Shown one piece after another: positions 1 through 64,000 of a stretch of 64,000 nucleotides of DNA. The first letter of the stretch is position 1; every line of letters starts with the position of its first letter. The stretch lies in NCBI GenBank assembly GCA_964589435.1, contig CAZPTT010000009.1, positions 2,457 through 66,456 on the forward strand, in the 5' to 3' direction. The translations under genes and the position numbers were made by a program. Below the pieces are notes generated by a model, which saw nothing but the letters and a program-made list of their open reading frames with translations, ran no database searches and was not told where the DNA came from. This DNA comes from an uncultured Pirellulaceae bacterium (GTDB lineage: Bacteria; Planctomycetota; Planctomycetia; Pirellulales; Pirellulaceae).

Positions 1-169
1 CGGTGCCTTACGCTTGTGTAAGTTTGTTTTAGCTCTGACAATAGGTTTTGATTCTTCATCAAAAACTCGGACGGCTGATGACTCGCATGACTGGAGACTA
101 TGGTTTCTTCGGAAAGGCCGAGGCTCCTTGGCGAGTTCGTCTTTCCATGGCTGTGCGAGAGAAGGCAAA

Positions 170-1906
170 ATGAAGCCACCGATTTGCGAAATTTGCAATA
201 ATTCGTTTTCTCCAAGAGACGGCGAACTCATCTCCTTTCTTGATGACTCGACGACCAAAGTGTTCGATGATCGCGCCAAACAACCTGGATTTGTCGGCCA
301 TCGTCCCAACCGCGGATGGTTCTGCGCGAAACATTGCGATGATGCGCAGAAACTTGCACCGACCATGACGTTAACCAGTGCGATTGGCGAGCTACTGGGA
401 GAGCCCAAGCATGCGAGCGCCAAATCACTTGATGGCAGAGCAACCGTTGTCGATCAGATTAGTTCTGCGGGCGAGACGTCGGCAGCAAACCAGGTAATTG
501 GCAAACACCACGAACCAGAAATCAACCCTTGGCCGGCAATTGGTAAACTTGGAGATGGAACGGCGAGCTGTGCTTCTTGTGAAAGCGTGTTCCCTGAAAA
601 AGCAGGCGGAATCATCGAGTTCTTTGAAGAGTATTCGGTGAAGGTGAAGCGATCGTTGCTTGCTGGAAATGCTCGATTCGAACGACCGAGCCGTCGATGG
701 TTTTGTCCAAGGCACATTGGCCCCGCGATGATGATCCGCGATACTATCGGCCTGGATATGGCTCGGCAGATTCTGGTGCCGGATGATCGAGAGCCATTTG
801 AATACAACGAGGCGCCACCGAGCGTCACGATTGGGTCGGTAGATGACCAAGGTGAACCTCTGCGTGGCCCTTATATTCCAATGCCTGATCTTGCCTTTGA
901 TGCGGTCACCCCGAAGGTTTTTCCTATTTCAAATCGAATTGCCCGCGACGCAAGCGATATCTTAAGGAATGCCAGTAAGCTGGCCTTGTCCGCTCTGCAG
1001 GTATCTCACTCGCGTACGCCTGGTTCGATTGGGAGTGAGTCGCAGGATCCTGATGACCTTCGATGGATGAGAGGTCCATTCAAGTGCCGTACCAATGTCG
1101 GCTTAAGGCATGGGGCTGACGTTGTTGCGTTCACGATCAGCGCTCGATACTTAGACGGCCAAGAAGTCGTCGGTGAGCACTGTCGAATTTTAGTTCAGCA
1201 CCGCGAGCAGTCAGTGTTCGAAGCGGTTGTCGTTGCTAATCAAGATGCTGCCCTCGCTCCAGATGGCCTTGTCTTACTCAATGAACTTCATGTCCGGGTT
1301 GTGGAAGAATACGGAAGTCGCTTTGCCGACATGATCCAATCTCTCAACGAGCTTCTAAATCAAGTTGCCGCCGATCCTTTTGCCGACAATTCGGACATCA
1401 ACGGAGCCGACCTACAAGGCGGCAAAATTCGGCGCGGAGCTCTGGACACAAACTCGTCGTTTATTGAATGGAAAATTGAGCCGGTAGCCACACACATTAT
1501 TCGCCAGCAATTTCTGGATTTGTTACCAAAGTTGTTGAACGAACTGAATTTGGGTCCTCTCCCGGAACTGGAACTAAAACAAAACCGCTCGTGGTCGCCA
1601 ATGGACGGATCACGTGAACCGGATTGTCCTTACGAGGATCGGGTTCGGTGGACAGCAAACGATGACACTGGATTGATGATCAGTGTGTCGAGCAGCCAAG
1701 CTCACTGGAGTGACCAAAGCATCTCAAATGTCTCTGCCTCTCTTTACGTCAAGCTTGGCGAGATTTGCGTGTCCATTGGAGCATCAGGCAGGGGAGAGCA
1801 CGATCGGTGCACAACATTAACGTTAAGTCGCCCGACGTCACCGCTGGTTATTCGCATCGTCACTTCCGCTTTTGCTCCGTTACTTCGAAGCGATGAGGCT
1901 GATTAG
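170..1906 (+). CDS. Hypothetical protein with two N-terminal CxxC...WFCxxH putative zinc-binding repeats
   Basis: Long ORF (track 14..1906). ATG at 170 gives MKPPICEIC...GWFCAKH, and a second copy CASC...RWFCPRH follows. The rest is not recognised. Confidence 0.7.
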   Translation: MKPPICEICNNSFSPRDGELISFLDDSTTKVFDDRAKQPGFVGHRPNRGWFCAKHCDDAQKLAPTMTLTSAIGELLGEPKHASAKSLDGRATVVDQISSAGETSAANQVIGKHHEPEINPWPAIGKLGDGTASCASCESVFPEKAGGIIEFFEEYSVKVKRSLLAGNARFERPSRRWFCPRHIGPAMMIRDTIGLDMARQILVPDDREPFEYNEAPPSVTIGSVDDQGEPLRGPYIPMPDLAFDAVTPKVFPISNRIARDASDILRNASKLALSALQVSHSRTPGSIGSESQDPDDLRWMRGPFKCRTNVGLRHGADVVAFTISARYLDGQEVVGEHCRILVQHREQSVFEAVVVANQDAALAPDGLVLLNELHVRVVEEYGSRFADMIQSLNELLNQVAADPFADNSDINGADLQGGKIRRGALDTNSSFIEWKIEPVATHIIRQQFLDLLPKLLNELNLGPLPELELKQNRSWSPMDGSREPDCPYEDRVRWTANDDTGLMISVSSSQAHWSDQSISNVSASLYVKLGEICVSIGASGRGEHDRCTTLTLSRPTSPLVIRIVTSAFAPLLRSDEAD

Positions 1907-2344
1907 ATACTGGCCGCCAGTGGATGTGATTTGGCTGCTCAATTCTAAGCCAGGTGACAATCGTGATATGCGATCGATCAGCCACGCGGCAGCTGCGTTA
2001 GCGTCATCCTCCGTCGGACATCGTGCCATTGCTTCTCGACCACCCTTGCGTTCAAGCCGCTCAGCAGCCGCAATAATGGAGGCGGGTTCGACAACAATTA
2101 GATGATCCGGCCAAGCAATAACTGGATCGCTGGCTCCCTTGTTAGTGTTACATCCTTTGTGAGCCAGCCTATCCGGCGGGAGTGCGTTCCTGTCTTTTTT
2201 CTTCTTCTTGGCGCGTGCTTTGGTGATCCGTTTGTCCACACTTGCGCTGCGCGGATCATTCGAGTGCATGCCACGATCCACCGGTTCATCACACAACCAA
2301 CACCGCCAGCCATCGGCTTCGCCTACATCGTCGAGATGCCCCAT
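1880..2344 (-). CDS. HNH-endonuclease-like zinc-finger protein, apparently degenerate
   Basis: WRCWLCDEPVD...SVDKR...RLAHKGCNTNKG resembles the HNH pattern CxxC...DH...HxxCNxxKG, but DH reads DK. Confidence 0.65.
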   Translation of the reverse strand: MGHLDDVGEADGWRCWLCDEPVDRGMHSNDPRSASVDKRITKARAKKKKKDRNALPPDRLAHKGCNTNKGASDPVIAWPDHLIVVEPASIIAAAERLERKGGREAMARCPTEDDANAAAAWLIDRISRLSPGLELSSQITSTGGQYLISLIASK

Positions 2345-2578
2345 CGTTTTCCTTTAATCCTGAGAAAGCCTCAACCTGAATTGGGTCAGGTTCCCATAAA
2401 AAGATGCCGCGTAAGCCAAGCAAGTTAGAGCTACCACCGATCGATGTCGTGGCTTCAGTCGGTATGAGCGAAAGTTTTTGCAGCATCTTTTTTACGCCAC
2501 AGATCATACCGTTCAAGAGGTTTGAGTAGAAAAATTGGCGTTTGCTCAAGCGATTCCGCCAGCAATCGTTCAGCGCAT

Positions 2579-2613
2579 AAAAAAAGCCCACGCGTTTTGA
2601 GACGAATGGGCTT
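2579..2613 (-). terminator. Intrinsic terminator of the tad/vWA cluster
   Basis: AAGCCCA...TGGGCTT stem, giving a T7 tract on the minus strand just downstream of the stop at 2640. Confidence 0.7.
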
Positions 2614-2639
2614 GAGAATTCTGCCGAAGCGGCGAGCGA

Positions 2640-4184
2640 TTACTCGGTCAGAATTGTCGGTAGATTGTTAGCGATTTCTTCGAAAATCGCGACCAAGCCG
2701 TCTCCTTCATCAGCATGGTAGTGCCGGCCATATCCGGTCGCGGCGACATCTTCCATGGCATCTTGATCGGCTCCTGGAGTAAACGTCACGGTGTGAATCG
2801 TCACGTTGTTATCTTCAATGATGTCTTCCGCTGCGTCTTCGGGCTCTTCACCCGCGTTGTTCTCACCATCGGTCAAAACAACAATTGTCTTAGCCGCGAA
2901 CAATCGGGCATCATCGCCACTAATAATTGGGTCAACGCCTTCCAGCATCCCATCACCAATCGCCGTTCCGTCATACGGCTTGATACCGGCAACTTTGTTT
3001 CGAATTAAGTCATAGTCTGACTGGAGCTCGTATTCGAGATAAGTACTGGTGTTAAACGTTACCAAAGATACCAATTCCTCTTGGTCCGTGTTTTCCAGAA
3101 TATCGAGGAACGCATCAACTCCATCCTCAAGTAGATCCCAACGGCTGTGCCGAGCTGCTTGGGAAGTGTTGTATTCCCAGTCATAAGCAAATTCTGCCAT
3201 ATCTTGGGTGAGTTTGTTTGATTCACTAGAGCTAAACGAAGTGCCGAGCGTGTGATCATCGTTGGTCCATTTTTCCAATTGATAAATTACGTTATTGGAA
3301 TACTCTCGGCTGTAAAGGGACTTGGTCGCATCTTGATATTCATCCCAACTGATGAGGCGATCGCTTGACGAACTGCCATCAACATAATATTTGTCCCACC
3401 AATCGAGAAACTCCCAATCTGATTCGGCATCTTCTTCCTTGTGGTATCCACGCCAGTAATACCACCACCCAGATCGTTCCCAGTAGGCATACATCCAGTA
3501 GCCTTCTTCTCCGGATGTCTCATAGGTCGAGTACAAGTCGTAAAGCGTGTCCGTTAGCGCCTCGTCGTCTTCGTAATACAGCATGGATCCTGAGCGATCG
3601 AGAACCAGAGCGATATCACGATCAACTTGAGTCGCAATCGAGCGGCGATTGACCGCGAACTCACCGAAGTTGCCGTAGTTCATTACGTTGAAAACGACTG
3701 GCAACTCGATACGAGTATTGATAGCAATACTTGTCGCACGCTGAACACCGGTATCGACATCGTCTTTGTCGACTCCGGTAAACTCATACATTCCGTAACC
3801 GCCATCGCCGCGTGTTGACAGTCCAAATTGGGCATCGAAATGGTCTTCGTCGTTTTCAGAGGCCGAAATCGAAATCACCTGCCCACCAACAAGATTGGCT
3901 TGAGCGGTTAGTTCGGCCTGTGCGATAGCGGCATCGGTTGTTTGATGGACGCTCATGGCGCGACCACCCGCGTGGGCAGAAGCGTCAGTAGCGACTTTCA
4001 ATTCCGTCGAAACCTTTTGCATGTAAGCCAAGTTAATTGCGAAGCCACAAAAGATCAGCAAAACCGGCAGCATGAAAGCGAACAACGGAGCGACAGCACC
4101 TTTTCGATTCAGCTTGGTCGTCTTCGCACATTTAAGTTTCATCATCATTTCGGATCGTCTTTCATTCAATGTTGGGTCGAACAT
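2640..4184 (-). CDS. TadG-like pilus-associated protein with vWA domain
   Basis: N-terminal RKGAVAPLFAFMLPVLLIFCGFAINLAY (Tad/pseudopilin-like TM), MIDAS DRSGS, GTAIGDG and VVLTDGENN. Confidence 0.85.
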   Translation of the reverse strand: MFDPTLNERRSEMMMKLKCAKTTKLNRKGAVAPLFAFMLPVLLIFCGFAINLAYMQKVSTELKVATDASAHAGGRAMSVHQTTDAAIAQAELTAQANLVGGQVISISASENDEDHFDAQFGLSTRGDGGYGMYEFTGVDKDDVDTGVQRATSIAINTRIELPVVFNVMNYGNFGEFAVNRRSIATQVDRDIALVLDRSGSMLYYEDDEALTDTLYDLYSTYETSGEEGYWMYAYWERSGWWYYWRGYHKEEDAESDWEFLDWWDKYYVDGSSSSDRLISWDEYQDATKSLYSREYSNNVIYQLEKWTNDDHTLGTSFSSSESNKLTQDMAEFAYDWEYNTSQAARHSRWDLLEDGVDAFLDILENTDQEELVSLVTFNTSTYLEYELQSDYDLIRNKVAGIKPYDGTAIGDGMLEGVDPIISGDDARLFAAKTIVVLTDGENNAGEEPEDAAEDIIEDNNVTIHTVTFTPGADQDAMEDVAATGYGRHYHADEGDGLVAIFEEIANNLPTILTE

Positions 4185-4284
4185 TCAATGCCTCCAGTAC
4201 ATGGAAATTTAATTGCTTCGTAGTTGGCCCGTTTCCAGGCCGAAGATCGCTTACGCTATTCATTCGCGTTTTTCAGCTCGTCAC

Positions 4285-4782
4285 CTAATCAATATCGTCC
4301 GCGTCAAAGTACCCGCGGTATCGCTCGGTACGAATGGTCATACTGGCATTGATTTGTGTATCACCAAGCACGCTGGCTGGTATGATGACTGAGTTTTCAT
4401 TCAAGTTGATTGTGATCGCACACCGAATTTGCTCGGTATCAAATGCGATCTCGCCTTCGACTTCGCCTGAGTCGTTGAGTGACCCGTCGAAACCGTTGAT
4501 CGTGATTTCTGCGCCTTGCGTCCCCAATCGTGAAAGAATGGTATTCGCTCGCTCGATGCCATCAGCGATCGTGCCGCCCTCGGTCATGACGAAGCGTGCT
4601 CCCTCGTACGCGGCGTTCTGAGCAAGGTTTCGCATCATGCTCAAGCGAGCAAATTCGGCGCAAACTACAATCACCAACACGAACGCGGGTGCGACCATCG
4701 CAAACTCCAACGCGACCGCACCACGGCGTCGATTTCGCCGAGAACGGGCCTTGTTAGTTGTTTTCTTCGCGAATGGATTCAT
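4285..4782 (-). CDS. tadE: TadE/TadG family pseudopilin
   Basis: RRGAVALEFAMVAP...AAYEGAR signature. Confidence 0.88.
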   Translation of the reverse strand: MNPFAKKTTNKARSRRNRRRGAVALEFAMVAPAFVLVIVVCAEFARLSMMRNLAQNAAYEGARFVMTEGGTIADGIERANTILSRLGTQGAEITINGFDGSLNDSGEVEGEIAFDTEQIRCAITINLNENSVIIPASVLGDTQINASMTIRTERYRGYFDADDID

Positions 4783-4825
4783 CGTTTCTAACTCAAAAAT
4801 CTAAAGGTAATTTTTTTACGGCCTG

Positions 4826-4885
4826 GTTTTCTTCTTCTCACCTGTCTTCTTCCTACCTGTCTTCTTCCTAACTGCCTTCTACTTA
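4826..4885. repeat. Four degenerate 15-bp tandem units starting at the tadE stop codon
   Basis: CCTGTCTTCTTCCTA exact twice (4841-4870), with variants at 4826-4840 and 4871-4885. Confidence 0.8.
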
Positions 4886-5341
4886 GTCGTCGAATTCACG
4901 AACCATTGTCACAGAAGATGTAACATTGCGATTAACCAGGGTGTCGAAAATGTAAAGTGAGTTTCCAGCAGTTGGCGCGGTGATCGTGACAGTAATTGGG
5001 TCGAGTTCGCTTAGCGTGCTGAAGTCCGTAGGGTTAATCACAATTCCCGTTACCGTTCCAGCACTATCGGTTGGTAGTGTCACCAGACGATCAGCCAGCG
5101 CTTCAACCGCTCGGTCGTAAACATCGTCGTAGTCCGCCCGACGACGGACGCCCGCTCTTGCTGCTTCATATGCACAAACCGTCAAAGACTCCGACAAGTA
5201 AATTCCTGCGCAAACTTCGAGCGTTCCCATCATTAAAACAATGACGATTGGGATGCAAAGAGCCGCCTCCACAACTGCCGCACCTTTACGATCGCTTTTT
5301 CGGCGACGGGAGAGGCGTGATTTTGAAACGATTTGATTCAT
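4883..5341 (-). CDS. tadE: TadE family pseudopilin
   Basis: RKGAAVVEAALCIP...AYEAARAG signature. Confidence 0.88.
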   Translation of the reverse strand: MNQIVSKSRLSRRRKSDRKGAAVVEAALCIPIVIVLMMGTLEVCAGIYLSESLTVCAYEAARAGVRRRADYDDVYDRAVEALADRLVTLPTDSAGTVTGIVINPTDFSTLSELDPITVTITAPTAGNSLYIFDTLVNRNVTSSVTMVREFDD

Positions 5342-5653
5342 GGTTGATTACTTGTTAAGAGTCGGTCGAGGCAAAATGCTCACTGGTTGTTATGGAGACT
5401 CAGTTGTTATTGGAAACGTATGTCAACAATCACGAGGCGGCGTGATTTCAATCAAACTTCCCACGTGAATTCTTCCGAGCCTGCTACCCAATTAGTACAT
5501 CCGCGCCAACCGTTATTCGTTTCTCGATACCGTTCAAGCAACCGTAAATTTTGCGGCATTGGACTCACCGTTGCATAACCGGCAAAACAAAGACATTCGG
5601 AATAATCATTTCGCCTTTACTTCCGTTGGAAGGCAAATAGAATTGTGGCTTCG

Positions 5654-5833
5654 TTGGAACGGTGATCGCGTTTGGCACATCTGCTCGTGATTAAAGGGAA
5701 CCCGGTGAAATTCCGAGACGGCCCCGCCGCTGTAACCGGCTGAAAAACGACCACTTTCTTACACCATTGTCGCTCTCGAGCGATGAGAAGGTTGGGGTCG
5801 TTTAGCTGGAAGTCAGAATACCTGCCGATCCAA
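5654..5833 (+). promoter_or_regulatory. Cobalamin (B12) riboswitch
   Basis: Conserved elements in order: AAAGGGAA, CCGGTGAAATTCCG, GGCCCCGCCGCTGTAA, CCATTG...GAGAAGG and the B12 box AAGTCAGAATACCTGCC. P1 closes as TTGGAACGGT/GCCGATCCAA. Confidence 0.92.
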
Positions 5834-5888
5834 TTAACCGAAGTCGTTTTTGCGAGGGACAAAACGGTTTCAGAATCGATCTGTATTT

Positions 5889-6737
5889 ATGTTCACAACA
5901 TACGCGGGTGAGCTGCGCGCTACGCGATGCCATCACCAATGGCCTTCCAGGCAAGCGGCCCCACTGACGCGAGGGTTCACACTGGTTGAATTGCTTGTCG
6001 TTATCGCAATCATCGGAATTCTAATCGGCATGTTATTGCCAGCCGTGCAAATGGTACGAGAGTCCGCACGCCGCACAAGCTGCTTAAACAACCTTCGCCA
6101 AACAAGCATCGGCTTGCAGGCGTATCACGCGGCACTGGAAGAATTCCCAGTTGGCGCGATCGAGTGGCGAAGCGGCGGAGACAAAACGAAGCGTCAGTTG
6201 GCTTGGAGTATCCATTTGCTTCCATTCCTTGAACAGGACAATGTTCATCGACAACTTGATCTCAACACTCCGTTTGACAGTCCAGAGAATGCGCACGGTG
6301 CGGCTCAGATTTTGAGCGTCTTCATTTGCCCAAGTGGAGTACGCGGAGCAACGTTGGTGGACGGTCGTGGGCCATGTGACTATGGCGGAATTTACGGAGA
6401 GCGCATCAACAGTCCCAACAATCCTCCCAAAGGGATCATGATCCATGACATCGCCATTCGCTTGGCCGATGTGACCGACGGAAGCTCCAACACACTGATC
6501 GTCGCCGAGGACTCTGGCTGGGGCGATGGACAGTGGATCAATGGTCGTAATATTTTTGATCAAGCATTTAAAATCAATCAAGCGCCGTCATTTGAAAACG
6601 ACATTCGCAGTGAACACCCCAGCGGTGCCAATGCGACTCGCGCCGACGGCAGCGTGATGTTCATCTCGGAAAACACAGACCTGCAAACACTCGGCGCGAT
6701 CTGCTCCCGTGCCGGCGGAGAAACCGTCAGCTTTTGA
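5889..6737 (+). CDS. DUF1559 family prepilin-type (PulG-like) protein
   Basis: GFTLVELLVVIAIIGILIGMLLPAVQMVRESARR...C.NNLRQ, DGSSNT and the C-terminal H-X9-DG motif (HPSGANATRADG). ATG at 5889 preferred over TTG at 5850. Confidence 0.93.
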   Translation: MFTTYAGELRATRCHHQWPSRQAAPLTRGFTLVELLVVIAIIGILIGMLLPAVQMVRESARRTSCLNNLRQTSIGLQAYHAALEEFPVGAIEWRSGGDKTKRQLAWSIHLLPFLEQDNVHRQLDLNTPFDSPENAHGAAQILSVFICPSGVRGATLVDGRGPCDYGGIYGERINSPNNPPKGIMIHDIAIRLADVTDGSSNTLIVAEDSGWGDGQWINGRNIFDQAFKINQAPSFENDIRSEHPSGANATRADGSVMFISENTDLQTLGAICSRAGGETVSF

Positions 6738-6842
6738 ATGAGCCAACACTTACATCACTCTTGAATATGCCGACGGTTTTCCCTCGGCGCTTCTTACTTT
6801 TTAAGCACCTGCTTTTTGCTTTTTCACCTTGCGGCTAACAAC

Positions 6843-7721
6843 ATGAAACACTCACTAACTTTAAGTTCCCTATTCTTAGCTTCCATTTTCTTGGCGGCCA
6901 CGTCGACAACAGCTCAAACGCTTACCTTCGAAGAACTGCCTGTTCCGGCGACTGGTTTTTTTAACGGAGACGTTAATGGGGCGGCAAACTTGCGACAGAA
7001 CTTTCGCACGATTGGAACCCGAGACAACTTCGGTTCGGAAGAGACTCTTCAACTCTGGGGGCTCGGCGGCGGCGAGTTTTTTAATGGCTACACGGAAGCC
7101 TTCGGGTCTTGGAATGGCTGGAGTTGGTCGAACGTCGAAGATTCGGCGACTGCCGGATTCTTGAATCAGTACGCCTCGTTTCCAGGCGGGGGAAGTGATG
7201 GAGTTGGTGGAACTGACTCCGGTGGTAACTATGCGATTGGGTTTAGCGGCGAAGCGTACTTCAATTTACCTTCACTGACGGAACTAGTCTCGGTTGATCT
7301 CGCGAATTCGACCTACGCCGCACTATCAATGCGCGATGGAGATCAGTTTGCTCGCAAATTCGGTGGAGACAGCGGCGATGAAGAGGACTTTTTCAAGATC
7401 GACATCATTGGCTACAACCAGTTGTTCACCGGATCCGATTTAGCAGGATCCGAAGTAGGCTCGGTCGAGCTATTTCTGGCCGACTATCGTTTCGCGGACA
7501 ACAGCCTTGATTTCATCTCTGATCGCTGGAACAACGTTGATCTTTCTTCGCTGACCGGAGCCCAGTCGATCCGTTTCGCGATCGAGTCATCGGTAGGAGG
7601 GACACCATCCTATGTGGCCATCGACAATCTCAGCCTGACGACCTCGGTTCCAGAACCAGCAAGCGGAGCGTTTTTACTGGGCACGAGCTTGCTGCTGCTT
7701 ACGCAACGTCGTCGCCGCTGA
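6843..7721 (+). CDS. DUF4465 domain protein with signal peptide and PEP-CTERM sorting signal
   Basis: Signal peptide; DUF4465-like motifs WSWSN, NQYAS, NSTYAALSM.DGD.FARKFGG, FLADYR, W..VDLSSL and PSYVAIDNL; C-terminal VPEP + hydrophobic stretch + RRRR. Confidence 0.85.
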   Translation: MKHSLTLSSLFLASIFLAATSTTAQTLTFEELPVPATGFFNGDVNGAANLRQNFRTIGTRDNFGSEETLQLWGLGGGEFFNGYTEAFGSWNGWSWSNVEDSATAGFLNQYASFPGGGSDGVGGTDSGGNYAIGFSGEAYFNLPSLTELVSVDLANSTYAALSMRDGDQFARKFGGDSGDEEDFFKIDIIGYNQLFTGSDLAGSEVGSVELFLADYRFADNSLDFISDRWNNVDLSSLTGAQSIRFAIESSVGGTPSYVAIDNLSLTTSVPEPASGAFLLGTSLLLLTQRRRR

Positions 7722-7767
7722 ATAAGCTTGACAGCTTGCTGGCGGATCTGAAAAACCGTCTTTTCAC

Positions 7768-7800
7768 GGGCACTCAAACTCGATTTGAGTGCCCACTTTT
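7768..7800 (+). terminator. Intrinsic terminator candidate closing the B12 operon
   Basis: Perfect 11-bp inverted repeat GGGCACTCAAA-ctcga-TTTGAGTGCCC followed by ACTTTT. Confidence 0.65.
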
Positions 7801-7941
7801 CACGCTTCTTTCCTCTCATAGCAAGGAAACTGAAAAGTCTGCTTCTGTCGTAGCAGGACGGCACGACCCGCGCATAGCGCGTAGCAAGAAAATTGACCAG
7901 CGGTTTACGAAGGGTTAGGATCGTTCACGAAGTAGTGAAAT

Positions 7942-10476
7942 TTGAATTCTCATCTGAACACCCAAGACCTTGGCGAGGTAGCGATGCTGAATCTTAGACT
8001 CTCAATCCCAATTCCGTCGCAGCAAAACTCTGCCAAACTTTGGCTGAAACTTGCGATTACTATCGGCTTGACATTTTCACTCAGCGGCATCTCGTTGAGC
8101 CAAGAAACATCAAGCAAGGAAGGCGCGGCTGCCGCAGGAGAAGTTGACGAAGAGTTTCCGGACGCACCATCGGTTCAACTGACCGTCCTGGAATCCAACG
8201 GCAAACCGATCCCGCACGCTGACGTTTCTGTCAGTTGCTGGTTCCAAGATCAACAATACCGGTCAAAGTATCCCCGCGATCAGAAAGCAGACGAAAATGG
8301 CATCGTCACGATAAAGCTTCTTCCAACATTGGAACGAATACGATTTTGGGTTTCTGCTGAGGATCATGTGACTCTATTCTCTGGCTTCGAACCAGGAATG
8401 CTTGCCAATCTCCCGAGTGAAATTACGTTTCGCTTGCAGCGATCTGAATCGATCGGTGGAAAAGTCCTCGACTCCGACGGTAAACCGGTCGCCGGAGCCG
8501 CCATTGAGATCATGAGAAATGGCGGGGGGAGTAAACTCGACACCAATGACTTCTCACAATTGAATACATGGATTGCATTAGATGACGATCCGATACGAAC
8601 CGACGAAGATGGTGAGTGGATGATCGATCAGCGGATTCCAACTGGTGACGATCTTGATCTGAGCTTCATTGTCAAACATCCGGATTTGCTTGGTGATTCA
8701 CGCTGGACATCGATGAGCAAGAAACGGGTCACGCTGAAGCAATTAAAGGAGCGATCGGCGACCTTCACAATGACAAAAGGAGCCAGGCTGAAAGGGACTG
8801 TGGTCGATGATGCTGGTAAACCCATTGAGAATGCGTTGGTCATTTGGGGGGATCGACCGTACTGGGAAAAAGGAAGCCAAGAGATAAAAACAAACTCGGA
8901 CGGTGAATTTCATATCCCAGCGCAGAGCAAATCGAAACCGCTGAACGTGACCGTCGTCGCTCAAGGCTGGATGCCTCAATTGAGAAAGTTCAACCTTGCC
9001 AAGGAAGGGCTCGAGGCGAATTTTTCGATGGCCAAGGGTAAGAAGTTACATTTGAAGTTCGTCGACGCCAACGGAGATCCGGTACCCAAGGTTCGCGTTG
9101 GACTCAAAAAATGGCGGGGCATCGAATCACTCTACAACATCCAGCATCCCAATGTTGTCGATTCCAAAATCCCCACCGTCTCAGACGAAAATGGTGAGTA
9201 CATCTGGGACTGGGCGCCCGATGACGAGGTCACTTATCAAACCGGCAACCGTGAATTTGCTCGGTTCACGGAACGCAAGTTGATCGCCGACGGGACGATC
9301 CAAACGATCGAACTAAAACAAAAATTCTCCCTCGCCGGAACCGTTGTCAATGCAGTGACCAATGAGCCAGTCGACCAGTTTACGATTACGCCGGTAACTT
9401 GTTATCCCGGCGGGCGGGGGATTGCTCAGTCCAACAGCAGCCAGCAGTTTGCGTCCTCCAATTTCACAATGAACGTTGATTCGTTTGGCCATCACGATGG
9501 TAACATCAAGTTCGAAATCGAGTCGCTTGGATTTCGCGTCAAAGTAACCGAAGAGTTTACGAAAGAGGCTAAACCATTTGAGGGCGTGATTGCGATGGAA
9601 CCTGTTCCGTCTCCGACTGGACGAGCCGTCGATACAGCTGGAAACCCTGTCTCGGGCGCTTCAATTTTTGTCTGCACCAAAGACAACGGCGCAATGATCA
9701 ACGGTATCGATGAGTATTTCCAATCGAGCGAGCGAATGTATAAAGCGGGCGAAGATGGAAAATTCCAGTATGCCGCCCAGAATTCGCGAGTTGCCATCAC
9801 CATCGCTTCGCCCGACGGCTATGCAGAGAAATATCTTGAAAGTGACGAGCATCCCGGCGACGTTGTTCTCAAACCCTGGGCGCGAATCGAAGGTCAGTTG
9901 GTTCAAGCCGGCAACCCGGTTCCTGGTGCAACAGTGATGGTCAATCCGATCCGAACATTGGGAAATGAAAACCCTCATGTTCAGGATATTTTTTATACTG
10001 AAACCGACAACGAAGGTCGGTTCGTTTTCGAAAGAGTTCCGCCCATTCCTTGTTCGATCCGTAGTCGACTTTCGCCATGGGAAGACGCTCCCATCACGTC
10101 CAACCGCTCAGTTGCAATCCGACTAGAACCCGGCAAGACTCACCAAATAAGCCTTGGCGGCGAAGGTTTACAAATCGTGGGCAACGTGAAACTCAATGGA
10201 GAATCTACTGATCACATCGAGTTCCGGTACGGTCTCAACACGCTACTCAAAGTCGGCAGCAAGATTGAACTGGAAAAGCACCTCGTCAATCCCGGCCAGT
10301 TTTCTGTTGGCCAGGAGAAAGACGAAATGATGCGGCTCACCGATGGCAGTGGCTCAACAGCCGGCTACGAAACTCACTTTGTCAAAATCAATCCTGACGG
10401 GTCTTTTCTGATCAATGGAGTTGCTCCAGGAGACTATCGTTTTTTACTTCGGGTGTACGAACCGCCCTCTGGCTGA
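7942..10476 (+). CDS. Large exported protein with carboxypeptidase-regulatory-like beta-sandwich repeats (5' part of an in-frame fusion with the TlpA domain)
   Basis: Signal/TM segment and repeated G.V.D..GKP..GA.V...TD.DG.F motifs. Start codon uncertain (7942-7984). Confidence 0.8.
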   Translation: MNSHLNTQDLGEVAMLNLRLSIPIPSQQNSAKLWLKLAITIGLTFSLSGISLSQETSSKEGAAAAGEVDEEFPDAPSVQLTVLESNGKPIPHADVSVSCWFQDQQYRSKYPRDQKADENGIVTIKLLPTLERIRFWVSAEDHVTLFSGFEPGMLANLPSEITFRLQRSESIGGKVLDSDGKPVAGAAIEIMRNGGGSKLDTNDFSQLNTWIALDDDPIRTDEDGEWMIDQRIPTGDDLDLSFIVKHPDLLGDSRWTSMSKKRVTLKQLKERSATFTMTKGARLKGTVVDDAGKPIENALVIWGDRPYWEKGSQEIKTNSDGEFHIPAQSKSKPLNVTVVAQGWMPQLRKFNLAKEGLEANFSMAKGKKLHLKFVDANGDPVPKVRVGLKKWRGIESLYNIQHPNVVDSKIPTVSDENGEYIWDWAPDDEVTYQTGNREFARFTERKLIADGTIQTIELKQKFSLAGTVVNAVTNEPVDQFTITPVTCYPGGRGIAQSNSSQQFASSNFTMNVDSFGHHDGNIKFEIESLGFRVKVTEEFTKEAKPFEGVIAMEPVPSPTGRAVDTAGNPVSGASIFVCTKDNGAMINGIDEYFQSSERMYKAGEDGKFQYAAQNSRVAITIASPDGYAEKYLESDEHPGDVVLKPWARIEGQLVQAGNPVPGATVMVNPIRTLGNENPHVQDIFYTETDNEGRFVFERVPPIPCSIRSRLSPWEDAPITSNRSVAIRLEPGKTHQISLGGEGLQIVGNVKLNGESTDHIEFRYGLNTLLKVGSKIELEKHLVNPGQFSVGQEKDEMMRLTDGSGSTAGYETHFVKINPDGSFLINGVAPGDYRFLLRVYEPPSG

Positions 10477-11001
10477 CTGATTGACCCAATTGGCAGTAAG
10501 TTTATTGCCTTCACAACGAGTGACTTCAACGTTATCGACAATCAGATTGACATGGGCACGATTACCATCGACCTCGCGCCGTTGCCGAAGCCCGGCCAGC
10601 CATTGCCTAATTTCCGATACGCCGATCCTGCCGGCCAAATGAAACAGTCGTCGGATTTGCAAGGCGAAGTCGTCCTCATCGATTTCTGGGCGACTTGGTG
10701 CAAGCCTTGTGTCGCATTGCTTCCCGAAATAGAAGAAATTCATGACTTGCTCGATGACAAAGATGGCTTTCGATTGTTGGGCTTGAACCTAGATTCGGAT
10801 GTTGAAGCTGCGAAGTCATTCTTGGCGGAACGAGACTTGCCGTGGGAACAAGGCTTCCTCGGCACAAAAAAGGACGCGCTAAAATCTCTTGGAATTAGCT
10901 CAGTCCCTCATTATTGCTTGGTTGATGCCGACGGAACGATTTTGGAATGGGGCAGTAACTTCGAAAATATAAAGGCCCGTTTGAAAACCCTGCTCAAATA
11001 G
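10477..11001 (+). CDS. TlpA/ResA-like thioredoxin domain, in frame with the upstream ORF across one TGA
   Basis: VLIDFWATWCKPC and ISSVPHYCLVDADG. The frame is open from 10477; the track calls 10552..11001. Confidence 0.8.
   Translation: MIDPIGSKFIAFTTSDFNVIDNQIDMGTITIDLAPLPKPGQPLPNFRYADPAGQMKQSSDLQGEVVLIDFWATWCKPCVALLPEIEEIHDLLDDKDGFRLLGLNLDSDVEAAKSFLAERDLPWEQGFLGTKKDALKSLGISSVPHYCLVDADGTILEWGSNFENIKARLKTLLK
10492..10509 (+). other. Putative bacterial SECIS-like hairpin
   Basis: GGCAGTA-agtt-TATTGCC, a 7-bp stem with one G-U pair. The loop begins 22 nt after the in-frame TGA and has G at loop position 2. Confidence 0.3.
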
Positions 11002-11138
11002 CCTGCGAAACAGCTTTGGCGAAAATAATGCAGCTGGCTCTCTAGGCCGCGAAACCGTTGGCGAAAACGTGGAACGATCCTCGGTTATAATCGTCATTCA
11101 ATCAGGATTTCGATATCACTATTTGAGAGGTCAGTGTT

Positions 11139-13838
11139 ATGTCGGTTGACGATTACCCAAACGGCACCACGGGCGAGGTGTTTCTCAACTCGCCACTTTC
11201 AGGTGTCTTCAATCACTGCCCTCCCGAAGGCGGTGATGGTTCCGAGCTGACATTCGACAGTGACGGTTTCTTTTTCCGCGGCGAGTCAAACAAGCTCTAC
11301 GAAATAATCATAACCGTCGACGGCGGGCGGATTCGCAATTTTTACGATCCGTTTAGCAACTCGGAACTAGAACACTCCAGCGTACAACTGTTGGAACATA
11401 ACAACACAGCAACGTCCCGGATGATTGTCTCGACACGCCCCGGAACCAGCTCCAGTTCACCAACCGTATACTTCAACATCGACAACGTAGGCCTTGGCGA
11501 ACGAGACCAAAATTACACGATCAATGTCACGGAGCACGAAGTACCCATCGGAACTTCGACACTCGTACACCTGTTCGAAAATAAAGTACGTCATGGCCTG
11601 ATCGACAGCGGCGCAGATCGCGACTCCTATTTGGTGAAACTCGAAAAGGACTTCACCTACCGATTTGACATGCGCGGAGACAGCACCAACAACGGCTCAC
11701 TCACTGACCCATCGCTGAGCCTCTACAACGGAAATTACACTCCATTACGTTTTGACGACAACGGCGGAGTTGGTCAGGACGCGAGCTTCGCCTATGTGGC
11801 ACCGGTGAGTGGCTACTACTACGTCGAGGCGTCAGCAAATCAAGTCGCCGGTTCATACGAACTTGAATTTGAAGTCATTGACTTTCCAGATGATGCGCCT
11901 GCTCACCCCGGCACCAACAGTCGGCTGGAATTGATTCCCAATTCGTATTCTTCGCTTACGGGCACGATCGAGATCCAAGGCGATCTTGATTGGCATCAGG
12001 TCGACCTAATTGCAGGTCGTTGGTACGAAATCTCTTTCGCAGGAGGTATGCCGGCTCAATTGTTCGACACAAACTACCAGCGTATCGACAGAGCATTGCC
12101 CAGTTCGTCACCAGTTAAACCCAACTACTTTCGCGCAACCCAGACCGGGACTCACTTTATCGAAGTCGGATCCCGTTCACCATTTTCTCAGCAAACCGGC
12201 GGATATTCCATCTTGGTCGGCGACAACTCAGTCGCCCAAGCCTTTGGTCATAGCTCCATTGACTTGGTTGGCAACGCAACTCGTTCGCTCAGCACGATCT
12301 TCTATCCCAATGACTTTCCCGCTGAGCGACTCCAATTGGTCTCAGAGGCAGACTTCTTCATTGGCGATTCGATCTACGATCGCTACCTGCTGCACAATAT
12401 TCCTATCGACCAAATTGCCGATGTTCGGTTCGAAGGTGGCTTGCAACGAGGCGATTACGATGTCAGCGTCAGAGCCGTCGGCGGCGGCACGACAACGCCT
12501 TGGATACAAACGGTCGTTTCATCGACGATCGATCCGACCGCCGTTTTGGGAATCAACCAAAAATGGGACAGCTCCAATACCGAATTGCAAACTGACGATG
12601 TGGTCACGTACCGGTTTGCCGATTCCGTACCATCGTATTTCGCCGACGACCGCTTCGCCGGATTCGCTGCCGTCAGCGATCAAGTTCGCCAGGCATTTGA
12701 GGGCATTCTTGGCTTCACGACGATCAACGGAGAACGAGGATTATCCAGCTTGCTTGATGTCAATTTTGAATTGAGTGACTCCGAAACAGCGGACATTCAA
12801 ATCTTCACCGCTGACGCAACGGATCGGGCCATCGGCTATTTCCCAGGCAAAGCCGGTTTTGGGGATATCGTTCTAGATAACGATCTATTCTCCGGTGCGG
12901 CAACCGCAGAACCTGGCGGCGAAGAGTATTTTGACATCTTAAAATCAGTCGCCTCCGCCATCGGCATGAAACACTTTACAACCGACTTTGATCGTCAAGA
13001 GTCGATCGTCGGACTGAAATATTCTGACACAACTGGTCAACCCTTTCCGGAATCCTACGGTACTCAAGACATTCAATTTCTCGGTTCTCTTTATGGAATC
13101 GCGCCAAATCGGCAACTAACAGGCAACACCGATTCACTTGGCTCGACCGATGAGACTTTCGTGCGAACGATTTTTGAAGAGTCGAATGCGAGCGCAATTT
13201 CGGCCGAATCATCACCACGAGCGGCAAGCATCGATCTTAGGCCAGGTGCAATCAGCCATTTGCTTGGCGGTGGCCCTTGGCAAAGCTACGCAGTTGGAGA
13301 ATCAGTCTACGTTAATCGCGCCCTCGGTAGTCAATTCAATGACCAACTCACGGGCTCGCACTTCACCAATCGAATTGAAGGCTACGGCGGCGATGATGTC
13401 ATTGCTGGTCTAAGCGGAGACGATCAACTACTGGGCGGACTTGGCAACGATACATATCTTTATGAAACAGGAGACGGTAACGACTGGATTTTGGAAGAAG
13501 GCACCAATCGAGCCGAAGGCGGTATCGACACGATTCAAATCAAAGGTAAATTCGGTTTGGATCGACTTGAGGATGACCTTTCGTTTCGCAGGAATGGCGA
13601 CCATTTATTGATCGACTTAAACATGAACGGTGAAGACAATCGCTCATCCGGCCAAATTGATGTCCGCTACATGAGCTATGAACCGTGGCAAGTTGAAAGA
13701 CTTGACCTGAGAAACTTCTCGACAGAGTTAGGCGTCATCAGCCTCGTTTCAATCTGGGAAGGCGCGACAGAGCAAAGTCAACGATTCGCGCTGACAGGAA
13801 CCTCAGACGCTTTCGGTTTGGTCGCTGCTCCCGTTTAG
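11139..13838 (+). CDS. Serralysin-like/RTX Ca-binding protein with PPC domains; zinc site degenerate
   Basis: PPC-type repeats (G.I....D.D...V.L.....Y); serralysin-like core; GG.G.D nonapeptides (GYGGDDVI, GGLGNDTY, GDGNDWI); no signal peptide. Confidence 0.75.
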   Translation: MSVDDYPNGTTGEVFLNSPLSGVFNHCPPEGGDGSELTFDSDGFFFRGESNKLYEIIITVDGGRIRNFYDPFSNSELEHSSVQLLEHNNTATSRMIVSTRPGTSSSSPTVYFNIDNVGLGERDQNYTINVTEHEVPIGTSTLVHLFENKVRHGLIDSGADRDSYLVKLEKDFTYRFDMRGDSTNNGSLTDPSLSLYNGNYTPLRFDDNGGVGQDASFAYVAPVSGYYYVEASANQVAGSYELEFEVIDFPDDAPAHPGTNSRLELIPNSYSSLTGTIEIQGDLDWHQVDLIAGRWYEISFAGGMPAQLFDTNYQRIDRALPSSSPVKPNYFRATQTGTHFIEVGSRSPFSQQTGGYSILVGDNSVAQAFGHSSIDLVGNATRSLSTIFYPNDFPAERLQLVSEADFFIGDSIYDRYLLHNIPIDQIADVRFEGGLQRGDYDVSVRAVGGGTTTPWIQTVVSSTIDPTAVLGINQKWDSSNTELQTDDVVTYRFADSVPSYFADDRFAGFAAVSDQVRQAFEGILGFTTINGERGLSSLLDVNFELSDSETADIQIFTADATDRAIGYFPGKAGFGDIVLDNDLFSGAATAEPGGEEYFDILKSVASAIGMKHFTTDFDRQESIVGLKYSDTTGQPFPESYGTQDIQFLGSLYGIAPNRQLTGNTDSLGSTDETFVRTIFEESNASAISAESSPRAASIDLRPGAISHLLGGGPWQSYAVGESVYVNRALGSQFNDQLTGSHFTNRIEGYGGDDVIAGLSGDDQLLGGLGNDTYLYETGDGNDWILEEGTNRAEGGIDTIQIKGKFGLDRLEDDLSFRRNGDHLLIDLNMNGEDNRSSGQIDVRYMSYEPWQVERLDLRNFSTELGVISLVSIWEGATEQSQRFALTGTSDAFGLVAAPV

Positions 13839-13909
13839 ATGACGTCGATAGAGAATATTCTTCCGAGCTGATTTGAACCTTTAACTTCCAATCCTATTAT
13901 TGAAACTAC

Positions 13910-14854
13910 ATGAACATTATTCGCAATCCGCTTTGCTTTATTGCCTTCCTGGCCATGGCCGCCGTGTTTTCAACAAACGGATTGTGCCAGGATTCAAAAC
14001 CGAAAAGCGCCGCCAAGAAGAAGAAACCGAAGTACGCCGACTCTAGCGAAACTTACAAAAAAGTAGGTGAGCGAGAGCTGAAACTTTACATTACCCGACC
14101 TGACGGTTGGGCGGCGACAGACCAACGGCCGGCTGTTGTATTTTTTCATGGAGGTGGCTGGGTCGGTGGCGCACCGGGGCAATTTGACGAACACTGTAAG
14201 CACTTGTCGTCTCGGGGCATGACCTGCATCCAGGTCGAATACCGTTTGTTGCCAAAACCGAATTGGAAAAAAGACAAGCCTGAAATATCCAAAACGAAAT
14301 CCAGTTCCGATACTCCAGCCATTTGTATCAACGATGCAAAATCGGCCATGCGATGGGTGCGTAGCCATGCAAAAGAATTGGGCATCGACCCAAATCGAAT
14401 TGCCTCCGGAGGTGGTTCAGCGGGAGGCCACTTAGCGGCATTTCTTGGAACAACGGATGGTTCAGACGACGCCCAAGATGATCTATCAGTCTCCGCCCGC
14501 TCCAATGCGATGCTGCTTTTCAATCCCGTTTACGACAACGGCCCCAACGGTTGGGGCAGGGCTCGGGTTGGTGATCGGTATCAAGAATTTTCGCCAGCCC
14601 ACAACATCAGTAAAGATGATGCACCAGCGATTGTTTTCTTGGGAACTGAAGACAAACTAATTCCCGTCGATACGGCCAAAAAGTTTCAAGCCCAAATGAA
14701 AGAGCTTGGCTTGAAGAGCGAGCTGCATCTCTATGAAGGTGCCGAGCATGGCTTTTTCAATTCGGGTAAGAAATGGTTCCCAATGACGATCGTCGAGATG
14801 GACAAATTCTTGACGGAACTTGGCTGGCTTAAAGGCGAGCCGACCGTTAAGTAA
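13910..14854 (+). CDS. Exported alpha/beta hydrolase (HSL/BD-FAE-like esterase)
   Basis: HGGGW oxyanion motif, GGSAGG nucleophile, GTEDKLI Asp, GAEHGFFN His, and a signal peptide. Confidence 0.9.
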   Translation: MNIIRNPLCFIAFLAMAAVFSTNGLCQDSKPKSAAKKKKPKYADSSETYKKVGERELKLYITRPDGWAATDQRPAVVFFHGGGWVGGAPGQFDEHCKHLSSRGMTCIQVEYRLLPKPNWKKDKPEISKTKSSSDTPAICINDAKSAMRWVRSHAKELGIDPNRIASGGGSAGGHLAAFLGTTDGSDDAQDDLSVSARSNAMLLFNPVYDNGPNGWGRARVGDRYQEFSPAHNISKDDAPAIVFLGTEDKLIPVDTAKKFQAQMKELGLKSELHLYEGAEHGFFNSGKKWFPMTIVEMDKFLTELGWLKGEPTVK

Positions 14855-14888
14855 GCCAGTGATTGGGGTACCGCTATCATCCTACAGC

Positions 14889-15329
14889 TTAAACGGTCAC
14901 TGCATTACTGTTTCGGTACAACCAGATAATTAACAGCCCGGCAATCGCGATCGGAATGCCTTCCACCGCTGTCCAGTACCAAGGCATTGGGCTGGTTAGA
15001 TCGATGCCGAACATAACCAAACCAATCACGACATGCAGCCAACCGAACACCGGCACAATGGGCCAATAGCGATCGAGATCGAAAGAGACAAATAGCATCA
15101 AACAACCATGGACGGCATACAACAGCGACGTCGACCGCGCCAGATACATCGTAATGGGCGCGGCGGGAAAATCGCCCAGTCCCAACCAGCCATGGATTGT
15201 CGCCATCCACGAAACTGGAAAGAAAATTGGGACGGTTGCAACCATTAACCCGCAACCAACAACGGCCAACATTAAACGTAGCCAAGTCTTCGAACGACTG
15301 GCAACGGGTTGTGGATTTGAGCTGTTCAT
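14889..15329 (-). CDS. Hypothetical membrane protein with about 4 TM segments
   Basis: Four hydrophobic segments, ATG start, convergent with the esterase gene. Confidence 0.75.
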   Translation of the reverse strand: MNSSNPQPVASRSKTWLRLMLAVVGCGLMVATVPIFFPVSWMATIHGWLGLGDFPAAPITMYLARSTSLLYAVHGCLMLFVSFDLDRYWPIVPVFGWLHVVIGLVMFGIDLTSPMPWYWTAVEGIPIAIAGLLIIWLYRNSNAVTV

Positions 15330-15417
15330 GAAACGATCGTACTCCCGAAAAGCGACTTACTCAAGCTAAGCCATAGGCGAGAACAGCTTTAGTCGAGATA
15401 AATCAACCGAGTCGAAA

Positions 15418-15906
15418 ATGGAATTCGAAGAAGACGAATTGACGGCGTACCACGAAGCGGGGCACGTTGTGATGGCTTTGCAAACGGGCGGTACGATTGT
15501 TCGCGCGTCAATCGAGCCACCAGATGATGATGGCCCCAACCGATACGGCGAAACAATAACGAGTTGGCGTCAAATCACAGAAGCCGAAACATGCCGAGCC
15601 GAAATCGCCGTCAGCCTTGGCGGCCCGGTCGCCGAAATGATCTACACCAATGAGATGCGCGACTTGGAATCCGTTCCAGAATGGCACGCGGATTGGCAAC
15701 GCGTGCTAATTTCTGCGGTTCATTTTTCCAATCACGAAGCCAAGGCTCGTCGCATGATCGAGCAAAGCAAACAGGCCGTTCATTCACTACTGGATAGCGA
15801 AAATGGCTGGGCTGCCGTCGCCGCGATCGCCGATTTACTGCTGACTCACGACACCGTCGAACATGAGCAATGTCAAGAAACGGTTGGGTTTTGGTTACGT
15901 CGGTAG
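15418..15906 (+). CDS. Stand-alone M41 (FtsH protease-domain)-like zinc peptidase
   Basis: TAYHEAGHVVMA and LGGPVAE resemble FtsH AYHEAGH...LGGRAAE. No AAA domain. Confidence 0.7.
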   Translation: MEFEEDELTAYHEAGHVVMALQTGGTIVRASIEPPDDDGPNRYGETITSWRQITEAETCRAEIAVSLGGPVAEMIYTNEMRDLESVPEWHADWQRVLISAVHFSNHEAKARRMIEQSKQAVHSLLDSENGWAAVAAIADLLLTHDTVEHEQCQETVGFWLRR

Positions 15907-15981
15907 GCATATCAGCAAGCGCAGCGCCCAAGCGAGCGTATTTCGAACGAGCACGACGTGATTGGGAATTCGAAATCAACC

Positions 15982-18900
15982 CTAACCGCGGCCACCCCAC
16001 TTCGGTGCAGGTGGCGCTTTAGCCGAGAGATTCTTCTGATCGATCAACATTTCCACCGATGTTTTTCCAAGCAGTTCCTTTAACCGGCGTGTCATCTGCT
16101 CGTTGATCTCGACTTTCTTATTGGACGTCATTTCGACGCGCATGCCATTGTCCAAAACAAGTTCGATCTTTAGCTCTCGATTGCCCGGATAGCCACGCAA
16201 AATCTCGTAAGCCTTTTTGAGACCTTCATGACCATGATGGTTCTGATCGATCATGATTTTGATGCCTTGTGTCAGGTTCTCATCCAACTGAGCGAGTGGA
16301 ATGACCTTGTCCACAATCAAGTTCGCTTCATCACCACCTCGGTAATCCAATCGGCCTTGAAGCACGACAACACCGTCGGCAACAACCATATGGCCCTGCT
16401 TGGCATAATCTTGCGGCCAAAGAATGCACCGAATCGCTCCATCAACGTCTTCCAAATCGAACATCGCATATTTGGTTGGCGAGTTTGGATCACGTGGATT
16501 CTTGACGTGCGATTGTTTTAGTGCCGAGATCATTCCGCCCATGCTGACGCGATCGCGATCTTTTGTGCCTTCAAGACCTGACGTTTTATGTGAGCAATAG
16601 CGAGTGAGCTGATCTTCATAGGCGGCCAGCGGGTGACTGGTGAGATAAAAACCAAGCACTTCTTTTTCCGCCGCCAGCGTTTCCCGCTCTTCCGCCTCAG
16701 GCACATCCGGATAGTCGACAATCGATTCTGCTTCATCGTCATCGTCGTCATCATCGCCACCAAACATATTCATTTGGCCACTTTGTTTATCTCGCAGCAG
16801 TGCAGCACCCGATTGCATCGCGCGCTCCATAACGGCAAACAATTGGGCTCGATTGACGCCAAAACAATCCATCGCGCCGGCCTTGATTAAACATTCAATC
16901 GAAGACCGACCGCACTTCTGAGCTTCAACACGTTCGCAAAAATCAAACAGGCTCTTGAATGGGCCATTCTCTTTTCGTTCCTTGGCGATCGATTCCGCTG
17001 CTCCCGTTCCGCAACCCTTGATCGCCGACATCGCAAAAAAGACTTTGCCATCGGCAACTGTGAATTCGACATCCGATTCGTTGACATTGGGCGCAACGAC
17101 TTCGATATCCATCCGCTCGCAGTCTTCCATGTGCTCGACCAGTGAGTCTTTACTGGTAAAGTTTCGACCTGGAATATCGCCCGAGAGCAACGCCGCCATA
17201 AACTCAACGGGATAATGAGTTTTCAGATAGGCCGTTTGCCAAGCCACCAAAGCGTATGCCGTTGAGTGGCTTTTGTTGAAACCGTAACCCGCAAATTTGA
17301 GGATCATGTCCCACATGTCTTGAGCGTCTTTTTTGGAAAGACCTTGCTCGACGGCACCTTCCATGAACTGCTCGTAGTTCTGCGCGATCAATGCTTCTTT
17401 CTTTTTACTGATCGCTTTAATACAGGTGTACGCAGCAGCGAGTTGGATTTTTCCCAGTCGGTTCAGGATCTGCATCACCTGTTCCTGATAGACCATCACG
17501 CCGTGCGTTTCCTCATGAATATCCTTGAGGACGTCCAGTTTATATTCGGCTGGCCGTCGACCGTTTTTCACGTCGACGTATTGTTGAACCATCCCTCCTT
17601 CCAGCGGACCGGGACGATACAGAGCATTGGTCGCGATAATATCGCTGAAGTGATCGGGCTTCATTTTTTGCAACAGGTCACGAATCCCGCCACTTTCCAA
17701 TTGAAACACGCCCTTAGTTTCACCGCTCTGAAGCAACGCAAACGTTGGTTTGTCATCGAGTGGAAACTTCAGGATATCAAGACGCTCGCCAGTCGTTTGT
17801 TCAATCAGATCGACCGAGTTGCGCAAAATCGTCAACGTTCGCAATCCAAGAAAATCCATCTTCAGCAAGCCAGCCGCTTCAACGTCATTCATCGACCATT
17901 GGGTGATGACATCAGTTTTTCCGGCGACCCGGCCCAGCGGCACGTAGTCGGTAAGCGGGCCATCGCCAATCACCACGGCCGCCGCGTGCGTTCCAATATT
18001 TCGCGCCAAACCTTCTAGCTTTCGTGCGAAATCCAGCATCTCGGCAATCTCAGGATCGCCTTCATAAACGCTTTTCAATTCCTCACTGGAAGCGATCGCT
18101 TGGTCGAGCGTGATCCCCAATTGATCAGGCACCATTCCGGTGACTTGATTGACGCGAGCCAATGGAATGCCAAGCGCCCGACCAACGTCTTTGATGGCGG
18201 CACGTGCTTTCATCGTTCCAAACGTGCCGATCTGGGCGACACTTTCTTCGCCGTACTTTTCTTTGACGTAGCGAATGATGTCGCCCCGACGTTCTTTGCA
18301 AAAGTCGATATCGATATCGGGCGCTTCTAAACGATTTTCGTCAAGGAATCTTTCGAACAGCAAGCCGTATTTGATCGGGCAAACGTGACTGAGGTAAGTC
18401 GCGTAACAAACGATTGCACCGACACCACTTCCACGAGCTGTGGCGGGCACATTTTGCTTACGAGCTTGGTCGACGAAGTCCCAACAAATCAAGAAATAGT
18501 TGGCGAAACCAAGCTTCCTGATGACTCCCAATTCTCGTTCGAGCCGATCAATCACGACCTGCGCAAATTTTCCATCGGAGTACATTTCGGGATTATCGCT
18601 ATAACGATCGCGAAGCCCTTCGTAACACAATTCACTCAACCGTTCATCGGGATCTTTGCCTTCGGGCAGTTGGAAAACCGGGAAAAATCGCTTACCAAGT
18701 TCAAGCTCAATATCGACGGTGTTCGCAATTTCCTGGCTGCGCGCGACGGCGTCTTCAAGGCCAGGAAATTTTGTATACATCTCTTCTGGCGGGCGAAGGT
18801 AAAACTGGTCACCTTCCATTTTCATCCGCTGAGCGTCGGTTCGAAACTTGCCCATGTTGATGCACAACATGACGTCTTGGGCTTCCGCATCTTCTTTGTC

Positions 18901-19554
18901 GACGTAGTGGCAATCGCTGGTCGCCACGAGCGGGATTCCGACCGAGTTGGCGACTTCGACAGCTCCTTTGAGTTGTTCACGTTGGATGTCGACGCCGTTA
19001 TTCATGATCTCAATGAAGTAGCGCTCGCCAAAAACTCCTTGAAACCATTGAGCGATATCTGCGCCTTGTTGGAGATAGTCTTCGGCACCATTGCCACCGC
19101 GTTTCAAAACGGCTCGACTGAATTCGCTTGAGACACAACCACTCAAACAAATGATTCCCTCACTATGTGCCTCAAGTAATTCCTTATCAATTCGCGGCTT
19201 GAAGTAAAATCCTTCCAGACTGGCCTTGGAGGCCATTTGAACAAGGTTTCGAAAACCGGTTGCGTTCTGGCACAACAACGTCAGGTGGTAGCTGGAATCC
19301 CGGCCCGAGGTTCCCTTGGTTGTCCGGTGGCCGGGGGCGATATAGGCCTCATAACCGATAATCGGATTGATGTCTTTTTCACGACACTTTCGATAAAACT
19401 CGAGCGACCCATGCAAGTTGCCATGGTCAGTCAAAGCCAACGCGTTCATCCCATGGTCAACCGTTCGCTGAACAAGTTTGGGAATCGAGCTGGCTCCGTC
19501 CAACAGGCTGTAATGACTATGACAATGAAGATGGACAAACGGTCGCTGGGACAT
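15982..19554 (-). CDS. dnaE: DNA polymerase III alpha subunit
   Basis: PHP HLHCHSHYSLLDG, GSGVG, PDIDIDF, KMDFLGL, YGFNKSH and a C-terminal OB fold. Confidence 0.98.
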   Translation of the reverse strand: MSQRPFVHLHCHSHYSLLDGASSIPKLVQRTVDHGMNALALTDHGNLHGSLEFYRKCREKDINPIIGYEAYIAPGHRTTKGTSGRDSSYHLTLLCQNATGFRNLVQMASKASLEGFYFKPRIDKELLEAHSEGIICLSGCVSSEFSRAVLKRGGNGAEDYLQQGADIAQWFQGVFGERYFIEIMNNGVDIQREQLKGAVEVANSVGIPLVATSDCHYVDKEDAEAQDVMLCINMGKFRTDAQRMKMEGDQFYLRPPEEMYTKFPGLEDAVARSQEIANTVDIELELGKRFFPVFQLPEGKDPDERLSELCYEGLRDRYSDNPEMYSDGKFAQVVIDRLERELGVIRKLGFANYFLICWDFVDQARKQNVPATARGSGVGAIVCYATYLSHVCPIKYGLLFERFLDENRLEAPDIDIDFCKERRGDIIRYVKEKYGEESVAQIGTFGTMKARAAIKDVGRALGIPLARVNQVTGMVPDQLGITLDQAIASSEELKSVYEGDPEIAEMLDFARKLEGLARNIGTHAAAVVIGDGPLTDYVPLGRVAGKTDVITQWSMNDVEAAGLLKMDFLGLRTLTILRNSVDLIEQTTGERLDILKFPLDDKPTFALLQSGETKGVFQLESGGIRDLLQKMKPDHFSDIIATNALYRPGPLEGGMVQQYVDVKNGRRPAEYKLDVLKDIHEETHGVMVYQEQVMQILNRLGKIQLAAAYTCIKAISKKKEALIAQNYEQFMEGAVEQGLSKKDAQDMWDMILKFAGYGFNKSHSTAYALVAWQTAYLKTHYPVEFMAALLSGDIPGRNFTSKDSLVEHMEDCERMDIEVVAPNVNESDVEFTVADGKVFFAMSAIKGCGTGAAESIAKERKENGPFKSLFDFCERVEAQKCGRSSIECLIKAGAMDCFGVNRAQLFAVMERAMQSGAALLRDKQSGQMNMFGGDDDDDDDEAESIVDYPDVPEAEERETLAAEKEVLGFYLTSHPLAAYEDQLTRYCSHKTSGLEGTKDRDRVSMGGMISALKQSHVKNPRDPNSPTKYAMFDLEDVDGAIRCILWPQDYAKQGHMVVADGVVVLQGRLDYRGGDEANLIVDKVIPLAQLDENLTQGIKIMIDQNHHGHEGLKKAYEILRGYPGNRELKIELVLDNGMRVEMTSNKKVEINEQMTRRLKELLGKTSVEMLIDQKNLSAKAPPAPKWGGRG

Positions 19555-19880
19555 GATTGGCTAACAAAAGAATGGCAAACAAGAAAAAATTCGATTTCGC
19601 GTGGCAGCATTTGAATGCGGGTCGGTCATTTTAAAGCAGAATTCCAAGGCTGCCTACGACTAAACACGCCCTTGTTTTTCCGGCCTCAGGCAACTTTGAA
19701 TCGAATACGGCAATTGTAGCAATTATTCCCCGCAAGAATTTCGGAGGGGCTTCGAGGCCTTGGGAATTCGATAATAAACCTAGGCAGATCTATCAATTGC
19801 TGAGCTAAGCTTCGATAGATTTTGGAATCAGTTTTGAAAATTGCGACCCCTAATCCCTCCCTAAATTTCAGCTTCCCTAA

Positions 19881-20741
19881 ATGTCAACGTCATCCGAAAA
19901 CAGTTCACAGTCCGAGGACAAGACTGCTCAATTAATTGAGTATGTCGAAACCCTTGTTACGCTGAACGAACAACAGGAAGAGGTTAACGCAGAACTTTCG
20001 AATCGCGTGGAAAGCAGGATCAATGAAGTCTCGGCTCATGTTGACCAGCAGATGGACGTCATTCTAAATACAGTTCAACAAAAGCTGAATCAATTTCTGG
20101 ATGACCTCGCGGCTCCGCTTTCACATGCTTTGGAAAATCGATCAAACGACGCGCACTCCGGCCAAGCCATCGAAGCCAATGCCAAGCGGGCCGAATCTTC
20201 GGAAGACATTGACGGAGAAAACGACGCCGAAGGAAACGACGGCGAAGGGACTCACTCTGAATGGGAGAAGCAGAAAAAGGCAATGCTCGCTGACTTTGGA
20301 ATTGACCCAAATTCAGACACTCAAGATTCGCCGAAAAAAGGTTCGCTGAAAAACGATTCACTTAAAACCGAGCAACCGGTCGCGTCCGAAACCCCGCTGT
20401 TAGATGTTGAGCCGGCTCAAGAAGTTCTTGAGGCACTCCATGATTCGATCGAGAGCATCGAGAATATCGATTCCGAAGAAATCGAAAACTTGAAAACACA
20501 ACTCACTTCGAAACTACGTGATGCTGAGGTTGAACTGTCAATCAATCGAGCCAAGCTAAGTCAACAATGGGCAACTCTCGAACAACGACAATTCGAAATC
20601 GAACAACGCGAGAACAACCTCAAAAGCAAATACGCGAACGTCAGCAGCACCGGTGAAACAAGTAAAAAACAAGGCATGCTAGATCGATTGTCTCGACACT
20701 TGTCCCGTAGCAGTCACGATATTGATGCTGATGACGATTAG
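19881..20741 (+). CDS. Hypothetical acidic coiled-coil protein
   Basis: 286-aa ORF rich in E/Q with heptad-like stretches. Confidence 0.7.
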   Translation: MSTSSENSSQSEDKTAQLIEYVETLVTLNEQQEEVNAELSNRVESRINEVSAHVDQQMDVILNTVQQKLNQFLDDLAAPLSHALENRSNDAHSGQAIEANAKRAESSEDIDGENDAEGNDGEGTHSEWEKQKKAMLADFGIDPNSDTQDSPKKGSLKNDSLKTEQPVASETPLLDVEPAQEVLEALHDSIESIENIDSEEIENLKTQLTSKLRDAEVELSINRAKLSQQWATLEQRQFEIEQRENNLKSKYANVSSTGETSKKQGMLDRLSRHLSRSSHDIDADDD

Positions 20742-20950
20742 AAGATAAAACTTCTTTAGACTGCTGGTCACGAATAATTCTCGCCTGCCGCAGTCGCCAC
20801 CTCCGCGTTTCATCTGCTAGCAATACGCCCAAATCCAAGGCTATTCTCATAGGCGACACCTGTTCCCAATCCGCTAAATTGGTGCGGCCCCATTAAAGCC
20901 AATACCGAGCCAATACCGTTCAATGAAGAAGGACTTCGGAGCTTTCTGTC

Positions 20951-21024
20951 GTAGCTACCGTCGCCAGACGGTGGAAAACCGCGAATTCACTACGATCAAT
21001 CCACGCTCTGGCGAGCGTAGCTAC
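20951..21024. repeat. REP doublet (REPIN/BIME-like), GTAGCTAC family
   Basis: GTAG-CTACCGTC-GCCA-GACGGTGG (20951-20974) faces the inverted copy GTAG-CTACGCTC-GCCA-GAGCGTGG (21001-21024, minus). An outer inverted repeat CCGTTCAATGAA/TTCATTGAACGG spans 20916-21037. Confidence 0.8.
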
Positions 21025-21382
21025 GTTCATTGAACGGCATTGCCGTTGAAGCGGGCTCGGAGCTGGCTTGTCCGCCGAACGGATACTCAAATTGGTATTG
21101 TCTGCGGACGATTTGATTTGGTATCCAACAGTCGCCCGGAACCCCTGTTAGCTCAGCTCTACGTCATCACTTCGTCGAGCGTGGCTATAGGCAATTTGGA
21201 TACGGCAAGGAAGCCAATCGAATTCTCAAACTTCGAATTTGGATCAATTTAGTTATTTAGAATGACTGAGTTGAGCCACAGCTTTCAGATTTCTCGATCG
21301 AGATTTCTGGACTTGGCAGATTTGACCGACCATGCCGTTGACGTGCTTGGGCAGCACAATTTTTTGCATGTGGAACCGAGTC

Positions 21383-24244
21383 ATGTCTGATCCTTACGAC
21401 GAAGAAGAACAAGAGCGCAGTCCAAGATTCAGCCGAGCTTTAATGGGCAGAATTATTGGCATTGGTCTCTTCATCGCCCTCGGTACGTTTGCCGTTATTC
21501 AAATGACGGGAGGCGGCGAAAATAAGCAAGCCAACTTGGAAAATGGCGCGCAAACTGATGGGCAGGCGGAACCAGGTTCCATCGATGGAAAATCGCCTTC
21601 GCTCATGGAACGCGCTAGTAGCCTCTTCGGCGGCGGGAAAAAAAATCCGCCAGACCAAAACAAAACTGTAAAACCAGGCGACAAAGACAACGCTGCTTTC
21701 GCTTCAACACCTCCGCTCAAACCTGGCGCGAAGCTTGGCGGAAAGCCAGGTTCGGCAGGCGGTTCATTTGCGGCAAACAGTTCGTTCAACCCGATCGGCG
21801 GAGCAAAGGCACCGGGGAACGGCTTGAAAACGGAACCCTTCGCCAACTCGAACAAGCCAACAACGACTCCAGTCAAGACTTCCAAACCGGTAACGCCTTC
21901 GAACCAATTCGGCACACAACCGCCGGCCGACCGATACGCTCAGCGAACTGGTGGTGTTCCGATCATCGGAAGCTCGAATGGTTTTAACGCGCGAACTGCG
22001 GCAGGAAACGCCGCTGGAGCCATTGCTGACAAGCTGAACCAAGCGAAAAACAAAACCCTCGATACTGCTAAACAAACAGCCTCGAACATTGGCAACGCTG
22101 CCAACGCAAAACTGGATTCGCTGCAAAAAAGCGCTGGCAACGCGGCCAACAATTTAATGTCGCAGATCCCTAGTCGAGGTCAGACAACGAGATCGCCGCA
22201 GACGCCAGCGTTCAACGCCAACCTTCGGACTCCGACCGCGAAGCCACCGTCGAACAACAGTTTCGGTAGCCGTCCTGTGTTGAAAACAAATCTGGCGACT
22301 ACGACTTCCAAGAGCGGGCCCCAGTCTGCCCCGTCGAATCCATTCGCATCGCCACGCTCGACCGCTCCGGCAGTCAAACCAAGCACAAATCTGGCTGGCG
22401 GCATTGGAATCCCAACCAGTCCGGCTCTGTCGACCAACCGACCGCCTGCAAAACGGGCTTCGACCCAAAGTTTTTCTCCGCTTAAAACAGCCCCTCGCTC
22501 GCCGCTCCAGTCACCGATCCAAAACCGATTGAATAACAACGTCGCCTCGCCGACAACCGCACCAAAAAACCCATTCAACTCGGCTTCCCCAATCAACCGA
22601 ACACCGAGCGTTGGCCAATCGACACAAAGCCAATCGACACAAATCCGTGGCCAATCGACACAGAGCCCACCGGCTCGTTCAAACAATTCGTTTGGATCAA
22701 CGCGTCCATCGACAACAACGCAATCCCCAATCCCAAACCGGGCCGGCAGTCGTCTTGGGAACGCCAGCCCGTTTTCCAAAGCAAGCACTGGCGTAGCCGT
22801 ACGATCCAGCACATCGCCTACCAACGCCAGAACTGAGAATGTCCCAGGCGACCGAAAACTAGAAGGCGTCCAGACTCCTGCGTTGACGGTTGAGAAGCTT
22901 TCGCCGCGGGAAATTCAAGTCAACCAAACCGCCGACTTTCAGATCGTTGTCAAAAACGTTGGTCGTGTCTCCGCTGAAGACGTATCGGTTTATGATCAGG
23001 TTCCAGCGGGGACTCAATTTCTGGGTTCATCGCCCGAACCGTCTGGAGTCAGCAACGACAAGCGACTGACTTGGAATATCGGAGCGTTGCGTCCTGGGCA
23101 AGAGAAGCGAATCAAATTGCAACTTCGCCCGACGCAGCCAGGAGAAATTGGCAGCGTGGCTCACGTCACATTTTCTACACAGGCTTCGATGCGCACCTTG
23201 GTAACCAAACCAGTGCTACAGATTACTCACCGATCGAAACCGACGGTTTTAATCGGCGATGATGTGATCTTTGACGTGGTCGTCGAAAACAAAGGCGACG
23301 GAGCCGCGCGAGATGTCGTTGTTCAAGAGGACGTCCCGCAACAGCTTGAATGGCCCAATGGCATGGCCGACGAAGGGCTGGAATATGAAATCGGTACCTT
23401 GATGCCCGGCCAATCCAAACGAATCCAATTGGGACTCAAAGCCGCTCGAATTGGCCGGCTTCGAAACGTCATGTTTGCGACGGCGGCTGGCGGTTTGAAA
23501 ACAAAACACGAAATCGACATGGAAGTCGTTGCCCCGAACCTTTCCACAACATCTTCGGGTCCAAAACTGCGTTACCTTCAACGCGAAGCCACGCACAAGT
23601 TTGCCGTTGCCAACCAAGGCACCGCGGCCGCGACCAATGTCGATCTCATCGCCCGACTGCCGGCGGGCCTGCGATTTGTCCGCGCCGACAATCGAGGCCG
23701 GTATGATGCTAACTCACATGCGGTGTACTGGAGCCTTGCTGAACTAGGACTGAAAGCTAACGCGGGAGTCGAACTGACCACGATGCCGGTTGAAGTTGGC
23801 AATCAGGACATCAAGTTCGAGGCCGTGGCTGACTTGAACCAAAAAGCCCAAGCAATCCAGAACCTGGCCGTCGAACACCTAGTCGATGTTTTCTTTGATA
23901 TCGATGACGTTGTTGATCCAATTGAAATCGGCAGCAAGACGAGTTATCGCATTCGGATCGTCAACCAGGGAACCAAAGCTGCGACCAACGTTCAACTGCA
24001 AATTGATTTTCCCAACGGCTTGATTCCGACGTCGGTTGACGGCAACCTGCAGAATCAAATTCAGGGTCAGCGAATTCTCTTCACGCCGATCAGTAGCATG
24101 AGCCCGGGCGACCAAATTCAATTCCTGGTTCATGGCCAGGGCCAAGCCGCCGGTGACCACCGCGTGGTGGTCAACATGCGAGCCGATGGTCGACAGACAC
24201 CAGTTTCTAAAGAAGAGACGACACGCGTTTATTCCGATCGCTAA
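21383..24244 (+). CDS. Membrane-anchored DUF11 repeat protein with long low-complexity P/S/T/N linker
   Basis: N-terminal TM; DUF11-like repeats (V.K..P.......F.I.V.N.G...A.DV.V.D..P.G..F). ATG at 21383 preferred over 21332. Confidence 0.85.
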   Translation: MSDPYDEEEQERSPRFSRALMGRIIGIGLFIALGTFAVIQMTGGGENKQANLENGAQTDGQAEPGSIDGKSPSLMERASSLFGGGKKNPPDQNKTVKPGDKDNAAFASTPPLKPGAKLGGKPGSAGGSFAANSSFNPIGGAKAPGNGLKTEPFANSNKPTTTPVKTSKPVTPSNQFGTQPPADRYAQRTGGVPIIGSSNGFNARTAAGNAAGAIADKLNQAKNKTLDTAKQTASNIGNAANAKLDSLQKSAGNAANNLMSQIPSRGQTTRSPQTPAFNANLRTPTAKPPSNNSFGSRPVLKTNLATTTSKSGPQSAPSNPFASPRSTAPAVKPSTNLAGGIGIPTSPALSTNRPPAKRASTQSFSPLKTAPRSPLQSPIQNRLNNNVASPTTAPKNPFNSASPINRTPSVGQSTQSQSTQIRGQSTQSPPARSNNSFGSTRPSTTTQSPIPNRAGSRLGNASPFSKASTGVAVRSSTSPTNARTENVPGDRKLEGVQTPALTVEKLSPREIQVNQTADFQIVVKNVGRVSAEDVSVYDQVPAGTQFLGSSPEPSGVSNDKRLTWNIGALRPGQEKRIKLQLRPTQPGEIGSVAHVTFSTQASMRTLVTKPVLQITHRSKPTVLIGDDVIFDVVVENKGDGAARDVVVQEDVPQQLEWPNGMADEGLEYEIGTLMPGQSKRIQLGLKAARIGRLRNVMFATAAGGLKTKHEIDMEVVAPNLSTTSSGPKLRYLQREATHKFAVANQGTAAATNVDLIARLPAGLRFVRADNRGRYDANSHAVYWSLAELGLKANAGVELTTMPVEVGNQDIKFEAVADLNQKAQAIQNLAVEHLVDVFFDIDDVVDPIEIGSKTSYRIRIVNQGTKAATNVQLQIDFPNGLIPTSVDGNLQNQIQGQRILFTPISSMSPGDQIQFLVHGQGQAAGDHRVVVNMRADGRQTPVSKEETTRVYSDR
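22613..22663 (+). repeat. Coding 15-bp repeats (GQSTQ/SQSTQ)
   Basis: (G/A)GCCAATCGACACA(A/G) three times, with a 6-bp spacer before the third copy. Confidence 0.75.
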
Positions 24245-24337
24245 ATCTGATCGAAATTCACACTGGCGAGCCGCTGAAAATTCGATCAATAAGCCGAGCT
24301 ATCGAGAGCTAAGAGTTGGCTCCAACTTTGCCCGCTC

Positions 24338-25135
24338 TCAATCCACCGGCGGCGTGGAAAACGAGTCGGCTTTGTGGCGATAGTCGGACAAAAATTCTGA
24401 GTTCAAAAAGCCCAAGTGGATTTTGCCCTGGAACCGTTCTTCGACGCGCTGACGCATCGTTTGAAACTCACCGGCTGGCACGACAAGATCGCGAACCTTC
24501 TCGTGATCAATATTGCGGCTGTCTGGAAGATATTCCATTTCTCGGAAAAAGACTTTCTTAATGCCCGACTCGAACGCGAACTCGGTTAGCGATTCCATCT
24601 CGCCGACGTTAACTGCCGTAACGACCGCCATGATTTGAACAAACACGTCGGGCAACGTTTCTCGAAACGATTGCAGGTTGCGAATGACTTTGTCGATGCT
24701 CGAACCACCACGCAACGTTTTGTGAGTTTCGCCATTGGCCGAATCCATTGAAACGGAAAGCAAATTAAGGCCGGCAGTTTTGAATTTTTCTAGATCATGT
24801 CGATGCAATGACAGCCCATTCGTCTGCAGTGAAAAAACGTCCGATGGATTCGCGTTTGAATTTGCCGCCAGCAACATCAGGTCGGCCAATCGCTCATCGA
24901 TCGTCGGCTCCATGCCACAACCAAATTGCAAATTATCAACGGCGGTTACGTTTTCGGAAAAGAATGCTTTGAGATCGGCAAACTCAATGATTCGATCCGA
25001 CCGATCAACACGGCAGTAAACACACTTCAAGTTGCAGTTGTCGTTGGCGTCGATACGTAGCCATTCAAAATGCTTGGCTGGCTGTTGACGAAGGTAGTCA
25101 AAATTGACGACTCGCAGTCGCACATGTGGCTTCAT
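24338..25135 (-). CDS. Radical SAM protein
   Basis: CNLKCVYC (CxxxCxxC), GMEPT, TNG and SVSMDS motifs. Start at ATG 25135 or GTG 25168. Confidence 0.88.
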   Translation of the reverse strand: MKPHVRLRVVNFDYLRQQPAKHFEWLRIDANDNCNLKCVYCRVDRSDRIIEFADLKAFFSENVTAVDNLQFGCGMEPTIDERLADLMLLAANSNANPSDVFSLQTNGLSLHRHDLEKFKTAGLNLLSVSMDSANGETHKTLRGGSSIDKVIRNLQSFRETLPDVFVQIMAVVTAVNVGEMESLTEFAFESGIKKVFFREMEYLPDSRNIDHEKVRDLVVPAGEFQTMRQRVEERFQGKIHLGFLNSEFLSDYRHKADSFSTPPVD

Positions 25136-25481
25136 CGTTGCCTCGTTGTGAGCCTTGGAAATGGTCACCTAACGGATCGCTTATGAAACAACTTACCTCA
25201 AAACCACCATCTGAATTGCCGAATCAGTTTGATTGCCGGGGAAATCGAAAGGCTGATACTGGCTGACACCCGTAGGACGGCGACTCCGGAACGATTTATC
25301 CCTTTGGATCTCCATTTTCCATCGGCATTTACGGCTCTTGGCGTTTAGGGAAGGGGATGTTTTTGGTAGGATATGCGGCTCGGATAAATTATCGAAACAC
25401 GTTCTGTCCGACGCCGCAGAGACCTTCGCGGTTCCGGATTTTCGCAAGTCGGTGATCGTCATTTCGGCTCAGATTGCGGTG

Positions 25482-25536
25482 GGTTCAGTTTCGTTAGGTT
25501 CAGTTTCGTTAGGTTCATTTTCGTTTAGTTCATTTT
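25482..25536. repeat. About 3.7 copies of a 15-bp tandem repeat upstream of tpiA
   Basis: GGTTCAGTTTCGTTA exact twice, then GGTTCATTTTCGTTT and AGTTCATTTT. Confidence 0.8.
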
Positions 25537-25567
25537 ACTCCCCATTCAAATCATTGCTGGAGTTGTT

Positions 25568-26335
25568 GTGAGAAGACCATTAATTGCTGGTAACTGGAAA
25601 ATGAATTTGAATCGCGCCGACTCGGTCTCACTGGCACGAGACCTGGCAGCCGCTGACGTCAACTCAGACACCGACGTGTTGGTCTGCCCACCTGCCGTTT
25701 ACCTCGATGCTGTTTCGGCAGCCGTTTCTGAATCCGGCGTGGCGATTGGCGGCCAAGATGTCTACTTCGAAGCGGCGGGAGCATTTACCGGCGAGACCAG
25801 CACCTCGATGCTGGCTGACATCGGCTGCACCTTCGTAATTCTTGGACACAGCGAGCGGCGCCACGTCATGGGAGAAACAGACGAGGTTGTCAACAAAAAG
25901 ATTGTTGCCGCGCTTGCCGCTGGACTGACTCCGATCCTTTGCGTCGGCGAATTGCTGGAAGAACGAGAAGCTGGCAAAACAGCGGAAGTGGTCAAGGCTC
26001 AGTTTACCGGCTCTTTGGCCGGCCTGAGCGACTCAGACGTTCGCAAGACCGTCATCGCTTACGAGCCGGTTTGGGCAATCGGAACTGGTAAAACAGCATC
26101 TCCCGAGCAAGCCCAAGAAGTCCACGCTGACCTTCGCAAATTGCTGGCCGAACAGTATAATTCTGAGACTTCGGACACAGTGCGGATTCTTTACGGCGGC
26201 AGCGTAAAACCAGGGAACGCGGTTGAGTTGATTTCTCAGCCCGACATTGATGGAGCTTTGGTGGGAGGAGCCTCTTTAAAATCGGAGAGCTTCCTCGCAA
26301 TCATTAGCGCCGCTGGCGTTGGTTCAGCCAGCTAA
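25568..26335 (+). CDS. tpiA: Triosephosphate isomerase
   Basis: IAGNWKMN, GHSERR, AYEPVWAIGTG, YGGSV and LVGGASL. Confidence 0.99.
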   Translation: MRRPLIAGNWKMNLNRADSVSLARDLAAADVNSDTDVLVCPPAVYLDAVSAAVSESGVAIGGQDVYFEAAGAFTGETSTSMLADIGCTFVILGHSERRHVMGETDEVVNKKIVAALAAGLTPILCVGELLEEREAGKTAEVVKAQFTGSLAGLSDSDVRKTVIAYEPVWAIGTGKTASPEQAQEVHADLRKLLAEQYNSETSDTVRILYGGSVKPGNAVELISQPDIDGALVGGASLKSESFLAIISAAGVGSAS

Positions 26336-26498
26336 TTAAACGATAGCTGGATCGTTGCTTAAGTCGCGTGCTCTGCACCATTGAGGCGTTGTTCTTCAAC
26401 AACCTGAAAATTAAAAACCAATACGATCTTCTGTAGATCGAAACAACTTACGGCATGACTCAAAGTGCCTTTTGCAAAATCACCATTTCGAGATTGAT

Positions 26499-27041
26499 AT
26501 GACCGTCGAACTATCATTGGCAAACTTGACCTTTGGCCTGCTTGGCTTAAACGCCGGTCTATTGTTCATGGAAGTCCTCTTGTTCTGTACTTCTCTGTTT
26601 CTGATGCTGCTGGTTCTCGTCCAGCGTGGCAAAGGTGGTGGACTGACCGGAGCACTGGGCGGCATGGGTGGCCAAAGCGCGTTCGGCTCGAAAGCTGGCG
26701 ATGCCTTCACCAAAATCACAGTCATCACCGCGATCGTTTGGATCACATTGTGCATGATTACGATCGCTGCCTTCAATCCTCCTCCGCGATCAGTTTCGAT
26801 TTCGGACAATGACCGCGATGATGCCGCGGCCGGATCCATGACGGGCGACTCAGAGGACTCCGATTCAGTCGACACGGAGTCGACCGAATCGGAGACGGGA
26901 AGCGATGCTCCTGCTGAAACAGATTCCTCAGGTGAAATCGATTTCTCTTCGACTGCACCTGATACTTCCGCTGCGGAAGAGTCGCAGCCCGATCTTAGTG
27001 GGCCAGAAGACGGCGGATCAACGGATTCCGACGATAACTAA
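26499..27041 (+). CDS. secG: Preprotein translocase subunit SecG with acidic tail
   Basis: [36 protein letters not shown], located downstream of tpiA. Confidence 0.93.
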
Positions 27042-27153
27042 CGCGACACTACGGCTCGCCAGGCGTTCTCTGAATTCCCGTCAGCCTTTGTGATATCACC
27101 GCCAGCGATCGATTCGTTTTGGCAAATCTTCATTCGAGATTCGGAGTGGGTTT

Positions 27154-28023
27154 TTGTTACTTAGCATGACCGGACAAGGGCAGTCCCTTGTTCAGAATTC
27201 CCAAATTCGGATCTTGGCCGAAGTGCGTTCGGTCAACAATCGTTTTTTGAAAACGAATATCAATTGTGATTTGGATGCGAAGCATCAAGCTCAACTGGAA
27301 GAACTCCTCAAGCAGCACGTCAATCGTGGTAGCGTCTACTTGAAGATCAAGATTCACAAGCTTGACCGAAGCGAAGACTTCAAGTTGAACGAATCGGTGT
27401 TGCGGGCTTATTGGCTACAGCTTTCGGAGATTGCCGGTAGCAGCCAATCAGTCAACGTCGAATCATTGCTGACTCTTCCGGGCGTTATTCAAGACAACGT
27501 CGACGAGGAGCATTCGGCCACCGTTTGGCCCGCTGTTCAACAGGCCGTCACCGAAGCCATGGAAAAGCTGACCGAGATGCGGTCAACCGAAGGCGATGTG
27601 ATGCGGCAGGACATGACCCAGAACTGTGATTCGATCACCGAAGACCTAAAGTGCATCGAAAAACTGGCTCCACAAGTTATCGAGAACTATTCCCAAAAAA
27701 TCACCGATCGCATCAATAACATGCTTGAAAAACATGACGTCTCGGTTCAACCTGCTGATGTGATCCGCGAGGTTGGAATATTCGCGGAACGAGTTGACAT
27801 ATCCGAAGAAACAGTTCGGCTTGGCAGCCACATTCAACAGTTCGGAAACATCATGGATGCGGAAACCAGCAACGGCCGCAAACTTGACTTTTTGATTCAG
27901 GAAATGCTGAGAGAAACGAATACAATCGGCTCCAAAGCGAATGATGCGGAAATTGCCAACCGGGTGATTTCCATCAAAACGGCGATCGAGCGAATTCGAG
28001 AAATGGTTCAAAACGTCGAATGA
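27154..28023 (+). CDS. yicC: YicC/YloC family endoribonuclease
   Basis: SMTG, EVRSVNNRFL, DISEE, GRKLDFLIQEMLRETNTIGSK and IREMVQNVE. Confidence 0.95.
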   Translation: MLLSMTGQGQSLVQNSQIRILAEVRSVNNRFLKTNINCDLDAKHQAQLEELLKQHVNRGSVYLKIKIHKLDRSEDFKLNESVLRAYWLQLSEIAGSSQSVNVESLLTLPGVIQDNVDEEHSATVWPAVQQAVTEAMEKLTEMRSTEGDVMRQDMTQNCDSITEDLKCIEKLAPQVIENYSQKITDRINNMLEKHDVSVQPADVIREVGIFAERVDISEETVRLGSHIQQFGNIMDAETSNGRKLDFLIQEMLRETNTIGSKANDAEIANRVISIKTAIERIREMVQNVE

Positions 28024-28673
28024 GTGATCAACCCAACAACCGCCAAGAATCAGAGACGGAAGTCCAGAATATGGCCGAAAGTGGCAAACACGAACCTGGT
28101 GAAACAAAGAGCGGTGAGTTGGTCATCATTTCTGGCCCATCGGGCGTTGGCAAGACGACAGTCCTGAAGACGCTGTTTGAAAACTGTCCGCTGCCGATCA
28201 AGGAAAGCGTGTCTTGTACGACTCGCCCGATGCGACCGGGTGAAACGGACGGGGTTAGTTACCGTTACCTTGATGAAGAGCAATTTAGAAAACACCGTGA
28301 AGCCGGAGAATTCCTCGAATGCTGCGAAGTATTCGGACGGGGACATTGGTATGGAACCCTTCGAGAGCCGGTAACCACTGGTCTTTCTGAAGGGAAATGG
28401 ATAGTCTTAGAGTTGGATGTTGAGGGTGCGGCCAAGGTTTTAAAGATCTTTCCGGATGCAATTTCAGTATTCATTCACCCAGGCAGCCTTGAGGAACTTG
28501 AAAGGCGCCTCCGTGGTCGAGGCACGGAAAAAGAGGAAGCGCTGGCCAGGCGACTGGAAGTAGCCAGCCACGAACTGGAAGCTTCGGTCATCTATCGCCA
28601 CATCGTTACCAATCAATCGGTCGAACAGACCGCCACAGATATCTGCGACATCCTGCAGCAATCGGAGAACTAA
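28020..28673 (+). CDS. gmk: Guanylate kinase
   Basis: ISGPSGVGKTT, SCTTRPMRPGE.DG..Y and WYGT. Confidence 0.97.
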   Translation: MSDQPNNRQESETEVQNMAESGKHEPGETKSGELVIISGPSGVGKTTVLKTLFENCPLPIKESVSCTTRPMRPGETDGVSYRYLDEEQFRKHREAGEFLECCEVFGRGHWYGTLREPVTTGLSEGKWIVLELDVEGAAKVLKIFPDAISVFIHPGSLEELERRLRGRGTEKEEALARRLEVASHELEASVIYRHIVTNQSVEQTATDICDILQQSEN

Positions 28674-28677
28674 CTGA

Positions 28678-28938
28678 ATGTATGATGAACTAAAAGAAGA
28701 AGCGATTGTCCGTAAAGTTGGCGGTCGATTCAAATTGTCGACTTTGATTCAAAAGCGAATGGTTCAACTGAACCAAGGCGCTCGCCCATTGGTCGACACG
28801 AACAAGTCGGACAAGATGGCGATTGTGTTGCAGGAAATCCTCAACGACAAAATCTATCTCGATTCGTCGAACAGCGTCGGCGTCGGAGAGTCTCCGGACT
28901 TCGAAGACACGCCTGAATTGAATCTCGACGATCTCTAA
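28678..28938 (+). CDS. rpoZ: RNA polymerase omega subunit
   Basis: [17 protein letters not shown], at the conserved position after gmk. Confidence 0.88.
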
Positions 28939-28956
28939 ACCGGACATCCGATCCGA

Positions 28957-29496
28957 ATGAGTGAAAACCAAATTGTTATCGCCGTGACCGGAGGGGTCGC
29001 GGCGTTCAAAACTGCGGCGTTAACCAGCAAGCTTGTTCAAAGCGGCTATTCGGTTCGCGCGATCATGACACCGGCGGCTGAAAAGTTCGTCGGACGAGCA
29101 ACTTTCGCGGCGCTGACAGGCAAACCAGTCGTCACCGACTTGTTCGATCCCGCGTTTCCGCTTGGCGCGCACATTGAACTCGCACGTTCCTCAAGCTTAC
29201 TTTGCGTCGCACCGGCTACCGCAAATTTCCTGGCCAAAGCAGCCAACGGCATCTCGGATGACTTGCTCAGCACTCTGTATCTTTGCTTCACAGAATCAGT
29301 CATTGCGGTTCCCGCGATGAATTGTGAAATGTGGGAGAAAGCTGCTGTCCAGCGCAACGTCAATCAACTTCGGGACGACGGTGTTCAAATAGTCGATCCG
29401 CAAGATGGCTGGTTGAGTTGTCGAACTAAAGGCGTCGGGCGTATGGCTGAGCCAACGGATATCCTCGCGGCCATCGAAGCCATTTTGAAAAAATAG
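28957..29496 (+). CDS. coaC: Phosphopantothenoylcysteine decarboxylase (CoaC half of CoaBC)
   Basis: VTGGVAAFK, APATANFLAK.ANGI.DDLL, PAMN..M and G.GRMAEP. Confidence 0.93.
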   Translation: MSENQIVIAVTGGVAAFKTAALTSKLVQSGYSVRAIMTPAAEKFVGRATFAALTGKPVVTDLFDPAFPLGAHIELARSSSLLCVAPATANFLAKAANGISDDLLSTLYLCFTESVIAVPAMNCEMWEKAAVQRNVNQLRDDGVQIVDPQDGWLSCRTKGVGRMAEPTDILAAIEAILKK

Positions 29497-29506
29497 GAGC
29501 CGCACC

Positions 29507-30136
29507 GTGGCCCGCATTCTGCTCACCTCCGGACCGACTCGCCAGTACCTTGATCCTGTTCGATATCTGAGTAACGCATCGAGCGGACAGATGGGGCGAT
29601 GCCTGGCGGAGGCCGCACTCGCACTTGGACACGAAGTTGTCATCGTCAGCGGTCCGGTGCTGGTGGAGTATCCTGAACAAGCGACGTTGATTCCGGTGAT
29701 TTCAACCGAAGACATGTTGGAAGTTGCTGAGCGTGAATTCGCGAATTGCGATGGTCTGATCGGGGCTGCCGCACCATGCGACTATCGGCCCATCGAAGTC
29801 GCTGATCACAAAATTCGGAAGACAGGCGAAGTCCTGCAATTGAAACTGGTGGAAACACCGGACGTCGTTGCAACGCTCGGTGCCAAAAAGCGAGCTGACC
29901 AATGGACAGTTGGATTCGCGTTGGAAACAGAAGACGCGCGTTTTCGGGCGTTGGCCAAGCTTGAGCGAAAATGCTGTGACCTTGTGGTTCTCAACGGAGT
30001 CTCCGCAATCAATTCAACCGAAAACGAAGTTGAGTTAATCGAGCCGGGCGGTCAAGTCGTCAAAGCGATCGCAGGCTCAAAACAGGAAGTCGCCAAACAG
30101 CTATTGGCAACGATCCAACAGCGACTGATTAAATAA
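29507..30136 (+). CDS. coaB: Phosphopantothenate-cysteine ligase (CoaB half)
   Basis: LTSGPTRQYLDPVRYLSNASSGQMG, AAAPCDY and VGFALET. Confidence 0.93.
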   Translation: MARILLTSGPTRQYLDPVRYLSNASSGQMGRCLAEAALALGHEVVIVSGPVLVEYPEQATLIPVISTEDMLEVAEREFANCDGLIGAAAPCDYRPIEVADHKIRKTGEVLQLKLVETPDVVATLGAKKRADQWTVGFALETEDARFRALAKLERKCCDLVVLNGVSAINSTENEVELIEPGGQVVKAIAGSKQEVAKQLLATIQQRLIK

Positions 30137-30169
30137 ATAGTCCGCTTGCGCGATTCGCCCCCTCGCAAT

Positions 30170-30793
30170 CTAATCCTCGACGACCACCAACGCTGATTCC
30201 ATACGTTTACCCGCATCTTGGGCGAACCGCTTTTGTTGATGGCGTAGATACGAAATGAACAACTTACTCAACCAAGACGCAGGTTTGGAATACGACCCGA
30301 TCAAGAAATCAACATCGCCGGTTTCTTTGTTCCATGTCACGGCAAGTTTCTCTTCGCCAATAGCTGCGTGGACAGGCAAAGTCCCAATTCCGATGGATGT
30401 AGACTTTTCAAATTCATTTTCTTGCTCGTCGACATAAACGACGCGGCAAGTACTTGCCGGATGCAAGCCAAATGCGTTTGCGACAATGCAGAACTCAACG
30501 CCCTCGGCGAGATCTTGGCGGCAATGGTAGCCAACCCAAGGTAAATCAAAACAGGTTCCGCTCCGCAAGGCAGTGACTGCCGCGTCAAAACTGGTTGCTC
30601 CAACGCCGATTTTCGTTCGACGACGCTGGATCAAATATCCGTTTTCAACAACTGCCTTCGGTTGAATGGCAAACAACGTCCCGTCCCAATCGCAAGTCGA
30701 ACCGACACTGCCGTAGCTGAAACCGTGATGGCGGCACTCATTGAGGAGTAAGCTAATCTTTCGATCACTTGGGTTTGCCCAAAATATTTTCAT
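30170..30793 (-). CDS. DUF1990 family protein
   Basis: FSYGSVGST, IG.G...F..A..AL, GTLP.HAAIGEE and I.SYSKP pattern. Confidence 0.8.
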   Translation of the reverse strand: MKIFWANPSDRKISLLLNECRHHGFSYGSVGSTCDWDGTLFAIQPKAVVENGYLIQRRRTKIGVGATSFDAAVTALRSGTCFDLPWVGYHCRQDLAEGVEFCIVANAFGLHPASTCRVVYVDEQENEFEKSTSIGIGTLPVHAAIGEEKLAVTWNKETGDVDFLIGSYSKPASWLSKLFISYLRHQQKRFAQDAGKRMESALVVVED

Positions 30794-31374
30794 GATGCCC
30801 TTTGGGACGATTGAACCAGTCAGGCACTGCTTCGATAAAAAAAGGAAGATAACTGGGAGTCAAGATCGTTGCCGATTCCACTTGCAAACTACCAACTGCT
30901 GGCAATCCACGTTAGATGTTGGCTGGCATCCACCCCATGCAACGAGACCCGAAACAACGAGCAGATCTTAACTGCGAAACCAAACTATGAACTCAACATG
31001 ATAAAACAACGACACGAATTCGCAGAGAGCGAACCGCAAAAGAAACGAATTACGCAAAAACCTTCGTGATGCCAAAAGGCAACGAAAACATATTCGTGAG
31101 TATTTGTGCTAATTCGTGGCCAAAATAATGAGGCGATAAAAGCGCCTTCGTATAAAATTTTGATTCATCACAGTATTCATCCAGTGGAAGCAAACATCGC
31201 GAACCGATCGTACGCAAATGAAGTGAAGTCTTGTCGACGGGCGCCTCAAAGTTTGGCATGTCAATCCGTTTTGGCATGCACATTGGTCATCTCAACCCGG
31301 AGGAATCCGTCGTTCAAGTGACAGACTAGCGAGTCCAATGCTGGTAAGTATTGGTACGCATTTCGAATGTTTGG

Positions 31375-33936
31375 TTACCCTTCGGAATTGCTTTCCAATG
31401 TCTCATTTTGAAGCGATTCAAGACGTACCGAATTTTCAAGCTCGGACAGGCTAACATCAATTTGTTCGGTTAGATCCTCGGGAAGTGTTTGGCCACCAAA
31501 TCGGACTTCGTTGAACAGCTCCGTTACTTCACGCACAGTCGAATCGATCAACGACGCATCTGGATGTCTAGCGAAGGAATGCGAAACTTCCGTGGCAAAC
31601 TCACGATGGGTTTGACTGGGCTTGCGCAACAAACCACATGGCTCAAGAATCCCGGTCAGGCGATCGTAGAATACGGTTGGTTTTTCTGCTTTAGCTGTCG
31701 ACTCCCTAACCCATTGCCCAAGGCTAGGTGAAATCCAAGAAACGACATCGGCGAACACACCTCGAATCCGGCTTGATCTCTTGCCACTCGTTTTCGGCTT
31801 TCTTGATGGACGGAAATAGGAAACGACTAGAGCAATCATTAATGGGAGCAGCACCAAAGCGACCAGCAAGTAGCGAACGAATGCGCTACTTCTTCCTCGA
31901 TTGATATCGTCCATGGCGTCTGACCACTGTTCAACACCTGCCATTTTCAAAAACTGATAGAACGGAGCCGCCAGAGGCGAAGACCTCGGGCCCGTCGGAG
32001 GAGCATCCATCCCCAACACATAGTCCTGCCAGATATTGCGAGCCAAATCGATGGCTTCGGTGGCAACATCGTCGACATCTTCGTTGCTGGGTGGAGTTGG
32101 ATCAACGACCAACCACGCGCCGCCCGTGCCAGCCTCTCCCCGCTCGCGCATTTCTTTGCTGCAATCCTCTGGAGCGAGATAAGCCTCAACCCAGGCATGG
32201 GCGTGCTTGCCGCGAACCATATAGCTGTTGGACAAACCATTAAAATCGCCGCCGTGGTATCCGACGACCAATCGAGCCGGAATGTCCTGGCTACGCAGCA
32301 TCAGAACCAACGCCGATGCGAACAACTCGCAATGGCCGCTCCGATGGTTCCGAATAAAATCCTCAACCGGATCAAGCGACTCGTCCCAATCAAAGTCACT
32401 GAAATCAAGAGTGTATTCAAACCGTTCCGGTGCCAAAAAGTACTGCTCAAATTCCTTGATCAAATCGTACTGGCTAATACTTGGATCACGACCACGAACC
32501 CGCTTGACTAAACCATCGGCAATACTGACCAACCGAGGGTAACGAGCTTTGTCGATCGACGTCAGCCAACGAAATTGGGGCAAATTATCGGACATTGGTT
32601 TTTGACGATTGCCAGGCGCGTTGGCAACGTATGGCCATGCTTCGCACATCCGACCAAGTTCGTCGATCAAGGTTCCGAGTTCATACTTAAACGGAGCAAG
32701 ATCAATTTTTTGATCAATTCGACAACGCGTCAAAGCTGAAACTTCGTGGCAGAACTCCAAACTTTCTGGGGTTCCGCTGATTCGGAATGCCGGCATGGCG
32801 GTATGAATTAGCGGGTCGATCGTCTCACTCAATGTGATTGACTGCTTGACCAGTGATGCCCCTCCGGGGAAGCGAGGAAAATCCTGATAAACATCCATGT
32901 GGATTCGATCATGCGGAGCGCGCCAATTTGTTTTGCCGTCCTCAATTACCAGACTCGACAATGCCATGCCGCGAAAATAAGGTGGCTGAGAGAGAACGGC
33001 GGTGTTGTTATCACGACTGCCTGCTTTTTCAAAAGTGGCTCGAAACATCAACTCGCTTGATTGGTAGATCTTGTTTTCGTTTTGAAGATCGACAGATTTT
33101 GAAAACGGGGCAGTGGCGACCTTGGTGCGATCGGGACCAAACCATGGCTTCGCATGGCGTGGGATCATGTAAAACAAGATCGAAGTAAAGAGCAATCCCA
33201 ACAACATCCACATCGAGACATGCCACATCATTTTCTGAAGAGGACGGCTATCTCTTGGCAACACATCAAAGAGAAGCACGGCTTCGCCTGAACCGGAAAG
33301 AGAACTCAAAGTCTGCGTTTCAGCTTCGCGAGCGGTTCTTTTTGAATCGGCTGATGCGTGTGTCTCGCCGATCGTGCCGGCAGAATCAAAAGCAAAATCA
33401 ACGGCACTTGAACTACCAACCGCGCCGCCTAGCCGTAGCGCCGCCGCGCGGTTTCGACGTAGCGTTTCATAGTTGCCCGAATACACAGCCTGTAAAACCA
33501 TCGTTACACCGGCAACGAAAAAGTAAAACAGGAACAACATTCCACCTTCAAAATTCAGGCTAAAAATCGCCGCAACGACGACTTGCAGCAGACTAAGAAC
33601 GAGGATCTGCCAAATCAAACGTGGCGTCTTCTTTTGAAGCATCAACACGGTTTGCAAGTAAACCAGCAGGTTCGCAACCGAAATTAGCTTCCCCGTACTA
33701 TCCTCTGGCCAAAAATCTTTCATCGCCAAGACAAGGATCGTCACCGAAGCGATATTGGCCAACAGTCCGTCAACATGAAAGCACTTGAATTGGTCAGCCA
33801 GAAGAAATCCGAGGAAGGCACCTCCGCAAGCAATCATCGTCAGGCGAAAACTTCCCAAACTCAGCCCCAAGAGTCCGCCACTGACGACAACGAGAAGCAA
33901 AACAGTCAATCGGATGATGCGGTCAACCTGTAACAT
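31375..33936 (-). CDS. TgpA-like membrane transglutaminase (DUF3488 + transglutaminase-like + DUF4129)
   Basis: Multi-TM N-terminus; catalytic GHCELFASAL, HAWVE and VDPT; follows DUF58. Confidence 0.9.
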   Translation of the reverse strand: MLQVDRIIRLTVLLLVVVSGGLLGLSLGSFRLTMIACGGAFLGFLLADQFKCFHVDGLLANIASVTILVLAMKDFWPEDSTGKLISVANLLVYLQTVLMLQKKTPRLIWQILVLSLLQVVVAAIFSLNFEGGMLFLFYFFVAGVTMVLQAVYSGNYETLRRNRAAALRLGGAVGSSSAVDFAFDSAGTIGETHASADSKRTAREAETQTLSSLSGSGEAVLLFDVLPRDSRPLQKMMWHVSMWMLLGLLFTSILFYMIPRHAKPWFGPDRTKVATAPFSKSVDLQNENKIYQSSELMFRATFEKAGSRDNNTAVLSQPPYFRGMALSSLVIEDGKTNWRAPHDRIHMDVYQDFPRFPGGASLVKQSITLSETIDPLIHTAMPAFRISGTPESLEFCHEVSALTRCRIDQKIDLAPFKYELGTLIDELGRMCEAWPYVANAPGNRQKPMSDNLPQFRWLTSIDKARYPRLVSIADGLVKRVRGRDPSISQYDLIKEFEQYFLAPERFEYTLDFSDFDWDESLDPVEDFIRNHRSGHCELFASALVLMLRSQDIPARLVVGYHGGDFNGLSNSYMVRGKHAHAWVEAYLAPEDCSKEMRERGEAGTGGAWLVVDPTPPSNEDVDDVATEAIDLARNIWQDYVLGMDAPPTGPRSSPLAAPFYQFLKMAGVEQWSDAMDDINRGRSSAFVRYLLVALVLLPLMIALVVSYFRPSRKPKTSGKRSSRIRGVFADVVSWISPSLGQWVRESTAKAEKPTVFYDRLTGILEPCGLLRKPSQTHREFATEVSHSFARHPDASLIDSTVREVTELFNEVRFGGQTLPEDLTEQIDVSLSELENSVRLESLQNETLESNSEG

Positions 33937-35404
33937 GATCAGATTTCCATTTCTCTGCGAGGGCGCTCACTTGCTCTTGATCCGTTGCCGGCACATCGGA
34001 ATACAACTTGGCGAACTCGTCCGAATCGACTGTGATCCAGCGAACTTGAGAGCCAATCGCTTTAAGCTGACTTTGAATTCGCAGTTCGGTGGCAAAGGCT
34101 TCACTGTTGTTTGGCAAACTCTGAAACGAATTCATTGCTTCAGTCTCAGAGCGAGTGCTGATCACATACAACGGCGTACTTGCTGACACCATTTTGGCAA
34201 TCTGCAGCAAACAGGTGGCAAGCGGCTGGTTGAATCCTGCTTCGCTACCGTCGTCTCGCTGAAATTGGGCAATTGAAAACAGCTGCATTGCTTGATCGAC
34301 AATTTCGCGATGATTGCGGCTGTGGCAGACATCCGATTCATGCCCGCAAACGCCGACGCCAATCCTACCTTGTACTGCCGAGCCAAGATTCATCAAAACG
34401 GTAGCTGCAAATCGCAAAATCAGTTCGCAGTCTTGTTTTTTTTCGATTTCCGATCGGCTGTCGTCGCCGTAGAGGTCTAGCAGAATTGCAAAATCACGAT
34501 TGTCTTGCTGATCATGCTGCTTAACGATTGGCAGTCCATATTTGGCGGACGTGCGCCAGTGGATATGTTTTTTACTATCGCCCGAGCGCCAAGGCCTGAG
34601 TGCGTAAAACTCATCTTCTTCCATGCCTCGTTTGCGTTTGATCGCTTCCGAGCCTACTACAGCCGACTGCACGCGCCGCTCCCACGTCGGAGTTAAGGTT
34701 CCCAAGGCGGGCGCAACAAAGAACTGTTCTTTGACCGGCATATGAATACGACTCTCAACCAAGCCGAATGGGAAAGAAGTTGAAAGTGTCGCGTTGCCAA
34801 CTTCGTATCGCCCTCGCTGGGAAAAATAAACTCGATAAGAAGCCGCCTCAGATTTATAGGGAGCCACTTGAGCCAAGCCGACACGAGCAACGTTCGGGTT
34901 TAACTGACCTCGCGACTTTAACCAACCGATCAGCCGAATCAATCCGTTCGGCCGTTTTGTTTTTGCATTTTCGCTATTAGTCAAATCGCTTTTTTCGAGA
35001 CTACTATTACTGGCCTCACGACTGTCGGACGATGCAACGTCATTGGAATTGTCTCGATTGACTGCGTCTCGAACTTCCAAACCCCAAGCGGACACATGAG
35101 ACCGATTTTCGCAAACCCACTGCACATTTGCGAGTTGGTTAGCGTGAACACGATGTGGCAACAAGCGACGAGCCGACAAGGTCTTGAGACGGAACACACC
35201 GACCCGCCAATTGATGATCAGGAGGCCAAACATCAAACCCGACATCAGCAGCAGCAAATTTACGTTCCGAAGAACGGCTCCGACGGTAATGAACCCCAGC
35301 ACGACCATAAAAACCCAGCCTTCCGATGTCAGTCGGATTTCTCGCAACGGCTTTTTTCGCACTGGGAACATCGGTCGTTTCTGGTTAGCAAATCGGGACG
35401 TCAA
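33923..35404 (-). CDS. DUF58 domain protein
   Basis: RGRY, FPFGL, EFYALRPWRSGDSKKHIHWRTSAK and ILLD. Confidence 0.92.
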   Translation of the reverse strand: MTSRFANQKRPMFPVRKKPLREIRLTSEGWVFMVVLGFITVGAVLRNVNLLLLMSGLMFGLLIINWRVGVFRLKTLSARRLLPHRVHANQLANVQWVCENRSHVSAWGLEVRDAVNRDNSNDVASSDSREASNSSLEKSDLTNSENAKTKRPNGLIRLIGWLKSRGQLNPNVARVGLAQVAPYKSEAASYRVYFSQRGRYEVGNATLSTSFPFGLVESRIHMPVKEQFFVAPALGTLTPTWERRVQSAVVGSEAIKRKRGMEEDEFYALRPWRSGDSKKHIHWRTSAKYGLPIVKQHDQQDNRDFAILLDLYGDDSRSEIEKKQDCELILRFAATVLMNLGSAVQGRIGVGVCGHESDVCHSRNHREIVDQAMQLFSIAQFQRDDGSEAGFNQPLATCLLQIAKMVSASTPLYVISTRSETEAMNSFQSLPNNSEAFATELRIQSQLKAIGSQVRWITVDSDEFAKLYSDVPATDQEQVSALAEKWKSDHVTG

Positions 35405-35497
35405 ACTGGCTGTAAAAGATTGAAATAACGATTCAGTCGGGCTGATTGGTTCGAATCGCCGATCGGATCGACCTTACCAACAAAGTGGAATCGGACA

Positions 35498-36490
35498 TTA
35501 GCTCCGAAGTGGAATTCGCCCAACGATTTCACGAATGATCGCTTCGACATCGTCGCGTCGCCCCCCTTGGACGCCGCCACGTTGCTGAACGCGGTGACTG
35601 AGAACCGAAACTGCAAGGTCCTTTGCATCATCAGGAATCGCAAACGTACGGCTATCAATGAAAGCTAACGACTGGACGGCTCGATACCACGATAGTGCAC
35701 CACGTGTGCTGACTCCGAAACTCAGGTCTGCCGAATCACGTGTCGCGTGGATGACATCCAGCATGTAATCAGCAATTGAGTCATCGACAACAACTTCCCG
35801 GACTGCCAACTGAATATCGAGAACGCGCCGCCAATCGCAGACTGCCTCAAGGGCTTCAATGGGTTCGCCTTGTCGATGGTTCTTGAATATTTCAGCTTCG
35901 AACTCTCGATCGGGATAGCCCATCGAAATTCGAAGCAAGAAACGGTCCAACTGGCTTTCGGGTAACACATAGGTTCCCTCAAACTCAAATGGATTCTGAG
36001 TCGCGATCACCATGAACGGTTGGGCCAGCGGATGGGTTTGCCCGTCAACGCTAACCTGGCAATCACTCATCGCCTCCAGCAGAGCGCTTTGCGTTCTAGG
36101 CGGAGCACGATTGATCTCGTCAGCCAACACAAAGTTGCTGAAGATCGGGCCCCGATTGAAAACGAATTCTGAGTTCTTGGTGTCGAAAACGGAGCTTCCG
36201 ACAATGTCGCTGGGCAACAAATCCGGCGTGAACTGAATGCGGCAAAAATTTCCGTCCACGCTGCGGGAAAGCGCCTTACCCATCAACGTCTTACCAACGC
36301 CCGGCACATCCTCAAGCAAAACATGTTCACCGGCGAATAATGCGACCAGGCACAGCTTGGCTACATCCTGTTTTCCCAACACAACTTGGGCGACGTTATC
36401 CAAAAGTAGCTGAGAACTTTTATGAAGCTCTGCGATCGGAACATTCGTAGCCGGGACATCGCCAAACAAGGTTGAGTCTTTTTTGTCCAA
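35498..36490 (-). CDS. moxR: MoxR family AAA+ ATPase
   Basis: HVLLEDVPGVGKT, RIQFTPDLLPSD, LADEINRAPPRTQSALLEAM and ATQNP. Confidence 0.96.
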   Translation of the reverse strand: MDKKDSTLFGDVPATNVPIAELHKSSQLLLDNVAQVVLGKQDVAKLCLVALFAGEHVLLEDVPGVGKTLMGKALSRSVDGNFCRIQFTPDLLPSDIVGSSVFDTKNSEFVFNRGPIFSNFVLADEINRAPPRTQSALLEAMSDCQVSVDGQTHPLAQPFMVIATQNPFEFEGTYVLPESQLDRFLLRISMGYPDREFEAEIFKNHRQGEPIEALEAVCDWRRVLDIQLAVREVVVDDSIADYMLDVIHATRDSADLSFGVSTRGALSWYRAVQSLAFIDSRTFAIPDDAKDLAVSVLSHRVQQRGGVQGGRRDDVEAIIREIVGRIPLRS

Positions 36491-37004
36491 GGAATTCCAC
36501 CGTTTCTCATCGCGACCAAATTACGGAAACGGACACACCGCTCCAAGCACACATTCTAACGGGTTGCAGAATCCGTGTCTTGCAAAGCAGTGAATGCGTC
36601 GAACGTTTTTTTGGAAAGATTTCGCGTCGCGCGAATCGCGTATGTTACGGTGTGAAACAGTCCACGAATTTAAGCGGGAGAATTCAAGTAGGGATACTAG
36701 AATCAAAATCAAAAGTGCACCCAAAAAGAAACGCGATTCACGCCGAGCGCAATGCCGAACCGCTGCTATGCGATTGCAGCGAGGGCCAACATGCCCCCAG
36801 AAAGGCTTGCCGAAAATCCACACGATTGGATGACCGAATCGGCAAAGCTAAAATCAGAAATGGCGACACCTTTTGCGTCGGGCTCAGATAGAGCGCTAGG
36901 TAGCCGCACGCGTAGGAGAGGACTCACCCAGAAGAGTTCTCAAACAGCAGGCAGCTAGAATCTGACAGCGAAAATCAACGCAAAAAAGCGGACGAACGAC
37001 TTGC

Positions 37005-37274
37005 TTAGACTTCGTCGATACGCCAAGGGAAGCTGCCTGGAAAGGGGCCAAACTTGTTGATCTCCAACACCAACATCAACGTTGCCAAGACGATACAAAT
37101 CAATGAAATCAAAAGCATGGCGTCAAAAACTGTGAACGCAGGCTTCTTCTTTTCTTCGACTTCGCTATCGGCGGAATCGACTGGGCTTTCATCCGAAGTC
37201 ATACCGACATCATCTGATTCTGGCACGATCAATTCGTCGTTTGCAATATCGGCGTCGTCAAGAATATCAGACAT
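37005..37274 (-). CDS. Small acidic protein with C-terminal TM helix
   Basis: D/E-rich N-terminus and FTVFDAMLLISLICIVLATLMLVLE. Confidence 0.7.
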   Translation of the reverse strand: MSDILDDADIANDELIVPESDDVGMTSDESPVDSADSEVEEKKKPAFTVFDAMLLISLICIVLATLMLVLEINKFGPFPGSFPWRIDEV

Positions 37275-37352
37275 CGTTGGCGCTCAAAGTGGTATTGGAC
37301 TCAATAAATCGGTAGTGACGACCTATTCAATTGAATGAAATCGTCGAAGTCG

Positions 37353-37598
37353 TTAGTTGCCTTCCAATCGTCCGGCTTCCATGAAAAACATGATCGTCGC
37401 GACGAGTAGAAAAACAAAACTTAGGATCAGCATCACTGAATAAATGCTGAACGACTGTTTACGGTACATCGGCGGGGCAGGGAGGTTGGGAGCCGAGACT
37501 TCGCCTTCAGACATCTCCATGCCCTCGTCGAATCCTTCTGTACCAAACCCATCTTCCATCCCCGGATCTTCTGAGAATTCAGAATCGGCTAGTGACAT
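37353..37598 (-). CDS. Small acidic protein with C-terminal TM helix (similar to neighbour)
   Basis: ATG at 37598 after GGGAG; FSIYSVMLILSFVFLLVATIMFFME. Confidence 0.7.
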   Translation of the reverse strand: MSLADSEFSEDPGMEDGFGTEGFDEGMEMSEGEVSAPNLPAPPMYRKQSFSIYSVMLILSFVFLLVATIMFFMEAGRLEGN

Positions 37599-38403
37599 GA
37601 TCTCCCTCGCGAACGATATCTTGCATGAAGTCCTTGTTGGTACGCGCGACAGAGACATTGAACTCTGTCTTGGTCACGGTAACCTTTCCGATGTAGCGAT
37701 CGCCACGATAAACATCGAAGACATGGCCAACGCGAATTCCGTCATCGGTTCCCATACTGATGGCGACCAAGTCTCTGCTTTGGCCAATTTTGGTAACCAC
37801 TCCGTCGAGCGGCGGCACAATGTGATCGGTCAATGAATCTGGCTTCAGCCCGTTGGCTCGCATGACCTTCATGCGTTGGGTCAGATCGGCACTCAGTTCT
37901 TTCTGCATTTTTTCCAAAACGGAAACTTGATTTTTCAGTTCGAAACCTTCGTTGGTCAAGGCTCGCACAAGTGTGAATTTGTCAGCGACGTCGGCATTCA
38001 ACTCAAGGTTACGCTGTTTAAGAAGAGCAACTTCTTTATCCTGCTGGGCAAGACGTGATTCAGCCGCTTCTAGTCGGCGAAGCCTTTCCTGGCTGATCAC
38101 CTGTTCGGCTTTCAAGAGTGATTCTTTTTGATTGAAGTTATCAATCGACATCTTCAGTTGTGATTCCAACTGAGCCAGTTGCATCGCTCGAGAAACCTGC
38201 TCGGAATTAAGAGCCTTAGTCTTCTCTGTTGTGTTGCCCTTGGCTTCATCCAGCAACTTTTTAGTTGCTAGGGCGTCCGCCTTGTTCTCAGAGGCGACTT
38301 TCTTCCAGTTACGGTGTGATGCTCCGACCATCACGGCCATCACAAGAAAGCAAATACTCATGAAGAAAATCAAAAGCGTAAAAATCTTGCCCATCAAATT
38401 CAT
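37579..38403 (-). CDS. Membrane-anchored coiled-coil protein with C-terminal beta domain
   Basis: N-terminal TM (GKIFTLLIFFMSICFLVMAVMV), long heptad region, then AISMGTDDGIRVG. Confidence 0.8.
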   Translation of the reverse strand: MNLMGKIFTLLIFFMSICFLVMAVMVGASHRNWKKVASENKADALATKKLLDEAKGNTTEKTKALNSEQVSRAMQLAQLESQLKMSIDNFNQKESLLKAEQVISQERLRRLEAAESRLAQQDKEVALLKQRNLELNADVADKFTLVRALTNEGFELKNQVSVLEKMQKELSADLTQRMKVMRANGLKPDSLTDHIVPPLDGVVTKIGQSRDLVAISMGTDDGIRVGHVFDVYRGDRYIGKVTVTKTEFNVSVARTNKDFMQDIVREGDHVTSRF

Positions 38404-38855
38404 CGAATTTACCTCTTCCGCCAATCAAGGCGATTACCTCAAGAACTGGACTGCCAACTAACTCTGATTCTCGCACAGACGCGAGGGTGGTCAAAGTATT
38501 TGAAGTTGTGCGAGATGCCCCGCATTCCGCCTCAAACACCCAACCTAAGTATACTTACACCCAAATGGGACTGCCAACGATTTCGGGCATTATCCTAAAA
38601 TGACGCCAAACTTGGGCTCCGCTTTCTAATCATCGGCTTGGATCGATAAACACTGAAGATCCCGTGGTGTTGGCCACCCAATTGGAAAACAACAATCAAT
38701 TCTGGCTGTTGCACATGACAGGACACGACCGAAGCGAAAAACCCCTATTTTCGGAGCCGTTTTGAATATCGGGATTAACCGGACTGACACCACCGGCTCA
38801 CGCTCAACGAGTCGGCGATCAATCGCGATGACCGAATTTTGGCCGGCGATCCGGT

Positions 38856-39980
38856 TCAATTCTTGTCGTCAATCAACATGAAATCAACGAGAACACCTCG
38901 ATGATCTGACCCGACATCCTGGAGAACCTCGTGTTTGAGAACTCGGACGTGGTCGTTGACCAGCACATGATCAATTTTCAATCCGCCAAATATCGTCGGA
39001 AACACATACCAAGTCGGCTCAACTCCCTGACCAATTGCCGAATCAGACGTGCCACTCTTTTCGATGACTTTCGAGAACCGGGGCGACCAAGGCGTCAAAT
39101 TGAAGTCGCCAACCATCATTGCAGGATTTTCTTGCCGCACGCGACCCGCCATGTCCATCAACTGGGTGTCACGCGCCGCCGTTCGAAACTTATCGATCGG
39201 GGGAATCGGATGCGTTGCCACAATCTGAAACGATTGAGCCACCGCGACTGTCGAGCCTGATGACTGTAACGGCAACTCAATGACCAGCGAAGCCAAATCC
39301 AACGGTTTAACGTAGACCACTTCGAGATCACTCCATTTGAATTTTGACAGAAAGGCAATGCCAAAGTTTCCGAAATCGTCAGGCACGAATTCCACAAATG
39401 GATATCGTTCCAAGAGAGGACTGTCCTGCAACTTGGCTTGCCATCGCGAGTTGATTTCCATGAGCACAACAAAGTCCGGATCGGACGCCTCAATGAGATC
39501 AATAACCGACTGATGTTGCTTGTTGCGAGTCAGCACATTGAGCGAGAGGACTCGATAAGTTTGGGAAGTCGATTCAACCAATGAAGTTGCACCGGGTGAA
39601 CCTGGAGACAATCCGCCAACCAGGTAGGGAGCTACCCAAGACGAATTGACGGTCAAGCAAATTAGCGACACTAGCAACAGCCGCCAACTTTTCATCGCAA
39701 TCAAGACCACCGAACTGGCCAACAATAGCAGGCAATATTGAACTCGAAAGTGCGCGAAAAGATCCGCAGACCAATCGAAACTAGCAAAACAGGCAAAGAA
39801 AGTTGCCAGATGTAAACCGACTACCAAAAAACGAAGGCGTCGAATGAAACCATGATAGACGATCGACCCAAGACCAGGTTTAGTTTCGAAAGTCGTGCCT
39901 GGCTTCAAATCCAATTGCTCACCAGCTAACTCGGACTTATTGTCCTTATCTCGATTGCTCTTACTTTCTTCAGGTTCCAT
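38856..39980 (-). CDS. Endonuclease/exonuclease/phosphatase family membrane protein (YafD-like)
   Basis: AHFRVQY, SLNVL, VVLME, GDFNLTPWS, IDHVL and GSDHRG. ATG at 39980 preferred because the longer call overlaps pyrB. Confidence 0.88.
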   Translation of the reverse strand: MEPEESKSNRDKDNKSELAGEQLDLKPGTTFETKPGLGSIVYHGFIRRLRFLVVGLHLATFFACFASFDWSADLFAHFRVQYCLLLLASSVVLIAMKSWRLLLVSLICLTVNSSWVAPYLVGGLSPGSPGATSLVESTSQTYRVLSLNVLTRNKQHQSVIDLIEASDPDFVVLMEINSRWQAKLQDSPLLERYPFVEFVPDDFGNFGIAFLSKFKWSDLEVVYVKPLDLASLVIELPLQSSGSTVAVAQSFQIVATHPIPPIDKFRTAARDTQLMDMAGRVRQENPAMMVGDFNLTPWSPRFSKVIEKSGTSDSAIGQGVEPTWYVFPTIFGGLKIDHVLVNDHVRVLKHEVLQDVGSDHRGVLVDFMLIDDKN

Positions 39981-40062
39981 CTCAAATCCTCGAAGATTGT
40001 CCGCGTTTTTTTGATGCAGAACATTTGTCTCGAATGCGTGGCGTTGATAGTTTGCCGAATTC

Positions 40063-41262
40063 CTATGAACCAAAGATGTCGTCGTGGGCAAAAAACAAAG
40101 TATCAGCGGCGTCGAACAGATGAACCAGCAGTGCCGCCCGTGCCCACATGCCATTTCGCGCCTGTCGAAAATACATGGCGCGGGAATCGTTATCCACGGC
40201 GGTAGGAATCTCATCAATCACGCTATCACGAGGAAATGGATGCAGAATCGGCGCGTAATCTTTCAGGCGAGCAACGCGATTAAGCGTCAATTGAAATGGA
40301 GACAAATCAAGCGCTCCAATCTCCGACTCCGCCTGTTCGGAATTGTGCTCTCGTTGGATCCGCGTCATGTAGAAACAATCAACTTGGCTGAGCAAGGGCT
40401 GTCCATTGTGAGTTGCGTCCAAACTATCGAACTCTTGGATTTCGACGCCACGACTTTCCAACCGCTTTCTCAACTCGTTGCCCAAACGAAGCTCGTCATG
40501 ATTGGGAACAGCAAAAAACAGTTTGACACTTTCGTATTGTGACAAAACCATCGCCAACGATCGCACCGTTCTCCCTCGTCCAATATCTCCGCAAAACAAA
40601 TACGTTTTGTTGGCTGGGCCACGCGTCAAATCTGGATACTTTTGTTTGAGCTCCGCAATTCTGGATGATTTCGAAATCGAACTTTCGTCAAAATCAAACG
40701 TGCGTTGAATGGTATAGAAATCCAACAACGCTTGCGTCGGATGTTCATCACTTCCCGCTCCCGCGTTGACGATAGGAACCGAGCGTTGCTCGTGATTCTC
40801 CAATCCATTCATCAAATACGCGCAACATTCTGCGAAGTTGGCAATCTGAGAACGCATGATTATGACATCGAAGTAGCTACTGAACATTCGAATCGAGTCC
40901 ATCCGAGATTCGCGTTTGACCTCTGAGGACGTCTTCGGGTCGCGAACTTCGTTGCACGTCAGGCCAAGAATCTGGCAGGCTGCCATGAACGAAAGAAACG
41001 TGCGCGTCGATGGTTGGGTGAAATACAGCATCGCTCGCTTGTGCGCCAGCAATTCGCGTAGCCGTCGATTGCCTTCTCGATCCCGAGCCATCCGACGAAT
41101 CATATCCGCCGACCGACATAATTTACTAAGCAGTTCCGGCGTCAACTGCGACGCCGAGATCAAATGCTTCAGCCGGCCTTGCCGTTGCAGGTCTCGGTTT
41201 TTTTCATCTGCAGAGCGGTTAAGCAGTTCATCGAATTCGACGAATTCTTCCATGTTGGCCAT
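40063..41262 (-). CDS. pyrB: Aspartate carbamoyltransferase catalytic subunit
   Basis: PSTRT, HPTQALLD, GD...GRTVRSL, YMTRIQRE, LHPFPR and YFRQARNG. Confidence 0.88.
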   Translation of the reverse strand: MANMEEFVEFDELLNRSADEKNRDLQRQGRLKHLISASQLTPELLSKLCRSADMIRRMARDREGNRRLRELLAHKRAMLYFTQPSTRTFLSFMAACQILGLTCNEVRDPKTSSEVKRESRMDSIRMFSSYFDVIIMRSQIANFAECCAYLMNGLENHEQRSVPIVNAGAGSDEHPTQALLDFYTIQRTFDFDESSISKSSRIAELKQKYPDLTRGPANKTYLFCGDIGRGRTVRSLAMVLSQYESVKLFFAVPNHDELRLGNELRKRLESRGVEIQEFDSLDATHNGQPLLSQVDCFYMTRIQREHNSEQAESEIGALDLSPFQLTLNRVARLKDYAPILHPFPRDSVIDEIPTAVDNDSRAMYFRQARNGMWARAALLVHLFDAADTLFFAHDDIFGS

Positions 41263-41537
41263 TGATTTGGTTCGCAGAGTGCAGGGCAGAATATTGTGTT
41301 AGAGAAAGTAAGCAAGCGATCAAATGGCTGCCAGACAATCCAACAGCGTTCGGAAATTCTCAGGAGTCGATCTCTGGCTACCGGTCATCAAGCCCAGGTA
41401 GATTTCTTCAAGCCATTTCGTCACGCCATTTGACTTGTCTGATGGTAGCTTCTATCGGTAAAAATTGAAGTCGCCAACGACGATTTCATAACGCGAGAAA
41501 ATTGAGCCAATCAGTTCGAGGCTTCCTTCGGCTGGCA

Positions 41538-41580
41538 CATCCATCGATCCATCCAACGATCCATTCATTCATCCATTCCA
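41538..41580. repeat. Degenerate ATCC/ATTC tetranucleotide microsatellite
   Basis: catccatcgatccatccaacgatccattcattcatccattcca. Confidence 0.55.
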
Positions 41581-41612
41581 AGTGCGGCCAGTTTCCAAAG
41601 CTCGCTGCCAAT

Positions 41613-42374
41613 TTAGCACGCAGCCGCCTGGATCCGGCGAGGAAAAGAGACCGTGACTGCTGATCCATCGGCAATGAATGCACTATCTGGAGATCGGTTT
41701 AAAACTTCCGAGTACTTCGCTCCGTACAAGCCCTCGACGTCGCATTGAAATTCTACTTCTGTCGCAGGCCAGACGCGCCACGCGGGGTGTTTGACTTGAT
41801 ATTCAAACGTGCTGCCATTTCTCTGCTGAGAATATCCCCAATAATGTTCGGCGATAAATTGCTCAAGCGAAGCGTCTTCCAACGGAACTGGTGGCCCAAT
41901 TCCTCGGGCCGCTACATGGCTCCACTGACTCTTGGCTTGAGGCGTTGGCGACATCCATTGATATCGCGCCGCAATGGAGCCGTCGTCACCTTTTTCAATC
42001 TGGTGCTTCATCGGCACCGAGATGTAGTGCTCGTTGTAAAACCGCCGAGCGGTATAGGCAATCGCCCATTTAGGAACAAGCTCACTGATGAATGCGACTC
42101 CGCGCCGAAATTCATCTTGCTCTCGACGTGCAACATAGAATCGCAAGTTCAACTCTTCAAACTGACGGTGAAACGGAATCGGCACGCCCAGCAAGCGAGT
42201 TTGGTCGAACAAAAAGCCAACGATACTAACAAACGTCCGACCTTCAAAGAAATCCAACTCAGTTCCAAAGGGAACTTCGGATCGAAGAATATCCGGATCG
42301 ATTTCCCAGTTAAGCATGACCAGGGATCGCCAACGTGCAGAAAGAAAGACGCGATCCAAAGGCGAAGAAATCAT
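41613..42374 (-). CDS. YqjF family (DUF2071) protein
   Basis: W..L.MLNW, F.ELNLRFYV, FIAEHYWGY and V.HP.W. Confidence 0.88.
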   Translation of the reverse strand: MISSPLDRVFLSARWRSLVMLNWEIDPDILRSEVPFGTELDFFEGRTFVSIVGFLFDQTRLLGVPIPFHRQFEELNLRFYVARREQDEFRRGVAFISELVPKWAIAYTARRFYNEHYISVPMKHQIEKGDDGSIAARYQWMSPTPQAKSQWSHVAARGIGPPVPLEDASLEQFIAEHYWGYSQQRNGSTFEYQVKHPAWRVWPATEVEFQCDVEGLYGAKYSEVLNRSPDSAFIADGSAVTVSFPRRIQAAAC

Positions 42375-42709
42375 TGCTTGTTACTCGCTTGAAATGGGCA
42401 AAACCAAACGGGCTTGCCTTCCGATATGGAACCGGAGCCAGCCACGAACCTTAACGGTTTTCCGAGGACTGGTCGGCGCATAGAAAAAGCGATGTACAAA
42501 TCGCACATCGCTGGAGGCTCAAGATGCAAAACGGGCAGCGTGACGGTCATCTCGACGGCACGCTCCTGAACTATCCAAGACTAATGCTTTGTTCCAATTC
42601 AAAGTTCCGGTTCTTCATGTGAGCCGTTTGGGCGCTAGCCCCGGTTTTTCCGACGAATCCGTGGCTAGCGCCAAAACGGCTCATCCTAAAATCAAATTGG
42701 AACAATGCA

Positions 42710-44530
42710 CTAGCGGCCTGCGACTTTCGCTCGCTGAGGAGTCGATGCCCGACCAATCGAGCTCGTCGGAGCCGATGGCTGCAGGGCAGATCGACGAGCC
42801 GTTTGAATACCGACTCGCAAGCCATTGTCTTCACCCACCATCGTACTGGGATTTGGCTTCGCTGTTTCATGAACCAGCACGTCGGCGGCAACTCCGACCT
42901 CACTGATCGCTTTGCCGGTCGGGGAATAGAACTTCGCGGTTGTTAGTCGAACGCCGCCGCCAGAAACGTTGAGTGGGAAAATACCCTGAACACTTCCTTT
43001 TCCGTAGCTCTGATGGCCGACGATCGTTCCGCGAGAATGATCACGAATCGCTGCAGCAAAAATCTCACTGGCACTGGCGGAATTTTCATCGACCAACACG
43101 ACCAACGGAACTCGCCACGTGCTCGCAACGTTGGCTCGGTGAGTGTAGTCTTCCATCGGATTGCGTCCGCGAGTCGAAACGATTACGCCTTGACCGATGA
43201 AGCGATCGGCAACTTCAACCGAAGCTGAAAGTAATCCACCGGGGTTGCCTCGAACATCAACAATCAATGATTGAAGCCCATCGCGATGCAGTTTCCACAA
43301 CGCTTCATCAAAATCACGGGCGGTGGTCTTTTGAAAGTTCGTCAAGCGAATGTAGCCAACACCAGCAGCCTCATCGACGATACCAACTTGATCGACACTA
43401 GGAATTTCCACGCGCCGACGCTCTAAGTTGATCGTTTGCGGGCCGTTGCCACGATCGACAGTGATCGCAACAAAAGAACCTTCGACACCACGCATCAGAT
43501 CCGCAGCTCGCTCGCTTCCGACATCGAGTACGCCCTGTTTATCGACAGCGGTGACACGATCGCCCTTGACGATTCCACCTTGGCTTGCCGAACCACCATT
43601 GATCACGCTGACGATTTCGAGATGGTCTTGATGGGTTCGCAACTCGACACCCAGCCCGACAAAATTGCCTTCGATCTGTGACATCGTTTCGCTGAATTGG
43701 TTGCTCGACATAAACGCCGAGTACGGATCGAGTGCTGAGATCGCACCACATACGAATTCGTAAGCCGTCGCTTGAGTACTTAACCCAAGGGCATCTCGAA
43801 GCGACTTCGAAGTGCTGCTGGCCACGATATAGGCATCATGGCGATTGTCGACGGTGACTTTGGAAAGCCGCTGACGCGTCGAAAGGATTACCGATCGGAT
43901 CTGAGCATCGGAAGCATGGGGAATGTTGACTTGGCGAAACTCAGGTGACATCAGGGCGACTTCGAGACTGGTCAATCCATAGCTGGCCAAGTCGGCCCAA
44001 TTCGGTTGGTCGACGTAATAGGATTGCACTTTCAGCAAGACCTCTGCGTACACATTTAATGCCGTGTTTGCATCGGTCGTCTCAATCGTGCGAACGAAAC
44101 TGGAGTCGGAGTAACGACGTTCCAAGTCGTAGTGAATTCTGGCGACGGCGCGTCGCTGCAAGAGCTCTTGGTTCGCCGGAATCTTTTTGAGCGCGTTTTG
44201 ATAAAGGCTTAAGGCCTCGCCCCACTGACGACTCCGCTCGAACGCTGCACCTTCTTCAAGAAACTGCTTGGCCGACTGAGTCACCCGATTGGGGTTCACA
44301 GTGGCGGCATCAACGACCTCAAATTGACCGGGCGCGGAAGGAGCTTGAGCAGAGCAGGGAACGTTGATGCAAAACATCAAGGCTGTGCCAAGGAAACTCG
44401 CGAATCCAAAACTCACGAACTTTGATTTTGCGGCGACGCTCAATCGTTTGGCCTTGGGGTAAAGGCTCATCAGTGAGAAATTTTCCATTAAAAATTGCCA
44501 TCCTATTGGGGTGACCAACTCACTCAACAC
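42710..44530 (-). CDS. S41 family C-terminal processing protease (PDZ + S41)
   Basis: LDPYSAF, GLGVE (PDZ), DVRGNPGGLL, SASASEIFA and SYGKGSVQ. Confidence 0.93.
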   Translation of the reverse strand: MLSELVTPIGWQFLMENFSLMSLYPKAKRLSVAAKSKFVSFGFASFLGTALMFCINVPCSAQAPSAPGQFEVVDAATVNPNRVTQSAKQFLEEGAAFERSRQWGEALSLYQNALKKIPANQELLQRRAVARIHYDLERRYSDSSFVRTIETTDANTALNVYAEVLLKVQSYYVDQPNWADLASYGLTSLEVALMSPEFRQVNIPHASDAQIRSVILSTRQRLSKVTVDNRHDAYIVASSTSKSLRDALGLSTQATAYEFVCGAISALDPYSAFMSSNQFSETMSQIEGNFVGLGVELRTHQDHLEIVSVINGGSASQGGIVKGDRVTAVDKQGVLDVGSERAADLMRGVEGSFVAITVDRGNGPQTINLERRRVEIPSVDQVGIVDEAAGVGYIRLTNFQKTTARDFDEALWKLHRDGLQSLIVDVRGNPGGLLSASVEVADRFIGQGVIVSTRGRNPMEDYTHRANVASTWRVPLVVLVDENSASASEIFAAAIRDHSRGTIVGHQSYGKGSVQGIFPLNVSGGGVRLTTAKFYSPTGKAISEVGVAADVLVHETAKPNPSTMVGEDNGLRVGIQTARRSALQPSAPTSSIGRASTPQRAKVAGR

Positions 44531-45120
44531 TGCGACTTAAATTTGGGAGCGACGCGGTGAAGGGCTGTTTTGATCAAATCAGGAACCGGCCCATTTGAGC
44601 GCCTATCGTTGGCGCAAAAATTAAATAGAGACCGATGAAAAATAGATCATGTTTCTACCGCGGTCAAAAAAATTGAAACAACTTTCGTCCGCGTGATCCA
44701 TACAACCCAAGAAGATGAAGAATGGCGAAGCGATGACAACGGTATGTCAAAGTTGGCCGGTCATCGGGTTGGCTGGTGCATCCCTGGCAGATGTAATACG
44801 AACCCCGCAAAAAATGGTTCGCAACAAATCACAACAGCCATGTTCGTTAAGGTTTATCACGACGAATCGACTGATAGCAATCTTGACCGAATGATTTCCT
44901 GGAGAAAGCGAGACGAAAAAAGGTCGTCGCATGTGACACAAAGACACGCCAGCACTGAAGTAGTGGATGTCGTCGCAACGCCCGATCGCTGCACGCGACT
45001 CTTGACGATTCAAGCTACAAATCACTTGGCTGTTGAACGGCATTGCGTTTCGTTCAGCGGCACGCCAACTGCGACACAGCGTTTCCTGGGCTCTTCCTTC
45101 AAACCTTGAGGTGAGCGCAT

Positions 45121-45145
45121 AAAAAAACGCCCGTTTGAGGGCGTT
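45121..45145 (-). terminator. Intrinsic terminator
   Basis: AACGCCC-gtttga-GGGCGTT with a T tract on the minus strand, downstream of the ORF ending at 45219. Confidence 0.7.
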
Positions 45146-45218
45146 ACCGGGTCTTATCCGTTTCGAAGAGCGATCACACTTCGATGGAGCCGGTTAGTTC
45201 GAGACTTCGCCCACGGCG

Positions 45219-45596
45219 TTATGAGCTTATAACCACTGGAGCGACGATCGTTGGGTTGATCGCGATGTTTGGAATTGGAACGGCTGACTTACCTTCCTGA
45301 GTTGCCGCGACAGCCGCAGACGATCGACGGCGACGACGCTTCGTTTTGGCTTGCGCCCATTCCTTGGTTTGACTTTCGAACACCTCAGGTGATTCATAAC
45401 GAGCGACATCCTTCGATTCAGGCATTGGCCCAACCAACCCACGGAAAACAGGCAGTCCGCGAAGGCTTAGATCAGTGCTACAGTCGTCGATTCCAATCTT
45501 GTCATGCAACTGGCTGATGTCGTCAAAGTTCTCAAAGTCTTTTGTTCTTAGAGAGCCGTTGGAAGCGCGTGTTACAACTCGAATGATTTTTGACAT
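45219..45596 (-). CDS. Small hypothetical protein
   Basis: ATG start, protein-like composition, downstream terminator and basic KTKRRRRR tail. Confidence 0.75.
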   Translation of the reverse strand: MSKIIRVVTRASNGSLRTKDFENFDDISQLHDKIGIDDCSTDLSLRGLPVFRGLVGPMPESKDVARYESPEVFESQTKEWAQAKTKRRRRRSSAAVAATQEGKSAVPIPNIAINPTIVAPVVISS

Positions 45597-45994
45597 TGTC
45601 TACCCCGATCTGAATATGCGACTGATAAAAACCAATTAGACATGGCTCCCAGCGCCCCAGACTCCAAGATGGGGATTCGACTCCTTCGACTCACTGTGCT
45701 ATCGGTATTTATCGGACGGGGCAGTGCGGTTCACAAGAAGTTTTGCCAGCGTCCGAATGAATGCAAGAATCCTGACAACCGGAATGCGAACCGGAATCAA
45801 GCTCGGACAGAAAGTCGAAATTTCGATTCCGCCTGTGACGGCTGGACGGAATCTTCAAATCGCCAAAGACAAAAACGGCCAAGGCAAAGCATTGATTGGC
45901 GCTGGCTGACGTTTGGCAATTGGCGAAGAAAACCAACCCAACGCTCCAAGGTCAGAGGTAATTTCCAAGCATTCAATTTGGCCAAGCGACACCA

Positions 45995-48043
45995 TCACCA
46001 AACCAAGTGCCATGGGAATTTGAAAACCCATGCCTGGCATTGTTTCAATGTACTGGTGCGCCGCACATCCCGGTTACGAACATCAAGGGCTTCCTGAACC
46101 TGGAACTGCCATGGAATTTTCGCGAACATTTTTACCGGCACGTTGTTTTCGATGGCCAATGCGCCAACCATTTCTTCAACCTTTTTCAGGTTAGGGTCGG
46201 CTGGCTTTAGGACGATGATGCCGTTTTCAAAACCAAACTGATTCTTGGCCAGAGAGTCTGCTTTTGGTGCGAGCGACGCAACTTTTGCCTCAAGCGCATC
46301 CTCTGGAATGGCAGCGAGGATTTGAATCTCGTTATTGTCGAGCGGGTCAACACTATCAGTAATTATCAACGCCAATTCTTTGGCTTTACTTGGCGTGAGT
46401 GCAGGAACCAGCTCTACCGCCTGACCAGGATTGGGAACTTCAACCTGAGCAGCCTTTTCAGCCTCACCATCTTCGCTCAGGCCAAACTGCTGTTGCGGCT
46501 TGGCTTGTTTCGCCGGCATCGCCGCGTTCGCTTGTGGAAGCAACACGAAATCAGAACCCAGTTCATCGGCCAGCAATCGTTCAGCAGTTTTTTCTCTAGC
46601 CAACCCTTCTTGTGGTGACATTGGTTCGCCGGCTTGATCTCTGCCCATTACTTCGTTTGTATTCGCGGCGCCTCTTTTCGCCCTTGCAAGCTCACGTAGA
46701 ACAAGATCTTTTTTTGTGCCGAAGCCGTCATCGGCAAACCCCATCTCATCGGATTCACCGCTTTCGGATCCTTCACCCTCGGATTCAGGCTGATCGGTGG
46801 GGCTGCGATACTCTCGGCCGCTTCGCATGGAGCGAAAAGCAAGTTCATCGGCCGCTTCTGAACCATCGCCCTTTCTACCACCCGCTCCGCCACCGCCCAT
46901 TCCGCCACCCATTCCGCCACCGCCCATTTTGGAGCTACGCATTCCGCCGAAACTTTCTCCTCCAAGTTCTGCCAGCTGACGATCCAACGAGTCACTTTCC
47001 AGGCCGGCAATTTTCTGAACAGCGTTTTCGCCCTCAGTAACAATGATTGCGGGCTGACCAGACGGATCGCCCTTTACCTTACCTTTCGACTTGCCTTCCA
47101 TTGCAAAGGAAGGAGCTGCGTTGGGAGCTGCGTTGGGAGCAGCATTGGGAGCAGTATCGGGCAACTGTCCCAACGACTGGCCCGCTTGCTTGCTTGCTCC
47201 GGCTTGCATGTTTTGTTCTGCTGAATCGATTCCCGGTTTAAAAGAATCGGGAACAGAGGGATCGGAATAAAAAGACTGATTACTTTTCGAATCAGCGTTC
47301 CTCATTCGATCAACAGAATCGCCTTGAGCCAATGCCTGAATTTCGCGTGCTGAGCGAGTCGCAGGCGCTTTGCTCTTTTTGGACAAAGCTTTTGAGGCTT
47401 GTTCTTGCGAACGGGCAATACCACGATCAAGCTTCAATCCACCAGCAAATTTTTCTGATGCCGAATCGAGACCTGGCATCGGCGCGGCTTTGCTGAAACG
47501 CGTTTCTGCTTCCGACTTATCCCCACTCAAAGAAGCCGACATCAGCTCCTCTTCAAGTTCTGCCGCATCTGAATCAACACTTTCTGGAACGCTACTTGTT
47601 GCCTCCATTCGTGTTGCAACTGCATGGTTCGCAAGAGGCCGGGAAATAACCCACCAGCCACTAACCATGACCAATAAGCCAGCGGCCAAAGCGGCTACCA
47701 TTTTCCATAAACCAGTGTTGGATTGTTTGCGATTCGTCTTGGATGGTGAAGCAGAATATTCGAAACCTGAATCAAGGCTGCTAGTTTCGCGACCGTCAGT
47801 CGTTTCTGGAGCTGGCTTAGAACTGAATGCCATCAGCTCACTCTTTTGGGCATCCGTCAATTGCAGCGATGGCTCCGACAAGAACGATTCGCCAACCAGA
47901 CCAACCATTTGCTGAATCTCAGCCACGATGATTGCCAACTCCGGGCTCCGCTTTATTTCTGCCGCAATTTCCGCATGTGACGAGGCGTCTAACTCGCCCA
48001 GCACAAAATCGGTCAATCTCGGATCGTCTTTATCAATCATCAT
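45995..48043 (-). CDS. Putative anti-sigma factor (N-terminal anti-sigma-like domain, one TM, low-complexity C-region)
   Basis: DPRLTDFVLGEL N-terminus, a TM (ALAAGLLVMVSGWWVI), and location directly downstream of an ECF sigma gene. Confidence 0.65.
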   Translation of the reverse strand: MMIDKDDPRLTDFVLGELDASSHAEIAAEIKRSPELAIIVAEIQQMVGLVGESFLSEPSLQLTDAQKSELMAFSSKPAPETTDGRETSSLDSGFEYSASPSKTNRKQSNTGLWKMVAALAAGLLVMVSGWWVISRPLANHAVATRMEATSSVPESVDSDAAELEEELMSASLSGDKSEAETRFSKAAPMPGLDSASEKFAGGLKLDRGIARSQEQASKALSKKSKAPATRSAREIQALAQGDSVDRMRNADSKSNQSFYSDPSVPDSFKPGIDSAEQNMQAGASKQAGQSLGQLPDTAPNAAPNAAPNAAPSFAMEGKSKGKVKGDPSGQPAIIVTEGENAVQKIAGLESDSLDRQLAELGGESFGGMRSSKMGGGGMGGGMGGGGAGGRKGDGSEAADELAFRSMRSGREYRSPTDQPESEGEGSESGESDEMGFADDGFGTKKDLVLRELARAKRGAANTNEVMGRDQAGEPMSPQEGLAREKTAERLLADELGSDFVLLPQANAAMPAKQAKPQQQFGLSEDGEAEKAAQVEVPNPGQAVELVPALTPSKAKELALIITDSVDPLDNNEIQILAAIPEDALEAKVASLAPKADSLAKNQFGFENGIIVLKPADPNLKKVEEMVGALAIENNVPVKMFAKIPWQFQVQEALDVRNRDVRRTSTLKQCQAWVFKFPWHLVW
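47112..47154 (-). repeat. Coding 12-bp repeat (PNAA x3)
   Basis: GGAGCTGCGTTG twice plus GGAGCAGCATTG. Confidence 0.75.
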
Positions 48044-48142
48044 GTTGCCTAATCAAATCGGCTGAAAGTGTTCGGTGAAATTCCGAAGGCGAAAATTTCC
48101 GGGGCAATCTTCAGCGGCGCTGAAGCATTCGATCCCCAATCA

Positions 48143-48745
48143 TCAAGTATCGGGTTGCTGGATCGGAATTTGAGTGAGTCGTTCCCTCAAACGGGCGATT
48201 GCCTTGTGCAGCAAGAATCCAACATTGGTTCGGCTTAACCCGGTGACATCGGCGATTTCCTTGTAGCTCAAACCAGCGTGAAATTTCAATCGTAAGACTT
48301 CTTGCTGATTGTTCGGCAAACGCGAAATTTGCTGAACCAATCCTTCAGCAGCTTCGGCCTTTTCGATTCCGGCGGTCGGCCCTTGGAGCGGGTCGACTTG
48401 ATCAACCAGTACATTCTCGTGGGCCGTTTTCATCCGCCCCTCCTTGCGACAAATATCAATCGCACGATTTCGACAGACCGTAAAAAGCCATTGAGCCACG
48501 CGGTCTTTAATCTCGTCGTTGGTCTGTTTACACAACTGCAAAAAAGTGTCTTGCACGACATCCCGTGCCGTTTCCAAGTCATGAACAAAATGATGGGCAT
48601 AGCGCAACAACGAACTCTCGTGCTCATCAATCGCGCACTGAATCCACTGTCTGCTTGTCGGAGCATCCGAACCCAACAGGTCGGGATGAGCCAATTCGTC
48701 GCCCAAACGACCATTTCGTTCAGACGAACCGAAATCATCTTTCAT
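48143..48745 (-). CDS. ECF sigma-70 factor
   Basis: ARDVVQDTFL, WLFTVCRNRAID (region 2), and LP...QEVLRLKF..GLSYKEIA (region 4). Confidence 0.93.
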   Translation of the reverse strand: MKDDFGSSERNGRLGDELAHPDLLGSDAPTSRQWIQCAIDEHESSLLRYAHHFVHDLETARDVVQDTFLQLCKQTNDEIKDRVAQWLFTVCRNRAIDICRKEGRMKTAHENVLVDQVDPLQGPTAGIEKAEAAEGLVQQISRLPNNQQEVLRLKFHAGLSYKEIADVTGLSRTNVGFLLHKAIARLRERLTQIPIQQPDT

Positions 48746-48917
48746 GAATCGTTCCGTTTTTTTCGCGGTTCAAAGAGAGAACGCGTCGCCACAAGATTCA
48801 TTAGACACGTTTTTCAGTTTTTCTGGAAATCTTGTGGAACTCGGGGAAAACTGGGGAACTCGTAGCAATCAAGGTCGCAACAAACCCAGCGACCAAAACA
48901 AACTCACGCCTACTTCG

Positions 48918-49772
48918 CTAGTCCATTCGTCGGCTATAGAAACGAGGAATGAACGCCGTGAACAAATAGACAACCACGGTTGCCAAAAAGCACAACAGCA
49001 CAGTCAAACCAAGAATCGCAAACAACGGTCCCGCAGCACCGACGAACGCACCGATAATTCTTGTTGGTTCAACTCCTGAAGCGGCCAACAACAGCGTGGT
49101 ACCCAGCAAGATTCCTCCAACCAAAAACACTCCGCGCGATGCGCCGTTATAGTCGCTACGACTGGGAGCCATGTGACTTCCGACGCACAGCACCAGATAC
49201 AGAAAAATCCAAAACCTTGGCGTGAATAGATTTTGCCATGCGAGAATCTCGGATCCGATTTGCCAAGCCACCGCCGAAGTCTGATCAATGATTCCGCCCG
49301 CCCCCTCCGTCGATTGTGTGACCTCGACGGCTGCATTGGCTGCCGATGGATAAAACACCCAAAACAAAATGGTCAGTGCGACTGAACCGCCCATCAAGGG
49401 AGCAATGCCAATAAAGAGGTTTCCAATTTCCTCGAACCAGTTGCCTGCCTTCCAAGAGTGTCTCACATACCCCAACCGTCCCGACTCCCGATCCGGCTGG
49501 AACAAGGCAACTTCATCAACACGGTGACGAAACAAGTGACACATCGCGACGTGGCTGAGTTCATGGATCGGAGTCCCCAACCAACCGGTCCACAACACGC
49601 TGCCCCAACCAAACCGCTCGGCCAATCGCTGCTGGGTGACGCGCTCGAACCAATGGATGATCAATGCAAACGCAACGAATGGAGCGAGAAACATTGCGAT
49701 CATCGTCAGCGCATCGCCCAACATCGAGGTGAATCCATTTGCAAAAATAAGTGTTTGAAACCTCAAAAACAT
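48918..49772 (-). CDS. Membrane protein with HExxH, M50-like metalloprotease
   Basis: GTPIHELSHVAMC, IGIAP and HMAPSRSD, plus several TM segments. Confidence 0.65.
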   Translation of the reverse strand: MFLRFQTLIFANGFTSMLGDALTMIAMFLAPFVAFALIIHWFERVTQQRLAERFGWGSVLWTGWLGTPIHELSHVAMCHLFRHRVDEVALFQPDRESGRLGYVRHSWKAGNWFEEIGNLFIGIAPLMGGSVALTILFWVFYPSAANAAVEVTQSTEGAGGIIDQTSAVAWQIGSEILAWQNLFTPRFWIFLYLVLCVGSHMAPSRSDYNGASRGVFLVGGILLGTTLLLAASGVEPTRIIGAFVGAAGPLFAILGLTVLLCFLATVVVYLFTAFIPRFYSRRMD

Positions 49773-50166
49773 TCCCTTGTGTGATGCGCTATTTATGTGA
49801 TGCGCCAGACGACCATCCGCAGGACCGACGACGGCCTAAAAACGACTCCGATTATCTTTCTATCCTTAGCAACGAAACCTGCTTTCAGACTGTCTCCCTA
49901 CCCGTTGCGGCGCCGCAGCGCCTGTTCGATCAAGTACCAATTTGTTAGTGTTAGCGACCTGTAGCAAATTGCCAATAGTGATTGCCCCAGTGATCACCCG
50001 AGTGATTGGAACACGCAAACTTCCATTGTGTCGAAAACAAGTTCGTCGCAGGCAAAGCGCTGATTAAATACTTCTAAGAATCATCGGTTCAACCAAAGCT
50101 GTTCGGTTGTTCGTCGATTTACCGGTGTTATTGCAACCTTTCTAGATTTTCCGATATTAGCCGAAC

Positions 50167-50604
50167 ATGAACAAGCAACCTCGCGTCCAAGTCAAACGAA
50201 GTGAACTCAAGCCGGGCGAAGTCCTCTGCGACCATTGCTCAGCAAAATGCTGTCGGTACTTTTCATTGCCAATCGACAAACCAGAAACGCTCGATGAATT
50301 CGACTACCTACGTTGGTACTTGCTTCATGATCGCGCCACCATATTTACCGAAGACGATAGCTGGTACTTGTTGGTACATACAACTTGCAAACATCTGCAA
50401 TCGGATAACCGCTGTGGCATCTATGAATCGCGACCCAATATATGCCGCGAATACACCACCGAACAATGCGAATATGAAGACGATTACACGTTTGATCGGT
50501 ATTTCGAAATGCCAGAACAAATCGCCGAGTATGCCAACGCCAGGTTCAGTAACCCATACACGTTTCGAACACCCAAACCAGTCGGCTTGCCGATTATTCA
50601 TTGA
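50167..50604 (+). CDS. YkgJ family Cys-cluster (Zn/Fe-chelating) protein
   Basis: CDHCSAKCC, CKHL...CGIYESRP.ICREY. Confidence 0.88.
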   Translation: MNKQPRVQVKRSELKPGEVLCDHCSAKCCRYFSLPIDKPETLDEFDYLRWYLLHDRATIFTEDDSWYLLVHTTCKHLQSDNRCGIYESRPNICREYTTEQCEYEDDYTFDRYFEMPEQIAEYANARFSNPYTFRTPKPVGLPIIH

Positions 50605-50686
50605 GCCTCTTGCACTCACTGAATCTTGGGAACCGATGTCAAATTTACGCTGATCCATTTTGAATTAATCCCGCAGCAGTCCGCCC

Positions 50687-52021
50687 ATGTCAAATCAACT
50701 CATTACCCCTCGAACGCTCAGTGGCTTTCGCGACTTTCTTCCTGAGTCGATGATTCCGCGCGAACGATTGATGGAGACCGCTCGCAACGTCTATCGAAGC
50801 TATGGGTTTGTGCCCATCGATACACCGACACTCGAATATGCGGAAATCCTCTGCGGCAAAGGCAGTGAAGAAACAGATCGGCAGATGTATCGCTTCATGC
50901 ACGGCAAGCGAGATGTTGCCATGCGATTCGACTTGACGGTTCCACTGGCTCGATTTGTCGCCCAACACGCCAACGAACTTGGCCTGCCATTTAAGCGTTA
51001 CCACATTGGCACCGTTTGGCGAGGAGAAAGACCACAGGCAGGTCGCTATCGTGAATTTGCGCAATGCGATTTTGATACAATCGGCACGACTTCGATCGCC
51101 AGCGATATCGAAACCGCCATGGTGATCTTTGATTTGATGAAAGCCATCGGGTTCGAGAAGTTTTCGATTCGCATGAACAATCGCAAGGTACTCAATGGAC
51201 TGTTAGAAAAATTCGGCCTGCTAGAGTCCAGCGTCGCCGTGCTTCGCACACTCGACAAACTTCCCAAAATTGGACGAGACAAAGTTAAAGACGAAATGCT
51301 TGAGGTGACTCCGGCAACCGAAGAGCAAGTCAACAACATTTTGCAATTGGCGGAAATTTCCGGAACCAACGAGGAGATCCTCAAGCAACTGGAAAAGCTG
51401 TGCGCTGGCAACGAACTTGCCGAATTGGGCCACGCTCAGATTAGTGAAATCATTGCTGCGACATCAGCCGTTGGCATTGGACAGGAGCACTTGCAGATCG
51501 ACGTTTCAATCGCGCGCGGCTTGGATTACTACACGGGCTCCATTTTCGAAACGTTTCTCGGCGACCTGCCAACAATCGGAAGCGTTTGCTCTGGCGGACG
51601 CTACGACAATTTGGCTCAACTGTATACCAAACAAGAGTTGCCAGGGATCGGAGCTTCATTAGGGCTGGATCGTTTGTTGGCCGCTATGCAGTCGCTGAAC
51701 ATGATTCCAGAATCCAAAACGACAGCCGATGTTTTGATTGTGCAATTCGATAAAACTCGACTGTCCGACTACATCAGCATGGCGGCGACTCTGCGGCAAT
51801 CCGGCCTAAAAGTCGAAGTGTATCCTGATGCGAAAAAGCTCAATCAACAATTCAAGTACGCTGATCGACGCGGCTTTCAGGCGACCATCATCGCCGGCGC
51901 CGACGAACTGGCGGCCGGAGTCGTGCAAGTCAAATGGATGGAGTCCGGTGAACAATCAGAAATTCCTTGGTCAGATGACGGGGGCGAAGTTGTCGAATAT
52001 CTGAACGAACGTTTGAGTTGA
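50687..52021 (+). CDS. hisS: Histidine-tRNA ligase
   Basis: GFRDFLP, RFDLTVP, WRGERPQAGRYREF.QCDFD, RGLDYYTG, GGRYD and S.GLDR. Confidence 0.98.
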   Translation: MSNQLITPRTLSGFRDFLPESMIPRERLMETARNVYRSYGFVPIDTPTLEYAEILCGKGSEETDRQMYRFMHGKRDVAMRFDLTVPLARFVAQHANELGLPFKRYHIGTVWRGERPQAGRYREFAQCDFDTIGTTSIASDIETAMVIFDLMKAIGFEKFSIRMNNRKVLNGLLEKFGLLESSVAVLRTLDKLPKIGRDKVKDEMLEVTPATEEQVNNILQLAEISGTNEEILKQLEKLCAGNELAELGHAQISEIIAATSAVGIGQEHLQIDVSIARGLDYYTGSIFETFLGDLPTIGSVCSGGRYDNLAQLYTKQELPGIGASLGLDRLLAAMQSLNMIPESKTTADVLIVQFDKTRLSDYISMAATLRQSGLKVEVYPDAKKLNQQFKYADRRGFQATIIAGADELAAGVVQVKWMESGEQSEIPWSDDGGEVVEYLNERLS

Positions 52022-52230
52022 CTCCTCCCATTTCCAACGGATGAATTGCACGACCCCAACAATCCGACGTTTGCAGCATCACGAGACTCTGGCACCGCCG
52101 AATCACAGGACATTTTTCAATTGAATCAGGTGCCAATTGGGTTCAGATGAATTAAACTGGAAGTCCCCCTACAAGACAAAAACTGGGGCTTCAGAAATTT
52201 GAATGGGCTGTATCAAAAGATCGACAACCG

Positions 52231-52470
52231 ATGTATCCACAGACTGAATACAATTTAGCTTATGCATTAGTAGCTGCTTTCGTCGTGCTGGGAATGCTTG
52301 TCGTTTGCATTCCGCGACCGCGCAAATCGGCGATCCTGTCGCCGGAACAGATTGCCAAAGAAAAGCAACTGAAAGCTCGTGCGAAAATGAAGGCTAAAGC
52401 GCAGAAGGATTCAGACAAAGCGAAAAAGAAAAAGCAGAAAGCACGGGCGAAGAAAAGAAAATCGTCTTAG
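52231..52470 (+). CDS. Small membrane protein with Lys-rich tail
   Basis: TM (LAYALVAAFVVLGMLVVCIPRPR), then a K/A-rich tail. Confidence 0.7.
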   Translation: MYPQTEYNLAYALVAAFVVLGMLVVCIPRPRKSAILSPEQIAKEKQLKARAKMKAKAQKDSDKAKKKKQKARAKKRKSS

Positions 52471-52519
52471 GCTTTGATTCGATTTTTCATGAGCGGTAGA
52501 GTTCGTTTGCAGGAACACG

Positions 52520-52762
52520 CTAAGGTTTGCTTACGCCACGTGGCTCGCGAAACAAGAGTGCGATCAGCCACACTCCGAGAAACGCTCCCATCGTTCCGAG
52601 CACGATCAATGGCTTGCGAACGTCAAACTCATCGGCACGGACAATGGCCCCCAAGGCAATGATTGCGCTCCAAACGACCAACAATCCGATGATCGTCCAA
52701 ATGACTTTCCGGTTCGGCAACGGTTGAATTTCTCTTTTAGTTGTCACCGGTTCGTTTTCCAT
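52520..52762 (-). CDS. Small two-TM membrane protein
   Basis: VIWTIIGLLVVWSAIIALGA and PLIVLGTMGAFLGVWLIALL. Confidence 0.6.
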   Translation of the reverse strand: MENEPVTTKREIQPLPNRKVIWTIIGLLVVWSAIIALGAIVRADEFDVRKPLIVLGTMGAFLGVWLIALLFREPRGVSKP

Positions 52763-53006
52763 TTTCCGTTTTCCGTTTCGACTAGTGCAACGAATCAAAG
52801 ATTAGGCCAGTTGCACTGTTTCGAAACAATCTGGCTCGCCTTACTCATCTGGGCGGTCGCCACGGCTGTTCAAATCAGCGACAATAAGACCACGGCCAAT
52901 GAGGAACCGCAACCGAGAACAATGATTGACAACTTTGTTTGAACGTTGACTTTCAAGAATTGCACGACTCGCTCACGCATCAATCCCACAACGATATCCG
53001 ACCATT

Positions 53007-53279
53007 ATGTTTGGAAGAAAACCAACAGCGAGCCCCGAAAGAATCGGCTGCGGATTTATGCTTATGACCAGCGTCGCCGTGATTGCGTTGCTAATCGCCA
53101 ACGGTTTGTTTGTCCGGTTTTTCTTCGGCTCGAATCTCGCCGACGTCAACGACAACCTGTTCCAAGCGGCTCAATTCGTGTTGCCAATTGTGATGATTTT
53201 CATTGAGTTTTGGTTTTACGACTGGTTTACTTTCAGACGACATGCGAAACAGCGAGACGCTGAATCCAATCAGAATTGA
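53007..53279 (+). CDS. Small two-TM membrane protein
   Basis: ATG start and two hydrophobic segments. Confidence 0.6.
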   Translation: MFGRKPTASPERIGCGFMLMTSVAVIALLIANGLFVRFFFGSNLADVNDNLFQAAQFVLPIVMIFIEFWFYDWFTFRRHAKQRDAESNQN

Positions 53280-53506
53280 TTGGGTGAAACTAGCGTCGAA
53301 CTATTGTTTTGAAATTCTAATCTAGTGGTTCAATGCTTGTCTTTTCTCCACCTGGACGGCGGTCGAACAACTGCCAACCGCTCATGAACACTAATCCACG
53401 ATAATCAAAACCCCAAAGGCTGGTAATGCGCCGAAGATTGCGTGGCACTTAACCGTCCGTTACCGCAAAAAAACACACACCAAAGCAAACAGCGGCTCAA
53501 CGAAGA

Positions 53507-55210
53507 TTACTTACCCCGCTTGTCTTCGACAGACGCTTCTCGTTTAGAAGGTGCCTTTTTGACTTCGACCAATGAAGACCCCAATCCATAGGTTGCTTCG
53601 GAATCAAGCATACAACGAACCGCACATCGGCCACCGACGTCTCTCGGCACATCAAGCTGAATTTCAAATGGGCCTTGTGCAACGAAGATCTTTTTCGTCG
53701 AACAAGTCAATTGCTGGGACTGCTCGTAAATTTCTTGATAGTCACGAAAGGCTTGATCGGAAGACTCGTAGCGTCTTCGATGCGGCGGCCTGGTTTTGAA
53801 TCGATCGCGGCGGTAAACAAGCTCAACCGTCATTTCGCCGGATTCCGGTGCGACTCCCGTCACATTCATCGGCCGCCCCGCCTCCACGATCTGCTCGGCT
53901 TTAACTTTAATTTTCTGCGGTCGGCTCAGCCGCAACAGTGGATCGCCCAACAGGTGAATTAACTGAACATGCTCGAGACATTCTTCTTTCAAGAGTTTTG
54001 GACGAGGACTAAACATTTTTCCCATCACGTCAATCATTTGTCGATACTGGCTGGCATTGCTTGTTTGCTCAGCCACCATGCGTTGCTTGGCAATCATCGT
54101 TAACTCACCAAGCGTGCCGCAATCGCCATCGAAAAACTCGTTGACCATTTCAAGCGACAACAAACTCATCGCATAAGGCATGGTCACACGGGTTCCGCAA
54201 ATGGTTGCAATCGGACCACGAGGCTGCTTCAACATCGCCTCTGCGAGACAATCTGTTTCGTGGTCAACCGCGCCCGTATAACAAGACAGGAAAAGGGCAA
54301 TTGGACTGCCATTTTCACAGTGCAATTGTTCAGCCGTTTGCTTGTCTAGAATTGGGTGGCTTTGGTCGGGCAAGACAACTCGATCGAGTTGTTGGGGGCT
54401 GCCGTGGCCAATGTAAACCCAAAACATGCAGCCTTCATTGAACTTGCCAATGGCAGTTTCGGAAAACCGACGAGGGTCGGGACAATAGGGGCTTCGCCAG
54501 CTACCGAAAGTCATCGAGGTTCGGTAGCGTTCTGGAACCAGGTCTGTGATGATCTGTTTGGTCGTATTCTCAATCACGCTATCGACCGTGCTACCGAATC
54601 CACCCACTCCAGCGACGATATTTATGTTGCGACGCCACTGCTGATTGGAGTTTGCGGCGAAGGCCTGGGAGCGACCCGATTCTTCATACTCGATTACTCG
54701 ATCTGTAAAATCTCGTAGCTCCTGAGCTGAATCGATAGGAAGTCGTCCGATCGCCAAATCTGGCACACCGTCCTCATCGATATCAGCAAATGTACTATCG
54801 GTCGCGATTTCTGGTTCCGAACCGAACAGGACGGTAACTTTGGAATCGACATAGTCCATTGGCACCAGCAATGGTTTGACGGGCAACTTCTCTCCAGGAT
54901 CACCAATCAAGAAGACGAACTTTAGTTGCCCGGAAGCCGCTTCCTTCCGAATCTCCTTTTTGATTTGGTCAGTCGAAACGCGCGGTGCGACAACCCGGAC
55001 AACATGCCCTTGCTTACTTCGGTAATCAACCCAGGGCTGTAAAGCATCTTGAAATTTGGCCGGACAGACAACGAGAGTGTCACACTTATCCTGGGCCTGA
55101 GCTTGCTGCGGCTTTGCGGTAGCGACAAATACCAGTGTCGCCACAACGACGATTCGAAGGCAAGCGTGCGCGAAGGCACGATTTAAAATTTCTGCTCGCG
55201 ATTTCGACAT
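53507..55210 (-). CDS. C25 (gingipain-like) cysteine peptidase, exported
   Basis: FVFLIGD, ATDSTFAD.D.DG.PDLAIGRLP, YIGHG (His) and LSCYTG (Cys). Start uncertain (55210 or upstream). Confidence 0.85.
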   Translation of the reverse strand: MSKSRAEILNRAFAHACLRIVVVATLVFVATAKPQQAQAQDKCDTLVVCPAKFQDALQPWVDYRSKQGHVVRVVAPRVSTDQIKKEIRKEAASGQLKFVFLIGDPGEKLPVKPLLVPMDYVDSKVTVLFGSEPEIATDSTFADIDEDGVPDLAIGRLPIDSAQELRDFTDRVIEYEESGRSQAFAANSNQQWRRNINIVAGVGGFGSTVDSVIENTTKQIITDLVPERYRTSMTFGSWRSPYCPDPRRFSETAIGKFNEGCMFWVYIGHGSPQQLDRVVLPDQSHPILDKQTAEQLHCENGSPIALFLSCYTGAVDHETDCLAEAMLKQPRGPIATICGTRVTMPYAMSLLSLEMVNEFFDGDCGTLGELTMIAKQRMVAEQTSNASQYRQMIDVMGKMFSPRPKLLKEECLEHVQLIHLLGDPLLRLSRPQKIKVKAEQIVEAGRPMNVTGVAPESGEMTVELVYRRDRFKTRPPHRRRYESSDQAFRDYQEIYEQSQQLTCSTKKIFVAQGPFEIQLDVPRDVGGRCAVRCMLDSEATYGLGSSLVEVKKAPSKREASVEDKRGK

Positions 55211-55524
55211 GGTCTTCCTTGGTGAAGGCACAAAATGAGCGTCAGTACCGCTTTCGTGATCCGACTCCAGTAGTTTGGAAGAATCATCGCAGAGTAGCAA
55301 GAGAAATAAGGCGTAAGAACATGAAGAAAACCCGGCAAACCGAGCAAATCGAATTTCCCTCAACCAACACGACCTTGATTTCCCAATTCTTATCTCACTT
55401 TACCCATCATGATGGCCACGTCTTAGGTGTCTCGCAAATTGACTTAAAAAACACCGGTAGCACAAACCAAAGTTGGAAATCGTTTCCGTCCAGAATAATT
55501 CAATAGCCGGATAAACGAAGTGAC

Positions 55525-56631
55525 CTACCAATCATAAACACTGAGAGCACTATGCACCTCACCGCCGTTGATTGAGCCGAGAGCTCCCCAAACACCGTAG
55601 GGGCTGGCGACTGATCCGGCGGACATCTGCTGATCATTAAGAACTGACTGGGTTGGATCACCAGCGTCAATTTTGTCGTCGATCGTATGAGTCGAACCGT
55701 CCATCAATGCAACATGAATGACTCCCGCATGATTACTACCGGCTGAGTAGATCCCATCGCCTGATTGCTGCTCACCCACCGAACAACTTGGACTGTTGGG
55801 TGGCAACACAGTGTTCACGATTCCACTTCCTGCGGCACCATCAGCCCAACTACCGCCTCGACCAGGCGTTCCGAGGGCTAAATCAGAGCGAAGCTTCCTC
55901 TGAATGCCTTGAGAATTCTCGACGAGCTTGAAGCACTCACTTGGGTCATCTAGAACGCTCGACGATTGGTTGATTGCATACTGGGCGATTACAGCCCGAT
56001 CAGAAGACGTGCCGATCTCAGCAATCCCAATCGAATTGCTCGTACCATCTGAAAAGTCAGTAATCCGAGTCTTCGTTCGACAACTAAACGCACCTCGCAC
56101 TTGTGAGGAACCATGAATATTTCTGGCCATGTCACCGACGCAGAACGCATAGTTCGTCCGCCCAAATGGCCCCGGCGTTTCATTGGCTGAAGGGCACTGA
56201 AACATTTCAATATTGGTTTGCCAAGGAAGATAGGTATCGTCCAATGGCGACGGCCCGGCCAGAAAGTCAACGCCCTCGAATGTTGACGGATTCGAAACGG
56301 TCTCCCACAGCTCGCCTTGCTCCATCAGTGGGAGCAAAGTCACCCAGCCACTCAACCGCTGGGAACTGTTTTCAAGGCCTTCCATTGACCCCATGGCCGT
56401 CGGGAAACTCATGTGGCTCGATTCATGATTGAGTGACGCGAGCGCAAGCTGTCGCATATTGTAATGACACATGCTGCGGCGCGACCCTTCTCTGGAAACT
56501 CGCTGCGCCGGCATCAACATTCCGAGCAAAATCCCAATGATCACAATCACTATGAATAGCTCGAGTAGCGTGAAACCACCTCGTTGACTTTTTCGTAAGC
56601 GTTGCGTCCGGCGGTTCAATTCTTGCAACAT
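55525..56631 (-). CDS. DUF1559 family prepilin-type protein
   Basis: GFTLLELFIVIVIIGILLGML.P, DGTSN and H-X9-DG (HAGVIHVALMDG). Confidence 0.9.
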   Translation of the reverse strand: MLQELNRRTQRLRKSQRGGFTLLELFIVIVIIGILLGMLMPAQRVSREGSRRSMCHYNMRQLALASLNHESSHMSFPTAMGSMEGLENSSQRLSGWVTLLPLMEQGELWETVSNPSTFEGVDFLAGPSPLDDTYLPWQTNIEMFQCPSANETPGPFGRTNYAFCVGDMARNIHGSSQVRGAFSCRTKTRITDFSDGTSNSIGIAEIGTSSDRAVIAQYAINQSSSVLDDPSECFKLVENSQGIQRKLRSDLALGTPGRGGSWADGAAGSGIVNTVLPPNSPSCSVGEQQSGDGIYSAGSNHAGVIHVALMDGSTHTIDDKIDAGDPTQSVLNDQQMSAGSVASPYGVWGALGSINGGEVHSALSVYDW

Positions 56632-56649
56632 TGCAACTCCTTGGTTAAT

Positions 56650-56685
56650 CAATTTGAAACCATCGACCAATTTGAAACCATCGAC
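56650..56685. repeat. Perfect 18-bp tandem duplication
   Basis: CAATTTGAAACCATCGAC twice, abutting the stop codon of the DUF2306 gene. Confidence 0.9.
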
Positions 56686-57369
56686 TCAATGTGACCGAGC
56701 TGATTTTACCACGTTTGAATTCGAACGCTCGCGAAATCGCCAAGACCATTCGTAAACGATCAACGGAATCAGCCAGCTTAGCCACGCATTCAAACGGTAA
56801 GTCATTGGAGACTCAACGTTTGTCACGATGGTCACGCCTGAAATCACTCGAAACAAAAGAGGCGAGCAAAGCAAAATAAAACTGCGCGTCGCCCACCGCT
56901 GATGAATCTTAAATTGCCGACTGCGAGCCCGGCGGATCGCCATCACCATGGAAATCGCCGTCAGTATCGCGACGGATGCAAATCCCCATCCCGCAATTGG
57001 TCCGGCCACAGAGCGAGTCGCCATCAACAAGCCACTGGGCAACACAGCGACCAATACGATGACGCCTTGAACCCGCCCCAACCAACGATGCTGCTTGCGA
57101 AAACGAGCCACTCGGCCACTGAGCATCAAAACGAACCCAATTACGATTGCGATCGGCCCGCCAACAATATGAACGTAAAAGGCAGTGCTGTAGCTACCAA
57201 AAAAGTAGCTTTTTCGGCCGATCAGAAAGTTCGCTTCAAAATTTGGTGGAAAGTAAAAACGAAACTCGTAGATGATCGACAACAGGATTTTCAAACACAA
57301 CACGAAAAGCAAAAAACGAGCTAACGACTTTAGTTTCTCAGTTCGATTCCTCGCAGCCGCAAACTCCAT
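56686..57369 (-). CDS. DUF2306 family membrane protein
   Basis: FYVHIVGGP, HRWLGR, H..W..RSF motifs and about 6 TM segments. Confidence 0.85.
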   Translation of the reverse strand: MEFAAARNRTEKLKSLARFLLFVLCLKILLSIIYEFRFYFPPNFEANFLIGRKSYFFGSYSTAFYVHIVGGPIAIVIGFVLMLSGRVARFRKQHRWLGRVQGVIVLVAVLPSGLLMATRSVAGPIAGWGFASVAILTAISMVMAIRRARSRQFKIHQRWATRSFILLCSPLLFRVISGVTIVTNVESPMTYRLNAWLSWLIPLIVYEWSWRFRERSNSNVVKSARSH

Positions 57370-57539
57370 ACGACTCTCCGATCTTTGTTTCTACTTCGGC
57401 AAGCCGGCATTGGGGCGAAAGAATAACGTCGTGAAAGATGAGCATCGTGACGAAACTACTTCAGGCATTCAGCTCGAAAACTTTTCTAACCTCCGATTCC
57501 AACGCCTTCACTTTCCAACGCCTTCACTTCCCAACGCAC

Positions 57540-60500
57540 TCACTTTCCACCACCTTCACTTTTGCCGGCTTCATTTCCACCGCCTCCACTCCCGCCTTCA
57601 ACTTTCTTTTCCTCGCCGGCTGCTTTGGCATCGCTCTCTTGTTCGGGCTTGCCGCCTTCCTCCACCCCGCCTTTGCCCATCCCGTCTTTGCCCATCCCGT
57701 CTTTGCCCATCCCGTCTTTGTTTTCGTCTGGCGCGACTGGCTTGTCTGCGTCCGCGTCATCGGCATCCGCTTTTTCATCTGCAGCAGGCTCGGCGACAGG
57801 TTCAACAGGTATATCAAGATCTGGTTTTGAACCATCCTGAATTTCGAGAAACATATTGGCGGCCCAAAACGCCGGATGCTCGGCTTTTAAGGCCTCGTCA
57901 TTCTTCTTGGTGCGCAACCGAGGTTCATTTTCATAATTCAAAGCCAAACCTCGCGAAAGCTTAATACTCTCGCGAAGTGCCTTGCTGCCTCCCATCTTGG
58001 GTCGACGCGTTGAGTAATTCCTAGAGAGCGCCAAAGAGTTCGCGCCTCCCATCCGCCAACGGCTGATTAAGATTGACCGGGTTCCGGAGGCCATCAAACC
58101 CATCGTCGTCAAAAACAAATCCGATCCATTCAATTTGGCTCGCAGACTGGTACCGCCATCCGAATTGAAGCCCGGCATGACGAGGTGCTCCGGCCCTTCC
58201 CACGGCAGCGACATCCATGAACCAAGCGTCGTTCCAGTTTTACCTTGATCGATTTGCATCGGCATCATCGAGAAGGCACTGTCGCCGCGAGCCTGCCGAA
58301 CATCACTCCAAACAATCAACTGATCAATCACCGACCCCAATACATTCGAAGGAATCCGAACCCGCTCATACTTGACTGCGTTAGGCAATTCGGCCTCCAA
58401 CTTTTCGAAAGCTTTGGCCGACATTTCTGGTTCGACCCGCGAATGCATTTTCGCGACCACCACCGCAGTCCGTTCCAGTTTTCGCTGCTCCCGTTGCGCA
58501 CCGTAGGCCAAGAACAACGTGGGCGAATAGCGAATGTCGACGAGATCGCGCAAATTCTTTTGCTCCTCGTCTTCGCCAACTCGAAGCAATTCGAATGGCA
58601 GATACCACAGCAAACCATCCGGCACGATGACCAACTCTCGAACGTCTTTCCAAGCGTCCGCTGGAACGCTGCCGAAAATTTTGGCCGTCAACTTTGCCGA
58701 TTCAGCTTTCCACTCTTCCGACTTGAGATCGTCAATGTCCATGGCGGCTTCCATCAAGCCAAGCTTCTTCAAAAGGCCGCTGACGCCTCGCTGAACATCG
58801 CGTGGATTCCCCAAACCCAAATAGCTGACAGAGCTTGAATTGACAAAGAACAGGTGATAGCCGCTGTTGGTCGACAGGGTCACCAACGCCAGTTGATCTT
58901 CTTCGATTGTTTCTCGAAATTCTGAAATTTCAAACTGAGGCGGGAACACCAATTCCGCTGGTTCCCGGCGCAACGCAAAACTGGCCAACATTGCTTCCTG
59001 GATATCGGAAGCCTCACCAAGCTCTTTGCAGATTTTGGCTTGCTTACGTGCTTCATCACTGCCGGGTTCAATCTTTGCCGGCAACAACAACAGTTGATCT
59101 CTCATTTGATTGGCTTGATCCGAAAGCAACTTGTATTTCGGATTCTGTGCATAGAAGGCTTGACGTTGCTTGCGAGCCTTGGCTGACAGCGATTCTTCCG
59201 GGCCGTGCATCACCCATCGAAACGCCATTAAGCGTCCGCCCATCGGCAGGCTGGCGAAGAAACGATGACGTCGAACCATCTCAGCAATTCCGACAGCCCG
59301 AGCCATGTCTTTGCGGTCAACAACAATATCGAACCATCGTTCCATTGGGCCAACATGGTTCGATGCCAGGAACGCCGTTGCCTCAAACGGATCGACTCGC
59401 CAATCCATTTCCGTTGGATCGTGCAACAAAGTGCCGTACAGCAAATCGGCCTGACGAGAATTGATGGCTCCGTTGACGACCAATGTGTCAGCCAACCCTA
59501 AACGGTAAAGCCAGAGTGAGCCTTTTTGAAAACGCGCAAGAGCGTCCGAAAGGTTCTTCAATCCACCTGAAAAATCAGCTTTCAAAAACTGCACTAGCGC
59601 CGCGACGTACTTTAGTCTTGCGCTCACAACCGCATTCGCAAGCGTGGTTCGGTTGTTAATCGACGATCCAGTTTGCCGCAAAACTTTGGCCGCCAAATCC
59701 GGCTGGCCTGATTCAGCCAAACACTCCGCCATTCGAACTGTCAGCGACGCCTGCATCAACCTGGCCCTCTCTCGATTGGCCCAGACGATGGCGTTCTCCA
59801 AAGGTGGGTAGGGCGTCTTGCTGCGCATTAAGTGGATCGTCGAACCCAAACTTAACGACTCTTCGATCAGGTCATATTGAAAAAAAGTCGCCGCAGAAAT
59901 ACTGGCTTCCACCGCCAACGTGCCGGCAACCTCGTAGTTCTCAGTCACCAATCCGACGTTTGCCATCTCTAATAAGGCAACCGGCGTCAGCGGATGATCC
60001 ATCCCGCTGAACTGCAACGATCGCTTGAGGGTATTGGCGGCTTTGTCCCACTGCTCCAACGAGCTTTGGGCGATGCCCAACAACACCAAATTGTATGCGC
60101 CCAGCACAGAAGTAGTTCGCCGGTTAGCATCCAGCCCATTCACTAACCGCACCGTAAACGGATCATATTTTGAGGTTGGGCCTTTGATGACTCTTCTTCG
60201 ATGTAAGGCCAACGCGGTGCACCGCATGATCTCGGTAAGATTGATTTGCCTCATTTCGGGATTGTCAACAACGCCCCCTTCTTCAATAGCGCGAGCCGCG
60301 TCCAGTCGCCCGAACATCACTGAAAAGGTGTTCGGCACATTGGCCACCCGAGCGTTTCGATTTGATTTGGCCCACGTGATCCGGGCTTGATTGGTGGCGT
60401 TGGTGTCAGGCGAAATCGCAGGAGGAATCTGAACGCGGGCCTGCCATTGCTGGCCTTGAAAACTTAAATAGAGATCGAGCGACCGCTCATACATTTGAAT

Positions 60501-60863
60501 CGCGTCAGCATAATTACCCATGTGGTAATGACACTCGCCCATCATTGTCCAATAGCAAATCGAATCAAGGTACCGCTGGGTGCCGAACTTATAGGCTCCA
60601 TTGGCTCCTTGAGTAAAATCCCGAAGTGCATCGCGATAGTCTGCTTGATAGAACTCGCGAAAGCCTTGGTAGTATCTTTGCTGTGGCAAGACAGAACGAG
60701 TTTGGCCAAGCGCAGGCGCAGTGAACGAGATCAAAACAATGAACAACAACGCGAGTTTTAAGAGTGAGATACTGTCACTTGTTCGCTCGCTCCCTTGTTT
60801 CAAGAAACTCCGAAAGTGTCCTTTCGCCGCGGGCGATTCTGTTACTTGCTTTCTCATGCGCAT
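57540..60863 (-). CDS. Large exported TPR-like/CHAT-like protein
   Basis: Signal/TM; helical TPR-like N-region; IVPDGLLWYLPFELL, G..SILISRW and HPAFWA (CHAT-like). Start at 60863 or upstream. Confidence 0.75.
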   Translation of the reverse strand: MRMRKQVTESPAAKGHFRSFLKQGSERTSDSISLLKLALLFIVLISFTAPALGQTRSVLPQQRYYQGFREFYQADYRDALRDFTQGANGAYKFGTQRYLDSICYWTMMGECHYHMGNYADAIQMYERSLDLYLSFQGQQWQARVQIPPAISPDTNATNQARITWAKSNRNARVANVPNTFSVMFGRLDAARAIEEGGVVDNPEMRQINLTEIMRCTALALHRRRVIKGPTSKYDPFTVRLVNGLDANRRTTSVLGAYNLVLLGIAQSSLEQWDKAANTLKRSLQFSGMDHPLTPVALLEMANVGLVTENYEVAGTLAVEASISAATFFQYDLIEESLSLGSTIHLMRSKTPYPPLENAIVWANRERARLMQASLTVRMAECLAESGQPDLAAKVLRQTGSSINNRTTLANAVVSARLKYVAALVQFLKADFSGGLKNLSDALARFQKGSLWLYRLGLADTLVVNGAINSRQADLLYGTLLHDPTEMDWRVDPFEATAFLASNHVGPMERWFDIVVDRKDMARAVGIAEMVRRHRFFASLPMGGRLMAFRWVMHGPEESLSAKARKQRQAFYAQNPKYKLLSDQANQMRDQLLLLPAKIEPGSDEARKQAKICKELGEASDIQEAMLASFALRREPAELVFPPQFEISEFRETIEEDQLALVTLSTNSGYHLFFVNSSSVSYLGLGNPRDVQRGVSGLLKKLGLMEAAMDIDDLKSEEWKAESAKLTAKIFGSVPADAWKDVRELVIVPDGLLWYLPFELLRVGEDEEQKNLRDLVDIRYSPTLFLAYGAQREQRKLERTAVVVAKMHSRVEPEMSAKAFEKLEAELPNAVKYERVRIPSNVLGSVIDQLIVWSDVRQARGDSAFSMMPMQIDQGKTGTTLGSWMSLPWEGPEHLVMPGFNSDGGTSLRAKLNGSDLFLTTMGLMASGTRSILISRWRMGGANSLALSRNYSTRRPKMGGSKALRESIKLSRGLALNYENEPRLRTKKNDEALKAEHPAFWAANMFLEIQDGSKPDLDIPVEPVAEPAADEKADADDADADKPVAPDENKDGMGKDGMGKDGMGKGGVEEGGKPEQESDAKAAGEEKKVEGGSGGGGNEAGKSEGGGK
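57671..57720 (-). repeat. Coding 15-bp repeat (KDGMG x3)
   Basis: CTTTGCCCATCCCGT exact three times. Confidence 0.85.
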
Positions 60864-61417
60864 CGTTGTCTCTCGATTGCTAAGGATTGCCCCGGGATCT
60901 CGCATCAGCAAAACGAGCTTGCTTTTGCTGATGTCCTTCGAACCCACTCATGCTTGAAAACAAAAGTGTTCGAAGATTGGAATTCGAACTGCACAAATCG
61001 TAGTCTCCAATTTGAAACACCGTGGTTGAAGATGTCACCAATTGGATTGAGAACTTGTTTCGCTTCGACGAACGTTTTCCGCACCGCTTAATAAATAAGC
61101 TTAGAAACGCTCACTGCTAACTATTCAATCGCCATGCTATCACCTGATGCTCGCATGCAATTTCTCAATTTGACGCGTTCGTATTTGCCGACTCCCATTC
61201 TACCAGATTCACTTTGGTGGGGCGAAAACGACAACTGGACAATTTGGGTAACTCAAAAATGTAAAAAGGAATTGGTTGTGTCGATTTTTCTGTAATTGAT
61301 TCAAAGTCTAACCGTGACTGCGACGATACTGCTTGTGACGGTTATCCGTGGAAGTTAATGCTGTGATTGGATACCGCGAATTCCGGAAAATGGAGTTTTC
61401 CAAAGATGTACGCTTAC

Positions 61418-61636
61418 ATGAAATCCCGAACACTAAGTTTTGTCCTGTGTGGTGCTGCGATCCTTTCGGCGGCGGTTTCGACCGGTTGCCAGACAAGTGT
61501 CGGCGGCCAGACTTTACCCAGTGCCTACTATCAATCGGACGATATTCAATACTTCGTCAAAGGCCCTGAATTCAAGCTCGCGAAAGAAGCAGCCGCGCTC
61601 AAAGAAGCCCGTGCTGAAGCTTCCAGTCAACGCTAG
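61418..61636 (+). CDS. Small putative lipoprotein
   Basis: MKSR + hydrophobic segment + STGC lipobox-like; GGQTLPSAYY..DDIQYF..GPEFKL. Confidence 0.75.
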   Translation: MKSRTLSFVLCGAAILSAAVSTGCQTSVGGQTLPSAYYQSDDIQYFVKGPEFKLAKEAAALKEARAEASSQR

Positions 61637-61933
61637 GGTTTGAATAAGCCAGAGATTTGTTCGGTTTAGCTGGACACTTCCTGCAACAATTCATTCGAAG
61701 CCACATCGCAGCAGCCCGTCAGGTTCGAGTCAAATCGACTGACGGGTTTTTTCGGCGATGATTTGGCATTGTCTGATAGTGACGAAACGACGGACAGACT
61801 GCGCAAGACGGATTCGCGTGCGGCGACATGATCTCGACACTCGGACAAGCCTAGCGCCTCTATCCAGGCCAGCCTCATCGCTGTCTCTCTCGGTGTACAA
61901 GTGTTGTTAGATATAAAATTTAGGATTGTTGCC

Positions 61934-62000
61934 GTAGCGGACGTCGTCAAGACTTTCGGCAACTCACGGCTCGACCAGAACTCGTGACGAGTTCCGCTAC
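61934..62000. repeat. REP doublet, GTAGCGGA family
   Basis: GTAG-CGGACGTCGTCAAGACTTTCGG (61934-61959) faces GTAG-CGGAACTCGTCACGAGTTCTG (minus, about 61976-62000). Confidence 0.75.
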
Positions 62001-62410
62001 TCTAAAATTAAGCTTTGACGGGGCACTCGGCTTCTAGCGCACTTAACGCTTCCAGCTTGGCGAGCTCGGCGCATAGACCGGCACAAGCTGACGACCCAAT
62101 GCCTTGACAGTCTTGACCATCCTGACTCGACGTTTTCAACACGTGCCTTCTTCTGTCGCCATTTTCTACGCAAAATTAGCGCTAATTTTTCGGAGCAAAA
62201 GGCGACGCACAGAAAAGCATCACCGCTTTTGCCGGGCAAGAAGCCGCCTGAAATTCAACTGAGCCGTCACTCAAAACGTACACTCAAAGAACAGCAAGCT
62301 GATCGTACCAACGTCCGTTGTTGTCTTCTTCCGTTGAATTCGGAACGACAGACGGCCTTCGCTAAGAACGATGTCTCATAGAACCTCGAAGGCCCCGTCA
62401 GTTCCCTACG

Positions 62411-64000
62411 CTACTCGAGGTAGCGTGAACCCGCGGGTGGAATTGAAGTTCCGCCGGGCCGGAACAATCGCGACTGAGTCAAGAAACGCGGCTCGAAACC
62501 GAATCGGAATCCGACGTTGTCACGACTAACATCGTGATTGATTCCAAACTGCCACAAGAACGATTCGCCGATGTAAACGAAGCTAAGCGTTTGACCAATC
62601 GAGCCCGTCTCTCCAAAATCGACTTGGCCACCAGCTTTGACTCCCCACTTTTGGCTCATCCTGTAAACCAGATTCGCTGACAGAATATTGCTGCTAATCG
62701 GGCCTTCGATCATCCGGTAACCAACATACGCATTGCCCACTTCTGGCCGGCCAATGTTGGCACCGAAACTTGCTGTTCTCAAGCCTTGCGAAAAGAAGTC
62801 AAAGTAACCGTCGGATACCAAACTGAAACGGTCACCGACATGCCATTGAAAATCGTAATCGAACAAGCCAAAATCGGCTCCGAAATTTTGCTCTTCCGCA
62901 TCCGGGAACAAGCTGACTTGTGAGTCAAACGTAATCCAATCGATGATTCGCTCCTGGCCCGGTAGCCCACGCTTCGTCTGCCAACGCTGGCGGGCTCCCA
63001 TTTTGATCACCGTTAGATCATCAGCAATCTCCATCGACGGAGCCGTCACATTGCCTTGCATCCCGGATCGCAAAGCAAAATAGCGCTCGTCATAGGGCAG
63101 CGGGACATCGCCGCCAGGCAAGATCCCGAACGTATCAAACGCGAACCTGCGCCGAAAATGCTCTTGTGAATCGTCATCTAATTGGTCGTAAAGTGGCAGT
63201 TCATTGAGATCTTGAGAGGCATCTGCGTAAGACGCGTCAAAATCGAAATTGACCTTATGCGTCAAACCATTAACGTTCCAAAGCGTGCTTTGAATCGAAG
63301 GATCGGATTTCCACATCGGCAAGCTTGCTCTCAAGCCCGTCTGCCCATAGCCGCGAACCAAGTCGTTACCGGTTAGGTCTTCTTGCCAATAGGTGATATC
63401 CGCCAACACGTAAGGGATGACTTTCCAAGGCCCGACCTGGGTCGGAAAATCCAATTCCTGACGGGTGCCGACGCGGACTCCATCAACTTTTGCTTCCCAT
63501 GCGAGCGGATCAAATTTTGCCAATTCAGTCGCTGACGTCGGCGCGTTAGCGGGCCTTAACTTTGCGTAACCGGCATGCGTATGTCCGAACCAAACACCAC
63601 GGTCATTGAAGATCGGTTGGCCCAACGTAAATTGATCGTAACGCGGCAACCAGGTGGTCTGTGCGAAAAAATCATTGACTTGAATATCGGTCGTCAGGTT
63701 ATAGCTTCGCGTGCCAATGTTCCGTTCCAACCAAAAGCCCGTCGTTTGGTCTTTTTCGGTATCCCATTCCCGCTCGTAATACTGCTCGAGAAAATTACGA
63801 TCCGAGATGTAGCCGATCTCCCCGCGAAGCGTAAAGCCTGGAGCAAATTCATGGCGATGCCTGCCGTACAACCGACCACGTCGTTCTTCTTCGGGAGCCA
63901 AACCCAAACGATCTTGCCCCAGAAAATCCAGCCCGTTGTCTTTGATGAACCAGCTGCGATAGTCGCCTTCGACCTGACCGCCGTAACCAAAAAGTTCGTT
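62411..64000 (-). CDS. LptD-like outer-membrane beta-barrel, 3' part; gene starts beyond the window
   Basis: The frame is open to position 64000. Aromatic alternating beta-strand pattern; SDRNFLEQYYE..WD, W....GPPG motifs of the planctomycete LptD/OstA type. Confidence 0.7.
   Translation of the reverse strand, partial: NELFGYGGQVEGDYRSWFIKDNGLDFLGQDRLGLAPEEERRGRLYGRHRHEFAPGFTLRGEIGYISDRNFLEQYYEREWDTEKDQTTGFWLERNIGTRSYNLTTDIQVNDFFAQTTWLPRYDQFTLGQPIFNDRGVWFGHTHAGYAKLRPANAPTSATELAKFDPLAWEAKVDGVRVGTRQELDFPTQVGPWKVIPYVLADITYWQEDLTGNDLVRGYGQTGLRASLPMWKSDPSIQSTLWNVNGLTHKVNFDFDASYADASQDLNELPLYDQLDDDSQEHFRRRFAFDTFGILPGGDVPLPYDERYFALRSGMQGNVTAPSMEIADDLTVIKMGARQRWQTKRGLPGQERIIDWITFDSQVSLFPDAEEQNFGADFGLFDYDFQWHVGDRFSLVSDGYFDFFSQGLRTASFGANIGRPEVGNAYVGYRMIEGPISSNILSANLVYRMSQKWGVKAGGQVDFGETGSIGQTLSFVYIGESFLWQFGINHDVSRDNVGFRFGFEPRFLTQSRLFRPGGTSIPPAGSRYLE

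What the first reader, a model, noticed from the sequence alone, without database searches (positions are those of the whole stretch)
5654..7800. Self-contained cobalamin-riboswitch operon: DUF1559 pseudopilin + DUF4465 PEP-CTERM protein (candidate non-BtuB B12 capture system)
Seen: a full B12 riboswitch, then just two co-oriented genes, then a strong hairpin terminator. No TonB-dependent receptor or BtuCDF genes lie in the unit or the window. Established: cobalamin riboswitches control B12 synthesis or uptake genes, or B12-independent isozymes; DUF1559 proteins carry type IV prepilin cleavage motifs; PEP-CTERM marks exosortase-processed surface proteins. Inference: a surface-anchored binder plus a dedicated pseudopilin form a B12 scavenging module that may replace the BtuB route, which would give one DUF1559 paralogue a specific substrate.
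Basis: partly seen in the sequence, partly recalled or inferred. Interest (0 to 1): 0.82.

Follow-up and report, generated by a model that had tools for sequence, protein, structure and literature searches.

The report
B12-riboswitch operon: pilin-like protein plus B12 binder
A vitamin-B12-sensing RNA switch controls two genes in a marine planctomycete, one a surface B12-binding protein of a recently characterised family and the other a pilin-like protein of unknown function; the pair is conserved across the phylum and sits where other bacteria keep their outer-membrane B12 transporter, which gives a first functional clue for a huge uncharacterised protein family.

Summary
The window holds a full cobalamin riboswitch (RF00174, 92.8 bits, 5643-5843). 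It is followed by a DUF1559 prepilin-type gene (5889-6737), a DUF4465 gene with a PEP-CTERM-like tail (6843-7721), and a strong hairpin (7768-7794).

DUF4465 is the BtuJ family of high-affinity extracellular B12 binders, published 2025-2026, and one planctomycete member has been shown to bind B12.

I found no report of the DUF1559 link, and it is very robust:
- Starting from DUF4465, 42 of 52 planctomycete loci carry a prepilin-type partner and none has a TonB-dependent receptor nearby.
- In Betaproteobacteria and Bacteroidota, 11 of 12 loci carry a receptor and none has a prepilin partner.
- Starting from the DUF1559 clade in metagenomes, 70 of 75 loci have the riboswitch directly upstream and 63 of 66 have DUF4465 directly downstream.

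The DUF1559 partner forms a tight orthogroup (62% identity or more). It has a pilin-type N-terminal helix and a head domain with no relative in the PDB.

That it "replaces BtuB" remains an inference. It fits the published scarcity of TonB systems in Planctomycetes, but nothing here shows it. Verdict: a new variant of a known B12-scavenging system, testable in cultured strains.

The parts
5616..5643 (+). Sigma70-like promoter candidate (TTTACT-16 nt-TAGAAT), ending where the aptamer begins
   Evidence: Consensus scan, 9 of 12 matches. This is a pattern match only.
5643..5843 (+). Cobalamin riboswitch aptamer (RF00174)
   Evidence: Infernal 92.8 bits against a gathering score of 31.5, E 1e-21, full-length model match. 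Homologous aptamers lie upstream of the same gene pair in relatives.
5845..5866 (+). Expression-platform hairpin: stem CGUUUU/AAAACG, conserved loop UGCGAGGGAC. It may be the regulatory helix that docks on the aptamer when B12 is bound.
   Evidence: The loop is conserved and the stem shows compensatory changes in L001-L004. The hairpin is not energetically exceptional on its own. Its role is inferred.
5889..6737 (+). DUF1559 prepilin-type protein (282 aa) of the B12-linked clade. The mature protein starts after Gly at 5973-5975 with FTLVE (Glu5), and the H-X9-DG motif is at 6615-6650.
   Evidence: Pfam PF07596 at E 4e-45 plus PF07963 and TIGR02532. More than 120 clusters share 62% identity or more. 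AF2 model pLDDT 93.8: a 52-residue N-terminal helix plus an alpha/beta head.
6843..7721 (+). DUF4465 (BtuJ-family) B12-binding protein, 292 aa. Sec signal peptide about 6843-6914, DUF4465 domain 7098-7631, PEP-CTERM-like sorting signal 7647-7718.
   Evidence: PF14717 at E 1e-36. PDB 9HMU (B12-bound D5EK51) at E 1.7e-23, with the DE-helix Tyr and the HI-loop GTPSY retained. VPEP...RRRR is nearly invariant in homologues.
7768..7803 (+). Intrinsic-terminator-like hairpin (11 bp, loop CUCGA) followed by ACUUUUCAC
   Evidence: dG -18.6 kcal/mol, z -5.74, 0 of 200 shuffles as stable. The U-run is only 4 long, so termination efficiency is inferred.

Best explanation
This is a B12-repressed cobalamin-scavenging operon adapted to a planctomycete cell envelope.

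When intracellular B12 is low, the riboswitch lets both genes be expressed.

The DUF4465 protein is exported by Sec. It is held at or released from the cell surface through its PEP-CTERM signal, which here takes the place of the lipid anchor used by Bacteroides BtuJ. It captures cobalamin from seawater with high affinity.

The DUF1559 protein is processed like a type IV pilin. It works as the dedicated envelope partner and holds the genomic position that the TonB-dependent transporter BtuB holds in other phyla. Most likely it is a subunit or tip of a pilus or pseudopilus-type fibre that passes through an outer-membrane secretin. It would take B12, or the loaded binder, and bring it into the enlarged periplasm, where an inner-membrane transporter encoded elsewhere finishes import.

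Shown here: the riboswitch, both family assignments, the pilin architecture, and the near-obligate three-way linkage.

Shown by others: B12 binding by DUF4465 proteins.

Inferred: any B12 contact by DUF1559, its assembly into a fibre, the direction of transport, and independence from BtuB.
For: - Riboswitch.
- DUF4465 is a B12 binder: and (BtuJ1 hands B12 to other surface proteins).
- Forward synteny: about 35 of 80 DUF4465-seeded loci have a close DUF1559 orthologue immediately upstream on the same strand.
- Lineage tally: Planctomycetota, 42 of 52 with a prepilin partner and 0 with a TBDT. Betaproteobacteria and Bacteroidota, 11 of 12 with a TBDT and 0 with a prepilin partner.
- TBDT density: 0 hits in 1.38 Mb of planctomycete flanks against 19 hits in 0.44 Mb elsewhere.
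- Reverse synteny from the DUF1559 clade: riboswitch directly upstream in 70 of 75 loci, DUF4465 directly downstream in 63 of 66.
- The same trio occurs in cultured Symmachiella dynata, Roseiconus lacunae and Pirellula sp. SH-Sr6A.
- The partner is better conserved (62-76% identity) than the binder (40-57%).
- Eleven positions are invariant in linked clades and differ in unlinked paralogues.
- Pilin features: G|FTLVE with Glu5, and a long alpha-1 helix.
- TonB and TBDRs are absent from most Planctomycetes examined (PMC3422733).
- Some NCBI and UniRef records already name relatives 'DUF1559 family PulG-like putative transporter'.
Against: - There is no experimental datum on any DUF1559 protein.
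- There are no expression data for this locus. Only seawater metagenome DNA runs hold it.
- No pilus or secretion machinery, prepilin peptidase, exosortase or inner-membrane B12 transporter is in the window, so the rest of the route is unknown.
- The head domain shows no similarity to any known B12-binding fold, or to anything else in the PDB.
- About 10 planctomycete loci have riboswitch plus DUF4465 and no prepilin gene nearby, so the binder can exist without an adjacent partner.
- Some Pirellulales do possess one TonB-dependent receptor, which could be BtuB.
- In Bacteroides, BtuJ is an accessory reservoir and not the transporter.
Confidence: 0.45

Rival explanations
1. DUF1559 is not assembled into a fibre. 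It stays anchored in the inner membrane by its N-terminal helix and acts as a periplasmic B12 receptor, in a BtuF-like role. It would pass B12 to an inner-membrane transporter, while outer-membrane crossing uses something else: a lone TonB-dependent receptor, a porin, or crateriform-structure uptake.
For: Pfam's own name for PF07596 is SBP_bac_10. No pilus machinery is linked to the operon in any locus examined. Genomes carry dozens of DUF1559 paralogues (68 in P. limnophila), which is more typical of binding-protein families than of pilins. Some Pirellulales have one TBDR.
Against: The G|FTLVE motif with invariant Glu5 and a 52-residue alpha-1 helix is the signature of assembly-competent pilins. 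The gene is a positional alternative to the TBDT and not to BtuF. There is no structural similarity to periplasmic binding proteins.
Confidence: 0.25
2. DUF1559 works outward and not inward. It would be a dedicated pseudopilin or anchor that exports, displays or tethers the DUF4465 binder, or in other loci the giant multi-DUF4465 proteins, at the cell surface. B12 import would then proceed by an unrelated route.
For: Type II secretion pseudopilins push folded proteins through secretins, and the N-terminal region gives weak GspG/GspH matches. The same DUF1559 clade precedes binders of very different sizes (about 290 aa to about 2000 aa with dockerin), as if it serviced the cargo protein and not the vitamin.
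Against: The binder already carries its own Sec signal and PEP-CTERM sorting signal. In phyla that have TBDTs, the same binders need no such helper. T2SS systems do not normally encode one pseudopilin per cargo. The GspG equivalog cutoff is missed by a wide margin.
Confidence: 0.15
3. The pair is only an accessory reservoir or competition device. It would sequester B12 outside the cell, as proposed for BtuJ1, in a genome that otherwise imports B12 through a canonical BtuB-BtuCDF system encoded elsewhere. DUF1559 would add avidity or tethering but no transport step.
For: BtuJ1 in B. thetaiotaomicron is described as an extracellular reservoir that is not itself the transporter. The rest of the genome is unseen. 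Solo riboswitch-DUF4465 loci exist.
Against: TBDT and prepilin partners are almost mutually exclusive beside DUF4465 across 80 species-level genomes. TonB systems are missing from most Planctomycetes examined. This model does not explain the very tight conservation of the DUF1559 clade.
Confidence: 0.12

Closest known systems
Bacteroides thetaiotaomicron btu loci with BtuJ1/BtuJ2 (DUF4465), BtuG, BtuH and BtuB
   Same: Both are cobalamin-riboswitch-controlled loci. Both encode a secreted, surface-located DUF4465 beta-jellyroll B12 binder, with conserved Tyr residues in the DE helix and the HI loop.
   Different: The binder has no lipoprotein anchor; a PEP-CTERM signal is present in its place. 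The unit has no BtuB, BtuG, BtuH or BtuCDF. The only conserved partner is a prepilin-type DUF1559 protein, which none of the BtuJ papers mentions.
D5EK51 of Coraliomargarita akajimensis (PDB 9HMU) and 'Pan' of Mucisphaera calidilacus, the PVC-group DUF4465 proteins shown to bind B12
   Same: D5EK51 is the closest solved relative of the window's binder (E 1.7e-23). Both show that PVC-superphylum DUF4465 proteins bind cobalamin.
   Different: The published genome-context analysis reports ABC transporters, TonB barrels and plugs, and beta-propellers. It does not report pilin-like partners.
Type IV pilins and type II secretion pseudopilins (PilA, GspG, ComGC)
   Same: Shared features are the prepilin cleavage and methylation motif G|FTLVE with Glu5, a long hydrophobic N-terminal helix, and an alpha/beta head. 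DNA-uptake competence pili are a precedent for cargo import by retraction (own knowledge).
   Different: The head domain has no detectable PDB relative. The protein fails all pilin and pseudopilin equivalog cutoffs. It carries the DUF1559 body with an H-X9-DG motif. No assembly genes are linked to it.
Betaproteobacterial operon of riboswitch, 'family X' gene, DUF4465 and TonB-dependent receptor (e.g. Methylobacillus L053, Thiobacillus L063, Aquabacterium L065)
   Same: Same riboswitch family and the same PEP-CTERM-type DUF4465 subfamily.
   Different: The transporter gene is a classical Plug plus barrel receptor. In Planctomycetota that slot is empty and a DUF1559 gene is present.

Membership tests
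Cobalamin riboswitch (Rfam RF00174) | Covariance-model score above the curated gathering threshold over the full aptamer | tested here: met
   92.8 bits against 31.5, model positions 1-189 of 189.
Cobalamin riboswitch (Rfam RF00174) | Lies in the 5' leader of B12-related genes, same strand, and this placement is conserved in relatives | tested here: met
   46 nt upstream of ATG 5889. The same arrangement holds in 10 of 10 closest loci, 70 of 75 reverse-test loci and 3 of 3 cultured strains.
Cobalamin riboswitch (Rfam RF00174) | Ligand-dependent control of expression | not testable with these tools
   No RNA runs hold this sequence. A conserved hairpin with covarying stem follows the aptamer, but its role is inferred.
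DUF4465 / BtuJ B12-binding proteins (PF14717) | Pfam domain above the gathering score | tested here: met
   126.9 bits against 25, profile positions 2-176 of 176.
DUF4465 / BtuJ B12-binding proteins (PF14717) | Conserved B12-contacting Tyr in the HI loop (GTPAY-type motif) and Tyr in the DE-loop helix | tested here: met
   GGTPSYVAID aligns to SGVPSYLALD of 9HMU, and NSTYAALSM aligns to NTVYAYDSM. The motif is described in PMC13398666.
DUF4465 / BtuJ B12-binding proteins (PF14717) | Export signal and surface localisation | tested here: inconclusive
   A Sec-type N-terminal signal is visible in the sequence (MKHSLTLSSLFLASIFLAATSTTA). There is no lipobox Cys, unlike BtuJ1 and BtuJ2. A C-terminal PEP-CTERM-like signal is present. 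Localisation itself cannot be tested here.
DUF4465 / BtuJ B12-binding proteins (PF14717) | Binds cobalamin | not testable with these tools
   Eight diverse members bind B12, including a planctomycete one (PMC13398666). This protein has not been assayed.
Canonical Btu outer-membrane uptake locus (BtuB-centred) | TonB-dependent receptor (Plug plus beta-barrel) encoded in the riboswitch-controlled unit | tested here: not met
   No TBDT in the window or in 1.38 Mb of planctomycete flanks. TBDTs are present beside DUF4465 in Betaproteobacteria and Bacteroidota.
Type IV pilin-like proteins (prepilin-peptidase substrates) | N-terminal cleavage and methylation motif G|F(T/S)LxE with Glu5, followed by a hydrophobic helix | tested here: met
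   PF07963 at 29 bits against 21.2. TIGR02532 at 28.7 bits against 16.3. Glu5 is invariant in 106 sequences. The AF2 model has a helix over residues 7-58.
Type IV pilin-like proteins (prepilin-peptidase substrates) | Linked or co-occurring assembly machinery (prepilin peptidase, ATPase, platform, secretin) and assembly into a fibre | tested here: inconclusive
   None is found in the window or in related loci. Whole genomes could not be scanned. Only Tad minor-pilin genes lie next door, at 2640-5341.
Type II secretion major pseudopilin GspG (TIGR01710) | Score above the equivalog cutoff over the full length | tested here: not met
   34.1 bits against 88.85, and only residues 41-100 (the helix) match.
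DUF1559 (PF07596), prepilin-associated H-X9-DG proteins | Pfam domain above threshold and a C-terminal H-X9-DG motif | tested here: met
   155.3 bits against 23.3. HPSGANATRADG is at 6615-6650, and the His and Asp-Gly are conserved.
PEP-CTERM / exosortase substrates | C-terminal P-E-P motif, transmembrane helix and basic cluster recognised by the family HMM | tested here: inconclusive
   The motif VPEP, a hydrophobic stretch and RRRR are present and nearly invariant in homologues. For this copy the HMM is sub-threshold. Relatives reach PF07589.
PEP-CTERM / exosortase substrates | An exosortase gene in the genome | not testable with these tools
   None is in the 64-kb window. The rest of the genome is unavailable.

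The most novel reading that the evidence does not exclude
The B12-linked DUF1559 protein is the cargo-specific subunit of a retractile, pilus-like import device. That device would carry a vitamin across the outer membrane in bacteria that lack TonB-dependent transport. By extension, the dozens to hundreds of DUF1559 / H-X9-DG paralogues in Planctomycetota, Verrucomicrobiota and relatives would be a repertoire of substrate-specific import pilins, functionally analogous to the TonB-dependent receptor repertoire of other Gram-negative bacteria.
Probability: 0.3. Interest if true: 0.92.

Novelty: new variant of a known kind. Interest (0 to 1): 0.72.

Why it matters
**An open transport question.** Cobalamin (about 1.35 kDa) is too large for general porins. 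In every studied Gram-negative bacterium it crosses the outer membrane through the TonB-dependent transporter BtuB. Most Planctomycetes lack TonB and its receptors, so how they acquire B12 is unknown. These are abundant marine and freshwater bacteria, many of them associated with algae that also need B12.

**A first functional handle on DUF1559.** DUF1559 is the largest paralogous family in these genomes, with 68 copies in P. limnophila, two of them essential. No function has been assigned to any member.

**Why this locus helps.** A DUF1559 clade is locked to a B12 riboswitch and a proven B12 binder, in the genomic slot that BtuB occupies elsewhere. That gives a concrete ligand, a regulatory cue and cultured carrier strains with which to test what DUF1559 proteins do.

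**The floor if the import idea fails.** Even then, the result extends the BtuJ scavenging system to a new anchoring mode (PEP-CTERM) and a new obligatory partner.

Tried and rejected
- **Expression evidence.** Only four seawater-metagenome DNA runs contain the locus, so co-transcription and B12 response could not be checked.
- **First AF2 run.** A shallow alignment of 28 sequences gave pLDDT 58, and only the N-terminal helix was usable. It was superseded by a 106-sequence alignment spanning two linked clades (pLDDT 93.8).
- **Foldseek against the PDB.** Nothing scored at E<=0.001, so the head domain cannot be tied to a known ligand-binding fold.
- **Custom covariance model.** The MAFFT alignment of 11 aptamers was too ragged in the variable loops, so I dropped this. 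I used nhmmer on that alignment plus Rfam spot checks. nhmmer missed the betaproteobacterial aptamers, which Rfam then found.
- **The roughly 685-aa ORFs near planctomycete loci.** I considered them as possible BtuB genes. They are bicarbonate-transporter/EIIA proteins.
- **Ten apparent reverse-test exceptions.** Seven were an artefact of my coordinate filter and do encode DUF4465.
- **Literature.** Searches for DUF1559, H-X9-DG, 'PulG-like putative transporter', and Planctomycetota with BtuB found no functional study and no mention of the B12 link.
Full report
**1. What is in the window**

Infernal places a full-length cobalamin riboswitch aptamer (RF00174) at 5643-5843 on the + strand, at 92.8 bits against a gathering score of 31.5. 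It is the only Rfam hit in the 64 kb. A sigma70-like hexamer pair ends exactly at its 5' edge, at 5616-5643.

Two co-oriented genes follow.

The first gene is listed as ORF 5850-6737. Its most likely start is ATG 5889, because that position aligns with the start codons of the closest relatives. It encodes a DUF1559 protein: PF07596 at E 4e-45, with a prepilin N-terminal methylation motif (PF07963, TIGR02532). The mature N-terminus would be FTLVELLVVIAIIG, with the Glu5 typical of pilins. An H-X9-DG motif (HPSGANATRADG) lies near the C-terminus.

The second gene (ATG 6843 to stop 7721) encodes a 292-aa protein with three parts. It has a Sec-type signal peptide and a complete DUF4465 domain (PF14717, E 1e-36). 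Its C-terminus, VPEPASGAFLLGTSLLLLTQRRRR, has the PEP-CTERM layout. For this copy the PEP-CTERM HMMs are below threshold. Even so, VPEP...RRRR is nearly invariant across 31 homologues, and several relatives do reach PF07589.

An 11-bp perfect hairpin at 7768-7794 closes the unit (dG -18.6 kcal/mol, z -5.7). It is followed by a short U-run.

Between aptamer and start codon lies a small hairpin at 5845-5866. Its 10-nt loop (UGCGAGGGAC) is conserved, and its stem changes in a compensatory way among the window and L001-L004. It is a plausible regulatory helix, but that role is inferred.

The rest of the window carries housekeeping and envelope genes: DnaE, TIM, HisRS, a MoxR-DUF58-transglutaminase set, and Tad minor pilins. 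It has no TonB-dependent receptor, btuCDF, pilus machinery or exosortase.

**2. What is already known**

DUF4465 is no longer a domain of unknown function. BtuJ1 and BtuJ2 of Bacteroides thetaiotaomicron are surface lipoproteins encoded in riboswitch-controlled btu loci. They bind B12 at roughly 1e-10 M and pass it to other surface components.

Clarke et al. (FEBS Open Bio 2026, PMC13398666) showed B12 binding for further divergent members. These include one from the planctomycete Mucisphaera calidilacus. They also solved the B12 complex of D5EK51 from the verrucomicrobium Coraliomargarita (PDB 9HMU).

The window's protein hits 9HMU at E 1.7e-23. It keeps the two hallmark tyrosines, one in the DE helix and one in the GTPxY HI loop.

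Those papers describe the genomic partners as ABC transporters, TonB-dependent barrels and plugs, and beta-propellers. None mentions DUF1559, pilins, PEP-CTERM or Planctomycetota-specific context, and neither does a September 2026 review.

DUF1559 itself appears in only four papers in the library. It is described there as a large, planctomycete-restricted paralogous family of unknown function, with 68 copies in Planctopirus limnophila, two of them essential. Some NCBI and UniRef records call relatives 'DUF1559 family PulG-like putative transporter', but I found no publication behind that name.

**3. Is the gene pair conserved?**

*Forward test.* I fetched 80 loci around DUF4465 relatives, one genome per species. 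All 10 closest loci have RF00174 upstream on the same strand. An nhmmer screen found the aptamer in at least 58 of the 80, and Rfam recovered more in Betaproteobacteria.

A close orthologue of the window's DUF1559 protein (E 1e-38 to 1e-130) sits immediately upstream of DUF4465 on the same strand in about 35 loci. These span Pirellulales, Gemmatales, Isosphaerales and Planctomycetales.

Two designs recur:
- The window's design: riboswitch, DUF1559, and a DUF4465 protein of about 300 aa with PEP-CTERM.
- A second design in which DUF1559 precedes a giant protein of about 2000 aa, with three DUF4465 domains and a dockerin.

In Phycisphaerae, several Verrucomicrobiota and other Planctomycetota, a more distant prepilin-type protein lies downstream of DUF4465. 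Most of these carry H-X9-DG.

Genes beyond the pair differ from locus to locus, so the conserved unit is the pair plus the riboswitch.

*Reverse test.* Starting from the DUF1559 clade, I fetched 80 metagenome loci. The riboswitch lies directly upstream in 70 of the 75 with enough sequence, and in one more it is 2 kb upstream. DUF4465 lies directly downstream in 63 of 66.

Three cultured strains carry the same trio, confirmed with Rfam: Symmachiella dynata Pan258, Roseiconus lacunae and Pirellula sp. SH-Sr6A.

The DUF1559 partner is a tight orthogroup, with more than 120 clusters at 62-76% identity. That is clearly better conserved than the binder, at 40-57%. The window's other DUF1559 paralogue (55525-56670) scores only 90 bits against the clade profile, where linked copies score above 300.

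**4. The contrast with other phyla**

An HMM built from the TonB-dependent receptors found beside DUF4465 gave very different results in the two sets of loci:
- Burkholderiales and Bacteroidales flanks and the like: 19 hits in 0.44 Mb of non-planctomycete sequence.
- Planctomycete flanks: none in 1.38 Mb.

The tally by lineage is as follows.

| Lineage | Loci | Prepilin partner | TBDT |
|---|---|---|---|
| Planctomycetota | 52 | 42 | 0 |
| Verrucomicrobiota | 7 | 5 | 2 |
| Betaproteobacteria | 7 | 0 | 7 |
| Bacteroidota | 5 | 0 | 4 |

The betaproteobacterial operon reads riboswitch, an unannotated family, DUF4465, then TBDT. The planctomycete one reads riboswitch, DUF1559, DUF4465.

Speth et al. 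2012 (PMC3422733) found TonB and TonB-dependent receptors in only four of the planctomycete genomes they examined. Two of those were anammox bacteria, and Pirellula staleyi and Blastopirellula marina had one receptor each.

The pilin-like gene therefore occupies the genomic slot of the outer-membrane transporter in a phylum that mostly lacks that transporter class.

**5. Structure of the DUF1559 partner**

With a 106-sequence alignment spanning two B12-linked clades, AlphaFold2 gives a confident model (pLDDT 93.8, pTM 0.87). It has a 52-residue N-terminal helix followed by a compact alpha/beta head.

Foldseek finds nothing significant in the PDB. The top hits, at E 0.5-1.3, are type IV pilins matched through the helix. 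Sequence searches of the PDB also match only the pilin helix.

Eleven positions are invariant in the linked clades but differ in unlinked paralogues: N109, G134, D139, G142, E146, N152, W191, F198, D199, Q200 and R249 in mature numbering. They are candidate specificity determinants. They could not be mapped in 3D here.

**6. Mechanism**

*Shown here:* a B12 riboswitch in front of a two-gene unit, a BtuJ-family binder with intact binding signature, a pilin-architecture partner, and near-obligate linkage of the three.

*Established by others:* DUF4465 proteins bind B12 tightly, and in Bacteroides they hand it on.

*Inferred:* under B12 limitation the binder is exported and displayed through PEP-CTERM sorting and captures cobalamin. 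The DUF1559 protein, processed like a pilin, links capture to envelope crossing. My preferred reading (0.45) is that it acts as a subunit or tip of a fibre passing through a secretin and delivers B12 to the periplasm. This is analogous in logic to DNA uptake by competence pili (own knowledge).

*Rivals:*
- An inner-membrane-anchored periplasmic B12 receptor (0.25).
- An export or display helper for the binder (0.15).
- A pure reservoir or competition accessory to a canonical BtuB system encoded elsewhere (0.12).

Chance adjacency is excluded by the two-way synteny.

*Against the preferred model:*
- No DUF1559 protein has ever been assayed.
- No machinery genes are linked to the operon.
- About 10 planctomycete loci have the binder without an adjacent partner.
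- The remainder of this genome is unseen.

**7. Verdict**

The finding is real and not a chance arrangement. Its B12-capture reading is correct, but for the DUF4465 half it is already published.

The new element is the conserved, riboswitch-controlled coupling of one DUF1559 clade to the binder, in place of BtuB. Within the searchable literature this is unreported. It is best filed as a new variant of a known B12-scavenging system.

There is a substantial chance (about 0.3) that it marks a TonB-independent, pilus-type import route. It also offers the first ligand assignment for the DUF1559 / H-X9-DG superfamily. Cultured carriers make it directly testable.

Noticed in passing
L030:8899-9750, L014:10971-12266, L067:11002-11925, L054:9065-9931, L053:8932-9864 (not present in the window): An unannotated protein family or domain of about 280-460 aa is co-operonic with DUF4465 in 56 ORFs. 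It has no Pfam hit and no PDB hit by sequence. It occurs in Betaproteobacteria, Bacteroidota, Myxococcota, Verrucomicrobiota and Planctomycetota, and it is fused inside the giant multi-DUF4465 proteins. It may be a further B12-handling accessory domain.
   Followed up: partly
L078:7844-13885; also L022, L024, L056, L068, L076, L035: In Rubripirellula, Novipirellula, Zavarzinella and related Pirellulaceae, the small binder is replaced by a protein of about 2000 aa with three DUF4465 domains plus a dockerin. It is still preceded by the riboswitch and the same DUF1559 clade.
   Followed up: partly
L009, L019, L026, L027, L038, L046, L070, L074: Some Planctomycetota, notably Pirellula spp. and one Mariniblastus, have a riboswitch directly in front of a solo DUF4465 gene with no prepilin gene nearby. 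These may be second copies in genomes that also hold the paired module, or a partner-independent variant.
   Followed up: no
window 2640-5341 (- strand): Three Tad-pilus minor-pilin-type genes (TadE, TadE, and TadG-like with a VWA domain) lie divergently, immediately upstream of the riboswitch promoter. The adjacency is shared only with the closest relative, so it is probably coincidental. They are the only pilus-related genes in the window.
   Followed up: partly
window 7942-10476 (+ strand): This 844-aa secreted protein is made of CarboxypepD_reg / Ig-like repeats. It gives weak hits to DUF4198 and to a NikL-type nickel/cobalt ECF subunit. It starts 150 nt after the operon's terminator hairpin and has its own promoter-like site at 7893-7921. 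A metal (cobalt) connection is speculative.
   Followed up: no
window 55525-56670 (- strand), next to 53507-55363: A second DUF1559 paralogue (381 aa) is not linked to any riboswitch. It scores far lower against the B12-linked clade profile and lies directly upstream of a Peptidase_C25 (gingipain-like) gene. This is another possible pilin-plus-secreted-protein pair.
   Followed up: no
window 5850-5975; protein cluster P0121: Public gene calls for this exact DUF1559 protein are 248 aa and start inside the pilin helix, so the prepilin motif is lost. Automated annotation would therefore miss that it is a prepilin-type protein. The leader implied by ATG 5889 is long, at 29 aa.
   Followed up: partly
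L010:8635-9855, L163:7001-8245 (P0241-P0255): A second B12-linked DUF1559 clade, in Pirellula sp. SH-Sr6A, Stieleria, Rhodopirellula and others, carries an extra N-terminal DUF1289 (PF06945) region in the precomputed Pfam annotation.
   Followed up: no
L006:3992-5395: In one planctomycete locus the module is followed on the same strand by a ribonucleotide-reductase large subunit with an ATP cone. It may be a B12-related enzyme placed next to the uptake genes.
   Followed up: no

Follow-up and report, generated by a model that had tools for sequence, protein, structure and literature searches.

A DUF4465 protein with a PEP-CTERM tail, a probable surface-displayed cobalamin binder, in a riboswitch-led operon of a Pirellulaceae bacterium

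The DUF4465 gene described here (gene 2) lies in a 64,000-nucleotide stretch of DNA from an uncultured Pirellulaceae bacterium; the whole stretch that was analysed is referred to below as the window. We propose that its product is a riboswitch-controlled, exosortase-sorted and surface-displayed binder of vitamin B12, and we hold the binder part of this proposal to be highly probable. The gene shares an operon with a DUF1559 prepilin-type gene (gene 1). Since binding of B12 by DUF4465 proteins across phyla is already published, a planctomycete protein and other bacteria of the PVC superphylum included, this core claim is less novel than it might appear, and the binder domain can no longer count as new. 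We found no paper that describes PEP-CTERM or T9SS anchoring of the DUF4465 family in the literature searched, nor one that describes a dedicated DUF1559 partner at the operon place held in Burkholderiales by a TonB-dependent receptor, or an apparent auxotroph whose only B12-regulated unit is a DUF1559-DUF4465 pair.

Vitamin B12, a 1.3 kDa cofactor, is traded and limiting in marine and soil communities, and what is known of its capture by bacteria with an outer membrane rests almost entirely on the TonB-dependent receptor BtuB. The newly defined BtuJ/DUF4465 binder family is widely deployed with a PEP-CTERM/exosortase anchor, and its planctomycete members occur in genomes without detectable BtuB or BtuF, beside a pilin-like protein in the receptor's operon place. 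The two genes offer a handle on B12 acquisition by a B12-auxotrophic planctomycete, on roles of exosortase cargo beyond EPS biology, and on the purpose of the enigmatic DUF1559 family in one of its clades at least. Cultivable planctomycetes that carry the module include Pirellulaceae bacterium SH467, Roseiconus nitratireducens, Tautonia sp., Zavarzinella formosa and Paludisphaera soli.

The riboswitch and the two-gene operon

The features of the operon are collected in Table 1. The covariance model of the cobalamin riboswitch scored 92.8 bits (gathering cut-off 31.5) over model positions 1-189 of 189, and RF00174 has no further match in the draft genome of 6.47 Mb. The riboswitch context to which the sequence-only reading had appealed is thus real, with the aptamer upstream of the DUF4465 gene on the same strand. 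Next in order are the DUF1559 gene, whose start is uncertain (the open reading frame opens with TTG at 5850 and its first ATG is at 5889), a 105-nt spacer and the DUF4465 gene, which runs from an ATG at 6843 to a TGA at 7719-7721; an alternative in-frame TTG at 6816 would add nine amino acids to its product.

Table 1. Features of the riboswitch-led operon in the window
Feature	Position	Strand	Basis
Cobalamin riboswitch aptamer (RF00174), operon leader	5643..5843	+	covariance model; B12 box present
Gene 1, DUF1559 (PF07596) with prepilin-type N-terminal methylation motif RG/FTLVELLVVIAIIGIL	5889..6737	+	profiles
Gene 2, DUF4465/BtuJ-type with PEP-CTERM tail, 292 aa	6843..7721	+	PF14717; PDB sequence and fold matches
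Predicted Sec-type signal peptide MKHSLTLSSLFLASIFLAATSTTAQ	6843..6917	+	read from sequence; layout common to homologues
Augmented beta-jellyroll, predicted B12-binding domain	6906..7646	+	PF14717; AF2 model; Foldseek
Pfam core (PF14717) of the jellyroll	7098-7631	+	
PEP-CTERM sorting signal: VPEP, hydrophobic helix, RRRR at the C-terminal end	7647..7718	+	profiles; homologues
11-bp GC-rich hairpin followed by U-rich ACUUUUCAC, probable intrinsic terminator	7768..7794	+	folding

The region 7722-7815 folds with -28.7 kcal/mol (z = -3.7), a value equalled by none of 200 shuffled sequences; the hairpin within it was seen by folding instead of by a consensus terminator scan, which made no call there. 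A promoter-like site is present between the DUF4465 gene and the next gene (at 7942), and the gene downstream of DUF4465 is a different one in seven of eight related loci. Because of the hairpin, the promoter-like site and the variable downstream gene, we conclude that the riboswitch unit is a two-gene operon, DUF1559 followed by DUF4465, which ends at the hairpin. The 844-aa CarboxypepD_reg gene at 7942 was considered as a further member and rejected on these same grounds.

Downstream of the aptamer, no clear terminator or RBS-sequestering helix was recognised as an expression platform, and the fold of 5815-5905 has a z of -0.02 relative to shuffled sequences. The riboswitch would permit expression when B12 is low and repress it under cobalamin, so that the DUF4465 protein would be made when B12 is short.

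The association of riboswitch and DUF4465 is conserved. RF00174 was found upstream and on the same strand in all eight loci fetched via homologous proteins. A separate set, the loci of 80 named genomes obtained by a search with the family alignment, has a cobalamin riboswitch in at least 70 cases, 60 of them found by nhmmer, a sequence HMM that undercounted riboswitches, and ten more by Rfam; in six of the ten negative loci the upstream sequence is shorter than 1 kb. The two sets together give at least 78 riboswitch-positive loci out of 88.

Two neighbouring gene groups in the window may be mentioned. The region 7942-11001 comprises a large exported open reading frame with CarboxypepD_reg repeats, ending at 10476, and then a TlpA/ResA-like thioredoxin open reading frame at 10552-11001; the two are called as separate genes in a close relative (locus L005). 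Upstream of the riboswitch operon and divergent from it, on the minus strand at 2640-5341, there are Tad-pilus-type genes, one for a VWA/Tad protein and two TadE-like, an arrangement that is also found in L005.

The DUF4465 domain and its predicted ligand

The motifs by which the sequence-only reading had assigned the product to DUF4465 (NSTYAALSMRDGDQFARKFGG, FLADYR, VDLSSL and YVAIDN) are all present in the translation. A HMMER comparison with PF14717 (DUF4465) returned a match over profile positions 2-176 of 176 with an E-value of 1.4e-36 and 126.9 bits against a gathering cut-off of 25 bits, which, as a sequence match, is well outside chance. The genome has a single DUF4465 copy. A search of PDB sequences retrieved 9HMU as the best match (E 1.7e-23), followed by 4JQR, 9QPM and 9FCT, the last two being BtuJ1 structures; identity to 9HMU, the nearest B12-bound structure, is only ca. 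30%.

An AlphaFold (AF2) model computed from an alignment of 32 homologues reached a pLDDT of 90.2 and a pTM of 0.84. When this model was compared with the PDB by Foldseek, 9HMU was matched with an E-value of 1.5e-18 and a TM-score of 0.84, BtuJ1 with a TM-score of 0.77 and BtuJ2 with 0.58, and all matches at E<1e-3 were to B12-bound DUF4465 structures. As modelled, gene 2 has the augmented beta-jellyroll fold common to the B12-bound structures. The kinship with cobalamin complexes that had been suggested from the letters alone is thereby borne out, the best solved relatives by sequence as well as by fold being 9HMU, 9FCT/9QPM and 9I2L.

Mapping by alignment places the predicted B12-contact tyrosines of gene 2 at Tyr158 in the DE helix (NSTY) and Tyr257 in the HI loop (GTPSY). 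Each is kept in at least 90% of the 32 homologues, and P255 is invariant. In the DUF4465 family at large the HI loop (GTPAYF/NTPAY) is conserved, with its tyrosine kept in 97% of homologues, and the DE-helix tyrosine is likewise conserved (PMC13398666). Clarke et al. (FEBS Open Bio 2026, PMC13398666) demonstrated in vitro binding of B12 by eight divergent DUF4465 proteins, one of which comes from Mucisphaera calidilacus, a planctomycete, and two of which are verrucomicrobial. BtuJ1 of Bacteroides thetaiotaomicron, a surface lipoprotein, has low nanomolar affinity for B12 and cobinamide and hands B12 to BtuH2 and BtuG2; its surface location is backed by proteinase-K evidence, and a role as an extracellular reservoir has been proposed (bioRxiv 10.1101/2025.07.01.662609). 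The cobalamin binding of DUF4465/BtuJ proteins, to which the earlier reading had pointed, is confirmed by both of these sources. Since family, fold and motif agree, we strongly infer that the gene 2 product binds cobalamin as well.

The closest solved relative, D5EK51 of Coraliomargarita akajimensis (the protein of 9HMU), resembles gene 2 in its augmented jellyroll, in its DE-helix and HI-loop tyrosines, in its N-terminal signal peptide and in belonging to the PVC superphylum; the protein was compared as the crystallised construct. BtuJ1 (BT1491; 9FCT/9QPM) and BtuJ2 (BT1957; 9I2L) are nanomolar accessory surface binders that have the same fold and are encoded in riboswitch-controlled loci, but they are only ca. 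20% identical to gene 2 and carry an N-terminal lipid together with a Bacteroides export signal. They also work with BtuB-BtuG TonB-dependent complexes and BtuCDF, whereas no BtuB-type or BtuF-type protein was detected in the source genome.

The PEP-CTERM tail and its counterparts in other lineages

In the AF2 model the N-terminus, which includes the predicted signal peptide, is a helix of low pLDDT (residues 3-16), and the first strand begins at residue 22. There is no cysteine among the 292 amino acids of the protein, which therefore has no lipobox and is not a lipoprotein. The last 24 residues, VPEPASGAFLLGTSLLLLTQRRRR, are modelled as a helix at 274-291. Model positions 1-24 of two library profiles align with this tail at the very end of the protein, PF07589 with 20.1 bits (curated cut-off 20.7) and TIGR02595 with 14.9 bits (curated cut-off 16). 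In the comparison with TIGR02595 that the sequence-only reading had proposed, the tail aligns end to end and its score is marginally below the cut-off. An HMM trained on the genome's 39 other PEP-CTERM tails, with this one held out, gave the gene 2 tail 26.5 bits, which is inside the training range and exceeds the score of every non-PEP tail among 24,800 open reading frames.

Two exosortase-family genes were found in the genome, one of them XrtU (NF033780, 149.6 bits), and PEP-CTERM-type tails occur on ca. 39 other open reading frames. Because of the exosortases, the similar tails and the held-out score, we accept the end of gene 2, from its sequence, as a PEP-CTERM signal with library scores slightly below threshold; the idea that a VPEP-TM-RRRR tail takes the place of a lipid anchor stands. 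Among the best 120 database homologues, ca. 110 have a PEP-CTERM tail, and P-E-P is invariant across the 32 aligned homologues. The protein resembles cargo of XrtA-type sorting, such as the floc protein PepA, in having VPEP, a hydrophobic helix, an arginine cluster and a signal peptide. It differs in that the passenger is a predicted vitamin binder under a riboswitch and not an EPS-associated protein. We know of no experiment that has established where exosortase substrates end up in Planctomycetota.

As far as the searched literature was accessible to us, it contained no papers that tie PEP-CTERM or exosortases to DUF4465, cobalamin or B12 riboswitches. The DUF4465 proteins of the binding study, among them 'Pan' of M. 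calidilacus, are called lipoproteins or periplasmic-signal proteins there, with no mention of PEP-CTERM, exosortase or DUF1559 (PMC13398666).

Counted over the 80 named loci, the PEP-CTERM tail is present in 37 of 50 from Planctomycetota (most of the others encode giant or truncated proteins), 9 of 10 from Verrucomicrobiota, 7 of 8 from Burkholderiales, 4 of 5 from Myxococcota/Deltaproteobacteria, one of two from Cyanobacteria and the single one from Armatimonadota. It follows from these sequences that the PEP-CTERM anchor is the rule within gene 2's DUF4465 clade. Three Bacteroidota members (L067, L077 and L078, from Cytophagales/Bacteroidales MAGs) carry a T9SS Por_Secre_tail CTD (PF18962) instead, above threshold in two of the three; they have neither a lipobox nor a PEP-CTERM tail, and their DUF4465 genes adjoin TonB-dependent receptor genes. 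In gut Bacteroides, BtuJ1 is anchored through a lipobox and carries a signal for export to the surface (bioRxiv 10.1101/2025.07.01.662609). Since three surface-display devices occur on one binding domain, we argue that this domain works outside the cell; the swap of anchors between lineages, as seen in the sequences, points to selection for surface display. At two loci (L048 and L060) the tails are variant, SVPVPAAVWLLGSG...RRR and SVPAPAAG...RRRRR, and look like those of other exosortase classes (VPLPA-like).

DUF4465 was found in three of 201 evenly sampled planctomycete genomes. It is therefore an optional module and not a general planctomycete solution.

The DUF1559 partner, the need for B12 and possible routes of uptake

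Gene 1 matches PF07596 with an E-value of 4.2e-45, PF07963 with 7e-07 and TIGR02532 with 28.7 bits. Its genome has ca. 39 DUF1559 loci. The riboswitch-linked DUF1559 orthologues of seven genomes form one clade (support 98/99), separate from 17 same-genome paralogues, the best of which is 36% identical to the operon copy. The AF2 model of the protein (pLDDT 79.8) has a 52-residue pilin helix and a head domain. Foldseek retrieved nothing better than E 2.7 for the head in the PDB, and searching PDB sequences with a profile gave matches to the N-terminal pilin helix only. No literature linking DUF1559 with cobalamin was found.

DUF1559 adjoins DUF4465 in at least 27 of the 50 Planctomycetota loci, with differing flanks, and a TonB-dependent receptor gene in none of the 50. 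The eight Burkholderiales loci show the reverse, with a receptor in all and DUF1559 in none. More distant prepilin-type genes are located downstream of DUF4465 in further loci from PVC bacteria and Armatimonadota. Counterparts of the operon outside Planctomycetota are those of Burkholderiales, Myxococcota and Verrucomicrobia (for example L011, L035 and L072), which consist of a riboswitch, a gene for an unannotated PEP-CTERM protein ('family X'), a DUF4465-PEP-CTERM gene and a TonB-dependent receptor gene. They share with gene 2 the DUF4465 clade (36-45% identity), the PEP-CTERM tail and the riboswitch control, but the source genome has the DUF1559 prepilin-type gene instead; a receptor was not found in it and family X is absent. 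A further riboswitch-linked DUF1559 gene was noticed in Maioricimonas sp. JC845 (L096), where the second cobalamin riboswitch of the genome (114.9 bits) directly precedes another prepilin-type DUF1559 gene; there is no DUF4465 nearby, and a small putative lipoprotein gene comes after DUF1559.

The source genome (6.47 Mb in 297 contigs) encodes a complete MetH. MetE, CbiC and CobS were not detected in it, and neither were a BtuF-type (Peripla_BP_2) homologue or a TonB-dependent receptor, the latter having been searched for with PF00593 and, by tblastn, with a Burkholderiales BtuB-like receptor; since the draft is 92% complete, these absences are not proof. Nine of ten other planctomycete genomes with the DUF4465 module likewise have no TonB-dependent receptor, as compared with 7 to 48 receptors in three non-planctomycete control genomes. 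The exception is a Mariniblastus sp. MAG (G209, the genome of L017), in which a single 777-aa open reading frame matches a receptor barrel (C103:28108-29361, E 6.7e-32); it may be genuine or may stem from contamination during binning. The DUF4465 locus has the sole cobalamin riboswitch of the genome in six of these ten planctomycetes. Judged by its gene content, the source organism is B12-dependent and apparently an obligate auxotroph without recognisable Btu import genes.

We picture the workings of the module as follows. After export by Sec, the C-terminal PEP-CTERM signal of the DUF4465 protein would be recognised by an exosortase, either XrtU or the second one, and the protein would be displayed on the exterior of the envelope without an N-terminal lipid. 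Scarce cobalamin would be captured in the loop pocket that holds the DE-helix and HI-loop tyrosines. The co-transcribed, dedicated DUF1559 prepilin-type protein would be the likely partner that passes B12 inward. A bolder version for Planctomycetota without detectable TonB-dependent receptors, which we put forward tentatively and regard as rather unlikely, has the exosortase-displayed DUF4465 protein loading a DUF1559 pseudopilus, akin to type II secretion systems or type IV pili, that would carry B12 across outer membrane and periplasm independently of TonB. If true, it would assign a first function to the very large DUF1559 family and add a new class of vitamin transport.

PEP-CTERM proteins begin as single-pass proteins of the cytoplasmic membrane, and in the models each operon product has one membrane helix. 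Together with the failure to find a Peripla_BP_2/BtuF homologue in the genome, this would also suit a periplasmic, membrane-tethered B12 binder that is retained by its C-terminal helix at the periplasmic side of the cytoplasmic membrane, substitutes for BtuF and, beside a membrane-anchored DUF1559 protein, feeds an inner-membrane transporter, B12 having crossed the outer membrane by another route. We consider such an arrangement improbable, since elsewhere the same domain bears a T9SS CTD or a Bacteroides surface-lipoprotein export signal, the latter with the proteinase-K evidence for BtuJ1, and since in Burkholderiales the DUF4465 gene stands directly upstream of the TonB-dependent receptor gene, which is the place of an extracellular accessory binder. 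The exosortases and the ca. 39 similar tails of the genome also speak for sorting to the surface.

Very improbable, in our estimate, is that a corrinoid is bound at the surface with no uptake to follow, the protein serving as an extracellular store or in competitive sequestering, or binding some other corrinoid or tetrapyrrole, and the adjacent DUF1559 gene having no part in B12 handling. The dedicated orthologous clade of the DUF1559 partner and the recurrence of the adjacency amid differing flanks argue against this, as does the fact that the organism needs imported B12 and has the operon as its sole B12-regulated unit. Its appeal comes from the reservoir role proposed for BtuJ1 (bioRxiv 10.1101/2025.07.01.662609), from the rarity of DUF4465 among the sampled genomes, which makes it dispensable for most planctomycetes, and from the number of DUF1559 loci in the genome, given which the adjacency could be incidental; a reservoir would in any case still count as acquisition. 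The surface-displayed binder with a likely DUF1559 partner remains our preferred reading.

Family X, mentioned above, is a domain of ca. 240 aa that usually has a PEP-CTERM tail of its own (L011:5141-5944, L012:5052-5897 and 43 other loci). It was found in 45 of the 88 DUF4465 loci, in six phyla, where it either follows DUF4465 or separates it from the riboswitch. Identity between the copies of Burkholderiales and Tepidisphaeraceae is 46%, and searches of Pfam and of PDB sequences gave no match. The possibility that it is a divergent DUF4465 was rejected, as the profile comparison aligns the PEP-CTERM tail alone. Giant open reading frames that combine DUF4465 and family X domains, ca. 2000 aa long where complete, are present in Pirellulaceae, Rubripirellula and Zavarzinella (L037, L039, L053, L061, L075 and L090); that of L053 stops at 1810 aa, where its locus ends. 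All six follow a riboswitch, and DUF1559 was scored as adjacent in L039, L053, L075 and L090.

Follow-up and report, generated by a model that had tools for sequence, protein, structure and literature searches.

The window analysed here is a stretch of 64,000 nucleotides from an uncultured Pirellulaceae bacterium. On its plus strand, two open reading frames are annotated by gene callers between positions 7942 and 11001 in every source, and both lie in one frame, separated by a single TGA codon (10474-10476). The upstream reading frame (7942-10473) comprises 844 codons, can be started at TTG 7942 or ATG 7984 and ends with the residues YEPPSG. Behind the TGA, the same frame continues with LIDPIGSKFIAFTTSDFNVIDNQIDMGTI, runs through the motif WCKPC of a TlpA/ResA-type thioredoxin domain and is terminated by a TAG codon at 10999-11001. 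Reading through the TGA would yield a product of 1019 codons (844 + 1 + 174) from TTG 7942 or of 1005 codons from ATG 7984. A preliminary description had noted an in-frame TGA joining a large exported protein to a WCKPC thioredoxin in a fusion of about 1000 amino acids; all of these elements are found where it had placed them, and the length of the fusion follows from the choice of the start codon. The span from 7942 to 11001 is treated here as one candidate selenoprotein gene, on the basis of frame continuity, Pfam domains, homologues that are continuous fusions and a gap-free alignment of orthologues over the TGA.

From the N- to the C-terminus, the predicted protein consists of a hydrophobic signal or anchor segment, CarboxypepD_reg-type beta-sandwich repeats, the selenocysteine (Sec) codon and a TlpA/ResA-like thioredoxin domain. 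The hydrophobic segment (KLWLKLAITIGLTFSLSGISL; 8032-8106, plus strand) is seen in the translation, has a counterpart in the orthologue P0102 and is likely a signal peptide or a membrane anchor. The thioredoxin (Redoxin) domain is encoded at 10588-10953 (plus strand) and was recognized by Pfam Redoxin with an E-value of 3e-15 and 56.6 bits (cut-off 26.6); Thioredoxin_8 and AhpC-TSA also scored above their cut-offs. Using Foldseek, the AF2 model of a homologue was matched to the structures of ResA, DsbE and Etrx2 with a TM score of about 0.8 on the target. None of the equivalog cut-offs for TlpA, ResA and DsbE is reached, and the match is thus one at the family level only. The CxxC active site (TGC AAG CCT TGT, 10699-10710, plus strand; motif WCKPC within WATWCKPC) is intact, and its first cysteine follows the TGA codon at a distance of 75 residues, which corrects an earlier reading of this distance.

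Homologues that are 39-49% identical to the window protein are continuous over the junction and carry a cysteine at the TGA column. The preliminary description had proposed an alignment of homologues across this column as a check; in an exhaustive profile search, cysteine was found there in 119 of the approximately 160 family representatives that span the column. It is encoded by TGT or TGC (L087, L086) and is located in a loop with the consensus YEPPxG-C-LVDPxG. Only three cysteine columns are conserved in the module, namely the junction cysteine and the two cysteines of the CxxC motif. A degenerate CxxC active site is present in 4 of 110 proteins with the junction cysteine vs 11 of 32 proteins without it, a count that ignores phylogeny; judged from these sequences, it is possible that the two sites are linked and that loss of the junction cysteine accompanies a degenerate active site. 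The Cys-form proteins are built from a BlaR1/Peptidase_M56 domain or a signal anchor, followed by CarboxypepD_reg repeats and a C-terminal TlpA domain. One further apparent relative, P0011/L005, was dropped, as its contig looks like a chimera with a GH92 gene.

The TGA codon is kept at the same position, in frame and without gaps, in seven metagenomic lineages, represented by the window, L001/L090, L089, L091, L092, L093-98 and L099. It is thus retained in six further diverged lineages and one strain variant, a pattern that had been named beforehand as support for Sec. Pairwise nucleotide identities among the seven lineages amount to 63-79%, and the dS values, computed for three lineages, are at least 1.5 or saturated. 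The dN/dS ratio is 0.06-0.08 both upstream of the UGA and in the TlpA part. The immediate codon context GGC UGA CU (10471-10478, plus strand) is invariant in all seven lineages. Both the TGA and the hairpin located downstream of it are unchanged in independent assemblies and in four seawater-metagenome runs, the variant strain included, with a sequencing depth of 2.4-6.1x in these runs. The preliminary description had regarded a point mutation or sequencing error as at least as likely as Sec, and had suggested inspection of the reads; the TGA is present in all four runs and in the independent assemblies, and together with the seven TGA lineages this excludes such an error. Genome-wide reassignment of TGA was also considered and excluded, since TGA is the ordinary stop codon of 12 other long open reading frames in the window. 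No Sec-form lineage was found among the GTDB representative genomes with six exact 8-mers of the window protein and a TGA-N15-GGCAGTAAGTTTATTGCC pattern. In a junction-alignment scan of metagenome contigs that was based on the generic pattern DFWATWC, only generic TlpA loci (L006-L085, at most 29% identity) were present among the matches listed.

The linker of 25 codons that separates the TGA from the ATG of the annotated TlpA gene (10477-10551, plus strand) had been described as protein-like, and this impression is borne out: in the seven-lineage alignment, residues conserved in the family are kept while the codons vary, and dN/dS in the linker is 0.04-0.23. Judged by this substitution pattern, the linker is translated protein under purifying selection and would supply the strands that complete the final beta-sandwich domain. 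In an AF2 model of the Cys-form homologue P0001 (pLDDT 82.6), the equivalent Cys316 is placed in a loop between the strands 302-309 and 322-329, and a further strand (339-349) precedes the thioredoxin domain. According to this model, the TGA falls inside the last beta-sandwich domain and not between two domains. The ATG itself (10552-10554, plus strand) appears to be an internal methionine codon rather than a conserved start. At this position (+26), an ATG is present in four of the seven lineages, L091 has TTG/Leu, and two lineages have no start codon (CTC/Leu in L089 and a non-start codon in L094); the Cys-form homologues have a leucine. In the lineages lacking a start codon at +26, the next in-frame starts are located within the Redoxin domain. 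As had been stated before, no clear ribosome binding site is visible; direct reading of the sequence ahead of ATG 10552 revealed nothing resembling a Shine-Dalgarno sequence. Two independent genes would be expected to show a conserved downstream start and a stop at a domain boundary, and neither is found here.

A SECIS-like hairpin is located at 10492-10509 (plus strand) and was delineated by its fold, its identity over 18 nt in the seven lineages and its fit to the bSECIS model. It consists of the stem GGCAGTA (10492-10498), the loop AGTT (10499-10502) and the return stem TATTGCC (10503-10509), with seven base pairs, one of which is a G-U pair. The hairpin begins 15 nt downstream of the UGA, its loop begins 22 nt after the A of the TGA, and positions 2 and 3 of the loop are GU; the stem, the loop, its spacing and the G at loop position 2 are as previously described. 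The bSECIS model of Zhang and Gladyshev, summarised in PMC13188914, assumes a loop of 3-9 nt and a stem of 4-16 bp, a G at loop position 1 or 2 with G or U as the next base, a distance of 16-37 nt between UGA and loop, and a minimum free energy of -7.5 kcal/mol or lower (PMC13188914). The proposed resemblance to bacterial SECIS elements is supported in that loop, stem and spacing lie within these published ranges, with an energy that is borderline (-7.0 kcal/mol for the 18 nt alone, -8.2 kcal/mol when 3-nt flanks are included).

The 18-nt hairpin sequence GGCAGUA-AGUU-UAUUGCC is identical in 7/7 lineages, while synonymous sites next to it differ. There are 77 positions at which all seven lineages share one degenerate amino acid; only eight of them use a single codon throughout, and six of these eight are the consecutive codons of the hairpin. 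Invariant runs of at least 8 nt are limited to the hairpin (20 nt) and GGCUGACU in the seven-lineage alignment, and in a three-way comparison, 10490-10511 is the only invariant run of at least 12 nt in 1383 nt. The hairpin is missing from the Cys forms. Its single-sequence fold is unremarkable, with z = -0.74 for 67 nt and 41 of 200 shuffled sequences folding as well or better; the significance of this short, AU-rich hairpin therefore derives from the comparison of orthologues and not from the single-sequence fold. None of the seven apical pairs varies among the seven sequences, which leaves nothing from which covariation could arise. A lower SECIS stem predicted by RNAalifold was rejected, as it is broken in several lineages, and no Rfam family matches 10300-10700, even at E = 10.

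Scans of the window for in-frame TGA codons and for CxxU/UxxC motifs revealed no convincing further selenoprotein candidate. The best-looking other case, a minus-strand TGA at 56688, was rejected; it marks the end of one gene, which is followed by the next gene. No tRNA gene, tRNA-Sec included, was detected in the window by ARAGORN, and tblastn searches with SelA and SelB of E. coli gave no homologues in the window or in the 99 fetched loci. Marine planctomycetes that possess complete sets of selA, selB, selC and selD are on record (PMC4807772).

Taken together, positions 7942 to 11001 very probably make up one gene of a marine planctomycete, which encodes a selenoprotein of about 1000 residues that is exported or anchored in the membrane and in which the UGA is read as Sec; the cysteine column, the retention of the TGA and the invariant hairpin strongly support this reading, which had already been put forward in the preliminary description. 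One in-frame stop codon is a priori most commonly caused by an error in sequencing or assembly or by a pseudogene in which TGC, TGT or TGG has recently mutated to TGA, and the depth of the runs is low (2.4-6.1x). However, the codon recurs in independent assemblies, four runs and the variant strain as well as in seven synonymously diverged lineages, and both of its flanks have a dN/dS below 0.1; the runs, the dN/dS ratios and the seven-lineage alignment refute artefact and recent decay, whose probability is practically negligible. If the locus contained two real genes, the TGA would be a true stop codon, TlpA would be produced separately from ATG 10552 or by termination-reinitiation, and the hairpin would act in coupling, pausing or mRNA stability. 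The universal annotation of two open reading frames is consistent with such an arrangement, as are the ATG at +26 in four of the seven lineages and the putative status of the Sec machinery in the source organism. Yet a split at this site would sever the last beta-sandwich domain ahead of its final strands and leave a separate TlpA product without a signal peptide; +26 has no start codon in two of the seven lineages and only TTG in a third, with the next starts inside Redoxin. Moreover, the 25 'intergenic' codons stay in frame and contain no gaps, purifying selection acts on them despite saturated dS, and the exact TGA column is occupied by cysteine in more than 100 continuous homologues, all of which makes two genes highly unlikely.

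The evidence for one translated frame would be equally well explained by programmed read-through in which the hairpin stimulates the insertion of Trp, Cys or a similar residue by a near-cognate tRNA, so that the fusion is made in the same way. A UGA followed by C is a weak terminator, which fits this explanation, and here, too, the putative state of the Sec machinery of the source counts in its favour. The hairpin, however, has the geometry of a SelB-type bSECIS element with GU in the loop, and the recoded site is one of three conserved cysteines beside a CxxC domain, the classic setting of Cys/Sec pairs. Hairpin-dependent non-Sec read-through that is conserved over such divergence is not known from bacteria. 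Sec use and TlpA-like selenoprotein candidates are, in turn, on record in marine planctomycetes, and insertion of an amino acid other than Sec is considered very improbable.

For the selenoprotein reading, the following mechanism can be proposed. The UGA at 10474-10476 would be decoded co-translationally as Sec, with the hairpin at 10492-10509 acting as a bacterial SECIS element that brings SelB and its Sec-tRNA(Sec) to a ribosome that has paused at this codon; the C that invariably follows the UGA would tip the balance from termination by a release factor towards recoding. We infer a SelB-dependent insertion of Sec. The residue would be placed in the conserved loop YEPPxG-U/C-L[IV]DP[IV]G of the last CarboxypepD_reg-type beta-sandwich domain, where Sec or Cys could serve as a third redox-active residue that works with the CxxC motif, for example by forming a selenylsulfide that is resolved by the tethered thioredoxin domain. 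This partnership would operate in the periplasm or at the cell surface. More tentatively, and with somewhat less than an even chance of being correct, the protein might be the founding member of a selenoprotein family in which Sec, instead of belonging to the CxxC motif, is carried on a loop of the neighbouring Ig-like (CarboxypepD_reg) domain of a very large exported or surface protein and forms a three-residue relay of U and CxxC with a tethered TlpA domain; the result would be a selenol centre outside the cytoplasm that recycles itself. Among the Cys-form relatives, BlaR1-type sensors of redox state or stress may use this module as their sensing end.

The window protein matches no curated NCBIfam selenoprotein family, and the family is not contained in the selenoprotein family tables of the 2022 and 2026 reviews. 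Selenoproteins of this kind, with Sec outside the thioredoxin active site, thus apparently have not been described so far and would extend the documented use of Sec in Planctomycetota by a new family. In every assembly examined, the gene is called as a truncated 'hypothetical' protein and a leaderless 'TlpA', and the correct model would be one Sec protein; the same correction from two genes to one would apply to at least seven marine lineages. Sec nearly always marks a redox-active residue, and an anonymous loop cysteine that is conserved in more than 100 representative proteins is therefore flagged as functionally important. This provides a handle on the function of abundant planctomycete proteins in which Ig-like repeats are combined with an M56 or signal anchor and with a TlpA domain. 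Furthermore, the minimal and perfectly conserved 18-nt element could serve as a compact model on which to test how specific planctomycete SelB is for its SECIS.

The locus shares several properties with known selenoprotein genes that contain a bSECIS element (PMC13188914), namely an in-frame UGA opposite Cys and a small hairpin within the open reading frame whose 4-nt loop has a G followed by U. As in these genes, the residues encoded over the hairpin are altered in comparison to the Cys forms (GSKFIA here, GYGFLE there). In contrast to them, the hairpin lies at the weak end of the model (7 bp, one G-U pair, about -7 to -8 kcal/mol), and both SelB dependence and the Sec machinery of the organism are putative. 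Similar by description are genes of strain P1, for which Kim et al. (2016) listed split gene pairs annotated as 'thiol-disulfide isomerase-like thioredoxin' as selenoprotein candidates (PMC4807772, Table S9). These candidates also come from marine Planctomycetes and are annotated, with a TlpA-like label, as adjacent genes split by TGA, and their nearest homologue contains Cys; however, bSECISearch gave no SECIS element in either of the two P1 genes (PMC4807772), and the comparison is one of descriptions only.

A TlpA/ResA-type thioredoxin fold is also present in the UGC-containing selenoproteins of family NF041054 (motif WAxxUGC; 'Prx-like (UGC-containing)' in the GOS study, PMC2398784). Their Sec is part of the thioredoxin motif WAxxUGC, whereas the window protein has an ordinary WCKPC motif and its Sec 75 residues upstream in another domain; it scores 32.5 bits against a cut-off of 300 and does not belong to NF041054. 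The context of a redox fold is likewise shared with the UxxC selenoproteins of the thioredoxin fold (thiol-disulfide isomerase-like, Trx-like, Prx-like and DsbA-like; PMC13188914, PMC2398784), which likewise have a predicted location outside the cytoplasm and occur abundantly in marine metagenomes. In the UxxC and CxxU families, Sec replaces a cysteine of the CxxC motif, whereas both cysteines (TGC, TGT) are kept here and Sec is positioned outside the fold; the protein therefore falls outside these families, in which Sec stands in place of one CxxC cysteine. It also differs from the UxxC families in its size of about 1000 residues and its many Ig-like repeats.

The Cys-form family of Planctomycetota (MCA9013565.1, MEM6364312.1) has the same C-terminal module of about 490 residues with the loop YEPPxG-C-LVDPxG and the CxxC motif, but contains Cys (TGT/TGC) in place of Sec and lacks the hairpin. 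In addition, some of its copies are fused to an M56 sensor and located beside a gene for a BlaI-like repressor, whereas the window gene carries no more than a signal or anchor segment. The proposed relay between U and CxxC bears a loose likeness to mammalian thioredoxin reductase, in which a mobile C-terminal Cys-Sec pair (GCUG) forms the redox centre.

Within the candidate selenoprotein gene (7942-11001, + strand), an in-frame TGA at 10474-10476 (+) separates ...RVYEPPSG on its 5' side from LIDPIGSKFIAFTTSDFNVIDNQIDMGTI..., which continues in the same frame. Pfam places CarboxypepD_reg-type Ig-like repeats 5' of the TGA and a Redoxin/Thioredoxin_8/AhpC-TSA domain 3' of it. After the TGA, the frame passes through WCKPC and ends at the TAG at 10999-11001. 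The proposal of the preliminary description that a single TGA joins an exported protein to a WCKPC thioredoxin is thus confirmed, and the frame is unbroken up to the TAG. The N-terminal hydrophobic segment is predicted to be the sole anchor of the protein. TGA also terminates 12 other long ORFs in the window and is therefore an ordinary stop codon in the source organism; for this reason, a reassignment of TGA was rejected. Judged from sequence comparison, it is highly likely that the UGA is decoded as selenocysteine (Sec); recoding would follow the mechanism usual in bacteria, and the selenoprotein gene is in all probability a real one that every assembly examined annotates wrongly.

Homologues were searched for with the read-through sequence as query. 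Proteins with 39-49% identity cross the junction as continuous proteins, each with the sequence YEPPxG-C-L[VI]xPxG where the window has the TGA. An exhaustive profile search yielded 1837 representatives (E < 1e-30); typical members have around 950-1400 residues, of which some 490 at the C-terminus form a common module. Cysteine at the TGA column, named in the preliminary description as support for Sec, is found in 119 representatives spanning this column, and other residues occur in about 40 more distant ones. The NCBI-named homologues with Cys at this column (Cys forms) come from Planctomycetaceae and Planctomycetota MAGs. In the DNA of two Cys forms, the codon is TGT (locus L087) or TGC (L086), the hairpin described below is absent from both, and the peptide at its position is GYKYVE or GAKTVR as opposed to GSKFIA. 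In these two loci (L087:4791-9360 and L086:7282-11782), a BlaR1-type Peptidase_M56 membrane domain with an HExxH motif leads into the Ig-repeat/TlpA protein, and the gene lies directly 3' of a BlaI/MecI-like Penicillinase_R repressor gene; the module may thus have a function in sensing. Frameshifts break the long gene in both loci and probably reflect low-coverage long-read assembly. In a further protein, P0011 (L005:253-1029), about 80 residues at the beginning are 70% identical to the selenoprotein module, and Glyco_hydro_92 sequence follows; P0011 was discarded as a relative, as its contig is probably a chimeric assembly.

One close match, P0003, stops exactly at ...YEPTSG, and its contig L001 carries an in-frame TGA at the same codon; L001 and the window align without gaps over 475 codons with 77% nucleotide identity. 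The same species is represented by L090, a contig of 169.7 kb that is syntenic with the window. Further searches revealed five more lineages (L089, L091, L092, L093-98 and L099), of which L093-98 is a single species found in at least six samples. All seven lineages have the TGA at the same codon and in the same frame, so that the retention in other strains considered in the preliminary description is borne out, and in all seven the 18-nt hairpin is identical. Nucleotide identity between lineage pairs is 63-79%; dS is at least 1.5 or saturated and dN/dS is 0.06-0.08 in both flanks (computed for three lineages). Among the 77 positions at which all seven lineages encode one and the same degenerate amino acid, no more than eight show a single codon throughout: the six consecutive codons of the hairpin (GGC AGU AAG UUU AUU GCC) and those at -4 and -1. 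Only two nucleotide runs of at least 8 nt are invariant, one at the hairpin (20 nt) and one at the stop (GGCUGACU). Codons of the spacer that separates the UGA from the hairpin differ freely at synonymous sites (CTG/CTA, ATT/ATC/GTT, GAC/GAT, CCA/CCG/CCT). As far as alignments can tell, this pattern of constraint is as expected of an RNA element inside a coding sequence. UGA followed by C is a poor termination context, and the C after the UGA is invariant in keeping with this.

The hairpin GGCAGUA-AGUU-UAUUGCC (10492-10509) contains seven pairs, one of which is G-U; its loop starts 22 nt after the UGA and has a G at position 2, exactly as the preliminary description had proposed. The bacterial SECIS (bSECIS) model (PMC13188914) allows 3-9 nt in the apical loop and 4-16 bp in the upper stem; it asks for a G at loop position 1 or 2, mostly followed by G/U, a UGA-to-loop distance of 16-37 nt and an MFE of -7.5 kcal/mol or lower. 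The AGUU loop, the 7-bp stem and the 22-nt spacing fall within these ranges, and the energy is borderline, with -7.0 kcal/mol for the isolated hairpin and -8.2 kcal/mol when short flanks are included. Compared with shuffled sequences, the 67-nt fold has a z-score of -0.74, and the hairpin by itself is unremarkable. The hairpin region has no match in Rfam, and a predicted lower stem below the hairpin is not kept across the seven lineages. Since the hairpin shows no variation at all, there is no covariation.

The preliminary description considered a sequencing error or a point mutation to be at least as likely as Sec. The TGA is not an artefact: it is constant in independent assemblies, four sequencing runs and seven lineages. 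It is present in the independent ENA assembly L003, which is 99.26% identical, and in the Logan assembly L004, and TGA and hairpin are unchanged in contigs of four seawater-metagenome runs, which are low-depth assembler contigs and not raw reads. One of these contigs derives from a variant strain, which differs at 14 sites in 10513-10623 and at no site in 10465-10512. This second strain is present in two of the four runs (X1 record 3, X3 record 9), and several of its 14 differing sites, all within the 111 nt 3' of the hairpin, have the L001 state.

Alternatively, the TGA could be a genuine stop followed by a separately made TlpA protein with the N-terminal peptide MGTITIDLAPLPK; this is very improbable. 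The TGA and the annotated TlpA start (ATG at 10552) are separated by 25 codons. These are translated, as their dN/dS is 0.04-0.23, and they retain the family-conserved F, T, D, Y/F, V/I, N, I, D and G despite codon changes. The Met of the annotated start corresponds to Leu in Cys-form homologues, and this codon (+26) is ATG in four of the seven lineages, TTG in one and no start codon in two, while the next in-frame starts lie within the Redoxin domain. A separately made TlpA would lack a signal peptide and hence could not be exported. An AlphaFold2 model of the Cys form P0001 (mean pLDDT 82.6, pTM 0.76), whose C-terminal domain matches the structures of ResA, DsbE and Etrx2, has the Cys in the last beta-sandwich, on the loop that connects strand 302-309 to strand 322-329; one more strand (339-349) follows ahead of the thioredoxin domain, and a stop at the Cys position would be predicted to cut the last beta-sandwich. 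The Sec machinery has a precedent in planctomycetes. Complete selA/B/C/D sets were reported in two marine planctomycetes and, in addition, in Gemmata obscuriglobus and Isosphaera pallida; one of the two marine strains has split "thiol-disulfide isomerase-like thioredoxin" genes listed as selenoprotein candidates (Kim et al. 2016, PMC4807772); the family may be identical to the P1 candidates of that study. The window contains no tRNA genes and no second plausible selenoprotein gene, SelA/SelB homologues were found neither in the window nor in any fetched locus, and the GTDB representative genomes do not include the lineage.

The source is planctomycete-like: DUF1559/SBP_bac_10 genes with prepilin-like N-termini are a hallmark of Planctomycetota, and two genes of this type (GFTLVELLVVIAIIGIL...) are located at 5850-6737 (+) and 55525-56670 (-). 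Tad/VWA genes lie upstream, in L090 together with TadE genes. A DUF4465 protein (6816-7721, +; Pfam 1.4e-36) ending in the PEP-CTERM-like sorting signal VPEPASGAFLLGTSLLLLTQRRRR is encoded immediately 5' of the selenoprotein gene; this arrangement is kept in L090, and the order Tad, DUF1559, DUF4465, selenoprotein is common to both. Directly 3' lies a gene for an 899-residue protein (11139-13838, +) with a weak RTX/HemolysinCabind repeat match and no further recognisable domain, which is present in L003 and is not the adjoining gene in L090, L089 and L092. In the window, the dnaE gene for DNA polymerase III alpha (15982-19554, -) forms a single ORF of 1190 codons. Gene calls split it in two in L003, which is 99.3% identical (L003:6659-10200; 675 and 504 aa), and, at another site, in the related species L090 (L090:12374-15947; 783 and 405 aa).

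The position of the Sec is unusual. The module has only three conserved Cys columns, the junction Cys at the TGA column and the two CxxC cysteines. In raw counts, which ignore kinship, an intact CxxC goes with the junction Cys: 106 sequences have both, 4 have the Cys and a degenerate site, 21 have another residue and CxxC, and 11 have another residue and a degenerate site. Degenerate active sites in alignment A1 comprise CxxS in P0002 and the lack of any Cys in P0009 and P0013; the latter two also lack the junction Cys, which hints that the three-Cys set may have been lost jointly. Sec normally takes the place of a redox-active Cys, and the loop Sec/Cys would therefore be a third redox centre that functions extracytoplasmically together with the tethered TlpA domain.

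Full-text searches of the literature revealed no link between selenoproteins and carboxypeptidase-regulatory-like domains, and TlpA appears in the selenoprotein literature searched only as the UGC family; the family may be present unnamed in supplementary lists of large MAG surveys. NCBIfam, which includes many curated selenoprotein models, gave only generic sub-threshold thioredoxin-family matches. With the model for the "UGC-containing TlpA / WAxxUGC" selenoprotein, for which the cut-off is 300 bits, the window protein reaches 32.5 bits, and it lacks the motif of that model. By convention in the field, selenoproteins that differ in their Sec site are assigned to different subfamilies (PMC9312934). 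Known thioredoxin-fold selenoproteins carry Sec in the fold itself, within a UxxC, CxxU or UGC motif, whereas the window protein has an intact CxxC and its Sec in the neighbouring domain.
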